Counted from the first letter of the whole stretch, positions 1 to 63,443 are shown. The stretch: 63,443 nt of DNA, filler included, from Octopus bimaculoides (GCF_001194135.2; 6 parts of 4 records of this genome joined end to end with filler, not necessarily neighbours in it), one strand, 5' to 3'. Numbers and translations are program-made. Notes: generated by a model not told the origin, from the letters alone.

Positions 1-62
<62 letters not shown>

Positions 63-69
63 TAATAAC

Positions 70-146
<77 letters not shown>

Positions 147-148
147 CA
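1..148. repeat. (AAT)n microsatellite
   Basis: Direct reading. Confidence 0.98.
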
Positions 149-149
149 A

Positions 150-331
150 TATCGGAAAATACCTTAGGAATGAGAACCAGGTTTGAAATTTCCCCGTGAC
201 ACCTAATGAAGGCTGGTGGGTATATCAGTCGAAAAGTTGTGTTGACAACAAACAAGATGAGGACAAATATCCGTCAATTGTAAATAATGTAAATAATGTA
301 CATAATTCCTCATCTCATAAATATAGAACTG
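150..331 (+). mobile_element. Penelope-type terminal repeat fragment with a mutated hammerhead (198-243)
   Basis: gacac-CTAATGA-a-ggctg(gtgggtatat)cagtc-GAAA-agtt-gtgtt. Positions about 203-300 match the reverse complement of 56721-56806. Confidence 0.55.
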
Positions 332-2061
332 TAGTTTTGTGCTGTTTAAATACACTCCAGTGTCCACTTTGATGCATTACACTTCGCTCATTATATTTCC
401 TTTATACAATTTACCAAAGCCATAAAAGAGTTCTTTGCTTTATTGTATACCTCTTAAATAATCTGTTCTATCAGAGAGAAGGCAGTACAAGAGACGTGCA
501 GATTAACCACATACACGTATCTACCGGTGTTCTCTTTACCTGAGACACTCAAATTGTCAATGAATTATGCTAACCTAAAGGTAGTAGACATAGCTTATGG
601 AGGTTTCTAGATTTATTCTATCGAGACGGCGACTACTAGATCTAAATATAGAAAATAAATAGACACCATTACAATTGTTTTACACGCGTATGAATGTATA
701 TATACACATGTGTGCCGGTTAGTATGTGTAAATATGTGTATGCATACGGTGATACAGTTAAAACATAACTACTAGTATACTTTGCATGTATTTTACACTC
801 ATATCTCGATGTACGTATTCGATTTTATGCAAAGAAGAAGAAATGAGCGTCTATGCATATATTGACAGTGATTATTTTAGCTTTTTTGTGTCTATAGTCT
901 CGGATTGCAAACTTGTTATTTTAAATATTGTGTTTTACAAACTTTAATATGGCACAGTAATTTTAGTAGATAAGGAAACATAAAAACAAACAAACCAATA
1001 CGGTTAATAGAAAGGTCGACAAGGATGTCGACCATAGCAGCCAGTCAGACTGACAAACACTCAAAACACACACACACAAGTACGCAAGTATGTATGCATG
1101 CATACATATATGCATGCATGCTTGTATGTATGTATATATGTATAGGTACGTATGTGTATGTATACGTATGTATATATATATATATATATATANNNNNNNN
1201 NNNNNNNNNNNNNNNNNNNNNNNNNNNNNNNNNNNNNNNNNNNNNNNNNNNNNNNNNNNNNNNNNNNNNNNNNNNNNNNNNNNNNNNNNNNNNNNNNNNN
1301 NNNNNNNNNNNNNNNNNNNNNNNNNNNNNNNNNNNNNNNNNNNNNNNNNNNNNNNNNNNNNNNNNNNNNNNNNNNNNNNNNNNNNNNNNNNNNNNNNNNN
1401 NNNNNNNNNNNNNNNNNNNNNNNNNNNNNNNNNNNNNNNNNNNNNNNNNNNNNNNNNNNNNNNNNNNNNNNNNNNNNNNNNNNNNNNNNNNNNNNNNNNN
1501 NNNNNNNNNNNNNNNNNNNNNNNNNNNNNNNNNNNNNNNNNNNNNNNNNNNNNNNNNNNNNNNNNNNNNNNNNNNNNNNNNNNNNNNNNNNNNNNNNNNN
1601 NNNNNNNNNNNNNNNNNNNNNNNNNNNNNNNNNNNNNNNNNNNNNNNNNNNNNNNNNNNNNNNNNNNNNNNNNNNNNNNNNNNNNNNNNNNNNTATATAT
1701 TATATGTATATTTCTGCTTGACGATTTTATTGGCTTTTGAATATATTCTTCATTACTAACTTTTACAATAATATCCTAAATGTTAGATAAACAGTCGATA
1801 TAAAATATGAGTTTGCAGTGGAAAATGAGAACCACGTCTATTTTTTCATATTGAAAATATTTGGGTGTATATATACATAACATTTTATGTTGTGTGTACA
1901 TTATTTAATGTCTATGTATATAATATGTAAATCTGTTTGTGCATATGGATATATGTTAATACACTCAATCATAAACGGATTTGCAATTTTTAATATATGT
2001 AATTATACATATATATATAGACATACATATATATATATATATATATATAATATATATATAT

Positions 2062-2108
<47 letters not shown>

Positions 2109-2939
2109 ATGCATATACATATATAGATTTGACTATATATATATACATATATATGTATATGTATGCATTATGCATGTAAGCGTAAGTGAGTAAGTGTATG
2201 TGTGTGCGCGTATGTATGTATATGTCTGTGTCTGTATGTACACATGTATATATACGAGTGGGTTAAGGTATTACTTTGTACCTGTGTGCAGATATATAAA
2301 GACAATTCTATGAGCATTTGTATGTGTTTGTATTTTACCAAAAAGAAAAATCACACAATATTTAGTTTCGTATTTATAATCTAAAAATCAACATTTTTTC
2401 CCCATTTTGTTAGTCATAAGTTTAAACTTTTCCTATTTTTACTGCATTTTAATTTCAAAATATTGCCATATTTGTATCTGTATTGTTTTTTTATCATTCA
2501 TTTCTCTTTGGTTTATGTTCCATATTCGTTTCTCATTGAATTCGCAATCCTAACCTTCCCTTGCCTTTGTGTTATATTTGTTTTCCGATATAAACAACTT
2601 ATTTTCTAGTTGCTCCCATTGTATGTAAAATCTGTTAAAAAATGCCTATTGTTTATAAGTAAAGAAAGTTTATAATTTATTGATTTCACATGAAGTGAAA
2701 AATGTTTCTTCCATTTTGTTTCTTGTATTGGATATAAATACGATATAAAGAATATTGAGAAGTAAATACACACACAAACACACACACACATACGTAAATA
2801 TATGTGTGTGTACGCCTTTGTATATACGTATGTATTTAGTAATGCGCATTTGCATGTATATACGTACGTCTCTCTCTATATATATGCACATATATGCCTG
2901 TCTCTTTCTCTCTCTCTCTCTCTCTTTGTATGTCTATAA

Positions 2940-3059
<120 letters not shown>

Positions 3060-3789
3060 CAGAACAAAAATCAAAATCGAAAGCAAACAGATATAATACT
3101 TTGCAAAATATATAGAAGAAAAAATCGGTTAATTCAACAATTAACTTTTGCCAGAAACAAATAATGGGGTAACGAACATGCACATAAACATACACATATA
3201 TGCACACATTCATGATACCAGCAATAACATATAACAGACTTCTTCAAATATACAAATGCGATTATAGAATGAAAATTACAAGAAGCAAAAAAAATTAAAA
3301 AATACAGGAACCACAATACAAATATCTTCAGAAGAATAGCTTACAACAACAAGAACAAGAACAGTATTCAAAATAGTAATAACAACATTATTACGAGAAC
3401 ATTAAGCATGAGGTATTTCGCTATTTTCTCTTTGTTTTGTCTTATGTTTAAATAACAGAGAAATCATTTTTATGACGACTTATTGATATTATAATAACAT
3501 TGGTAATAGAGATCATCAATAGGAACAATAGTGAAAAATAGTTCATGATATCTTTATTAAAATTTTACTGCTAAGAATAAAAACATAAAAAACAATTATT
3601 TCCTATGCTGCTACATCGACTGTATATTTATTATAACATTGGTAAATGTATTGACGAAGTGATCGAAAGACAATATTATTTACTGCCACATAAAATTCAA
3701 CTAGGTTAACTATGATAATATTTATAAACAACCACCAGAACAGTAATAGCAGTAAAAATGACTACAATATAATCTGTATAACAATAGTT

Positions 3790-4384
3790 ATCACAAGGTC
3801 TGAAATTCGGGTTCGAGGGGATAGTCGATGAAATCAACCCCAGAAGTCGACTGGTACTTATTTTATCTCCCGAAATTTTGAAAGGCGATTTTGAACCCCG
3901 GCGGCATTTGCACTCTGAACGTAATGGCAACCGAAATCTCGCTAAGCATTTTATCCCGTGTACTAATGATACTTTTCTACTCTCGGCACAAGGTCCGAAA
4001 TTTGGGGGGAAGGGTCCAGTTGATTAGATCGATCCAGTACGCAACTGGTACTTAATTTATCGACCCCGAAAGGATGAAAGGCAAAGTCGACCTGGGTGGA
4101 ATTTGAACTCAGAACGTAAAGACAGATTAAATACCGCTGAGCATTTTGCCCGGCGTGCTAACGTTTCTGCCAGCTCGCTGCCTTAGTCAGTATAACAACA
4201 GCAATAACAAAAACAACAACAATAATTTTTTAGGGTTCCAAATTTTGGCACAAAGCCAGCAATTTCAGGGAAGGAGTAAATCGATTACATCGACACAAGT
4301 ACTCGTCTGGTGATCATACATCGACCCCGAAAGGACGAAAGGCAAATTTAGTGTAAAGACAGATGCTGACAGCTCGCCACCTTA
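3790..4384 (-). mobile_element. Three SINE family B copies (about 3790-3970, 3972-4184, 4236-4384)
   Basis: Shared tRNA-like head (ggcagcgagctggcagaaacgttagcacgccggg..gagttcaaattcc) and ggtcgataaattaagtaccagt core, also seen at 10040, 15001, 15233, 18283 and 59248. Confidence 0.8.
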
Positions 4385-4416
4385 ACAACAACAATAAAAA
4401 TAGTAATAATGCATAT

Positions 4417-4668
4417 GCGTAATGGCTCTCATCGCTTTTGATCTTCACTGATTGCTATCCTGTACATGTGCATTTCTGATCACGAGCAGAAGTAGTGGAG
4501 TAGCAACATGACCATATGTTGAGAGGAATTCTTTGGGTTTGAGTAATTCAGCTCTGGAAACATGGGTGTGCCGTTCATCAAACAAACTCTGTTCAGGGGT
4601 CTTTTGACGAGATGAGCTACTCAACTTGAAGAAAATTCTAACTGAGCCGTACCGGCAAGGCCATGCGC
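4417..4668 (-). mobile_element. Interspersed repeat, family unassigned
   Basis: GC-richer block recalled as an octopus interspersed repeat. Single copy in this window, so not confirmed internally. Confidence 0.3.
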
Positions 4669-4897
4669 TTTTTATCTTGAAATTAGATCACCATATCACG
4701 CACATATGTTTGTGATGCATGTTTCTGGTGTACCCTTATAAGAGGTAGGTAGGTAAATATATATGTATGCCTGTAAGTAGGTAGGTAAGTAGATAAGTAG
4801 GTAGTTAGGCAGGTAAGTAGGTAAACAGGTAGGTAGGTAGATAGATACGAACATATATATATATATATATATATATGCATATATGTGTGTGCGTGTT

Positions 4898-5008
<111 letters not shown>

Positions 5009-5894
5009 GTATGTATATGTGTTTATTTATATATACATATGACTGATTGGTTTGATTGATTGATTGATTGAGTGATTGATTGTTTGATTGACCCTTAAAT
5101 ACTGCCTTGGCCAATTATTACATCTTCTCAAGAATCAAACGTCTCAGAAAACTATACAATTTTAAAATACAATTTTCAAAATAATCGTGGAATTTCTTCG
5201 GGTACATCTAGTTTATATAAATGCATGTTAATGAAGAAAAAGGGCAATTAACAAGAGAATCATTGATACAAAATTAACGACTATTGCAGTACCGCTACCC
5301 AGGAATAATCGAAGGAATCAACAAATCCCGTTTTACCCCATTCACTGAAGTGGTTCCATTACAAGTGCGCCTATTTTCTTCATAATCTAAGCTCACTTGC
5401 CTATGCTTATTGCAATTACATTCATTCGAGTTATTTTTGGTACGTTTGCTTAAATCAGTTTCCCCTTTTTTCTCCAATCTCACACAATATAAAGATCGTA
5501 AAACTTCACTATATTTTTCAACAATTGACCTCAGCCATCAATCCATTCTATTAATCTAACAGAATTTACGGACCTGATTGTTATGCAAATAATGGAGCGC
5601 CTCCTCCGTGGTTTCTAGATTTGCACTCGTTGAAGAACAACGAAACTTCGTCGTCTTAGGTTACATAAGTTTTTGCTGGTTACCGTGGATCAAATTCGAT
5701 TGTTAATCATAACAGTTCAGAGACAAATCAATCAGAGCTATATTTTCTGGCAACGTATCACATCATTATAATGTGGTATCATGAAATAAGAAGGGCTCTG
5801 CAATTTATCTCACAAATATATGAAGAATGAATTTATTATTGTTACATTGTAAGTAAAAGCTTGTTTTTAACTGTCATCCTGCTATATTCTAGCT

Positions 5895-6111
5895 TAGTAG
5901 TTCTCAATTATTTTAAAACCAATGGACCCCTTTGATTCCTATTTTACTTGGGTGGATCCTCATAGACATTTCGTGTTATATATTTTGCATATTTAAATAT
6001 CAGGCGTTGTATTTAAAATGTTAAAATACTTTGTATATGGTAGAAGAATAACAAGTTTATTGCACAAATTTTAGCCGCAAAAAACAAATGGACCCTTGTT
6101 AAGAACCACTG
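5895..6111. mobile_element. Old hAT-type MITE
   Basis: Imperfect TIRs (tagtagttctcaa / ttaagaaccactg) with inner ggaccc motifs. The 8-bp flanks ttctagct / gtctcgca resemble a decayed NTCTAGAN-type TSD. Confidence 0.5.
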
Positions 6112-8907
6112 GTCTCGCATGGAACATGTTGTTTTGTCGAAGATAACTTGTTGATATCATGCGATTTGCGATGATAAAATATAGTGATATGAGGTGAAAT
6201 CAAACGGGCTCTATAATACTTTCTCGTATAACGCCATGGCAGATTATGTTTCATTTCACAATGCTGGAAGTAGATTATATGTGAGGAAACTGCAGTATAC
6301 TGCTATTTAGAGCGCTGTATATCTTATTTTGCCTCTTCGTCCCATCCTAGGGTTTCAGGAGCCTCTCAGTTCGCTACAAATGACCTAATTCTAAATCTAC
6401 AACATTATATTTTATGGACCAAATATCTGAGAAACCAATAGTCTATGTCCAGTCAACATAACTGCCAATATATCATACTTGTACACGAATTACAACAGAA
6501 AAACGAGATGTTTAGTTATGAAATTGCATTCCACTTCATAAATATGCGCTGGGTAACATGCCTTCTATTTCATTTTGGCGGATTACCCTCTGCAGACATA
6601 TGGGTTGCATTCGCAGAGATTTACTTATCTCTCAAAAATGTTCTAGAGAAATTTTAACTAATCATAAATACATAAATTATGCTCTATTCGTTTTCGACTC
6701 CCTATTGAAAATATGATTGTAATGGTACTAAGTCAATGTTTACAGTAAATATTGGGAGTTTCAAATGTAATGCAAATATGGCGATGAAAGCACTAAAGAA
6801 AATGTTGCGTACAATGTTTGTATTTATGGACAATATCTCTATATCTTTTATGTAAATATTCTAATATATCGTAAATATACTTGAACAAAAGGTATCAGAA
6901 AAAAAGTTACTAATGCGTTTAGTTCAAACTAATAATATGTTGAAATATTAAACCATTTCCGATATATAAACTGATCTCTCATATTTATTGTCTTCTATTT
7001 AAAACGTATCCATCTCTTTTTTTTTTTATTTTAGCTTACTGGCGTCGTCTTTGAACAATTGAAGACAATATCGCAACAAGCTCTATAGATAATATATGGA
7101 CAGACATGTATTTCTAAACATAATTCACACGCAAGTTTACTGAGCTGTGATAAATAACAAAATATATAATATCTCATCCCTTTCATTTTTTTTCCTGTTC
7201 ATTTCATCTTGTCTTTCTCTTCTTAAATGGTTATTTATTCGCTTTCGTGTATCTCCTATAATTCCATACCTATTCATTTACAATATAAAATAATCATAGT
7301 ATAAAATGAACGTCAATTTGGCACCAGCTATGGATTTCAACATCAAGTCTATTGTTCATACGTCACATCCTCTTGTCAGTCTATACATACGATACTGAGA
7401 GATTTTGATAGTCTTTTTTTTTCCTTTTGATTTATATTCCATACCATTTTTCTTTTTGCGCAACTAAAAGCTTATAAATACATCAACTATATGTACACAC
7501 ACCCAAACACATACACACGTGTGTATGTATATATGTTTGTATACGTCTTCACACACATGAAACAGAACCATATCTTATTTATGTAGACATTCATATATTT
7601 GTTTGTATGTACAGGGTTATACGCGCAAAGAGTAGGCTAGAGTATGTGGTGGGGGTTGAGTTTCTTGATGCATCGCGCTGAACGATGGGTAATTCTGGCG
7701 AAATGAGATTACAGATCAGATCATATTCTCGTTTATAACAATTTCATTTCTTTACAGAATCACTGGGAAGGAATGAAGACCACAACTTTGAAATCAGCCT
7801 GTTGCTGAAGGCAATATCTTAAACTATTGTCACATACCGCTGATCGCAATATATCATACAATTTATTAAAGTGACAATTTAAGGACTCTTATTTCTCATT
7901 TATTTTAATGTTTTTATTTTGATTAAATACGATATTATATGTATAATATTAATCAAGCTTAGTGTTGTACTTGTGTTACAAATCAACGTTTTCGTTAACA
8001 TTCTTCTAGTGACTATGCATATATGTGTACACGAACATGGGAAGACCTTTCGCTGCTGAGCGAGTCTCTGTAGAGAATTTTCTTTTTAGGCATGGGTAAA
8101 GACGAAACAGGCTGAGAATGATGTCATTGGATCATAGCACGCAACCTAATAAGAATGCAATTATTCCTATTAAAATTTCATGCGGAACGTATGCTGGTGG
8201 GAGTGAAGCTTGGTCAGGCTGGAATTAAATTTATAATGCGCACAAAGAAGCGTTGAATGAAATGTATTAATATAAGAATATTTCTCTATGGTGTTGTATA
8301 TGATTCACTTGATCTTTGGCTTATCTTTAGTCTTGAAGAACTGGGCATGCGTCCACAGGTAGTCTTCTTCACCCAGTCTATCGATACAAACTAATCATGA
8401 TGTGTTCTACGATCTCTGAGACTAGAAGTAGCATGCGAAGTAACATGCGTAAGTTTTCCTTATTTCTCATGTAAAGAGTGTTACATGGATGGGCTAGAGA
8501 GGACATCATAAAGTTTTAAATGCAAAAAACCTGAACTCTGCACCCTCCTTTATTCTCAATGTTTTAAATCCAATACGGTAAAATCATTGTGACTTATACT
8601 ACGAAATTGTGGCTACGAATTGAAGCAACATGTGAAAATGATGCAGTGCAGAAGTTTTAAATTATTTGAGTAATAATACAAGATATTTTGTCTATGAATT
8701 TTTAAGCTAGGAAAATACACAGAAAAAAGAGTATCGCTAAGAAATTAGGGAGCTTTTTTAGTATGTTCAACTGTCCTGATACTTATTGATCAGACCTCGT
8801 ATATTGGAGAAGGTCTTATCTAACAGAGTATAATTGATATTAATGGCTAACTGGGTTGTTCAAGCAAGAATTTGCAGAATCATCATTCTCGAACAACGAA
8901 GAACTAC

Positions 8908-8930
8908 TGTCACCATCACCATCATCATCG

Positions 8931-8967
<37 letters not shown>

Positions 8968-9012
8968 TATCATCATCACCACCACCACCACCGCCACTAC
9001 CATCACCGTCAC

Positions 9013-9062
<50 letters not shown>

Positions 9063-9111
9063 CCACCACCACCACCACAACCATCATCATCATCATCATC
9101 ATCATCATCAT
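8908..9111. repeat. Compound (CAT)n/(CAC)n microsatellite
   Basis: Direct reading; source of the poly-H/I/S/M ORFs. Confidence 0.95.
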
Positions 9112-9708
9112 TTGTGTAAAGTAATATATATATTTTTTTTATTTATAGAATGCTTCATAATTTTGTTGGTAACAAATGCAATACAAAAATGGCGTCTTCT
9201 CAACAAAGAATATCTCCAAACATTTCAGTTTTAAAAGTAGATTGGAATATGATATGTGGCCCTTCAGACCATTTGTATGAGTCATTTCTATTATGTTTGT
9301 TTTTATCACAGGCTTACCCCGCAAAACAATATATTTAGTCGTATCATATTCCATAAAATGGTGTCAACGTCCATTAGTACATGCAGGGCTTTCGCTCACG
9401 TACATGTAGTGTTAAGAGTTTAAATGAAAACAATATATTTTGTTTTTTCGTTCGGATTATCTAGAAAAAAAATAATAAATGCGTTTTATCGATCATGGTA
9501 ATGATTCATATAATAAATAATTAGCTGTGTATAATTAATGACGCTAAAACCATTTACAGTAAAATAATCAAGATAAATCTCTACGCACGTTTGGTTGAGA
9601 CAAGAATAAACTTATTTGGCTAATTGTTTCAAATCAGCACAAAATCAACGGAGAAGTAACTACAAATGTAAGAAAAGAAAGAAAGAAAATGATGGGCACT
9701 TAATATAC

Positions 9709-10320
9709 AGGCGCAGGCATATAGGCTGTGTGGTTAATATGAAACTCGATTTGCATCCTCGTCATCTCAGGTTCACTTGCCCAAACTGCGCCGGGGGTTG
9801 GACAAGTGTTTTTACAATAGCCCCGGGGCGGCCAGTGGCTTCGTTTGTGAGTGAATTTTGTAGACGAAAACGGTAAGAGACCGTCGTTTACATACAAAGA
9901 CAGACACACACACACACGCACACAACAGTGTATGGGCGTTTCATTTTGCCAGTGTCGCCCTCCCCACCATCACTGGATAACCGGTGTTTGCTTTCTATGC
10001 CTCTGTAACTAAAGAATAATTATCAGATGTGAAGTCAATAAGGTGGTAAGCTGTCAGGAATGTTACCGCACCGATCAAAATGCTTAGCTGCATTTCACCC
10101 GACTAAAGTTTAGTACAAATTCCTCTGAGTTCAACTTTGACTTTGATCCTTTCGAGGTCGATAAAACAAGTACCAGTTGAGTACTTATATCAAATAATTT
10201 GCTTTCTCCATCTCTCAAATTTTCTGACCTTGAGCCAAAATAAGAAAAGATTGTTTAATTCAGTCAATTTGTTCGGCTAAAACTATTCAAGATCGTACCC
10301 CAGCATGGCATCCACTTACA
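9709..10320 (+). mobile_element. Diverged SINE family A copy with a family B copy nested at 10040-10250
   Basis: The A head and body run to about 10012, and the A tail (gtcaatttgttcggctaaa..ccccagcatggc) resumes at about 10262 after a full B copy. Confidence 0.65.
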
Positions 10321-10530
10321 CTGTCTTTATTTTAGTGTCACAATAATATATAGATGTGTGTATGTGGGTGTGAGTGAGATTTTGTTTATAGGTATTTGTG
10401 CATGTACATGAGCAAATGGGAGTAGATTGATGAAAGAGGCAGCTGCCACGCAATCACTGTTTATTGGAACGATCCATCGTTATGTTAATTAAATTTCGTC
10501 TTGCTTATGTGAACATTTACTACACTCTCT

Positions 10531-10732
10531 CTTTAGTCTTTTACTTGTTTCAGTCATTTTGACTGCGGCCATGCTGGAGCACTGCCTTAATCGAGAAAAT
10601 CTAGCCCAGAACTTATTCTTTGTAAGCCTAGTACTTATTGTATCGCTCTGTTTTGCGGAACCGCTAAGTAAACTCACCAGCATCGGTTGTCAAGTGATGC
10701 TGGGGACACACACACACAAACATATACACACA

Positions 10733-10778
<46 letters not shown>

Positions 10779-10957
10779 NNNNNNNNNNNNNNNNNNNNNN
10801 NNNNNNNNNNNNNNNNNNNNNNNNNNNNNNNNNNNNNNNNNNNNNNNNNNNNNNNNNNNNNNNNNNNNNNNNNNNNNNNNNNNNNNNNNNNNNNNNNNNN
10901 NNNNNNNNNNNNNNGTTGATAAGTAGGCTACTTACCGCACAGCCACTCTTGCGCCTA
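10531..10957 (-). mobile_element. SINE family A copy with a gap in its internal microsatellite
   Basis: Tail ttttacttgtttcagtcattttgactgcggccatgctggagcac and head cttaccgcacagccactcttgcgcct. Confidence 0.8.
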
Positions 10958-12854
10958 TGAAGATTTTTCAGGTACATACATTAAAGCCTCAGCTTTAACC
11001 GAAAACAGTGAAATAAATGATTTCTCGCCTGACCGACATAAATATAACAGCACCAGCGCCACTAAACAAACTTTGCATTAGTTAAAATATGTTTCTGACA
11101 TATTTTCACTTTTAAAGGCAAATCCACCGCAGTTACCGAGGAGAAAAAAAACTTCTCTCCTTTGGTAAATGTTGACCAAAGGAAATTTTCGCAGTCCTGA
11201 TCACAAATAATAAAACTCTCAACACCTCACAATTTCTAAGTTCTTATGAACTTTCAAGTATTCTATATTCCTTGATCCTGCTTTTTGAGTCTGCTGTCTA
11301 AGATGAATGTATATTTTGATATCTTCTTTAAAACTGCATTCACACATACCGATATAATTTTAGTGAAGCAGTAGCTGCATAAGCTCATTGGTTCATCGAT
11401 ATAACTGTTTTATTTTAAACCTTCACCTCTTAGTCATCTAGCGCATTAACTCTACGATTTTGTATTTCGTAATACATAATTTCAGGTTTATAAATAAATA
11501 AAACGAATAGAAAAAAACGAATGAATGAAAATAAATAGCATTTCTCTTTTTTCTTTTGTACCTGGGTCAAATAGTTTCCGGTGAAGATATTCTGTATAGA
11601 CACAACTGAGTATGTGAAACCTGTGATTTATTTCATTTCATTTTCATGTATTTTCAATGCAGATCGACACGTTTTAAGGCAAAACCAGTGGTTTATCTCC
11701 AGCAGGAAAACAAATGTAATTCAATTTATAGGAGGGTAAGCTTAAAGCACGCGAAATATATTATTCATAATACTCTAAATTTGTATACAGGCTGTTTCTA
11801 CAATCGGATCTTCAGGCAGCATATATATATATATCTGATTGTTAATTCTATATACATATACATATATACTATCTCTATATATGTGTGCGTCTATACGTTC
11901 ACACAGCCGTATCTATATATATGAGCCTCGCAATCTTAAACCTTCACAAATCTGATTTGAATACATGGAATGAGCTCAGAGCTATGTTTCGTTTGCCTCG
12001 AATCCCACCCATGGTGAATTGCTATATATTTTGATTAGTAATATGTCGCTTTCTTTTTGTCTTAGCACACTTCGGGTTTTTGTTTCCGATTTTTGTTTCA
12101 CATTTTCATAGTGTTAAGAATTATAAAAACATTTGGAATATTCCTTTTTATGAATTTTTATTGTTCTGTGTTGTTTTTTTTTAACTGGACGGTATTGGAT
12201 ACATTAGATGTATTCATTTATACACGCATGTTCAGAAGCCTAAGCATTTCATATTTTCTATTATACGACGAGGTTAGCGAGTTGTAAGAAACAAATATAC
12301 GTGTCTGTGTCAGAGTGTATAACTGTATGTGTGTATGTGTGTGTCTATGTGTGAGCGTGTGTGTATAACAAGTAAATAACCTAAAATAAATTGTTTGCTC
12401 TTACATGCTGATATCAGCCGACTGACAATAGATCGACGCATGCGCAGTGAAAAGCGCGAGTCGAAACAAAGACTTGTTTATATATATACTTAACACCTTC
12501 CGACAGATTCGAAATTGAATATGCTAATGTATCTCTAGTTTTGTCGTAATAGTAAAGCTTCTCCTTTAAGACGTTCATAAGATACTTGATTCATTAACGT
12601 AAGGGGACTCTGGGACATCCAGTGTTTCGACATCATGGTGTCTCGTCAGACAAAAGCATCATCGACTGATGAATCTTACAAGGGTCTGCGTCTCTTCATT
12701 ATGACTATAGATGAAACCAGTTTCTCATACGAATATGAGCATACAGACAAACGTGCGAACGCACATGCACAAATACACACACACGCACACACATATACCT
12801 ACATAAATACGTAGCTAGCTAGATAGATAAATAAAGAGGTAGATAGGTATATAT

Positions 12855-13090
12855 GTCGTTGGCACTCCGTCGCTTACGACGTCGAGGGTTCCAGTTGATC
12901 AACGGAACAGCCTGCTCGTGAAATTAACGTGCAAGTGGCTGAGCACTCCACAGACACGTGTACCCTTAACGTAGTTCTCGGGAATATTCAGCGTGACACA
13001 GTGTGACAAGGCTGACCCTTGACAGGCACAACAAAAACAGGAAGTAGGAGTGAGAGAAAGTTGTGGTGAAAGACTACAGCAGGTTTCGCC
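12855..13090 (-). mobile_element. Truncated SINE-like repeat of a third family, plus a second repeat fragment
   Basis: GC-rich block gttggcactccgtcgcttacgacgtcgagggttccag..gtgacacagtgtgacaaggctg, recalled as the 3' part of an octopus SINE. Single copy here. Confidence 0.5.
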
Positions 13091-13124
13091 ACCATCCCCT
13101 GCCGGAGCCTATATATATATATAT

Positions 13125-13165
<41 letters not shown>

Positions 13166-14017
13166 GAGAGAGAGAGAGAGAAAAAGAGAGGGAAATAGAG
13201 AGAGAGAAAGGGAGAGAGAGAGCGAGAAAGAGAGAGAGAGAGAGACTTGTGCAGTAGAATTCTCAGTAGAACTCAATCAGATGTTAAATCCTCTACGAGT
13301 ATGTAATCTAATTCAATAGTACGATATTCTATATTTTATCCTGTGTATCAAATATTGAAATTACATATTGCTGCAACTTTCGAAATATTAGCATTTTTTA
13401 ATCATTCAAATTAAAATGTCAGAGATTTGTCCCTTGTGTGACTTCTTTCCTTCCTTCAATTAAATGCAGCATTGCATTAAAATAATCGCACGTAAATTCA
13501 AAATTATTGATATTTGTCCAGAAATTATTTAAATGTTTGGGTGTATATTCGATATGTCAATTGGAATTAAAATATTGATTCTTTAAGATAAATTGCTCAA
13601 TGCTTTGATAATCCTTCATTTGCAAATTTCTCGATTAAACGTAATAGAATACTTCTCACAACGTCGAGTTGTAGTTTGTGTATTTTTGCATGTAAAACGG
13701 ATACATCTTGAAAATCGAATACTCTAAAGGTAAACAGGATTATTTCGAATGATACTGTTCTTCAAACACTTAATCTGCGGTGACAATAAAATACAGCTGA
13801 TGCACACTCGTTATTAGCGTTATAAATATATATATACATATCTACAGACATATAGCTACATATATATGTATACACAGTCATTTATTGAAACGCACTTATA
13901 AGATCCGGCTCTGTTTGTATTTGTTTGTGTGTATATATATATGCACATATACGTATATTTATGTATATATGTATATATATATGTGTGTGTGTAAATATCT
14001 ATCTTTCTCTCTCTCTT

Positions 14018-14113
<96 letters not shown>

Positions 14114-15000
14114 GAGAGAGAGAGAGAGAGCGACAGAGACAGGCAGATAACTAGATAGATAGATAGATAGATAGATATGCAATAGTAACAACCTAATGAA
14201 AATCTGTTTATCTCTTTTCTCTAACATATTAATAAGTTTAACAGTAGCAGATTATTTGGTTCTTTCCAACAGAAGTTACAGGGAAAAATCCTATAAAAAT
14301 CCAAATGGCAACATCGCGGTACAATTATGAAACTGAAATCTTTGTTTAACCTAACTTGAAAATGCATGTCATCGTTCTGATCCTTGTTAGTCATCATGCA
14401 CCTGATGATTGATTATAAATTGGCAGATATAAACACACATCATCAAACAATTTATTGAATTTATGAAGAAGATTCGTAAATTCTTGTTTAATTCGTCACA
14501 TCAGGCTGGCTGTGCCTGAAAAGTCATAAGAATGTCGAAAAACTGAGTATCCCAAAGTTTACGCTAATGAATCGAATATATTATGAACACGTATGAAATA
14601 AAGAGTTGTTCACCAATGGCTTTCAATTACGATTAGTGTATTTACATTCGAATTTTCTGGAAACTATTAAACCTTTGCCTTTCATTTGTATCCCACATGA
14701 AACACATCACCTATTTCCTAATCATCTATGCATTGTATATGGCACATATTCACATATTCTTCGCCCAATTTTTGTCCGAGACTTACGAAAAGAACGTTTT
14801 ATATTACTCAGAACCTATGAGACAAACGCTAACAAAAAGTCTGAAAACAGCTGTCATTGTAACCACTTGTGCCGGTCATCGTAACTGTTTGTTCATGAGA
14901 GTCGAGTCTACAACCATATTTCTAGCAATCTAATATTTCTCGGAAACATATTTCTTAAAATGCATTTATCTTCGCAACCGACTCTCTGTGATAATTCATT

Positions 15001-15445
15001 GGTTTCAAATTTGGACAAAAAACCAGCAATTTGGAGTGAGTGGGCAAAAGCATTTCATTGACCCAGTTGTTCAACTGGTACCTATTTTATCGATCAGGAA
15101 AACATGAAAGACAAAGTCCACCTCGGCGGAATTTGTAGCCAGGATGTAAAGATAGAGGAAATGCCAGTAAGCATTTTGCCCCAGGTTTTAACGATTCTGC
15201 CAGTTCACCACCCTAATCTCTGATAATATATTCCGTTCCACTATATGCACAAGGCCTGAAATTTGAGGGGAGGAGGCCAGTGAATTAGATTGACCTCAGT
15301 ACGCAACTGGTACTTACTTTATCGACTCCGGAAGGATGAAATTCAAAGTTGATCTTGGTGGAATGTGAACACAGAACCTAAAGACAAACGAAATACCGCT
15401 AAGCATTTAGTTCAGCGTGCTAACGATTCTGCCATCTCACCGCCC
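15001..15445 (-). mobile_element. Two stacked SINE family B copies (15001-15213, 15233-15445)
   Basis: Two copies with different tail variants. A 19-bp duplication lies at 15214-15232 and 15446-15464. Confidence 0.8.
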
Positions 15446-16083
15446 TAATCTCTTATAATATATTACTGTCATTTCCCTATAGATTTTACCCCTGGTATAT
15501 CATTTCTGGCAAGCTAATAATTCTCAGACTATAATATTTCTGATAATCTAAAATCTGGTAATCTGCAACTTCAGGGATTTTGCCACTCTGATTCGAAGTA
15601 AAGAAAACAAATTCTAGCAATAACAATGCCGTTTCTTTTCCACATACTTGTATAATGTACACTAGGCTATATATCCTAATCGTAACCCAAAAGATTAACA
15701 ACCAATTTTCATGACAATAAAAGTTTGATTTGGAATATATATTCGCTGCTATATCTAGCAAAATGAAAGACCATTTAGCGGTATACTCTTAGAATTGCGT
15801 CAATATTAGCTTATTACAGCGGCGAATAAATATAATCCACGTCGAGACTCCATAATATGATATACACGGCATAGTCATCGGACGATTTTATGTCATTAAA
15901 TGCATATGGAGACACAATATCTGAAAATATATGTATCATCGTTTTTGTTAAGTTTAGGACGCAGAAGAAAATATCTTAGAATCTTTTTATTCCTTTTAGA
16001 TTAAAGAGTTATTATAAATGCTTCCATTCCTGCTCTTTCTCTCGCTCTTCCCATTTCTCTCTCTATATATAAATATATATATT

Positions 16084-16212
16084 CTTTTATTCTTTTATTT
16101 GTGTCATTTGACGGCGGCCATGCTGGAGCACCGCCTTTAGTCGAACAAATCGACCCCACGACTTATTCTTTGTAAGCCTAGTACTTATTCTACCGGTCTC
16201 TTTTGCCGAACC
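16084..16212 (-). mobile_element. SINE family A 3' fragment
   Basis: gacggcggccatgctggagcaccgcctttagtcgaacaaatcgacccc..ttttgccgaaccg. Confidence 0.8.
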
Positions 16213-16446
16213 GTGGGCAATTATGGGATGAGATTTAGGGCTTATAAATCTAATATTTTCCTATCCTTCCTGGATACCGGTTCCCATACGCTATTCATAT
16301 CTACACTCGGTCTGCTTAGGAGGTTGCTGTGTCCTAGCATATGTGCTGCGTCTTTTAGTTTTCGTATTTTCCAGTAATGTTCTCTGTCTATTATTTTAAC
16401 TTCATCCCACAGGGGAAGGTGATCTCCATTTTTCCATATAAGTATC
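16213..16446 (-). mobile_element. Penelope-like GIY-YIG endonuclease C-terminal fragment
   Basis: HLPLWDEVKIIDREHYWKIRKLKDAAHM..NLLSRPSVDMNSVWEP matches the typical Penelope endonuclease tail (KI.D.E..W..RK.KEA.H). Confidence 0.7.
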
Positions 16447-16474
16447 TTCTTTATACATACATACATACATACAT

Positions 16475-16509
<35 letters not shown>

Positions 16510-16609
16510 NNNNNNNNNNNNNNNNNNNNNNNNNNNNNNNNNNNNNNNNNNNNTTAATTAATTAANNNNNNNNNNNNNNNNNNNNNNNNNNNNNNNNNNN
16601 NNNNNNNNN
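16510..16609. other. Assembly spacer N44-TTAATTAATTAA-N44 (also at 27195, 42355, 58066, 62032)
   Basis: An identical 12-mer with stops in all six frames is centred in 100-bp N blocks five times. Confidence 0.95.
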
Positions 16610-16660
16610 CAAATATACTTCACGTTGTCGTGCAGCTACTGTTTATACCTCGTTCAGGGA

Positions 16661-16666
16661 TTTATT
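16661..16666 (-). promoter_or_regulatory. Candidate polyadenylation signal (AATAAA) for the EH-like gene
   Basis: AATAAA on the minus strand about 120 nt after the stop codon. AT-rich context makes a chance occurrence plausible. Confidence 0.3.
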
Positions 16667-16783
16667 ATATATATATATATATATATATATCAGGAAAATA
16701 AAATAAGGGGTTTCACCATTAAGCAAAGAACATCATTAATATATTTTTTATGGTTCCTTTTTGCTGATATTCCCGTTTTTCAT

Positions 16784-17065
16784 TTATAGACCTTCGGGTA
16801 GGTTGAGATGGAGTGTGGGTGAATCTTGTGGTGTTCTTCGATGGTATTCTGGATTGATGCAGCCGACGTCGATGCTTTTACCAGCAGTTTCCACGCAGTT
16901 ATTCCCGCATTTATTAGAATCGAAGTGATAACCGTACATATCATAGCAAACTTGACATTCAAAGAGACAGCGGTAGTACAGAGGATTTCTCGGCAAAGGC
17001 TGCTCCCACCAGGCTCCTTCTAATCCTCGGCAGATAAGTGAGAAGACGGTTAGAAGTGCAAATAT
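16784..17065 (-). CDS. EH: Exon 2 of an eclosion hormone-like neuropeptide precursor (rest of signal peptide, 6-Cys core, C-terminal extension, stop)
   Basis: Acceptor atatatttccAG at 17067-17066 opens a phase-0 frame: IFALLTVFSLICRGLEGA WWEQPLPRNPLYYR CLFECQVCYDMYGYHFDSNKCGNNCVETAGKSIDVGC INPEYH RR TPQDSPTLHLNLPEGL*. Cys spacing x3,x2,x12,x3,x11 versus x3,x2,x12,x3,x10 in Manduca EH. M, G and F sit at +3, +5 and +8 after Cys3, and GK at +5/+6 after Cys5, as in EH. The exon is GC-richer than its flanks. Orthology is not tested. Confidence 0.88.
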   Translation of the reverse strand: MFALLTVFSLICRGLEGAWWEQPLPRNPLYYRCLFECQVCYDMYGYHFDSNKCGNNCVETAGKSIDVGCINPEYHRRTPQDSPTLHLNLPEGL

Positions 17066-17659
17066 CTGGAAATATATTTTTAAAAATATACAGATTTGTG
17101 AGAGATTCAGTATACTACAGTTCCCCCCACCTCATCCCGATCTGTTGTATGCTATATAGTAGAATAGGTATACAGTGAACGCAGGCATGGTCGTAGGGTC
17201 ATCGGTGCATCGAACTAAAATATCTTCTGGCATTATTCTGGACGAGTTGCATTCCTTTACAACGAGATCTATTTAGCATTTGATAAATAGAGATCAATAT
17301 CATTAGTACCAGACAAAGTACAGAGGTCAAGATAACCACCTAAAATAATTGAACATGATGCCACCAACATGAACGCAATTTAAAACCTGAATCTATATAC
17401 ATATAATTTCCGTCTATCCATTTTTATTCGCGTGTCTATATTCGTCAGAACTGTTACGTGTAGTGGGAAGAGAAACTCCAAATGCCAACTGTGTGAATCA
17501 TCAGCTTCAAACGTATAATAGATAAACATTACTACATGTACAAAGCACATGTTCTTATATTTGTAGGACCAAATATACATATGTTTTTAATATGTTTTTA
17601 ACGTTTACTCAGACCTGTCAATATATATATATATATATATATATANNNNNNNNNNNNNN

Positions 17660-17697
<38 letters not shown>

Positions 17698-17710
17698 CAT
17701 TATATCTTTC

Positions 17711-17915
17711 ATGTCAAAAAGAATGGGTCAAAAGACTCCATACTGTTGCACCTGCTCCTTCTGCTAACCAGCACAGCTGTGCATTATGCAATACAATATG
17801 CAAATCTTTGGCCACACTCAAGAGTGATACAAGGGCCTCACATTGCATCATCAATGACTCATTTCAATGATTCTTTCTAGCAATGGCTTTGCTCGTATGC
17901 GAGAAAGCAGCTGCT
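17711..17915 (+). mobile_element. RTE-type LINE 3' end fragment in the EH-like intron
   Basis: HSCALCNTICKSLATLKSDTRASH resembles the terminal CxxC..C.S..GL.SH.R.H zinc finger of RTE LINEs, followed by a short UTR. Confidence 0.5.
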
Positions 17916-18282
17916 ACATATCTATCTATATATCTATATCTATATATATATATATATATATAGACAAGGGCAAAAGAAAAAAGATTTCTATGGCATAGAA
18001 ATCTTTTTTCTTTTGCCCTTCTTTATAATTGTTTATAATTTTCACCTTTAAAGGTATTTTGATATTCTGGCCACTTTGATGAAATTTTTTGTGGAAAAAA
18101 TGTTGTCCTGTATTAGAAGTAAATATATACATATATGTGTATGCGTGTGTGTATGTATGTATGTACGTATGTATGTATGTATGTATGTATGTATGTATGA
18201 TTGACTTAAACTTTATTCAAAACCCACTGAAACAATTTCAATTAGCCACTTGTTAGATGTTAGTAATATTTCTTATTCAATA

Positions 18283-18498
18283 TAAAGCTGCGAGCTGGCA
18301 AAATCGTTAGCACGCCAGGCAAAATGCTTGACAGCATTTCATCCGTCTTGACGTTGTAAGTTCGAATTCCATCAAGATCGACTTTACTTTGATCTTTTCG
18401 GAGCCGATATTATAGGCACCAGTTGAGCACTGGGGTCAATGTAATCAACTTACCTCCTCCCTTGAAGTTGTTGGCCTTGCGCCAAAATTTGAACCAAT
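18283..18498 (+). mobile_element. SINE family B copy in the EH-like intron (antisense to the gene)
   Basis: gcgagctggcaaaatcgttagcacgccaggcaaaatgc..caccagttgagcactggggtcaatgtaatc..aaaatttgaacca. Confidence 0.8.
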
Positions 18499-18876
18499 AC
18501 TTATTATTCGATTTTTTTTCTATGTATTAAGCATATTCTAATCCATTCATTTAAGATATTAATATAGTGACATTTTTGCTTTTAAAAATTTACGCAGTAA
18601 TATGTTTACAAAAATTTATATGGCTTTTGAATTTTTATAATCATCTATTTCTGTTGATGACGTTCTCTCACAAGAGGAAGTTCTCAAATTTTACTTAAAT
18701 TTTCGCTACAAAGAAACGAAAACTTTATCTGAAAGTATCAAATCGCCACAATGAGACCATGGAGATATGGCAAGACGGAAACATTCACCCTAAATACGAA
18801 GCAGATGTTCGAAAACATCCTTTTGCTGTATAAAGAATGGTTTACGATACATATTGTTTGTAAGATAAAAAGTTTC

Positions 18877-18936
18877 TATCGTAAACGTAGGACGAACTTG
18901 AAAAATGAAAAACAAGTTCGTCCTACCTTTACGATA
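18877..18936. ncRNA. 60-nt hairpin in the EH-like intron (pre-miRNA-sized; function unproven)
   Basis: tatcgtaaacgtaggacgaacttg / aaaaatgaaaaa / caagttcgtcctacctttacgata: 24-bp arms with one mismatch and a 12-nt loop. Confidence 0.3.
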
Positions 18937-19885
18937 ATCTAAGATCTCTTCATTATTATTCACAGAGATGTAATTTTATTCACAAAAATTAAGTATACAA
19001 ATGTATTGGTAGATCAACTCAAACTAGATTGTAAAGGAAAGATTGGGTCGCGTTTATAAAAAATTGAAAAGAATGAGATGAAAAATCTAAAAAGCTTACA
19101 GGACGAAGAAAAATATTGTAAAAGAGTAATGAATCAGAAATATATTAGATAACCATAGCAATTATTCATCACTTACACCATTTAATGACGAAGAAATTAC
19201 CTGTGAATTTCGACCAAAGCTACAAACAAGTGTATCTAGGGGAAGTTAAAGGTAAAACCCTAACTAGTGTAGATGTTGTTTGTAGCAGCTTTAAGCTGAA
19301 ATCAAGTGAGTGACAAAATGGTAACGTTTTATGTCGATTCCATTTGCTCAAATACAATGGGATGCTACTGATTTGTGTCTTAGTCCACGTGAAATTCGGG
19401 TTAGTATTATTAAATATAGAAAAGATTGCGCTTTAGAAATAAAACAAATTCACTTTATCCAAGCAAATAATCTTGCGAGGTGGGAAAATGGATGCGGGAT
19501 TTAATTGAAAGAAAAAATATTGATTGATTGCCAGTTGTTTTCGGAAGTATTTGTGGTAAACTTCTCGCTATTTCAAAGCTTTTGAATTCAAAAACAAAAG
19601 AAATCGCTGAAGTTATCATGATGTTGTCGCTAAAACCGCATACAATCTTATTCGTAAATAAGGCTGGAATAAATATAATCTCCCTATTATTGAATTCACA
19701 GAAATAGCAACACAAAAAATATTAGTGGAACATTCCTTCGAAACTTTTACTAAGTGTAAGCAAAGCAGGCCCGATATATGTACCGCCATAGAAGTTAGCT
19801 ACCCTACCGATGTGAATATATCTTCAAAAATCAAAGAGAAAGAGAATTACAACAGATAAGAAGAAACCTCCATCTTCTACATATA

Positions 19886-20711
19886 CAGGGTGGGTGGAAA
19901 GTCACTAAGCATTAGAAATCACTTATAGAATTTTTAGTGTCACTGAAGTCATGAGGAAAACATTTTTTAAACAGACAACTCTAATGGAGATTTCTTATTT
20001 TCGTATAGTCTTATTTCGTATAGTAACATGCTATGAAGTGTGGAATTCCATTGTTTTGGTTCATAGATGATGGTGTGCATGGAAAGGTAAGCATGCAACA
20101 CTACGTCCGGAGACAATAAAAAGTTGTCACGCAAAGCTGATGACCACGGGTTCTGTGAACGATGCAAGAAGTGGCCGTCCAACCACATCTCGATCAACGG
20201 AGAACGTGGCAACCGTGCAGGAAATGTTAAATCGCAGTCCGCAAAAGTTAACATCTCAAGCAGCTCGTGAAAGTGGTCTAACAAGACACACAATACGTAC
20301 GGTTCTGCATAAAGAATTGAATTTTCGTCCGTGGAAACCCTATTACGTGCAGGAGCTAAAACCTGAAGACTGTGACTGCAGTAGTCTAGAAGTCCAAAAT
20401 TCCAAGAAGTCCAGATCTCACTCCATGTGGGGTTACACAAAAGAAGAGGTGTACAAGACAAAACCTCGCACACTGGAGGACTTGGAGACAGATTCAAGAG
20501 GTTCGCAATGATATCCCAGACGACGTCCTTCAGAAGGTTGTTCATTCCATATCTGGCCGTTAGAGGAAACTGGTTGACGCCACCGGTGCTACGAAGATTT
20601 ACTTTCATTTTCCCATGTAATAAACATGTATCATTTGTTCAAATAAATTTGTAAAAGGAATATGGATTTTATTACCAACTTTTAATGCCTACTTACTTTT
20701 CACCCACCCTG
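19886..20711 (+). mobile_element. Internally deleted Tc1/mariner-superfamily transposon inside the EH-like intron
   Basis: TA flanks on both sides and imperfect TIRs (CAGGGTGGGTGGAAAGT / CAGGGTGGGTGAAAAGT). It retains an HTH-type N-terminus (ARSGRPTTSRSTEN..LHKELNFRPWKP) fused to the C-terminus (WGYTKEEVYKTKPRTLEDL); the catalytic core is missing. Confidence 0.85.
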
Positions 20712-21049
20712 TAGATTATAAATCCACAGTAATAATAACAATCTGGGTAAGCTAGTATTTTCAGAATAGAAAGTCAACCAGCCAATTTGCACATTACAAA
20801 TACAATCTGTAAGTGGAATAGTAAAAATATGCAGGATTCTTCTCAAGTCTAAAATGTGAATTTGTTTTTATGATCTATATTCTAACGACAGAGCTTTGTA
20901 TTTTTGTTAGAAACCAGCTCCTTCCTGAGAGACAAAGTTCAATTAATTAAAAGCGAAGGGAATATGTATACATACATATATACGTACGAACATACATACA
21001 TACATACATACATACATACATACATGCATGCATACATACATACATACAT

Positions 21050-21212
21050 AGGCATAGACAAGGCGTACTGAGCAAGTTCGTTTCTCAGTCAAATGGTTCT
21101 GGTTCAGTACCTTTGCGCGGCATTTTGAGCAAGTGTCTTCTGCCATAACCTCGGGTTGCCCAATGGCTTGTAAATAACATTCGAATACGGGAAACATAAC
21201 CGGAGGCCTGTC
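21050..21212 (+). mobile_element. SINE family A 5' fragment in the EH-like intron
   Basis: ggttcagtacctttgcgcggcattttgagcaagtgtcttctgccataacctcggg. Confidence 0.65.
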
Positions 21213-21663
21213 GGTTATTAGCGCTTATACAAACTTTTACACACACACACACTCACACACACACACACACGCACATACACTCACGTATATGATAGTCTAG
21301 GGCATCAGACAAATATATATATATACAGTAGCTCGTGTTATTGGCTAGCAATCTCGTTGACGATGCTTTCTTTTTTGAAATCTCAGATAAATGATAGAGA
21401 AAATACTTTTGTGTATATAATCGACTAAAAGAACAGAAAGTAATACCCCAGCAGTACAATGGAATATTATCAAAAATTTCTATGTATGTATAAGTGCGTT
21501 TGTGTGTATGAATATGTATGGGTATGTGTGAGTGTGCGCGCGCGTATGTGTATGTGTGTATGCGCGCGCGCTGTGTCCTTTTGAAATCAAAACTTCTTCC
21601 TAAAAATGTAACAAGAACTACAATAGTATGAAATTTTTAAATAAATGCGGAAATATTTCTTAC

Positions 21664-21672
21664 CTTTTTCAT
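21664..21672 (-). CDS. EH: Coding part of exon 1 (Met-Lys-Lys) of the EH-like precursor
   Basis: Minus strand reads ctccaatcATGAAAAAG|GTAAGA: A at -3, a near-consensus donor, phase 0 matching the exon 2 acceptor. Joining gives MKKIFALLTVFSLICRGLEGA, a classical signal peptide. Inferred intron 17066-21663. No in-frame ATG exists in the genomic sequence just upstream of exon 2. Confidence 0.68.
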
Positions 21673-22145
21673 GATTGGAGAATAATTTAGGAAAATTAGG
21701 TAAGCAAATGGAGAAATGCTTTCGATGGAATTGGTGAATTCTCTATTTTAGAGATTTTACAAATATAATGAATTCTAGTGCCGAATATAATATATATAGA
21801 TAGCGAATCACTTACTCCATTTATTCGTATATATATATATATGTATATATATATATNNNNNNNNNNNNNNNNNNNNNNNNNNNNNNNNNNNNNNNNNNNN
21901 NNNNNNNNNNNNNNNNNNNNNNNNNNNNNNNNNNNNNNNNNNNNNNNNNNNNNNNNNNNNNNNNNNNNNNNNNNNNNNNNNNNNNNNNNNNNNNNATATT
22001 TGTATATATGTGTGTATGTATGTATGTATGTATGTATGTATGTATGTATATGTATGTATATGTATGTATGTATGTATGTATGTATATATGTATGTATGTA
22101 TAAATTATACATATTTATATATATACATATATATATGTATGAATG

Positions 22146-22228
<83 letters not shown>

Positions 22229-22799
22229 GTATGTATGTAAAATTAATGTCCATGCATAGATTTTTTATTATGTTTCTGTGTAGTATAAAGACGTGGGTGA
22301 AGTATTCATTAAAAGACAAATCTGCGTAGGCTTATAATTTTATAATCTCGAATATCGTTAGTCAGTGATATTGCAATTCTATGAATAATCTACTAAGATG
22401 TTTTTTAAGTTGTTTACCCCGAATGTCAACTGTGGGGCAGCAATTAAAGCTATTTTAGCTGTGAAATTCCCAACATTTATTCGTACATGGTCTTTTAAGA
22501 TTATATTTTTTTTATACATACTATAATCGTTGTGTTTCTTTCGCTCTTGATGAACCCAAATCCTGTAAGCATATGTTCATTGGCGTTCCAACCATAACCA
22601 TCACGTTTCTATGTATCACGTCCACTACGTTTTCCATTCTGCCCCTTCTTTTTAATAACGAAAGTGTGTCTTGGAGACTTTTGCTGCTGTTTCTAGCAAG
22701 CTCAATTAGGTCGAGCAAGCCTTATAAAGATCCCTCTTTGGATCGTCTACAGTGCAGTGTAGTACTTAATATTAGTAGTAATGTTTTTCTTTTTATTTG

Positions 22800-23270
22800 T
22801 TGTTTAGTCCCATATCAGCCTTCACTGAGCAGATCTGTGAAAGAATTCTAGCTGTGCACTCCTATCTTTTTTTTATTACATAAGTAGTATAATCTAATAT
22901 GTTATCTAATAGATCATTCCTTATTATTTAGTCCCAAGTCAGCCATGATCCAGGTTATCTATGGTCAAATGTTCTACTACTTTAACTATCATGTCTGTTA
23001 TTCAGACATAGTGTATCTAAGGTTACTACATTATTTTGTCCTAAGTCGGCATTAATCCAGAAGATTAAAGTTCTTGTTAGCTGTGACGAACCTGCCTTTT
23101 ATTCTGAGACAGTGTATCAAGTGTTACATTAGGGATTATAGTTATTTATCCCATATCAGACTTGATTGTATAAACTTCTATCAAAACTGTTCCAGCCGTG
23201 ACTATTTCATATTTCAGCTGTTATAGGATATACTTATGATAAAAGGTAATCCAACCGTGACTGTCGCAAG
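22800..23270. repeat. Degenerate tandem array, about 110-125 bp units, 4-5 copies
   Basis: Recurring tt(t)agtccca(t/a)atcagcc starts near 22803, 22927, 23035 and 23146, and (cc)agc(c/t)gtgac-like ends. Confidence 0.5.
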
Positions 23271-23507
23271 TTTTTGTATACCAGGTTTTATACTGTCCGC
23301 TGTATTCTCCTTTAAGTCTTGCTTTATTTATTTCTAGCAAGCCGAGCAACCAAATTACTAAGTTTTCATTTCACATTTATGTAAAGTACGTGTGCGCGTT
23401 TGTATACATGCAAACATACATACAAAATACATACAAACATATGTGTGTGTGTATGTGTATGTGTGTGAGTGTGTGTGTGTATGTGAGTGTGTGTATGTGT
23501 AGACTTG

Positions 23508-23551
<44 letters not shown>

Positions 23552-24925
23552 ATACTTCTAATGTTAGCCTTAAATGTTATGAAGGGAATTCACTGAAGCT
23601 TCACCAGTTCTTTACTCTAACTCTAGAGGGGAGACAGCTTATCTGGAGACTAAACCCATCCTTTTTGGGATTTCCTTCCACATCCCATACATAACCAAAA
23701 CTCATAACCCAAATCCCTCAAGTCGCTCGCTTGTAGTTGCGCTTCGGTAGTTCAAAGAAAGAAAAGTACGTCCTAAATGCTTGAAGAACGCTTGCAAAAT
23801 GGACGACTTTTACTCACCACCAAAATTCCTTCTAGACATATTTCAAAACGCAAATTATACTTCCGTGCATCGCACAACTTTCAAGATTTCTCACATCCCA
23901 AATCGCTGCCGATCCTTTTCAGCCCAATACCGAAATGATCTCAACTAGCTTAGTGTAATTCTTCTTTTCCTCATTTGTCGACTGTGATAATTTTGTAAGC
24001 GGTGTTACGACAGGAAAGACTTTGACACGTTCTGCCCTTTTCTAGCCAACTTTACACCACACACACACCAGGTAAAATTCTTCCAAAGTTTTCTCCGCTC
24101 CAACTAGGCTATTGCTTTAGACCAACGAGACCATTGGCTTTGAAAGTTTCTTTTCCAGTACTCTGAAAGAATGCATTCTAAGTTAGGATCTACCTATCCT
24201 AACCAAACTCTTCAATCTTTCTCTTTATATATAAGGACATATCTCAATTTCCGGAAATGCACCACAGTGAAACCCACTACCACAAAGGAAAACTTAAATC
24301 ACGGCAACTGTCTGCTGGTCGTTCTTACAAAGATAAAGGAGATAGTCATTAGCAACTATATTCTCAATATCTTGAATACCTTTTTCTCCCTAGTGACCAC
24401 CAGTACAGCTTAAGTAATAACAAATTTAGTGGAAACCGACACTTGATTTTGAGAGATTTGCTGAAAACACGTAAAATAGCGCTTGACTGTGTCAGGCAGT
24501 CAACATCCTAGCTAAGCCACCCGCCTATTGGCTGCTTGTGTTAATTGTCTCTTACAATGGAGGCTTCTAATCAAATTTCACCAGCACGGCGTGTGTTGAG
24601 GAGGTTCTCCCTCTCTTTTTTCTCTCTCACCCTCTCTAACATATATTGCATTGATTATAGTGTGTCCAGAGTTTGGTTTTTGCCCTCCACACTATTCGTC
24701 TTATATACAACTTACTATCATCCTACAACGCATACTTCTATTCATACGATATCATCGGATTTTTCCCTAATCTTCTGCACCCAAGATTCTTCAATATACA
24801 ACTTGGACATTTCACACTAAACCTGTATTTCCTCCATCAAGTCCTCGAAACATTCTCCAGTAGGATTATGACAATCATACCTCCTTCAACAACACAAAGA
24901 CAATTATCACACAAACACACAAACA

Positions 24926-24984
<59 letters not shown>

Positions 24985-26626
24985 CAAGAAAATAATCATA
25001 TACCTCATTAAACTGAAACCTCTAGGTTGCTACTAAGTATCCCTATACTTGACAATATCTCCTGACAATCTTACTAGGTCAGCTGACCTTCATCTCTTCA
25101 GTGCTTGATAATACTTGACCCTCTAACAGTTACTCATATAAAGTTAGAGACCTACAGTGGAAGACTGTTTTCCTATCTGAAACGGCGCCGCTACTACATC
25201 TACTTAATATCCCAGATCGCATCCTCGAAGAGTCTATCTGACTAATTGGGATGAAATTACTCACCAACTTACTTCAATTTCTGGCCTTCAAATATACTGT
25301 CTCCTCACTACTCCTATTATTGTGACTACAGTGGCCTCTACTCTTCATATTTATCCGGTCTCGTACCACCTCTACTCAATCCTTGCTCATCACTTATTTT
25401 TCTTACTCATATCGTGTCCTCCATCCCGTAGACTGTGCACTAATTTTCCGTCCTATCCTTTATCCCCAAAACTTTATCCCTCTGAAATTACCCCATGTTT
25501 TCCCGCAGCCTTGAACTTGAAATTCAATGAGGAAAAGTATCAATGGTATCGAAATCATGTTACGAAGTGCCTTTAAAGGTCATGACTCTTCAAAGGTACT
25601 TTCGTTCAAACCAAATCATAAAAAAAAATTTACAGATATGTTTCTATACAAATAGTTTGAAGAACAATTATATTTGTAAAACAAGAAAGAAAGGAGGTAA
25701 CATGGTGAGTGAATAATTCAACATTACATTAACGACATGTAATACGTATACCTCATTCTGAATCAGGAATTAAGCATACAAAATTGTACGTTGTTATTAT
25801 TTAATTTGAGCAACCTTTAAATGTTGATCAGAGATTACCTGCACAATGTAATAGTGATAGAATATTTATATTACACGTCAGTTGTTAGTTTTATCCTAAC
25901 CCAGTAGATCAATTTGAATTTTGCTGAGCGGATCAAGTTCTAAACTAAAGAAATATTTTCTATACTCGCAACATCTGTTTCATTTCATTTTATCATGTAT
26001 ATCTGTATTTTGTGGCAACTATACACATGGGTACAGTGCCAATCTTTTAGGCACCAGAGTTGATAAAAAAAAAAACATTACTAATTTCTTTCTCTGAATA
26101 CATGTGACATCCAACAATCACTGATAATTAAGATATTAATGACGTTATAGCTTATCGCGCCACAGCACTGTTCCAAAAGTCTCACCCATCCCGTCTAAAG
26201 AACGGATACTGCAATTACTTAGGATTCAAAGGCTATTTAATATCTTGCCAAAACAAAACAGTTAAGAGATTTATATAGAGTAGGGGTACATATTTTAAAG
26301 TAACACCTTGAACTTCTACTGTCCAAGGTCCCTGGTGAACTTATATCATAACAAAAAATTCAAAAGAATTTTATNNNNNNNNNNNNNNNNNNNNNNNNNN
26401 NNNNNNNNNNNNNNNNNNNNNNNNNNNNNNNNNNNNNNNNNNNNNNNNNNNNNNNNNNNNNNNNNNNNNNNNNNNNNNNNNNNNNNNNNNNNNNNNNNNN
26501 NNNNNNNNNNNNNNNNNNNNNNNNNNNNNNNNNNNNNNNNNNNNNNNNNNNNNNNNNNNNNNNNNNNNNNNNNNNNNNNNNNNNNNNNNNNNNNNNNNNN
26601 NNNNNNNNNNNNNNNNNACGCCCACG

Positions 26627-26657
<31 letters not shown>

Positions 26658-26884
26658 AACTGATGGCTACATAGGCACAGTGAATGGATGCTGGCTAGGT
26701 ACAGTATTCGGATGTTAATTAGAAAGCAATATTGCGCAACTATTGACTAAATAGACACTGAGCAATAGCTGGATACTTACAGAGAGCAGATATTAGCTAG
26801 TCAGTGTATGTGTATGTTGACTAAGTAATCCAAGTACATCGGTGATGACTAATTGTTCACATGTGTGGTCAAGAAGCTAAGTTC

Positions 26885-27150
<266 letters not shown>

Positions 27151-27713
27151 NNNNNNNNNNNNNNNNNNNNNNNNNNNNNNNNNNNNNNNNNNNNTTAATT
27201 AATTAANNNNNNNNNNNNNNNNNNNNNNNNNNNNNNNNNNNNNNNNNNNNTGTAAAACAATAACAAATTTATTTTGTATTCTTGAAGTAGTTCTTTGATT
27301 TTTTTTTCAGCAATAGATTTTTTTTTTCGGTGTTTACATCTCAAAACTTTTTCAATTTGCTTTCGAAACTTTATAAATAAATACTTGAAATGTAAAGTGG
27401 AGAATAAAAGATTGAAAATGAAAGAAAAAATGCAAGAAACAAAATGGCGAAGTATTTAAGAACGTATCAAAATATTTCTTTTATGAAAATGAAACAAAAA
27501 TAAAGTACGAGACAAATTTTCATTGCTAGAAGGTAGATTCAAATACCATGAGAGAGAGTGTGGGTGTGTGAAAAAAATAGAGAGAGAAAGAAAGAGAAAG
27601 AAAGAGAGAGAGAGAGAGAGAGTGAGAAGAGAGTGGGGGCAAGAAAATATGTCGAGAAATTAAGAGATTAGTAGAAGACTAGGAAATAAGTTGCGAACAG
27701 AAAGAGAAATATA

Positions 27714-28716
27714 TTAGGTTGTTCCAAAAATAATGGCCGCTCTAAGTGTTGTGTTTTGAAATGCAATTTTATCATAGTATTTTAATTATATCTTAGGTGA
27801 ATTTCAACATACTTAATAATTGATGTATGCTCTTTAAACATTTTCTACTTTTTTCGCATAGAAAATATTCTTGATCTATAGGCGCCCTCAATTGTTGAAC
27901 AAAACCCACGTCAAAGTGTCAGAGAAATGTCTCAGGCACTTGGTATCGGTATTGCAAAGGTCTCACGCAATCTGCAGAAGATTGGTAAGGTGAAAAAGCT
28001 CTATAAATTGGTACCGCATGAGCTCAATGAAAATCAAAAAGTTCGGCGTTTTGAAGTGTGATCGATGCGCTTTCTGCAAATTACCAATGATCTTTTTCTT
28101 GACCAAATTGTCACTTGTAACAGAAAGAGGATCCTTTATGATAACCGTAAACGATCAGGTCAATGGTTTGATCGTGATAAGTCTCCCAAACATTTCCCAA
28201 AGCCAAAGTTGCATCAGCAAAAGATTATAGTGACTGTCTGGTGGTCTGCAATTGGTGTTGTCTATTACAGCTTCTGGAAGCCAATCAGAGCATTACAGCA
28301 GTAGTTTATCGCAATCAACTCGCTGAAATGCATACTCACTTGCAAAAACTGAGACTTGCATTGGTAAATCGGCGTGGCCCAATTCTGCTCCACGATAATC
28401 TAAGGCCACATGCTGCAAGAATGACGCTGCAGAAACTCACAGACTTGGAATGCGAGACTTTACCATATCCTCCATATTCTCCTGATCTTTCACCCACTGA
28501 CTACCATTTTTAAAGCGTTTAGACATGTTTTTAAGTGATAAAACTTTCAGGTCCAAACCAGAAGTGGAATTAGCTTTCAAAGATTTCTCAGCATTAAAAC
28601 TAATAAGTTTTTATCAACGAGGCATAAATAATCTCGTTGATCAATGGAAGAGATGCATAGATGTTCATGGCTCATACTTTGACTAATTAAAACGTTTATA
28701 TTGTTAATTTTTCCAG
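27714..28716 (+). mobile_element. Decayed mariner (DD34D) transposon; 3' TIR lost in the N gap
   Basis: TA then a ttaggttgttccaaaa TIR-like start, followed by a transposase pseudo-ORF. Confidence 0.88.
27891..28686 (+). pseudogene. Mariner transposase pseudogene
   Basis: Motifs LVPHEL, IVTCNRKRILYDN (first D changed to N), LLHDN, PYSPDLSPTDYH (34 residues between D2 and D3) and GSYFD*. In-frame TGA at 28059 plus frameshifts. Confidence 0.88.
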
Positions 28717-29594
28717 NNNNNNNNNNNNNNNNNNNNNNNNNNNNNNNNNNNNNNNNNNNNNNNNNNNNNNNNNNNNNNNNNNNNNNNNNNNNNNNNNNNN
28801 NNNNNNNNNNNNNNNNNNNNNNNNNNNNNNNNNNNNNNNNNNNNNNNNNNNNNNNNNNNNNNNNNNNNNNNNNNNNNNNNNNNNNNNNNNNNNNNNNNNN
28901 NNNNNNNNNNNNNNNNNNNNNNNNNNNNNNNNNNNNNNNNNNNNNNNNNNNNNNNNNNNNNNNNNNNNNNNNNNNNNNNNNNNNNNNNNNNNNNNNNNNN
29001 NNNNNNNNNNNNNNNNNNNNNNNNNNNNNNNNNNNNNNNNNNNNNNNNNNNNNNNNNNNNNNNNNNNNNNNNNNNNNNNNNNNNNNNNNNNNNNNNNNNN
29101 NNNNNNNNNNNNNNNNNNNNNNNNNNNNNNNNNNNNNNNNNNNNNNNNNNNNNNNNNNNNNNNNNNNNNNNNNNNNNNNNNNNNNNNNNNNNNNNNNNNN
29201 NNNNNNNNNNNNNNNNNNNNNNNNNNNNNNNNNNNNNNNNNNNNNNNNNNNNNNNNNNNNNNNNNNNNNNNNNNNNNNNNNNNNNNNNNNNNNNNNNNNN
29301 NNNNNNNNNNNNNNNNNNNNNNNNNNNNNNNNNNNNNNNNNNNNNNNNNNNNNNNNNNNNNNNNNNNNNNNNNNNNNNNNNNNNNNNNNNNNNNNNNNNN
29401 NNNNNNNNNNNNNNNNNNNNNNNNNNNNNNNNNNNNNNNNNNNNNNATATATATATATATATATATAACGAAATAATCTTCATATAGCCTTGTGTGCAAA
29501 TTATAATTTATGACTGCAGGCTACATATATAATATAATAAAACATAATATAATGAAATATGCTATTATAACTATGTGATCTCTCTCTCTCTCTC

Positions 29595-29634
<40 letters not shown>

Positions 29635-29681
29635 TTTACTTATATAGATTATATGTAATGTATGTATATATGTGTATGTAA

Positions 29682-29713
<32 letters not shown>

Positions 29714-29750
29714 GCATACACACATATATATGTGTATTTGTATACATACA

Positions 29751-29782
<32 letters not shown>

Positions 29783-31074
29783 CTTACATACTTTTAATTC
29801 TAGTGCAGAACTAACAACGCTCAAATAACCAAAATAAAAGTAAACAAAAAAGCATCTATACACCCATGAACAAACAGATATTAATATGAAGGAAAACTAA
29901 AGCTAAAAGTAAAAATTGATGAATATTTAAAAAATATACATATAAAAATAAAGTCATTTGTTGAAAATTATGTTTGTCTAAAATTGGTATCGTTTAGAAC
30001 GCTTGGCGTGTGTGATTAAGACAGGGTATTAATTTCAGCATAGTTTTGGAGTTTGTTCATTCGGTTGTATATTCATTGTGTTCATAGAATACACACAGAC
30101 AGACAATTGGTAGAACACTAAAGAATATGAAATTAAAAATAAATATAGAAAATAATGAAACAAGAAAAAGTTTAGAACAAATGTTGCTATGATAGTTTTA
30201 AATGGTAAAATAATTTAAAAGCATTAATTTGTGACTAAAGGAATAACATAACAATCATGTGTGTGTAGTTTTAATTTCAGCTTTAGATAATCTTAATGAG
30301 AGATGGCTGAAATTCTTGAAATTTAGAATTTTTTAAAAACGAAGCAAGTATGCATCGTTATTACACACAGCACTGTCATGGACAGTGTTGTACGAGTATG
30401 CACAATTAAGAAGGTATGCGCACACGAGGCTACGACACACAGATACACACAGACATCCAACCGCGCGTGCACACACACATACACACACGTTCACACATAT
30501 ACAGACATCGTACATATGCACATATGCACATGTACTTAGGTGCATATATATANNNNNNNNNNNNNNNNNNNNNNNNNNNNNNNNNNNNNNNNNNNNNNNN
30601 NNNNNNNNNNNNNNNNNNNNNNNNNNNNNNNNNNNNNNNNNNNNNNNNNNNNNNNNNNNNNNNNNNNNNNNNNNNNNNNNNNNNNNNNNNNNNNNNNNNN
30701 NNNNNNNNNNNNNNNNNNNNNNNNNNNNNNNNNNNNNNNNNNNNNNNNNNNNNNNNNNNNNNNNNNNNNNNNNNNNNNNNNNNNNNNNNNNNNNNNNNNN
30801 NNNNNNNNNNNNNNNNNNNNNNATATCGCCATCCACTTTAGAGAAAATTTGTAGTTTGGAATCAGTAGTTCTTTGACTGCTATTTCTAAATTTTCAGTAT
30901 GTTGGAGAAGCAACTCAATTGCTAATCCCTGTATATTTATAATGATAAATAGTCTTACCGATAAAGGTTTTTTCATACTGAACTACTTGGCAGAATTGTT
31001 AATTGTTAATTCTATTATTAATTGACGATTCTCTGCCCTTATTCTTGTATATATATATATATATATATATAAAA

Positions 31075-31280
31075 AATAAACAATATATGTTTTTATGCGC
31101 TACTATTAGTTTCATGTGCTGAAAGCATGCCAGATAGTATTTTTTAACACGTCTAGTGTCCTAGCACAATCATCAGGCACTGGCCACATGGTTAGGACAC
31201 CAGACGTGTTAAAAAAAATACTGGCATCCTCTCAACACATGAAACTAATAGTAACATATAAAACATATATTGTGTTTATT
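31075..31280. mobile_element. Foldback/MITE-like element with about 90-bp arms and a 25-nt spacer
   Basis: Left arm 31075-31165 and right arm 31191-31280 are reverse complements with scattered mismatches; adjacent to a (TA)n tract. Confidence 0.65.
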
Positions 31281-31339
31281 AAATAATATTTATCACCCAC
31301 CAAATGCAGTACTCTTTTGTTGATCTTACCACCACGGAA

Positions 31340-32275
31340 CAGCATACATATTGAATGCTTGGTTCATCAAGGATGCCCCCTCTCCCCGTTTTTATGTTTT
31401 GGCATTAGAACCTTTGGCTGGAGAATTTGAGAGGTATCACGCTAGAACTAGGCCACAGGAGAATTGTTTCTGCATACTTGAACGACATCACTGCCATGGT
31501 GACTGACTCTTGGGATAGAGAAACGATTGAAACTATACTGAAAGAATATTAAGTATGTACAGGAACACATAAATCAGGACAAATAAGTGGGGTTGCAACT
31601 AGACTCTTGAAGAGGTAAGTCCATATTAACTAGCGGCGATTTCTGCCTCTGGACGGAGGGTCCGGTGAAAGTGCTCGGAGTCTGGTTCCGACCAGATCTC
31701 CAGGTAGATAGGAACTGGTCAGGGTGGCCAAGCTCACCCAGAAATGGGCAGAAAGGAAACTGTCTTTTAAAGGCCGGGCGGAAATAGAGAATGCGTACAT
31801 CGCCTCGGTTGCGTACTACCGCCTATTAGAGATGCATAGTGGCTGTGGCAAAAGAGGTGTAGTGGACCCGTTGAAAAGATTTGAAGACAGGTGCTTTCCT
31901 ATCTGGTCAAGCTCCATATTTTTCAAATTCCATTTGAAGCGGAAGGTGAGGGTAGAGAGGGAGGTGCTGCCTTCTAGTGTGTTTATCAAAAGGTGGACTC
32001 TCAGTATACTTTTCTAAGCAGGAGGGAAGAAACTGGAAGAGGGCATTTCCCATGCCTTGGGGATAGCAGAATAATCCGGATCTTTTGGGGTGGATTAATT
32101 CTGAATTACCCTAAGTGGACAGCCCCGCACTTGGGGATTCTATTTATTCATTATTTATTTCTTTAACTTCTATTTATATAGCCTTCATTATATCATTTAA
32201 TATTATTGAGTCCCCCTTTGATCAATATAACCCTACCTGCTTTTGTGTGTTATATCTTGTCCTTTGATATTGTCC
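31340..32275 (+). mobile_element. Internally deleted L1/Tx1-clade LINE 3' fragment (RT plus 3' UTR)
   Basis: Motifs QGCPLSP, LALEPL, VSAYLNDI (YADD equivalent), VKVLGVWF, KWAERKLSFKGRAE and FFKFHLKRKVRVERE. Confidence 0.8.
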
Positions 32276-32480
32276 NNNNNNNNNNNNNNNNNNNNNNNNN
32301 NNNNNNNNNNNNNNNNNNNNNNNNNNNNNNNNNNNNNNNNNNNNNNNNNNNNNNNNNNNNNNNNNNNNNNNNNNNNNNNNNNNNNNNNNNNNNNNNNNNN
32401 NNNNNNNNNNNNNNNNNNNNNNNNNNNNNNNNNNNNNNNNNNNNNNNNNNNNNNNNNNNNNNNNNNNNNNNNNNNNNNNN

Positions 32481-32557
<77 letters not shown>

Positions 32558-32779
32558 TGTATGTATATGAATATGTATATATATATATATCTATATTTGG
32601 TGCAAAAATGAAAAAAAAGACGCGAAGATGAGGTAAAAAAACTGTGTATTAGGTTTACATCCAGGAAAAATAGGAGAAATCTTTTACATTTCGAGCATAC
32701 GCTCTTCTAAAGAAAGTAGAGACCAGGAAGAAAAAAAATGGAGAGAGAAAAGAACAAACGTGTCTCAATTAGATGGCCC

Positions 32780-33600
32780 CGAGCCATATTAAAAGACATT
32801 TACCATAGTAACTGCATAGTGGAACTGAATTCGCAAGTAATCAATGGCATGAGCATTGTCTATATTTATCACTGCGCAAACTTACCAGCGAATGGTATTG
32901 CATATTGTTTTAACATCATATCACAATAGGAGGTTGTACACAATAGGAGGTTGATGACATTTTGGGGCAGCTACTGATAACATGTGTAATATTGTGTACA
33001 GAAATATGACATAAAGATGTTTCCGGTTGAATCTCATGGTTTAGAGCTTCACTGTCTCTTTTGTTCATCAGATGTTTCGTAGTTGTCTCTAGCTCTTGAA
33101 TCGCAAAATCATAACTTTCAAGATGTGACATGACGCAGCAGCAAAAATCTAAGGAAAGTTATAATTCATGTTAAAGTTATCATTCTCCCTAAGTTTACAG
33201 ATAACAAGGTGTTTCTCTTCTTAGTCTTTGCTGAGGTACGTTAATCTTGCACTTCCGGCTCACATGAGAGAGGGTCGGAAGTTTCTTGGAGTTTACTACC
33301 GACCTTGAAAATGTTATTCTCTACATTTTTAAGCACTTGGTTGATGTATTCATTTTTGCTGTCGCTGTTTAGCAGATACTGTCTCAGTGGTACCATGCAG
33401 CACTCAAAGTCTATCTGCACTGATCTAAAGTCCTCTTTTCTTCTGAGATAGAGGTTATCGATATCACTGTTTCTGTGAAAACTTTTAGTTAAAAACAGGA
33501 TTCTCAGTGTTTTAATGTCTATGACGCGGATTTTATCGAAAGTCTGATCAAGTATCCCAAAGGCTGGTATCAATTCTGGTATCCCAAAGGTTGGTATCAA
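32780..33600 (-). mobile_element. R4/Dong-like (RLE) LINE 3' fragment
   Basis: PAFGILDQT..IDIKT..FHRNSDIDNLYLRRK (thumb region) followed by LCHISVHNITHVISSCPKMS (CCHC-knuckle region). Frameshifted. Confidence 0.68.
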
Positions 33601-34384
33601 TGCATTGTGGGATATTGTTATGTTAAAGAAGAAAGCTGCAACCGCAATCCCGAAACTGCTCGCCTTTTTTCTTTTCCTCTATTCTTCTCTCTTAATTTTA
33701 ATCAAGGACTAACACCCGAAACGTTATGACACTTTCGCTTTCTATTAAAGCGTTAAAGTAATACCGTATTTTTTAAATCCTTGTACATCTTGATTTTAAT
33801 TGTTCATAGTTACGCATATATATGCATACATACATTCTCAAATAGACAGATGTACCAAAGTAAAATATATACTTTAACAGCTATACGTTCTCTAGCACTA
33901 ACTACGTTCTTCTAATTACGTCGAAGTTTAAAGTACCTGATTATCATTTTCAAACTTTTCTTCAAAAACCCTTTCTTCCACACAAATCTGAGTAACGTAA
34001 CTAAAAATTGTAGCAAAGACAACAACAAACATTTCAAAAGAACTGAAAAGGCAAACATTCCCTTAGCCCACCAGTTCTTAAAATCTCTTCATGTTTCCCC
34101 TGTTCACGCAGTCCTGAATGAAAAAAGAATTCCTTCTTGAAATATGGACAGTCGAAACAACAAAGATTGGAAATGGAATATTGGAATATCGAATATTGGA
34201 ATATTCGAATATCAGAATAATTGGTAACATTGATTCGGAAACTAACATTTACTGGAAATATGATATTATTGGAAGCAATCATTAGATTACAAAACACTCG
34301 ACTTCTACGCTACACCATTACAGAAGGAGCTACACCGTAACATACTACCTATATTATATCACTACATACTAGTAAAGTAATATA

Positions 34385-34724
34385 ACGTATTGTATTATAT
34401 TATATTATATTATATCATATTATATTATATTATATTATATTATATTATATTATATTATATTATATTATGTTGTGTTATGTTACATTGCTAGCCTCATGCC
34501 AAAATTTGAATCATTAATAAGTATTAAACATCTCGCTGGTTTTCTGCAAACGGTGCAAAACGTGATTGGCGAAATCAACAAACCAACCAACCAACCAACC
34601 AACCAACCAACCAGCCTACCAACCAACCAACCAACCAACCAACCAACCAACCAACCAACCAATCAACCAACCGACTACCCGACCGACCGACCGACCGATC
34701 AACCAACCGNNNNNNNNNNTAATG

Positions 34725-34769
<45 letters not shown>

Positions 34770-34796
34770 ATAATAATAATAATAATAATAATAATG

Positions 34797-34846
<50 letters not shown>

Positions 34847-34850
34847 CAGA
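34385..34850. repeat. Compound (ATATT)n, (AACC)n/(GACC)n, (TAC)n and (AAT)n microsatellites
   Basis: Direct reading. Confidence 0.95.
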
Positions 34851-36181
34851 ACAACGATAGTAACAACAACAGCAACAAATAATAGCACACTACAGACACA
34901 TCAATATCAGCCATTGCTGTGTCATCAGTTTGTAGGAATCTATAAATCTGTTTGAGAAACTGCATCAACAACATTAACATAACAATAACGGTGACAACAG
35001 CAACAACAACGACAGTAAGAATAACAATATCAATACCAGTACCAACGATGTTTTCTAAATTAACGGTTGGAAAAGAAAGTTTAAAATAATTCGCCCGTTA
35101 CCGCCAAGACTCTATACAGAAGTAAGTACAGAGTAAGAAAGGGAAAACAGCCAATGTTTAGTTGCATTAAAGGAAAGGTGACAGCTTGAGTATAAACTAT
35201 ATATATATATATATATATATATATCTATATCTATATNNNNNNNNNNNNNNNNNNNNNNNNNNNNNNNNNNNNNNNNNNNNNNNNNNNNNNNNNNNNNNNN
35301 NNNNNNNNNNNNNNNNNNNNNNNNNNNNNNNNNNNNNNNNNNNNNNNNNNNNNNNNNNNNNNNNNNNNNNNNNNNNNNNNNNNNNNNNNNNNNNNNNNNN
35401 NNNNNNNNNNNNNNNNNNNNNNNNNNNNNNNNNNNNNNNNNNNNNNNNNNNNNNNNNNNNNNNNNNNNNNNNNNNNNNNNNNNNNNNNNNNNNNNNNNNN
35501 NNNNNNNNNNNNNNNNNNNNNNNNNNNNNNNNNNNNNNNNNNNNNNNNNNNNNNNNNNNNNNNNNNNNNNNNNNNNNNNNNNNNNNNNNNNNNNNNNNNN
35601 NNNNNNNNNNNNNNNNNNNNNNNNNNNNNNNNNNNNNNNNNNNNNNNNNNNNNNNNNNNNNNNNNNNNNNNNNNNNNNNNNNNNNNNNNNNNNNNNNNNN
35701 NNNNNNNNNNNNNNNNNNNNNNNNNNNNNNNNNNNNNNNNNNNNNNNNNNNNNNNNNNNNNNNNNNNNNNNNNNNNNNNNNNNNNNNNNNNNNNNNNNNN
35801 NNNNNNNNNNNNNNNNNNNNNNNNNNNNNNNNNNNNNNNNNNNNNNNNNNNNNNNNNNNNNNNNNNNNNNNNNNNNNNNNNNNNNNNNNNNNNNNNNNNN
35901 NNNNNNNNNNNNNNNNNNNNNNNNNNNNNNNNNNNNNNNNNNNNNNNNNNNNNNNNNNNNNNNNNNNNNNNNNNNNNNNNNNNNNNNNNNNNNNNNNNNN
36001 NNNNNNNNNNNNNNNNNNNNNNNNNNNNNNNNNNNNNNNNNNNNNNNNNNNNNNNNNNNNNNNNNNNNNNNNNNNNNNNNNNNNNNNNNNNNNNNNNNNN
36101 NNNNNNNNNNNNNNNNNNNNNNNNNNNNNNNNNNNNNNNNNNNNNNNNNGTATAGATATAAAGGATAAAATCCTTTTTATG

Positions 36182-36236
<55 letters not shown>

Positions 36237-36787
36237 CGGGAGAGAGAGAGAAAGTAAGAGGGGCGTTGCTGGAGTATATTTGGAAATAAAGATGAGTTTC
36301 TCTTTCCTTACACGAAAATAATGACATCTGAGCAAAAAATACAAAAATATAATAGAAACCATAAAAAGAAAAAAAAGAAAAGCAAAGAAAATTGAAAAAA
36401 AAAAAACAAGAACAAAAATGAAAACAGAAAGCGAAGAGTAAAAGAAACGACAGACGATAGAAAGAAATAATACATAAACACGAACCGAAGATCTCGATGG
36501 TGAGACAAAAATATGTACATCCAGACAAACCGATATACTGAATAAAGAAGTTCATATGTTGATGCAATTATTAAGATATAACACACGCAGGCACACACAC
36601 GTACGTGCGCGCACACAGACACACAGACACATAGACACACAAATATTCATATATAAACATATGTATGTACATGTAAATATGTATGTATATATTTGTACAC
36701 ACACAAACACACACATACACACTCACACACATATGTAGGTATTTAAGTATGTGTGTGTGGCTGTGTATGTTTGTATANNNNNNNNNN

Positions 36788-36870
<83 letters not shown>

Positions 36871-37426
36871 TAATATAATATATGTATATATATATATATA
36901 CATATATGTAAATCATATAAATGTACATATACATATACATACATTATATCTGTATATGTATATACTTACATATATGTATATGCATATGTATATATACACA
37001 TACGTCTCTATGTATGTTTATATATACATACATACACACACATATGCTAAACGCACTCTGAATATGTAATGAGGTATTGTTATCGTAGTTTGAGTGTATA
37101 TCAACTCTAAGTTTCATCTGTAAATCTATGCGATAGAGTGGTTCTTTTTTATGTTTAAAGGATTAATAATGGTTCACTAAAGATATTCTGGCACTCGGCT
37201 CCCTGCGTTCTCAATGAAACGATTCCATCAGAATTTTTTTCCTATTTTATATATTTTTTTCTGTTATTTTGGTTCTATTGTTGCCGGTGTTATTTTTTTT
37301 GTTTTGTCTTCAAATTTTCATCTGCATATGAATTCTTATTGTAATGTTTGTGTCAATATCTAGACCTAGTGTCAGCATAATAGCCATACTCCTATAAATA
37401 CAACACTCACACATATATATTCGTGC

Positions 37427-37457
<31 letters not shown>

Positions 37458-37525
37458 TGTATGTATGTATTTATGCATGTATGTATGTATGTATGTATGT
37501 GTGTGTATATGTGTGTATGTGTGTG

Positions 37526-37578
<53 letters not shown>

Positions 37579-38480
37579 CTGTGTGTGTGTGTGTGTGTGT
37601 GTGCACATATACAGCTATATTTTTATATATATATGTATTACACACAAATATACAGATAATGCATAAACCAGAGTTGCCCGTACGGACAAACATATGAATA
37701 TAAGTATGTGGATACACACAATATATATATATATATACATACACCCCACACAAACACATATATATATTCATATTCATATTCATATATGTATACGTGGTAT
37801 TGTGTTGATTCCTTTATGTCAGTAAGAATGAGGAACGATTATCTATAGCTGATTTTTGTCCAACATGGCAGCATGGAGTGACATTAGGTTTATATCTATA
37901 CAGACTATATCTATATCTATACAGAATGTTTTCTGTTTATATTTTTCAAATATAATATATATTTAACCAATCTCGGTGTTGAGTTTAGTTGAAGTGTAAT
38001 ACATTGAAGAATTCAGCAAGTTTGTAGAAGGTATCTTGGTAAGTGTTCCAAAGTAATTTAGGGGTCAGGATATCTTGAAAGAAGAAAAGCAACTTTTGTA
38101 TTTCCAATAGTTTTTATGTTGGAGTTCTGGTGGATGGTAAAAGAAGAACGAGACAACTGAGCGTGGCTGTTTGGACGCTGGCGATTTGGCAAGGCCGACT
38201 GGATGCTGAAATTGTTTTGGCATTGGAGGTAAACACAAAACATATGCATGCAAGCGCAGAAATATGTACATATAGACAGAGAGTGAAGGAGGGATAGCGA
38301 GAAAGAGAGAAAGAAGGAGAGAAGGAGAAAGGGAAGATAAATAGGGAGAGAGTGGTAAAGAGAACAAGATAAAGAAGGAGAAAAAGAGACATTACAATTT
38401 ATTAATAGAACACGATTAACATAAACACATTCCCGCTTCTTATGTTCCTAAACAGAAATATGTTTGCACACATTCGTAGA

Positions 38481-38540
38481 GAGAGGGGGATGAAGGGAGA
38501 GAGAGGGGGATGAAGGGAGAGAGAGGGGGATGAAGGGAGA
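38481..38540 (+). repeat. Three exact copies of the 20-mer gagagggggatgaagggaga
   Basis: Period-20 tandem repeat with six G-tracts. Confidence 0.9.
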
Positions 38541-39904
38541 GAGAGGCGAAAAGAGAGAGTGGGAGGAAGGGGAGAGAGAGACGAAAAGAGAAACTGGAAG
38601 GAAGGGAAAGAATATGAGTAATATTAAAACTGATGTCAAATATGTCAGCGTCGAATCAGCGACGCCAAAAGAAGCGGACCGAAACGGCTATATTAAACTA
38701 CTCACTTGTTTGAATGTCTCCAAGCCTTGTTCGTCCTGCACATCCGGTCGTGAAGCACTTTGAGATTTGAAGCAATGGGTTTACAGGTTTTGGTTGTGTG
38801 AGGGATGTGAAGATGCTTGTATAAAAGGGTTATTTATGATACATTTAACTGTTTTATACGGGTCAGGAGTGAGGCCTATTTTTCAGCGATGCTTCTGCTG
38901 TTTAATTGGTTCTGGAAATGCGTAATCACATGTCTGGACATTTACTTTTGTATAATTTGCCGCCGATAAGGTATTCGGTTCCTATGTAATTATCATTTCT
39001 TCGTTTTACTTTTATGCTACTTTCTACATGTATCCTGTTAAACTTATTATTTTCGCAAAAAAAGATCATTCTTTATTCCTATTGATTCTGGCAGAAAAGG
39101 ATTAAAGAAGACCAAGTTCGACTTCTCTGAGGATTGGTCAACAAACCGATGAATGGTCTCTGAGAAACCCCTTCACTTTATTTTCCACTCTTGAATAGCA
39201 TAGAAAGAATCTGTTCACACTACAATTTAACCCTCAGCGAGGTTTTGTAATATTTAAGCTAATTATGCATCATACTTAAGTATGATAACCAGGAGGCTGT
39301 TTTAATTTAATTTAATTGCTGCAATTGGGCGCTCTGATTATATTGAATATAACTATGTCGTATATATTTATTCGTAATACGTTCCAGCAGATTCAAACGT
39401 GAATTTGTTAATCGCTGTTGTATTTCGTCTCCGGAGATCACCTTCTCCCTTTAGATGAATGTGTGTTCATAAGACACTCGATTCATTGATATAAGAAGAT
39501 TTCGAGATACTGTGGTATTTCTACCTTGTTGTGTCTCTTTTAGTCACTTCATAATTGGGCTGAGGATTATTTTTTTTTGAGTTTTGGATGATTATGTTTT
39601 CTCTATCGAAGAACTGAAAATGATAAAGAATTTAGGTTGTATATTCATGAGAGTGTTCGACAGGAAATTTGATAAGTTTAATTTCCACGAAGAATGTAGG
39701 ATCTAATATTTCGAACTTTGCTGTTTGTCTGAAAGTGAAAAAAAACGAGAAAAACTGGTCATGTGCAATGAGCATTGAGGAAACATAATTCCTGTAATAG
39801 TTAGATTTAATAAATAACCACAGATATTTGGTGAAACCACACCTCGTACCAAGAAGTCCTGCAGGTCTAAATTTGATTAATGTTGAGTCTATCCTTTAGG
39901 AATA

Positions 39905-40030
39905 ATATTTCCATGATGCGAGACGTGGTTCTTATAGAGGATACAAAGATCACTCTGATAGTGCTCTACAGCGAACTGAAAGGTGGAAATTGTTGAAGAG
40001 GATAACTCGACACTCCATGGGAGAAGAGAG
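39905..40030 (+). mobile_element. Possible highly degraded RTE LINE fragment
   Basis: RDVVLIEDTKITLIVLYSELKGG resembles the RTE C-terminal HV.RM.D.R.PK..LY.EL..G motif. Confidence 0.35.
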
Positions 40031-40270
40031 CGGTGTGGTTATAAACGAAAGAATAAATACTACAGAGAAAAATTGAAATAAACAACAATAAGAAAATAGC
40101 GAAAAGACTAGAATAAGATCCACCACATCAGAACTATCAACGGTATTTATATTTTGAAATATAAGTAGTCATGGTTGTGCCAATGCTTTTGGTGTGGAAT
40201 CTCAAGAAGGATCGAAATAACGTTGAAGATTTCTCATCATACAAAGAAAAGTTCTACTACAGGTGACAGG

Positions 40271-40271
<1 letters not shown>

Positions 40272-40358
<87 letters not shown>

Positions 40359-40461
40359 AGAGAGAGAGTGTGTGCGTGAGAGAGAAAGAGAGAGAGAATG
40401 ACAGGTAGAGAAAGAAGGAGCAAAAGAGAGTGAAAGAGAGAAAACAGAGAGAGAATGTGAG

Positions 40462-40507
<46 letters not shown>

Positions 40508-40595
40508 AGAAAGAGAGAAAGAGAGAGAGAGAGAGAAAAAGCGAGAGAAAGGGTGTGCGTGTGTGTGTGTGAAAGAAAGAAAGAGAGAGAGGTAA
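40272..40595. repeat. (AG)n-rich low-complexity tract
   Basis: Direct reading. Confidence 0.95.
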
Positions 40596-41032
40596 AGGAA
40601 TAATGATACAAAGTTTGCTCAACCATTATTATATATTTATTTCACCTATTTTATATAGTCGGCAGAAATTAAAATAAAACCGACAAGAATGCAAGGTGAC
40701 GACATGTAAGTGTGGCCAACAACAGTAACGGAGATATATCAATGTACTTTTATTGTATGAAGACTTCGAAGACTAAATATATAACGTTTTCCAGTTGATC
40801 CTTTTCTAACAGCTGCCTTTCAATGGCTTCTGTGTGAATGGTCGCATAAGCTATTGGAATATAGCAGTACCTGCTTGTATATACTTACCGGTAAGTAGTT
40901 TTTGGTTGTGATTGTGGTTGTATGTCTTCGTTGATATCATCGCATAATGATGATGTTTTCTTTGAAGTATACCGCCTATTTAGAGACCTATATGTAGATG
41001 TAAATGTACGTATACATATGTGTACGTACACC

Positions 41033-41063
<31 letters not shown>

Positions 41064-41095
41064 GTATACAGACATACAGAGATGCAAACATATAT

Positions 41096-41132
<37 letters not shown>

Positions 41133-41324
41133 AGAGAGAGAAAGAAGGGGAGAGAGGAGAGAGTGGAGAGAGTGTGAGTGAGTGTGTGAGAGAGCGAGAA
41201 AGGAAAACCTTTAAAAGTAATATATGTGTGTGACCATGTATATATATATATATATATNNNNNNNNNNNNNNNNNNNNNNNNNNNNNNNNNNNNNNNNATA
41301 TATATTTATTTATTTATATATACA

Positions 41325-41670
41325 TTCTTTTATTTGTTTCAGTTATTTGACTGCGGCCATGCTGGAGCACCACCTTTGGTCGGTCAAATCGACCCCAGGA
41401 CTTATTGTATCGGTATCTTTTGCCGAACTGCTAAGTTACGGGATTTAAACATCACCATCGGTTGTCAAGCGATGGTGGGGGACAAACACAAACACACACT
41501 CACACACACATATATATATATGAATGACGGGCTTCTTTCAGTTTCCGTCTACCAAATCGACTCACAAGGTTTTGATTGGGCTGAGGCTATAGTACAAGGT
41601 ACTTGCCCAAGGTGTTATGCAGTGGGTCTGAACCCGAAACCATATGGCTGGTAAGCAAGCTACTTACCAC
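41325..41670 (-). mobile_element. Near full-length SINE family A
   Basis: Tail, internal (TA/CA) tract and head all present. Confidence 0.8.
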
Positions 41671-41673
41671 ACA

Positions 41674-41730
<57 letters not shown>

Positions 41731-41849
41731 NNNNNNNNNNNNNNNNNNNNNNNNNNNNNNNNNNNNNNNNNNNNNNNNNNNNNNNNNNNNNNNNNNNNNN
41801 NNNNNNNNNNNNNNNNNNNNNNNNNNNNNNNNNNNNNNNNNNNNNNNNN

Positions 41850-41949
<100 letters not shown>

Positions 41950-41959
41950 GAGAGTGAAA

Positions 41960-42063
41960 GAAAGAGATGGATGGATGGATGGATAGATAGATAGTTTGAT
42001 AGATAGATAGAGAGATAGAGAGATAGATAGAAAGATAGATAGATAGATAGGTAGATAGATAGG

Positions 42064-42116
<53 letters not shown>

Positions 42117-42117
42117 T
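41960..42117. repeat. (GGAT)n/(GATA)n microsatellite
   Basis: Direct reading. Confidence 0.95.
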
Positions 42118-42272
42118 ATTTCTTATTTCAACGGTGTCTACTGAATGTAATGCTTATATATTTCCTCCAATTTCCACAGTTTGCTTACTTAATATTTTAT
42201 TATGATAGCATATGTTCCTGCTCGATTGCATCTTTTGGTTGATTTAACGATAATGTACCAAAGAACAATACA

Positions 42273-42310
<38 letters not shown>

Positions 42311-42602
42311 NNNNNNNNNNNNNNNNNNNNNNNNNNNNNNNNNNNNNNNNNNNNTTAATTAATTAANNNNNNNNNNNNNNNNNNNNNNNNNNNNNNNNNN
42401 NNNNNNNNNNATATATATATATATATATATATAAATATGGGCACACACACACACACACACAGAGTTATATATATACAGGCATATATATACACATAAATAC
42501 ATATATGTATATGTATTTATATGTGTATACATGTCTTATAAATATATATATAAATGTGTGTCTGTATGTGTGAATACACACATATAACTCCTCAATATAC
42601 AT

Positions 42603-42840
42603 CTTTTATCTTTTTATCTTTTACTTGTTTCAGTCACTAGACTGCGTCCATACTGGAGCACTGCCTAGAAGAATCCTTAGTTGCATAAATCAACACTGAT
42701 ACTTCTTTTGTTTTTCAAGCCTGGTATTTATTCTATCAATGTCTTTTGCTGAACCACTAAGGTACAGGGATGAAAACACACCAACACCAGTTAAGCAGTA
42801 GTGGGGGATAAACCCAGATACAAACACACATACAAACACA
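42603..42840 (-). mobile_element. SINE family A 3' half
   Basis: ttttacttgtttcagtcactagactgcgtccatactggagcac..gtgggggataaac. Confidence 0.7.
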
Positions 42841-42879
42841 CATAAATACATACATTCATACATATACATATATATTGTA

Positions 42880-45680
42880 TTTTGGGACGGTCATTTTCTT
42901 TTTGCCAAATAAACACACACACACACTGTATATTCGTTCTTCACTCGTTTATTACTGTTCTTATTCTAACTCAAGCTCATTGTCTGGAAATCTTTCATCA
43001 CACTTCTGTGACCTCCTCAGTGACACTTTCTGTCTTTGTGTGTGCTTTTGCTCTTCTTATTCAATTCTATTTTTCGATGATGTCTATCCTTATATGCCCA
43101 TGCACCTGTGTTTGTGTGTCATTATTCTTAGTAGCAGCATGACCCTCCCCTCTGGCCCCATCTCCTATACGATTCTGCTGCCCTTGAACCACACCCTATG
43201 TACCATTCCTGTAACTCACTGTGTTTGCCCAAGCTGCCACCATGATGATAGATGATGTTGTTACCATTGTTGCTAGTTGTGTTGTTGTTCCTGTTGCAGC
43301 CATCTGTGAAGTTACTGTATATATGTTTGTGTGTGTATATGGGTTCACTTCTTATGTTGTTTGTATCCGTACCCTTTATACAGTTTTTTTTAATGTCTAA
43401 TTTTTCAAATATTTATCATAGGAATGTGCATATATGTCTATTGTATGTGTATTATGCTGTTTGTATGTGTTTTTTCTTTTCCTCCTATAGCTTTAGTTGC
43501 CATGTTGTATAGTGTGGTGGTGGTTGTTATTGTTCCATTTGTGTTTTCTGTTGAGGCTTGGTCTGTCTATTTGCTATGTGTGTAGCCTCTGTGATCTGCT
43601 TAAGTATCATGTTAGTTCTAAGCGTTGATAATACTTTGACCTTTATCTTATTGACTGAGCATCTATGTACAGCTTGAGCATGTTGGTGGAGTGCTGACAA
43701 GCCTGTCTCTTCTTTGAACTCTTGCCAATGTTCATCTATATGCTCTCCTATGCTGCATGCTGTCTCTTCAATGTAAGTAGTTGTCATGCTTCTGCACCAT
43801 CCCTCAGTACATCGTAAGCTATACACTATATACCTAACCTCACAGTTAACCTGTGGGTTCATCCTACATACAATACAATTGTTCTCCATACATGGCGAGC
43901 TATCAAAGAGATAAGTTCTACAGATCAGAGGCACTAGGCCTTCCTACTACTTTAATCCATAGCTTGGCTTTATCTAATGTTTTTCTAAAAAGGTATGCTA
44001 GCTTGTCGCCAGGGGTAGCATCAACGAACATGACACACTCATATTTTTTATTGTCATACCATGAGTCAGTCTTACCTATCTCTTTTCTGGTCCTTTCTGT
44101 GCTGATCCATGATTTACTCCTGTATAGTGGGCAGGTCCTCTTTGCATCACTCTCTATGATGGCTTTGTACTTAGCCCTGACTCTTTTGCACACTCTAATC
44201 CTGTCCCTTTGGTTGTAGCCAGAGAATTGCATGCTGTGGATAAAGTGTTGTATACATCTTTCCAATTCCATAGGGTCGCACATGCGAGACACATTTCTCA
44301 TCACTCTCACCAAGTCTGCTGTAAGAATATCGAACTTGGTGTTGTCCACTATGGCTGTGTTCCTGTGATTTGGCATAATGGGAGTGAAGGATCTGGACTT
44401 TATTGTTCTTGGTTTCTAACCAGAGTTCCATGTCTAAAACTGGTAGCCTATAGTTAGGGTGCTTGTTAGGGTAGTCTATCATTACTTTGATTCTCTGGTG
44501 GATGGAATTAGCTATTTGTTAGATGCTCTCCATAGTGTTAGCTTTATATCATCAACATTGTCTTGTAGGGGTGCATTGGCTACTATGTCGATATCATCCA
44601 CATAGTGGGAGTACGTGGTTAGGGTTATTTCTCTTTGAGTTTCCTATCCCAACATACCATAAATATGTTAGCCACATCACCAGTAATACCGACACCAATG
44701 GCTGCTCCTTCCTCTTGGGTATATAACTTGTTATTAAACTTACATATGTAACACTTGAGTGTGATTTTGGTACTTGCACTCACCACATATGCAACCAACT
44801 TTTTAACCTGGTAATTGATTTTCAGGGGTCTGTATAGCTCTGGTCCACACGTTCCAGCTCTCTCTAGGGGTCTTCTTGGCCATAGAGGTTATAGTAGGGA
44901 GTCTACCTCTTACTGGTCTAGCAGAGCAGAAACAACTAAAGTCATATTCATCTAAGTAACGATTGTCACATGTCAGTCTCAGGAGACAGCCCAGTTCTTC
45001 TGTGTCAACACCACGAAACTCCACTGATGCACACATTTCTCCACAGCAAAATCAGCATCAATGGATGGGTATAAGGGTACTAGATTCATACGGCCAATCA
45101 TATGTCCCATCAGGTGATAGGCATAGTTGTAATTATTGACACCGGTGTGAAGGTCCTCTGTGCTGTCGCACACATCCAGGGACATTTTGATCAGAGGGCG
45201 TATCATCGTAGAAAGGAAGTAGAAGATCGGGTAGTTATTGGCAACATTGGCTTCACAAACTGGTCTCATTGGTGGTCCTGTAACTGGGTCAGTGGTCACC
45301 TCATGGTCTTTGCAGAGCCCATACAGTGCTGGGATGTTATTAGTGGCTTGGAAGTTGTTGGTCATGTGCTTTTTTGCTCCTAGGATGTTTGACCCCATCA
45401 TCATATAAGCATTGAGGATCTTTTCTCTCTTCTCTTATTCCCATACCGCTGTTGCCCTCATACTGGTGATGTGGGATTGCATTGCTTGGATGTAGTTCAG
45501 CAGACTGTCTATTGAGGTTCTGCTGGACTTGTCCCTGGGGAAGCACACAACTTCCCTACTTTTGTACACTGTATGAACTTACGCAAACCTCTTGCGGACT
45601 TCTTGCCAAGTTGCTGTGCCTCTCTAACATTCTGTCTTCTAATGTACTGTTCTAAAATCTGTCTAAGTTTAGTACTGGCT
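42880..45680 (-). mobile_element. Degraded, 5'-truncated Penelope-like retroelement (RT, Cys-rich linker, GIY-YIG endonuclease; Neptune-like)
   Basis: Frameshifted minus-strand pieces in the expected order: IPALYGLCKDH..PMRPVC, LVPLYPSID, RLPVLDMELW, PCMENNCIVC..NC, IVYSLRC..TYIEETACSIGEHIDEH, EATHI. A hammerhead remnant lies 3' of the endonuclease. Confidence 0.82.
42981..43026 (-). ncRNA. Degenerate hammerhead motif at the 3' end of the Penelope-like element
   Basis: Minus strand: CTGAGGA-g-gtcac(agaagt)gtgat-GAA-AGATTT-C-cagac. Stem III is one change from the palindrome AGATCT, and stem I is eroded. It lies downstream of the GIY-YIG frame on the same strand. Confidence 0.5.
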
Positions 45681-45819
45681 ATAGTACAGTATGCTTCTAT
45701 TATAGCTTCAGGCCAAGCAAAGCTGTGTGAGTGAATTTGTGTGTAGGCCCTTCGTGTGTGTGTGTGTGTATAAAATTTCAATGGCTTGATCACATCAATA
45801 GAATATAATTGAAAAGAAA

Positions 45820-45855
<36 letters not shown>

Positions 45856-46329
45856 CTTTCATCATCTCTTTGCTTTTCTTTTTCTTTCTCTTTCTCAATT
45901 GTCCTGCTTCCTATCTGAGCCGTTCTCCAAAAACCAAAATTTTCTCCTTTTCCAAACAAAACAAAACAAAACAAANNNNNNNNNNNNNNNNNNNNNNNNN
46001 NNNNNNNNNNNNNNNNNNNNNNNNNNNNNNNNNNNNNNNNNNNNNNNNNNNNNNNNNNNNNNNNNNNNNNNNNNNNNNNNNNNNNNNNNNNNNNNNNNNN
46101 NNNNNNNNNNNNNNNNNNNNNNNNNNNNNNNNNNNNNNNNNNNNNNNNNNNNNNNNNNNNNNNNNNNNNNNNNNNNNNNNNNNNNNNNNNNNNNNNNNNN
46201 NNNNNNNNNNNNNNNNNNNNNNNNNNNNNNNNNNNNNNNNNNNNNNNNNNNNNNNNNNNNNNNNNNNNNNNNNNNNNNNNNNNNNNNNNNNNNNNNNNNN
46301 NNNNNNNNGACAGCTTATATATGTATATT

Positions 46330-46427
46330 CTCTTTTCTCTTTTACTTCTTTCAGTCATTTGACTGTGGCCATGCTGGAGCACTGCCTTTAGTCGAGCAAA
46401 TCGACCCCAGGACTTTTTGTAAGCCTA

Positions 46428-46473
<46 letters not shown>

Positions 46474-49400
46474 GGCTTCTGCCAGTTTCTGTCTACCAAA
46501 TCCACTCACAATGCCTTGGTCAGCCTGAGGCTATAGCAGAAGACAGTTATCCAAGGTGCCACACAGTGGGACTGAACCCAGAACCATCTGATTGGTAAGC
46601 AAGCTACTTACCACACAGCCATTCCTGCACATATCAAATGGATGTCTTATAAAACCATTCTGCACATACAATAACAGCCATACCAACAATCCAACACACT
46701 TCCATCATCAGCTGCCCCACAGATATCATTATGGTTTCGACACCTTCCTTCTATCAAATCCACTCACAAGGTTTTGGTCAGCCTAAGGCTCTAGAGGAAG
46801 ACATTTGCCCAAGTTACCATGAATTAAGACTGAACCCAGAACAATGTAGTTAGGAAGAAGGTTTCTTACCACACAGCCATGTCTGTGGCTATATATCATT
46901 TATCATATATAATTTACTTGTTCCAGTGATAAGACTGTGGCCAAGCTGGAGCACTGCTTCGAAGAATTATTTTTCTCCTTTTGTTAAGCCTGATAATTAT
47001 TCTATCATTCTATTTTGCTGAACTGCTAAGTTATGGGAATGCAAACATACCAACACTGGTTGTCCAGCAGCAGTGGTGGTGGTGGGGCCAACGCATATAC
47101 AAAGACACACATACACACACACACACACATGCACGCATGCATGCACACACACACAACAGGCTTCTTTCAGTTTCCGTCCACCAAATCCACTGACAAGGCT
47201 TTGGTCAGCCTGAGGTTATGATAGAAGACACTTACCTAAGGTACCACACATTGGGATTGAACCTGAAAGCATGCAGTTGGGAAGCAGGCTTCATACCACA
47301 GACCTACACCTGCGCCTATATATTATATGTTTATGGCTGTGCAGTAAGAAGTTTGATTCCTAACCACATTGTTCTGAGTTCATTCCCACAGTGAGGCACC
47401 TGGGGCAAGTGTCTTCTATTACAGCTTCAAGCCGACCAAAGCCTCATGAGTGGATTTGGTAGATTGGCATATGGAAACAGAAAGAAGCCCATCGTTTTTA
47501 TATATATATATATATATATATATCTGTAAAAATATGTGACACTTATTCAGTAGCCATGATAAAACTCCAAGATTTTTCACAGGAATTTTCAATTGGGTGG
47601 ATAACTGAAGAGATGTTGGTGTGGGCTCCCGCCCTGGCATCCGAAACTCGGAGTTTTATCATGGCTACTGAATAAGTGTCACATATTTCTACANNNNNNN
47701 NNNNNNNNNNNNNNNNNNNNNNNNNNNNNNNNNNNNNNNNNNNNNNNNNNNNNNNNNNNNNNNNNNNNNNNNNNNNNNNNNNNNNNNNNNNNNNNNNNNN
47801 NNNNNNNNNNNNNNNNNNNNNNNNNNNNNNNNNNNNNNNNNNNNNNNNNNNNNNNNNNNNNNNNNNNNNNNNNNNNNNNNNNNNNNNNNNNNNNNNNNNN
47901 NNNNNNNNNNNNNNNNNNNNNNNNNNNNNNNNNNNNNNNNNNNNNNNNNNNNNNNNNNNNNNNNNNNNNNNNNNNNNNNNNNNNNNNNNNNNNNNNNNNN
48001 NNNNNNNNNNNNNNNNNNNNNNNNNNNNNNNNNNNNNNNNNNNNNNNNNNNNNNNNNNNNNNNNNNNNNNNNNNNNNNNNNNNNNNNNNNNNNNNNNNNN
48101 NNNNNNNNNNNNNNNNNNNNNNNNNNNNNNNNNNNNNNNNNNNNNNNNNNNNNNNNNNNNNNNNNNNNNNNNNNNNNNNNNNNNNNNNNNNNNNNNNNNN
48201 NNNNNNNNNNNNNNNNNNNNNNNNNNNNNNNNNNNNNNNNNNNNNNNNNNNNNNNNNNNNNNNNNNNNNNNNNNNNNNNNNNNNNNNNNNNNNNNNNNNN
48301 NNNNNNNNNNNNNNNNNNNNNNNNNNNNNNNNNNNNNNNNNNNNNNNNNNNNNNNNNNNNNNNNNNNNNNNNNNNNNNNNNNNNNNNNNNNNNNNNNNNN
48401 NNNNNNNNNNNNNNNNNNNNNNNNNNNNNNNNNNNNNNNNGTATATATATATATGTATGTGTGTGTATATGTTTGTGTGTCTGTGTTTGTCCCCCAGCTT
48501 GCTCACCAAGCACATGTTCCCGGGTTCAGTCCTACTACGTGGCACCTTGGGCAAGTGTCTTCTACTATAGCCTCGGGCCGACCAAAGCCTTGTGAGTGGA
48601 TTTGGTAGACGGAAACTGAAAGAAGCCGGTCGTATATATGTATATATATATATGTATGTGTGTGTATATGTTTGTGTGTCTGTGTTTGTCTCCCCCAACA
48701 TCACTTGACAACCGATGCTGGTGTGTTTATGTCCCCGTAACTTAGCGGTTCGGCTAAAGAGACCGATAGAATAAGAACTAGGCTTAACAAGAATAAGTCC
48801 TGGGGTCGATTAACTCGACTAAAAAGGTGGTGCTCCAGCATGGCCACAGTCAAATGACTGAAACAAATAAAAGAGTAAAAGAGTGTGTGTGTGTGTGTGT
48901 GTACGAGTGTATGCATGCATGTATGCATGTCTGGATTTGAAGGTAATGTTGCATGAAAGCTGTACAGGGCCTGGGGTGGGGGAAACAGCGTTATATTTGA
49001 AAAGAAGTGGGTGGCAGTTTGACTGAGAATTCACCAAAAATGCGTAACATAAGTACTATTATATATTTCATTTCTCAATTATAATCATGTGGAACATATT
49101 TGGAGAAAATCGGATTAAACTTACGAGTATCTACGTCACTAAGGCATAGAAAAACAACACCAACAGCAACAACATTAACAAAACAAAATGAGTAACAAAA
49201 GCTCCATATTAAAATGTTTGTGTTATGATCCCTTGCTCCTCATAAAAAGCCAGATTTATTATTACATATATATATACATGTTACTAATATATAAAACGTG
49301 TTTGTTAGTAATAAAATGTTGGGAGGGAAATGATAAGTGAATATGCGTGGTTGTGTGGTTAAGGATGTTTGCTTTGCAGCTACGTCGTTTTGGGTTCTAT

Positions 49401-49844
49401 CCTAGTATGCGGTACACACCTTAGGTTACTCTCTTTTACTTGTTTCAGTCATTTGACTGTGGCTATGCTGGAGCACCACCTTTAGTCGAACAAATCGACC
49501 CCAGGACTTATTCTTTGTAAGCCTAGTACTTATTCTATCGGTCTCTTTTTGTTGAACCACTAAGTTACAGGGACGTAAAAACACCAACATCAGTTGTCAA
49601 GCGAAGTTGGGGGGACAAACACAGACACACAAACACATACATATATATATGTATATACGATGGGCTTCTTTCAGTTTCCATCTACCAAATCCACTCACAA
49701 GGCTTTGGTCAGCCTATGGCTACAGTAGAAGACAATTACTCAAGCGGTGCCACACACAAGAACTGAACCCCAAATCACATAATTTGCAAAGAAGTGATCT
49801 TAACCACACAACTATACCTGACTCTCCCTCCCCCTCTCTCTCTG

Positions 49845-49901
<57 letters not shown>

Positions 49902-50310
49902 TTTACTCTTTTACTTGTTTCAGTCTTTTGACTGTGGCCATGCTGGAGCACCGCCTTTAGTCGGGCAAATCGACCCCAGGACTTATTCTTTGGAAGCCTA
50001 GTACTTATTCTTTCGGTCTCTTTTGCCGAACCGCTAAGTTACGAGGACGTAAACACACCAGCATCAGTTGTCAAGCGATGTTGTGGGGACAAACACAGAC
50101 ACACAAACACATACACACATACATATATATATATACATATATACGACAGGCTTCTTTCAGTTTCCGACTACCAAATCCACTCACAAGGCATTGGTCGGCC
50201 CGAGGCTATAGTAGAAGGCACTTGCCCAAGATGCCACGCAGTGGGACTGAACCCGGGACCATGTGGTTTGTAAGCAAGCTACTTACCACACAGCCACTCC
50301 TACGCCTATA
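46330..50310. mobile_element. Dense cluster of about 8 SINE family A copies: 46330-46625(-), 46730-46890(-), 46905-47320(-), 47333-47500(+), 48495-48880(+), 49340-49420(+), 49430-49810(-), 49900-50310(-)
   Basis: Repeated head (tggctgtgtggtaag..gggttcagtccc, A/B-box-like), accttgggcaagtgtcttct core and gctccagcatggcc(a/g)cagtc tail. Confidence 0.82.
47525..47693. mobile_element. Young MITE with about 44-bp TIRs (39 bp perfect) next to a (TA)n tract
   Basis: aaatatgtgacacttattcagtagccatgataaaactcc and its exact reverse complement at 47650-47688; 81-bp core. The right end abuts an N gap. Confidence 0.75.
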
Positions 50311-50395
50311 AGCTAATCTATTGCACTCTTAAGATTTCCAGAGAGGGTCAAAGACGGATCACCTCATAACAAGAGAGTAATTGAAATACTTCAGA

Positions 50396-50477
<82 letters not shown>

Positions 50478-51959
50478 GCAATGAAAATGCTGCAAAATGT
50501 TTAATCATTTTGGTATTTCAATTTACAAAATAACTGGATCCATTACATATTGTATAGCGTGTTTGTTTATATGTGTATTGTGCATGAATGCATATTGTAT
50601 TTATGCGGAACTCCATCTGTGTGTGTGTGTGTGTGGAGGGGGCGTGGGTGATTGTTTAAATGTAGTTTGTGGTAGATATAAGTTTCCGTGAACAAAATAT
50701 GTATATATTGCTGGTCAACATATGAACCGAGATAACATTTGATTAGATGCATGTTGTTCGTATGATTCTCTGTGCGAGGATTAGCATATATATACACATA
50801 TATATACACATATATATATATAAATAAATACATACATACATATATATAAATAAATACATACATACATAAATATATATATGTATATATATATATANNNNNN
50901 NNNNNNNNNNNNNNNNNNNNNNNNNNNNNNNNNNNNNNNNNNNNNNNNNNNNNNNNNNNNNNNNNNNNNNNNNNNNNNNNNNNNNNNNNNNNNNNNNNNN
51001 NNNNNNNNNNNNNNNNNNNNNNNNNNNNNNNNNNNNNNNNNNNNNNNNNNNNNNNNNNNNNNNNNNNNNNNNNNNNNNNNNNNNNNNNNNNNNNNNNNNN
51101 NNNNNNNNNNNNNNNNNNNNNNNNNNNNNNNNNNNNNNNNNNNNNNNNNNNNNNNNNNNNNNNNNNNNNNNNNNNNNNNNNNNNNNNNNNNNNNNNNNNN
51201 NNNNNNNNNNNNNNNNNNNNNNNNNNNNNNNNNNNNNNNNNNNNNNNNNNNNNNNNNNNNNNNNNNNNNNNNNNNNNNNNNNNNNNNNNNNNNNNNNNNN
51301 NNNNNNNNNNNNNNNNNNNNNNNNNNNNNNNNNNNNNNNNNNNNNNNNNNNNNNNNNNNNNNNNNNNNNNNNNNNNNNNNNNNNNNNNNNNNNNNNNNNN
51401 NNNNNNNNNNNNNNNNNNNNNNNNNNNNNNNNNNNNNNNNNNNNNNNNNNNNNNNNNNNNNNNNNNNNNNNNNNNNNNNNNNNNNNNNNNNNNNNNNNNN
51501 NNNNNNNNNNNNNNNNNNNNNNNNNNNNNNNNNNNNNNNNNNNNNNNNNNNNNNNNNNNNNNNNNNNNNNNNNNNNNNNNNNNNNNNNNNNNNNNNNNNN
51601 NNNNNNNNNNNNNNNNNNNNNNNNNNNNNNNNNNNNNNNNNNNNNNNNNNNNNNNNNNNNNNNNNNNNNNNNNNNNNNNNNNNNNNNNNNNNNNNNNNNN
51701 NNNNNNNNNNNNNNNNNNNNNNNNNNNNNNNNNNNNNNNNNNNNNNNNNNNNNNNNNNNNNNNNNNNNNNNNNNNTATATACATACACACACATACATAT
51801 ATGTACATGCATGTGTGTCCATGTGTATGTTTATATACATACATATGTACATATATATATATAACATTTTGTTATGAGCGTTTTTAAGAATCAAGGCATA
51901 TCAAAGTGTAGGATGCCAGATATGGCTAGGCATGATAACATAGAGCTCACAGTGAAATA

Positions 51960-52857
51960 AACAACAACTAAGACTTCGAGTACTGTCTTCTCCTACAGCC
52001 TTGGATCGAACAAAGCCTTGTGAGTGGATCTGGTAGATGGAAACTAAAAGAAGCCCATTGTGCATGTGAGAGAGAGCGAGAGAGAGAGAGTGTGTGTGTG
52101 TGTGTGTGTGTGTGTTTGTCCTCCATCACTGCTTGACTGCCGGTGTTGGTTTGTTTATGTCCCGCTAACATTAGCAGTTTGGCAAAAGAGACTGGTAAAA
52201 TAAGTACCAGGATTAGAAAAAAAAAGACAAAATCTTAAATACTGGAATCGATTTATTCCACTAATATTCTCCAAGGAAGTGCCCCAGTATGGCCACAGTC
52301 AAATAAATAAAAACAAGTGAAAGCTACAAGATAAATTATATATGTTTGTTTGTACATTTATATGTAGGTTTTTTTCTTTTATTCTTTTACTTGTTTCAGT
52401 CATTTGACTTTGACCATGCTGGAGCACTTCCTTAAAAGGTTTTTTTAGTTTAAGAAATTGACCCCAGGACATTTCTTTTGTAAGCCTTATACTTATTCTA
52501 TTGGTCTGTTTTGCCAAACTGCTAAGTTATCGTGACGTAAATATACCAACACCTGTTGTCAAGCTGTGATGTATGTATGTATATGATAGGCTTCTTTCAG
52601 TTTCCACCTACTACATCCACTCACAAGGCTTTGATCAGCCCAAGGCTATAGTAGAAAACACTTGCCCAAGGTACCACAGAATAGAAATGAACACAGAACC
52701 ATGTAGTTGGGAAGCAAGCTTCTTACCACACAGCCAGGCCTGCATGATTCTGTCTGTCTGTCTGTCTATTTATAAATGTATGTATACATATATTCACACA
52801 CACACACAAATATACATATATATACATACATACATACATACATACATACACACAAAT

Positions 52858-52889
<32 letters not shown>

Positions 52890-53043
52890 GTGTATATGTT
52901 TGTTTTTTGTGCCTTGTTTATGTTCCCGTTCCTTTTTTGTCCACATTTTTTTGACATCCTGTACCCGGATATGCATCTATGCATACATGTAGAAGTAGGT
53001 ATGTACATATATGTATATATGCATATACTCAAATATCATTTGC

Positions 53044-53100
<57 letters not shown>

Positions 53101-53730
53101 TTGTTTAAAAGAGTTCCAACACTGTCTGTTTTTTATGTTTTATTTATATTCCTGCAGAACTAATGTGGGGTATAGAATATGGAATATACAATATATAATA
53201 TAATATACAATATACAATATAAAACAAAATAAAATAAAAATGGATGGCACCATGAAAGAAAGTATTGAATGTAGATGAAATATTGAGTGTTCAGTATAAA
53301 GGATCAAATATATAAATATATAAATATAAATATATAAAGGCGACTCGAGTTTCAGGGTTATTTCCCTTCGTCATGGCCGGTATGACAGACTTTATATCAC
53401 AACAGGTTTCTTACATAAGGACACAGGATGTGTGTCAAGGCCGACAGGAAGCGGTGCAGCTTCCTAGGTCTAACCAACAGTAGTATTATTGCCCCCAGGG
53501 GACTGTCACATTAAGTTGACAGCATACAACTACTTCAGGCTTCTTACAGTTTTACAGTTTCTGCCCACCAAATCCAATCACAAGGCATTGATCTTCCCAA
53601 GGCTACACAAGGAAATGCTTGCCCAAGGTGCCACACAATGGAAATGAACCCAGAACCATGTAGCTGCAAAGTGAGATGCTTACCACACATCCATGCCTGC
53701 ATCCATCTATCTATCTATCCATCTATCTAT

Positions 53731-53764
<34 letters not shown>

Positions 53765-54859
53765 GTCTGTCTGTCTAGTTTTAGCTATCTGCCTGCTTGT
53801 CTGTCTACCTATGTGTCTGTCTGTCCATCTATCTATCTATTGATTGATCTATATATATATATATATATATAGGCGTAGGAGTGGCTGTGTGGTAAGTAGC
53901 TTGCTTACTAACCACATGATTCTGGGTTCAGTCCCACTGCGTGACACCTTGGGCAAGTGTCTTCTACTATAGCTTCGGGCCGACCAAAGCCTTGTGAGTG
54001 GATTTGGTAGACGGAAACTGAAAGAAGCCCGCCGTATATATGTATAAATATATACATGTATGTGTGTGTGTCTGTATTTGTCCCCCCAACATCGCTTGAC
54101 AACCGATGCTGATGTGTTTACTTCCCCGTAACTTAGCGGTTTGGCAAAAGAGACTGATAGAATAAGTACTAGGCTTACAAAGAATAACTCCTAGGGTCGA
54201 TTTGCTCGACTAAAGGTGGTGCTCCAGCATGGCTGCAGTCAAATGACTGAAACATGTAAAAGAGTAAAAGAGAGTATATATATATATATATATATATATG
54301 TGAGTAAAAATAAATACAAAAAAAGGGGTTTTGTATGATTGTGTATAGAGGAATATATCATTTTGTTTAAAAGAGTTNNNNNNNNNNNNNNNNNNNNNNN
54401 NNNNNNNNNNNNNNNNNNNNNNNNNNNNNNNNNNNNNNNNNNNNNNNNNNNNNNNNNNNNNNNNNNNNNNNNNNNNNNNNNNNNNNNNNNNNNNNNNNNN
54501 NNNNNNNNNNNNNNNNNNNNNNNNNNNNNNNNNNNNNNNNNNNNNNNNNNNNNNNNNNNNNNNNNNNNNNNNNNNNNNNNNNNNNNNNNNNNNNNNNNNN
54601 NNNNNNNNNNNNNNNNNNNNNNNNNNNNNNNNNNNNNNNNNNNNNNNNNNNNNNNNNNNNNNNNNNNNNNNNNNNNNNNNNNNNNNNNNNNNNNNNNNNN
54701 NNNNNNNNNNNNNNNNNNNNNNNNNNNNNNNNNNNNNNNNNNNNNNNNNNNNNNNNNNNNNNNNNNNNNNNNNNNNNNNNNNNNNNNNNNNNNNNNNNNN
54801 NNNNNNNNNNNNNNNNNNNNNNNNNNNNNNNNNNNNNNNNNNNNNNNNNNNNNNNNNNN

Positions 54860-54894
<35 letters not shown>

Positions 54895-55890
54895 GAGAAA
54901 CAAACCCTACACCAGCAACAAAAAGAAGCACAATGAAAAGCCATTACAACAGGAACATAAACATCAACAACCACTTAAAACTCGTTGTGTATATATCGTA
55001 TATTATACATAAACATTTGCGTATAAACAAGTGTATATAAACATTTTTATGGATTACATTTCAAATTGTTGTGACCTGTTTCTGCCTCCAGGATTCATGG
55101 TGGCTCCTTTCTATTTCTGGGCAACATCATTCTTTTTTAACCTCCCACCTCTTCTTTTCCTTTTTTCTTCTTTTTTTGTCTTCCTCTTCTTCTTCTTCTT
55201 CTTCTATATGTTCGTAGGTAAGTAGCTAGCCATGTGTGCATGTATGTGTTGGCTAATAATATATGTCTGCATGCATGTACTTGTGTATATGTTTTTCACC
55301 TTCTTTCTTTTCTTATCCTGTCTTCTTTTTTCTTCACCTTGTAAATGTTTTTGTTATTCTTTTTTTCTTCCCCTTTCTCTTGCCTACTTTTCTCCCAATT
55401 CTTCTTCTTCTTCTTCTTCTTCTTCTTCTTCTTCTTCTTCTCCTTCTTCTTCTTCTTCTTCCATTTCTTCTTCTCAACCACATGGTTCCAGGTTCAGTCC
55501 CACTGCATAGCACCTTGGGTAAGTGTCTTCTACTCTAGCCCTGGGCCAACCAAAGCCTTGTGTGTGGATTTGGTAGATGGAAACTGAGAGAAGCTCATCG
55601 TATGCGTGTATGAGTGTGCATGTGTACACATGTGTGCGTTTGTGTTTGTGTTTCTGTGTATGTGTGTGTCTTTGTGTCTGTTTCTGTCCCATCACTGCAT
55701 GACAAACAGTTTTGGCATGTTTATGCACCTGTAACCTAGCAGTTCAGCAAAAGCGACCAACAAAATAAGCAGCAGGCTTTAAACAAAATAAGAAGTACTG
55801 GGGTTGATTTGTTTGAGCAAAACACTTCAAGGCAGAGCTCCAGCATGGCCGCATGTTTCAGTCAAATGACCGAAACAAATGAAAGAATAA
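51960..55890. mobile_element. Further SINE family A copies: 51960-52320(+), 52360-52740(-), 53540-53700(-), 53870-54275(+), 55470-55890(+)
   Basis: Same diagnostic blocks. The 53870-54275 copy is full length and little diverged. Confidence 0.82.
53339..53378 (-). ncRNA. Minimal type I hammerhead motif with a 1-nt insertion in the core
   Basis: Minus strand: ggc-C[A]TGACGA-aggg(aaataa)ccct-GAA-ACTCGAGT-C-gcc. Perfect stem II, palindromic stem III, GUC triplet, 3-bp stem I. Confidence 0.6.
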
Positions 55891-56527
55891 TAGAATAAAT
55901 TTCTAAAGACCAATTTCTGTAAATGAAGTGGTTATTAATCTTTAGAAAACTTTCCTATGAAACATTCTTATGAAGGCCCCAGCTGTGAACCTATCAATGC
56001 TAAAATATGAGAAACCCAGCGATTAGTGAATAGAAAGCTATTTTGCTAATGTTCTTTTTCTGTGGGGGGCATTTTTAACAAGAAATTTGTGATAAAATAT
56101 TGTTTTTATCTCAAGGTGTGGTTTGCTATTGAGCTATAAATAATTTTATAATTGCTTGCATTATCTGTGTTATCAATGTCGTTAACTCCACGGCTATTGT
56201 TACTTAGAATACAAAAGACGAAGGGCTTTGGGGGGGGGGGATAATGTGTTTTGTAACAAAATTTGGAAGGGTTGAATGTTATGGATTTTTATATGTGTTT
56301 TAGTAAGTGGGACGTGGGCCATGCCGTATGTAGGTCAGCGATAACTTTGCACATGGTTTGAAGATGTGTCTGCTTATATTGGTGTAGGCNNNNNNNNNNN
56401 NNNNNNNNNNNNNNNNNNNNNNNNNNNNNNNNNNNNNNNNNNNNNNNNNNNNNNNNNNNNNNNNNNNNNNNNNNNNNNNNNNNNNGGGGGGGGGGGGCGA
56501 CATACAGCTACACACATGCACTTGTCA

Positions 56528-56720
56528 TTATCATCTTCATTTAATGTCTGTTTTCCATGCTGGCATGGGTTGGACGGTTTGACAGGAGCTGACAAGCTGG
56601 AAAACTGCCCCAGACTGCAATTGTCTGCTTTTGGCATGGTTTCTACAGCTGGATACCCTTCCTAATGCCAACCACTCTACTTTGTGTACTGGCTGCATTT
56701 TAAGTGACACCAGCATCAGT
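56528..56720. mobile_element. Retroposon-tail-like interspersed repeat fragment
   Basis: Contains tttctacagctggatacccttcctaatgccaacc, recalled as an RTE-type tail motif. Not verified. Confidence 0.35.
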
Positions 56721-56808
56721 GCATTATTTACATTTGACGGATATTTGTCCTCATCTTGTTTGTCGTTAACACATTTCAGCTGATATACCCTCCAGCCTTC
56801 ATCAGATG
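56721..56808 (-). mobile_element. Second, inverted copy of the hammerhead-bearing repeat at 150-331
   Basis: Minus strand: CTGATGA-a-ggctg(gagggtatat)cagct-GAAA-tgtgtt followed by aacgacaaacaagatgaggacaaatatccgtcaa, shared with the first copy. Stem III is deleted. Confidence 0.55.
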
Positions 56809-56989
56809 GTAGTGGAAGCTGAGGGCAGCTACTTTGAGAAAACAGTTATCTCCCAACCATTATATTAATATTTTTTGATATTTTAAAAATACTTTCATTT
56901 TTGGATGGAATTCTGTGCTTTCTTTACCTTTTGTGCAAACCATCAAATTTAGTCTCAACACCCTGCACACACACACACACACACACATG

Positions 56990-57490
56990 ACAGGCTTCTA
57001 TCAACCCATAAGGCTTTGGTCAGCATGGGGCTGTAGGAGAAGACCATTGCCCAAGGTGCTGTGCAGTGGAACTGAACCTAAGACTATTTAAGTACAAAAC
57101 AAGCTTCTCAACAACCACCCACCCACGTCTGTGTCTCTAGATTTATAAATTTAATTAAGCTCATAAATGGATTTATAATAAGATTTCTATTTCTTTATAC
57201 AGCAATTAGATTGCTAATTAGCTTTATATTTATCTAACGATGTAATTAGTCCATTCAGATATATTTTATACTTGTAGTTCTATGTTTGGGTTTTTGGCCT
57301 ATTTGCTGTATATAGACAGATGCACTTTTAAGCCCACATACATATGTATATAAGGTGCAGTTTGCTTCTGAACCGCATGGTTCTGAGTTCAGTCCTACTG
57401 CATGGCACCTTGAGCAAGTGTCTTCTACTGTAGCCTTGAACTGACTGAAGCCTTGTGAGTGGATTTGGTAGATAAAAACTGAAAGATGCC
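56990..57490. mobile_element. Two SINE family A 5' fragments (56990-57130 -, 57335-57490 +)
   Basis: Core ggcaccttgagcaagtgtcttctact and its reverse complement. Confidence 0.7.
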
Positions 57491-57539
57491 TCTGTGTGTG
57501 TGTATAGACACACTATCCATTTGTAATAAAAAAAATATG

Positions 57540-58010
57540 AACTGTTATCGGAATTTACATACCATGGACAAGAAGACTCTTTACCCATTCTACACATCAG
57601 TTTCCTTGGATAATGGAACTGCAACTGTAACATCCAACATATATTTTTATTTTTATTCTCATATTTTCTCATATTTCCCTTTGTACTTCCTATATCTCTC
57701 CCTTTCCAAAATAACTCCTTATATTGAACTCTACTATTTCCCTCTATTTAACTCTCTCATATCGTCTCTGATGAAGCGATGTCTCTCATATCCCTGAAAC
57801 AGTTGTAAGACTACCTTTCTCTTTATAAATGTCCTAGAAATTTCACACTGTTTTGACCTTGTCTCATATTATTTAACATATACATGCTCATGCACGACTC
57901 GCATTAGACTCCTCACCCATACTATTATTGAACTGGGAGCTTAACAGCGGTCCTTACATAGCACTTATATAGCCTTACTTGCATATTGGATGCCAAAACC
58001 TCTCATATAT
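57540..58010 (+). mobile_element. Probable Penelope-like 3' terminal fragment containing the intact hammerhead
   Basis: KKTLYPF..SLDNG resembles the TL.P.GLN end of GIY-YIG domains. It is followed by a pyrimidine-rich UTR and the hammerhead motif. Confidence 0.4.
57764..57811 (+). ncRNA. Minimal type I hammerhead ribozyme motif with intact core (Penelope-type)
   Basis: gtct-CTGATGA-agcgatgt(ctctc)atatccct-GAA-ACAGTTGT-A-agac. Stem I 4 bp, stem II 7 of 8 pairs, stem III self-complementary with G.U pairs, cleavage triplet GUA. Confidence 0.72.
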
Positions 58011-59247
58011 ATATATATATANNNNNNNNNNNNNNNNNNNNNNNNNNNNNNNNNNNNNNNNNNNNTTAATTAATTAANNNNNNNNNNNNNNNNNNNNNNN
58101 NNNNNNNNNNNNNNNNNNNNNATATGCATATATACATATGTGTATATATATACTGAAAAATAATTATATATATATACATATACATATTATATATGTGTAT
58201 GTGTGTGCGCTTGCTTTCCACTAAGTGTGCACATGCTTGTGTTGGCTCAATCTACGGAGTACCTTTATGTGATGTCAAGCGGAATATGGTCCTCAAAGCC
58301 AAGGCATAACTGTCATTGACAACCGCAATTTTACAAGGAATTTCAAGAGATGTTGTTAACGGCATTGAGCACTTATGGCTAACTCATCTTCAAGAAATGC
58401 CGTTAACATGTGCAGAGTAAGTGAAAAAGTTCGCCAGGAAGTTCGTACGAAAGTGGCTCAGTTACTTGCTATAGTTTAGAATAACTAGCAAGCTCGCTTG
58501 CTAATGTGCGTTGGGGAAACATTTATAGAATTGATTAGGTTCTGGTTAATCTGAAAATGACAAATGAAGAGACACCCAGAAATATTTGCACTGCATAAAT
58601 ATAAGCATATGGTTTGTCAAATGTGATTCTCGGAATATTGGTGGATTGAAATGTCGCCTTTCAGTTCGTAAATTACATCCCAGTCCTGGAGCATGTAGTA
58701 TGTTGTTGCTATGTTTCGTACATTTGAAACAACCCAATGCGTATAAATAAATGCGTATAACTAAATATGATCGATGATGTAATATTTGTAATGTGACACC
58801 GTGTAGACAATATAAGAAATATTACATTATATATTTGTATAATCACCTGTTGAAGAGAATATCGTATTTCTGCGAAAAAACGGATATTATTTGTTATCTA
58901 ATATATAAATCCCGTTCTATCTGTTTTTTGTGAGCATATAACTCGAGTATTGTTCATCCGATCGCGCTGAAATTGTAAATATGAATACATGAGAGAGCGG
59001 GGGGGGCCTAGTATCTGAAGAATTTACGATATCGAATGAAGAACTGGAACAGTAGTAGAGTTCAGTGCTTCTTCTTTCTTCCAGGAGAAGCGAGATGCCG
59101 TTGATTTGTAGTTAAATATACATACATACATACATACATCCGTACCTATGTACATATGTACAAAAATACCGTCGGTGTGGAAATTCTAATGAAATGGCCT
59201 TAGATCTAGATTAGAAACCGGCTCTTTCACTATTGGCAAGAAATATT

Positions 59248-59548
59248 CTTTGCTATTCTTGGCACAAGGCCCGAAACTTGGGGAAGGGGCCAGTCGATTA
59301 CATCGAACCCAGCTCGCCGCCTTATTGGCAAGAAACATTTCTTTATTGCCCACAGAGGGCTAAAATAGAGGGGACAAACAAGGACAGACAAAGGGTTTTA
59401 AGTGCGTAACTGGTATTTATCTAATCGTTCCCGAAACGATGAAAGGTAAAGTCGACCTTGTTGGAATTTGAACTCAGAACGTAACGGCAAACGAAATACT
59501 GCCAAGCAGTTCGCCCAGCGTGCTAACGATTCTGCCAACTCGCCACCT
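59248..59548 (-). mobile_element. Two stacked SINE family B copies bounded by three copies of a 17-bp target sequence
   Basis: Internally deleted B at 59248-59322 and B at 59340-59548. tattggcaagaaatatt variants at 59231, 59323 and 59549. Confidence 0.75.
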
Positions 59549-60619
59549 TATCGGCAAGAAATATTGAAATAAAACTGAATAATGGCATACATACATAGAT
59601 ACATACATATATGTTTCTATGTATATTTATATATGTATATATGTGTGTGTGTGCGTGTCTGTGTGAGTGTGTGCGTGCGAGCGTGTGTGTTTGTGTGTAT
59701 CTTTGTATGTATGTGATATTAACACACACACACATATATACAACAAACAGCTCCTCTATACTCCTACATGTGGTGTGTGTGTGTATGTGTGTGTGTGTGT
59801 CTGTGTTAGTGTGTGTGTGTGTGTGTGTTTGTCACGCATATATGGTAATAAATCATCAAACAATCATAGAATTATAATTACACTGTCACATAAACACACG
59901 TGCATGAGCGCGCAAAGACGTGTGACTTACATGAGATAAGATATATCGCCCTTCCAACAAAATCAAAGATTTATATGAGCTTATCCCTAGGAAGTACTGA
60001 CATACATATATACATACATCATACATATATGTATTATGTATATTTATATGTATACATATATATNNNNNNNNNNNNNNNNNNNNNNNNNNNNNNNNNNNNN
60101 NNNNNNNNNNNNNNNNNNNNNNNNNNNNNNNNNNNNNNNNNNNNNNNNNNNNNNNNNNNNNNNNNNNNNNNNNNNNNNNNNNNNNNNNNNNNNNNNNNNN
60201 NNNNNNNNNNNNNNNNNNNNNNNNNNNNNNNNNNNNNNNNNNNNNNNNNNNNNNNNNNNNNNNNNNNNNNNNNNNNNNNNNNNNNNNNNNNNNNNNNNNN
60301 NNNNNNNNNNNNNNNNNNNNNNNNNNNNNNNNNNNNNNNNNNNNNNNNNNNNNNNNNNNNNNNNNNNNNNNNNNNNNNNNNNNNNNNNNNNNNNNNNNNN
60401 NNNNNNNNNNNNNNNNNNNNNNNNNNNNNNNNNNNNNNNNNNNNNNNNNNNNNNNNNNNNNNNNNNNNNNNNNNNNNNNNNNNNNNNNNNNNNNNNNNNN
60501 NNNNNNNNNNNNNNNNNNNNNNNNNNNNNNNNNNNNNNNNNNNNNNNNNNNNNNNNNNNNNNNNNNNNNNNNNNNNNNNNNNNNNNNNNNNATATATATA
60601 TATATATATATATACAAGT

Positions 60620-60835
60620 GTGTGTGTGTATCTTTGTGTCTGTGTTTGTCCCACCGCTTGACAACCAGAACCAGTGTTCGTGTATTTGCTTCCTTGTAAC
60701 CTAGCGCTTCGGCAACAGAGGCCGATAGAGTAAGTACCAGGCTTTAAAATGATGTACTGGGTCGATTCTTTTGACTAAAACTTCAAAGCAGTGCTCTAGC
60801 ATGGCTGCAGTCTTATGACTGTAATAAGTAAAAAG
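60620..60835 (+). mobile_element. SINE family A 3' half
   Basis: cgcttgacaacc..taacctagcgcttcggcaacagaggccgatagagtaagtaccaggc..ctagcatggctgcagtc. Confidence 0.7.
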
Positions 60836-63154
60836 TAAAAAAAAAATGTGATAATGGCGATGTGACGACGACGACGACGACGACGGCACGACGATGATGA
60901 TAAAGACGACAATGGTGGTGATGATGATAACAAGTACGACGGTGGCAGTGGCTATGAGGATGCTAGAAATAGCAGTTTTGGTATTATCTGCAGTCGTATT
61001 ATTATTGGTTGACGTCATACTGGTTACGAGGTTACTCTGGGTACGCTGGTACTGAGGCCACAGTCGCAGCTGTTAGTGCTAAGCGTAACCTGCAGGATGC
61101 GAACTGAGGAGATCTAACCGGGCCGGAAACCACATGCTACGAATTTATATATTCCTGAACAAACACAGCGAACCAGTTCTGTTTCAGAAGACCACACGTA
61201 GCCAACACATTTAAACAGATAGACACAGAACGCATACAGATCTCTGCTGGAGTTTTGACGTTCCTCGGCAGACATATTGTTATGAACGAAATACAGCGGA
61301 GATTTAGAAAAAAAATATCAGTAGTTCGTCATGTTTTTTCCTTTTTTTTTTTGTGATTTTGATCTGGCAGGTGGGGTCTATTCTTATGTTGTGTATGATA
61401 ATGTAAACTTATTCCTGTTTCCTGTGTGAAGATATAGTTATAAATACATTAAAAAATACATGCACAAATGACTTTGTGTTTATGTATGTATGCATATATG
61501 TATGTATGTATATANNNNNNNNNNATATATATGGGTATATGTGCGTGTGTTTGTGTGTATGTTTGCATTTGTTGCGGAGTGTTATTTTTACATTTCTGTT
61601 TTATGAAGCAGAGTTTGTTGCCTATGTATTTGTAAATGTTTCTCCAATTCTGTTTGAAACGTGGATATTTTATAATAAATTCTTTCAGGTCGATGGATAT
61701 ATGTGTCGGAGGGCCATTATAAAACGCATTAAGATTTTATTTAAAAGATTAAATTAAAAATTTTGAATCTTGACAAACATGCCAAAAAATTCAGAAGAAA
61801 GGGGAAAGGTCTTCTAGCTTGCTTGCATATGATTGTATGTTTTTTATGGGTGTGCATTTAGGCTTGTGCTCTGATATTAGAAAATTTTGTGAGAATTTTG
61901 GATGGAGATGGGGAACCTACAACCTAATTACCACTCCCTTCAAACCCACATATCTAAGGGAGATTTTAATTCAACAGACTATATATANNNNNNNNNNNNN
62001 NNNNNNNNNNNNNNNNNNNNNNNNNNNNNNNTTAATTAATTAANNNNNNNNNNNNNNNNNNNNNNNNNNNNNNNNNNNNNNNNNNNNATATATACCGCTG
62101 ATAGTTGTTGTTGACAAACAACGGCACTAATTTTATTCAAGGGAAAAAATCCCGTAACACCGTTGTTTACATTCCACGGCGTAATTGTTTCCACCTCAAT
62201 AGACGTCAGTGATTGGTTGAAATTACCGAAATACGACAATTTTTTTACATGAAATAACTTCGAATACAAAATTTTTTTATCTGTTCAATAACACAAAATA
62301 TACAAGTATTCGAAGTTTGAAAGTGTTTCGGTACCAAAAACACTACATAAAAAAATGTTGCCCGTCAAATCATAAAGATCTCACACGTTTCCTTTTTTTA
62401 TATTTGTAGTTTACTTTGTACCTTCTCACGTTCCTTCAAGGCGCTGCCCCAGCATGACAGCAGTCGGGTGATTGAAACAAGTGAAAGTAAAACCGCGTGT
62501 ATGTGGGTTGTACTTAAAGAAAGGAATGTGTGTCACAAGTACTCGTGCACCTTTTACACGTAATAAGTCATACACTGAAGGAGCGAGTATTTTTTGTTGA
62601 TTGAACGCGAAAGCTCATCGTCAGAGATTCGCCATTTCTTTGCACTTTCTATCTACCTGTCTACATACATATGGAAAACTTGGCAAGCGGATCGAAGGCA
62701 ACAATTAGCCATTGTCTCTCTCTTTGTCTGTCTTCTCTCTGTCTCTTTCCCCACTCTCTCTAACCCTTTCTCCCTTTATCTCTTTCCCCCACTATCTTTG
62801 ACTCTTTCTCCCTTCAGCTCTGTCTCTCTCTTTCCGCTTGTCTGTTTCTCTCTCTACCCTTTCTGCCTGTCGTCTTTCTCTATGTCTTTCTCTTTCTCTC
62901 TCGGTTTCTCCCTCTCTATGTCTGTCTTTTTCTTTCTCTCAGTCTTATAGCCTGGGTGGGGGGAATGAAAGCGGGTATGTATAAAAGAGAAACCAAGAGG
63001 GATAGAAAGAGGTGAACAGATAGTGTGACTGTGGAGAATGAGAAACGGTTTTGTATGAATGGGAAAGCGTGAGAGACAGACAGTGATAGAGAGATGGCGG
63101 GGAGGATAAGAGCGACGATGAAAGAGAAAGGAGAACGTGGATGTGTGTGTATGT

Positions 63155-63198
<44 letters not shown>

Positions 63199-63443
63199 AC
63201 AAGAAAATGGTTGTGTATGGAAAAAGTGTGAGAGGCTGAGAAATAGAGAGAGTGGGGTGGAAGCATCTAAGAAATAAATGTAAAGAGAGAGAGAGAGAGA
63301 GAGTGACTAAGTGATAGATAGTAGACATACGAGAGAGAGAGAGAGAGAGTGAGACTGTATGAAAAGTTCCATTATGACGTCATAGTGTTATTTCAAGTGT
63401 AATGTGTGACATGGTTGTGTGAAGGCGGGGGTTACTGGGGGGG

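What the first reader, a model, noticed from the sequence alone, without database searches (positions are those of the whole stretch)
16784..21672. Eclosion hormone-like neuropeptide gene in an octopus-like (non-moulting) genome
Seen in sequence: the spliced minus-strand frame is MKKIFALLTVFSLICRGLEGA-WWEQPLPRNPLYYRCLFECQVCYDMYGYHFDSNKCGNNCVETAGKSIDVGCINPEYH-RR-TPQDSPTLHLNLPEGL (96 aa). Established: insect EH has six Cys spaced x3,x2,x12,x3,x10 forming three disulfides and acts through a receptor guanylyl cyclase, and EH-like sequences have been reported outside arthropods. This peptide has x3,x2,x12,x3,x11 and conserves M, G, F and GK at the same offsets. Inference: a secreted cGMP-signalling hormone with an unknown role in a cephalopod (hatching, skin or sucker shedding and maturation are speculative options). 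The ORF track shows only a TTG-started 70-aa piece, so automated annotation could miss it.
Basis: partly seen in the sequence, partly recalled or inferred. Interest (0 to 1): 0.85.

Follow-up and report, generated by a model that had tools for sequence, protein, structure and literature searches.

The report
Octopus eclosion-hormone-like gene, already published
The window holds a real, intact two-exon octopus gene for a secreted eclosion-hormone-type peptide, but this exact 96-residue protein was listed as the Octopus bimaculoides eclosion-hormone orthologue in a 2019 paper and gene models for it already exist, so the finding is correct but not new.

Summary
On the minus strand, ATGAAAAAG|gtaaga (21672-21664) splices to ttccag|ATA...

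- **Assembly gap:** 17646-17659 lies inside the intron, 581 nt from the acceptor, so it cannot affect the frame.
- **Family membership:** the protein passes Pfam's curated Eclosion threshold (28.7 bits against 25). Its Cys spacing is 3,2,12,3,11, against 3,2,12,3,10 in arthropod EH.
- **Selection:** against Octopus vulgaris the CDS has 6 differences, all synonymous. The splice sites are conserved.
- **Orthologues:** intact copies exist in Argonauta, in Idiosepius (transcriptome-derived) and in a further cephalopod.
- **Not new:** the identical sequence is printed as "octopusBimaculoides.Ocbimv22037767 MolluscaCephalopoda" in the EH-ligand source data of de Oliveira et al. 2019 (eLife, PMC6660194). 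Unnamed gene models exist in O. vulgaris (CAI9729900.1) and Argonauta hians, so annotation does not miss it. EH in non-moulting animals has been established since 2017-2019.
- **Still open:** the cGMP/receptor guanylyl cyclase mechanism is inferred only. No cephalopod sequence is in the published EH-receptor tree, and my receptor search was inconclusive.
- **Minor points:** cephalopods carry a single-domain form of a precursor that has two domains in other lophotrochozoans. It ends in a conserved 16-aa C-terminal tail.

Interest is low.

The parts
21664..21672 (-). Coding part of exon 1: ATG AAA AAG (Met-Lys-Lys), phase 0, followed by donor gtaaga at 21663-21658. The 5' UTR extent is unknown; an assembly gap at 21857-21995 lies about 185 nt upstream.
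   Evidence: The same 9 nt and the same donor are present in O. vulgaris L001 8001-8009. The Idiosepius transcriptome protein and the Argonauta gene model both start M-N-K plus 18 signal-peptide residues.
17066..21663 (-). Single intron, 4598 nt as assembled. It is rich in microsatellites and holds the assembly gap and a transposon relic.
   Evidence: It is collinear with the O. vulgaris intron (4113 nt) at 83-92% identity, apart from lineage-specific blocks.
17646..17659 (.). Assembly gap (14 N) between a (TA)n and an (ATT)n run. It is intronic, 581 nt upstream of the exon-2 acceptor.
   Evidence: No coding sequence crosses it. Sequence may be missing here, because O. vulgaris has 1.7 kb with no counterpart in the window.
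16784..17065 (-). Exon 2 coding part: residues 4-96 plus stop TAA (16786-16784), preceded by acceptor ttccag.
   Evidence: The acceptor is conserved in O. vulgaris. A further cephalopod contig (L002) has an acceptor tttcag at the same position, 18 codons before the mature N-terminus.
17012..17065 (-). Exon-2 part of the signal peptide (residues 4-21, IFALLTVFSLICRGLEGA). With MKK it forms n-, h- and c-regions; the inferred cleavage is after Ala21.
   Evidence: Hydropathy maximum of 2.59 at residues 5-15. This segment is only 17-24% identical to decapodiform orthologues, against 70-77% for the mature part, which is typical of a signal peptide. No SignalP was available.
16859..16969 (-). EH core, Cys36 to Cys72: C-x3-C-x2-C-x12-C-x3-C-x11-C. 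The Pfam Eclosion match covers residues 36-68.
   Evidence: In the AF2 model two helices carry Cys1-3 and Cys4-5, with pLDDT above 90.
16835..16840 (-). Arg79-Arg80, a possible dibasic processing site.
   Evidence: It aligns with the KR inter-domain cleavage site of two-domain EH precursors. It is conserved in Argonauta and L002 but reads RI in Idiosepius. Cleavage is an inference.
16787..16834 (-). C-terminal 16-residue tail TPQDSPTLHLNLPEGL, conserved across cephalopods and predicted to be disordered.
   Evidence: 76-82% identity to Argonauta, Idiosepius and L002; pLDDT about 50.
16661..16666 (-). AATAAA polyadenylation signal, 118 nt after the stop. The intervening 3' UTR is 117/118 identical to O. 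vulgaris.
19881..20716 (.). TIR-bounded element, probably a decayed Tc1/mariner-type transposon, inside the intron. It is not part of the gene's function.
   Evidence: 51-nt inverted arms. The block 19371-21066 is absent from the O. vulgaris intron. There is no significant Pfam hit.

Best explanation
This is the Octopus orthologue of the six-cysteine eclosion-hormone (EH) type prohormone gene. The species is most likely O. bimaculoides, gene model Ocbimv22037767.

It is a two-exon gene on the minus strand. A 3-codon first coding exon (MKK) is spliced over a 4.6-kb intron to an exon that encodes the rest of the signal peptide, a conserved N-terminal stretch, one EH domain with six Cys, an RR site and a conserved 16-residue tail.

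Shown here: the gene structure, Pfam family membership, the Cys framework, purifying selection and conservation across octopods and decapodiforms.

Inferred:
- The signal peptide is removed after Ala21.
- The peptide folds as a disulfide-stapled helical hairpin with three disulfides, as in insect EH.
- It is secreted as a neurohormone or paracrine factor.
- It acts on a membrane guanylyl cyclase of the EH-receptor clade to raise cGMP.

Its physiological role in cephalopods is unknown. A role in hatching or life-stage transitions is the current hypothesis in the literature for ecdysis-related peptides in non-moulters.
For: - **Translation and splice sites:**
- **Pfam:** PF04736 Eclosion scores 28.7 bits (GA 25), E=1.1e-6. 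Orthologues from Idiosepius (25.3) and L002 (26.6) also pass.
- **Cys framework:** spacing and M/G/F/GK offsets match arthropod and onychophoran EH sequences taken from the eLife supplement.
- **Published identity:** the identical sequence is listed among EH ligands as octopusBimaculoides.Ocbimv22037767. The paper states that EH ligand orthologues in lophotrochozoans carry the six conserved Cys.
- **Gene models:** there is a 100% identical O. vulgaris model with a precomputed Pfam Eclosion hit.
- **Selection:** 6 of 6 CDS differences against O. vulgaris are synonymous, dS about 0.10, dN 0.
- **Orthologues:** the Argonauta hians 96-aa orthologue is intact. The intron position is conserved in another cephalopod.
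- **Structure:** AF2 gives two confident helices that carry the CxxxCxxC and CxxxC motifs.
- **Nearest relatives:** outside cephalopods these are two-domain EH-type precursors of an annelid, a clam and a priapulid.
Against: - **No octopus transcript:** none was available here. The only contig encoding the exact protein is the O. vulgaris genome.
- **Last Cys loop:** it is one residue longer than in arthropods.
- **Disulfides:** connectivity could not be checked because no coordinates are returned, and no EH structure exists in the PDB.
- **Receptor:** no cephalopod EH-receptor guanylyl cyclase is in the published receptor tree. None was found with the Lottia EH-receptor ectodomain as query, although that search also failed to return Lottia's own protein, so it is uninformative.
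- **RR site:** it is not conserved in Idiosepius.
Confidence: 0.9

Rival explanations
1. The gene encodes an EH-fold peptide that no longer uses the canonical EH receptor. Cephalopods would have lost the EH-receptor guanylyl cyclase, and the peptide, or its conserved 16-residue tail released at RR, would act through another receptor.
For: No Octopus or Idiosepius sequence appears in the published EH-receptor data set, although both proteomes were screened and yielded bursicon receptors. The tail T81-L96 is as conserved as the EH core, and RR aligns with a genuine KR cleavage site in the two-domain relatives.
Against: Absence from one 2019 data set built on a fragmented gene set is weak evidence. 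My own search could not retrieve long receptors at all. Ligand-receptor co-occurrence is the rule in other molluscs. The RR site reads RI in Idiosepius.
Confidence: 0.12
2. The exon-1 assignment is wrong and the true start lies in another upstream exon, possibly hidden in an assembly gap, so the N-terminus differs.
For: Exon 1 contributes only 9 coding nt, which could arise by chance. No octopus transcript was examined. Gaps lie at 17646-17659 and 21857-21995.
Against: The ATGAAAAAG|gtaaga sequence is conserved in O. vulgaris. Independent gene models in three octopods give M-[KN]-K plus the same exon 2. The transcriptome-derived Idiosepius protein is also 96 aa, with MNK plus 18 residues before the mature N-terminus. 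The acceptor position is conserved in L002.
Confidence: 0.04
3. This is a convergent cysteine-rich secreted peptide (CHH/ITP-like, toxin or antimicrobial) rather than a true EH homologue.
For: The peptide is short, so similarity rests on about 33 aligned residues. The Pfam score is only 3.7 bits above the threshold. There are no PDB fold matches.
Against: Only Eclosion passes in Pfam, with no CHH/ITP family hit even at E up to 10. All six Cys plus M, G, F, G-K and C-N-N-P are shared with arthropod and onychophoran EH. A graded series of intermediates exists in annelids, bivalves, scaphopods and a priapulid. It was placed among EH ligands in a family-wide cluster analysis.
Confidence: 0.03
4. 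This is an unexpressed or decaying gene copy.
For: No octopus expression data were examined here. The paralarval octopus brain atlas text mentions ccap and bursicon but not EH.
Against: dN is 0 against dS of about 0.10 relative to O. vulgaris. The ORF is intact in four cephalopod lineages. The 3' UTR and polyA signal are conserved.
Confidence: 0.01

Closest known systems
Octopus bimaculoides Ocbimv22037767, listed as an EH ligand orthologue in de Oliveira et al. 2019, eLife 8:e46113 (Figure 2-source data 3); also O. vulgaris CAI9729900.1 / A0AA36B8R3
   Same: It is 100% identical over all 96 residues. The exon structure is the same as in the O. vulgaris locus.
   Different: Nothing at the protein level. 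The window differs from the O. vulgaris DNA by 6 synonymous sites and by intron indels.
Arthropod eclosion hormone (Pfam PF04736; e.g. Musca, Tribolium, Blattella, Nilaparvata sequences)
   Same: Signal peptide plus a single EH domain. Six Cys with spacing 3,2,12,3. Conserved M, (Y/F)G, (H/Y)F and G-K/R, and C-N-N-P after the last Cys as in hemimetabolous insects. It passes the Pfam gathering score.
   Different: The last loop has 11 residues, not 10. It carries a 14-residue conserved N-terminal extension (WWEQPLPRNPLYYR) and a 16-residue conserved tail after RR. The host does not moult. The receptor and function are untested.
Two-domain EH-type precursors of other lophotrochozoans (oyster Cragi-EH1/2, PMC8398477; Ennucula, Gadila, Owenia, Ruditapes; also Priapulus)
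   Same: These are the closest relatives outside cephalopods by exhaustive HMMER search. They share G-x-S-I-D and the (Y/F)-H motif after Cys6, and a basic pair at the same alignment column.
   Different: They carry two EH domains separated by KR and have spacing 3,2,13,3,11. The cephalopod gene has one domain followed by a Cys-free tail.
Second cephalopod EH-like paralogue (Ocbimv22024629 / Idiosepius 228468), the eight-Cys molluscan group
   Same: It is listed in the same EH-ligand data set and shares the CxxxCxxC...CxxxC core.
   Different: It has eight Cys with a CC doublet and a longer last loop (14 residues). It does not hit Pfam Eclosion even at E up to 1. It is not encoded in this window.

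Membership tests
Eclosion hormone (Pfam PF04736) | Match to the family HMM above the curated gathering score | tested here: met
   28.7 bits against GA 25, E=1.1e-6, residues 36-68. Orthologues score 25.3 and 26.6 bits.
Eclosion hormone (Pfam PF04736) | Six conserved Cys with spacing C-x3-C-x2-C-x12-C-x3-C-x10-C | tested here: met
   Spacing is 3,2,12,3,11. All six Cys align with those of five arthropod EHs (four insects and a springtail) and one onychophoran EH, and the last loop is one residue longer.
Eclosion hormone (Pfam PF04736) | Secreted prepropeptide with an N-terminal signal peptide | tested here: met
   There is a basic MKK, an 11-residue hydrophobic core (KD 2.59) and Ala at -1. 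The segment evolves fast, unlike the mature part. No dedicated predictor was available, so the cleavage site is inferred from orthologue alignment.
Eclosion hormone (Pfam PF04736) | Three disulfides Cys1-Cys5, Cys2-Cys4, Cys3-Cys6 (connectivity recalled from Manduca EH, own knowledge) | not testable with these tools
   The AF2 model puts Cys1-3 on helix 10-29 and Cys4-5 on helix 32-41 of the mature peptide, which is compatible with that connectivity. No coordinates are returned and no EH structure is in the PDB.
Eclosion hormone (Pfam PF04736) | Groups with EH ligands in a family-wide analysis | tested here: met
   The identical sequence is included in the published EH-ligand cluster data set. 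The nearest non-cephalopod relatives in 1.84 billion representatives are EH-type precursors.
Eclosion hormone (Pfam PF04736) | Acts through a receptor guanylyl cyclase of the EH-receptor clade, raising cGMP | tested here: inconclusive
   No cephalopod is in the published receptor tree. A search with the Lottia EH-receptor ectodomain found no cephalopod-named protein, but it also returned nothing longer than 776 aa and missed Lottia's own protein. A biochemical assay is needed.
Eclosion hormone (Pfam PF04736) | Expressed as mRNA or peptide in neurosecretory cells | not tested
   No octopus transcript data can be reached with these tools. The Idiosepius orthologue comes from a transcriptome.
Two-domain lophotrochozoan EH precursor (Cragi-EH type) | Two EH domains separated by a dibasic site | tested here: not met
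   There is one EH domain only. RR aligns with the inter-domain KR, but a 16-residue Cys-free tail follows.
CHH/ITP/MIH neurohormones | Match to the crustacean neurohormone family model and its Cys pattern | tested here: not met
   No such Pfam family is reported even at E up to 10.

The most novel reading that the evidence does not exclude
Cephalopods reduced the ancestral two-domain lophotrochozoan EH precursor to a single EH domain plus a strongly conserved 16-residue C-terminal peptide (TPQDSPTLHLNLPEGL) released at RR. Because no EH-receptor guanylyl cyclase has been reported from any cephalopod, the hormone and/or this tail peptide may signal through a different, unidentified receptor.
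Probability: 0.12. Interest if true: 0.5.

Novelty: already known. Interest (0 to 1): 0.15.

Why it matters
EH in non-moulting animals is relevant to how the ecdysis peptide cascade was assembled from older signalling modules. That point has been made in print since 2017-2019, and this very sequence is part of that evidence.

What remains open, and would matter, is functional. It is not known where and when octopus EH is expressed, whether a cephalopod EH-receptor guanylyl cyclase exists, and what the conserved C-terminal tail does. Public databases still carry the protein without a name ('---NA---', 'hypothetical protein'), so a naming fix would be a small practical gain.

Tried and rejected
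- **Unmasked blastn of the window against O. vulgaris:** it was swamped by microsatellite hits. I repeated it with masking.
- **PDB sequence search and Foldseek of the AF2 model against the PDB:** neither gave a significant match, only non-significant helical-hairpin subunits of complex I. No EH reference structure exists, so a 'structural match' cannot be tested.
- **Receptor search with the Lottia EH-receptor ectodomain:** it returned 50 hits, none from a cephalopod. No hit was longer than 776 aa and Lottia's own protein was missing, so I rejected it as evidence of absence.
- **Zieger et al. 2021 (Curr Biol):** the paper is not held.
- **Pfam on the intronic ORFs 20140-20511 (+) and 19967-20608 (-):** nothing significant.
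- **tRNA and Rfam scans of the piece:** nothing found.
- **Repeat search:** only microsatellites.
- **Weak tblastn hit of the EH protein at window 17991-18107 (E=0.03):** this is translated (TG/TA)n microsatellite, not a second EH exon.
- **Second 96-residue gene called downstream in the O. vulgaris locus:** it shows no EH similarity and lies outside this piece.


Full report
**Observation.** On the minus strand of the piece, the sequence reads ATGAAAAAG followed by gtaaga at 21672-21658. At 17071-17065 it reads ttccag|A, and an open frame then runs to TAA at 16786-16784. The exon-2 frame extends just 22 codons upstream of the acceptor to a stop and contains no ATG. A signal peptide with an initiator Met therefore requires the splice.

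**Assembly gap.** There are three N runs in the piece: 17646-17659, 21857-21995 and 26375-26617. The first lies in the intron, 581 nt upstream of the acceptor, between a (TA)n and an (ATT)n run. I compared it with the orthologous Octopus vulgaris locus (L001, OX597824.1). The 3' flank 17645-17592 matches L001 11639-11692. The 5' flank 17660-17917 has no counterpart there, and L001 9905-11638 has no counterpart in the window. Continuity across the gap is therefore not established and sequence may be missing. No coding sequence crosses the gap, so the frame question does not arise.

**Species and locus.** The window is collinear with O. vulgaris chromosome OX597824.1 over the whole piece at 83-93% identity. 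It is therefore from a congener rather than O. vulgaris itself. The identical protein is the O. bimaculoides model Ocbimv22037767, which makes O. bimaculoides the likely source; this is an inference.

**Is the gene real?** Several lines of evidence agree.
- The CDS differs from O. vulgaris at 6 of 291 positions, all third-position synonymous changes. With 62 synonymous and 226 non-synonymous sites, the chance of this under neutrality is about 1e-4. The adjacent intron is 92% identical.
- The donor and acceptor are conserved.
- Argonauta hians has an intact 96-aa model, 87% identical over the mature part and starting MNK.
- The transcriptome-derived Idiosepius notoides protein is also 96 aa and starts MNK, followed by 18 residues before the mature N-terminus.
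- A genomic contig from another cephalopod sequencing run (L002, ERR3431203) has a tttcag acceptor exactly 18 codons before the mature N-terminus.
- The three-codon first exon and the intron position are therefore conserved across octopods and decapodiforms.
- An AATAAA lies 118 nt after the stop, and the intervening 3' UTR is 117/118 identical to O. vulgaris.

**Family.** Pfam reports only Eclosion (PF04736), at 28.7 bits against a curated cut-off of 25, E=1.1e-6, covering residues 36-68. The Idiosepius and L002 orthologues also pass, at 25.3 and 26.6 bits. I used sequences printed in the eLife supplement rather than memory to check the cysteine spacing. Four insect, one springtail and one onychophoran EH have spacing 3,2,12,3,10. 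The three cephalopod sequences have 3,2,12,3,11. The bivalve, scaphopod and annelid six-Cys forms have 3,2,13,3,11. M, (Y/F)G, (H/Y)F, G-K and C-N-N-P are shared with arthropod EH.

An exhaustive HMMER scan of 1.84 billion representatives found only 13 clusters at E<=1e-3. Most of them are two-domain precursors, from Owenia, Ruditapes, Priapulus and unnamed assemblies. In the alignment, the cephalopod RR falls in the column of their inter-domain KR.

An AF2 model of the mature peptide has mean pLDDT 79 and a core above 90. Helices at 10-29 and 32-41 carry Cys1-3 and Cys4-5, and the tail is disordered. No PDB sequence or fold relative exists, so the disulfide pattern cannot be verified here.

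**Comparison with what is known.**
- De Oliveira et al. 2019 (eLife, PMC6660194) screened 39 genomes and 57 transcriptomes. They reported EH ligands in cnidarians, acoels, hemichordates, molluscs, annelids, nemerteans, phoronids and onychophorans.
- Their EH-ligand source file prints '>octopusBimaculoides.Ocbimv22037767 MolluscaCephalopoda' with exactly this 96-residue sequence. It sits next to the Idiosepius orthologue and a second, eight-Cys paralogue, Ocbimv22024629.
- Their companion paper lists EH orthologues among eumetazoan peptides in molluscs.
- The oyster paper describes the two-ligand Cragi-EH precursor.
- Echinoderm EH was reported in 2017.
- The protein is in NCBI and UniProt as an unnamed O. 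vulgaris model with a precomputed Pfam Eclosion hit.

The finding is therefore correct but already known. The claim that annotation would miss the gene is not borne out; only the naming is missing.

**Mechanism.** The shown steps are the gene structure, family membership and selective constraint. The inferred steps are signal-peptide cleavage after Ala21, three disulfides, secretion, and action on an EH-clade receptor guanylyl cyclase that raises cGMP.

The last step is the weakest. The published EH-receptor tree contains Lottia, Crassostrea, Patinopecten, Laevipilina and Gymnomenia but no cephalopod. My search with the Lottia ectodomain returned no cephalopod protein. It also returned nothing above 776 aa and did not find Lottia's own receptor, so it says nothing either way.

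It reads RI in Idiosepius, however. The 16-residue tail is 76-82% conserved, which argues that it has a function, either as part of the hormone or as a separate peptide.

For physiological role, the octopus brain atlas notes ccap and bursicon and cites a hatching or life-stage-transition hypothesis, but it does not mention EH.

**Verdict.** This is a real, constrained EH-type prohormone gene that is already published and modelled. Interest is low. The residual open points are the cephalopod receptor, the tail peptide and expression.

Noticed in passing
window 19881-20716 (within block 19371-21066): A TIR-bounded element of about 836 bp sits inside the EH intron. It has 51-nt inverted arms (76% complementary) whose ends read CAGGGTGGGTG..., with TA on both sides, and an internal HTH-like ORF fragment. 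It is probably a decayed Tc1/mariner-type transposon. The surrounding 1.7-kb block is absent from the O. vulgaris intron, so it is a lineage-specific insertion or deletion.
   Followed up: partly
window 16666-16783 (minus strand): The 118 nt between the stop codon and the AATAAA signal are 117/118 identical to O. vulgaris, with 6 gap columns. The adjacent intron is 92% identical and the CDS 97.9%. This is a strongly conserved 3' UTR and possibly a regulatory element.
   Followed up: partly
window 16787-16840 (residues 79-96): RR aligns with the KR inter-domain cleavage site of the two-domain EH precursors of annelids and bivalves. The following Cys-free 16-residue tail is 76-82% conserved across cephalopods, yet it is predicted to be disordered. 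The cephalopod gene looks like a single-domain derivative of a two-domain ancestor.
   Followed up: partly
window 17592-17918 vs L001 9905-11692: Around the 14-N gap the two Octopus species are not collinear. 258 nt on one side of the gap are specific to the window, and 1.7 kb of (TA)n arrays plus unique sequence are specific to O. vulgaris. The gap may hide more sequence than its nominal length.
   Followed up: partly
published EH-receptor tree (eLife 2019, Figure 2-source data 3): No Octopus or Idiosepius sequence appears among the EH-receptor guanylyl cyclases, although both species contributed EH ligands and bursicon receptors to the same study.
   Followed up: partly
window 17915-18230, 20960-21060, 21230-21290, 21480-21590, 21996-22290, 23390-23520, 24900-24990, 26990-27150: The intron and the upstream region are dense in (TA)n, (TATG)n/(CATA)n and (CA)n microsatellites. 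These produce many spurious Cys/Tyr-rich ORFs and flank all three assembly gaps.
   Followed up: no
L001 17668-20404 (O. vulgaris, outside this piece): A second gene with a 96-residue product is called about 5 kb downstream on the opposite strand in O. vulgaris. It has no EH similarity by tblastn and no Pfam hit on record.
   Followed up: partly
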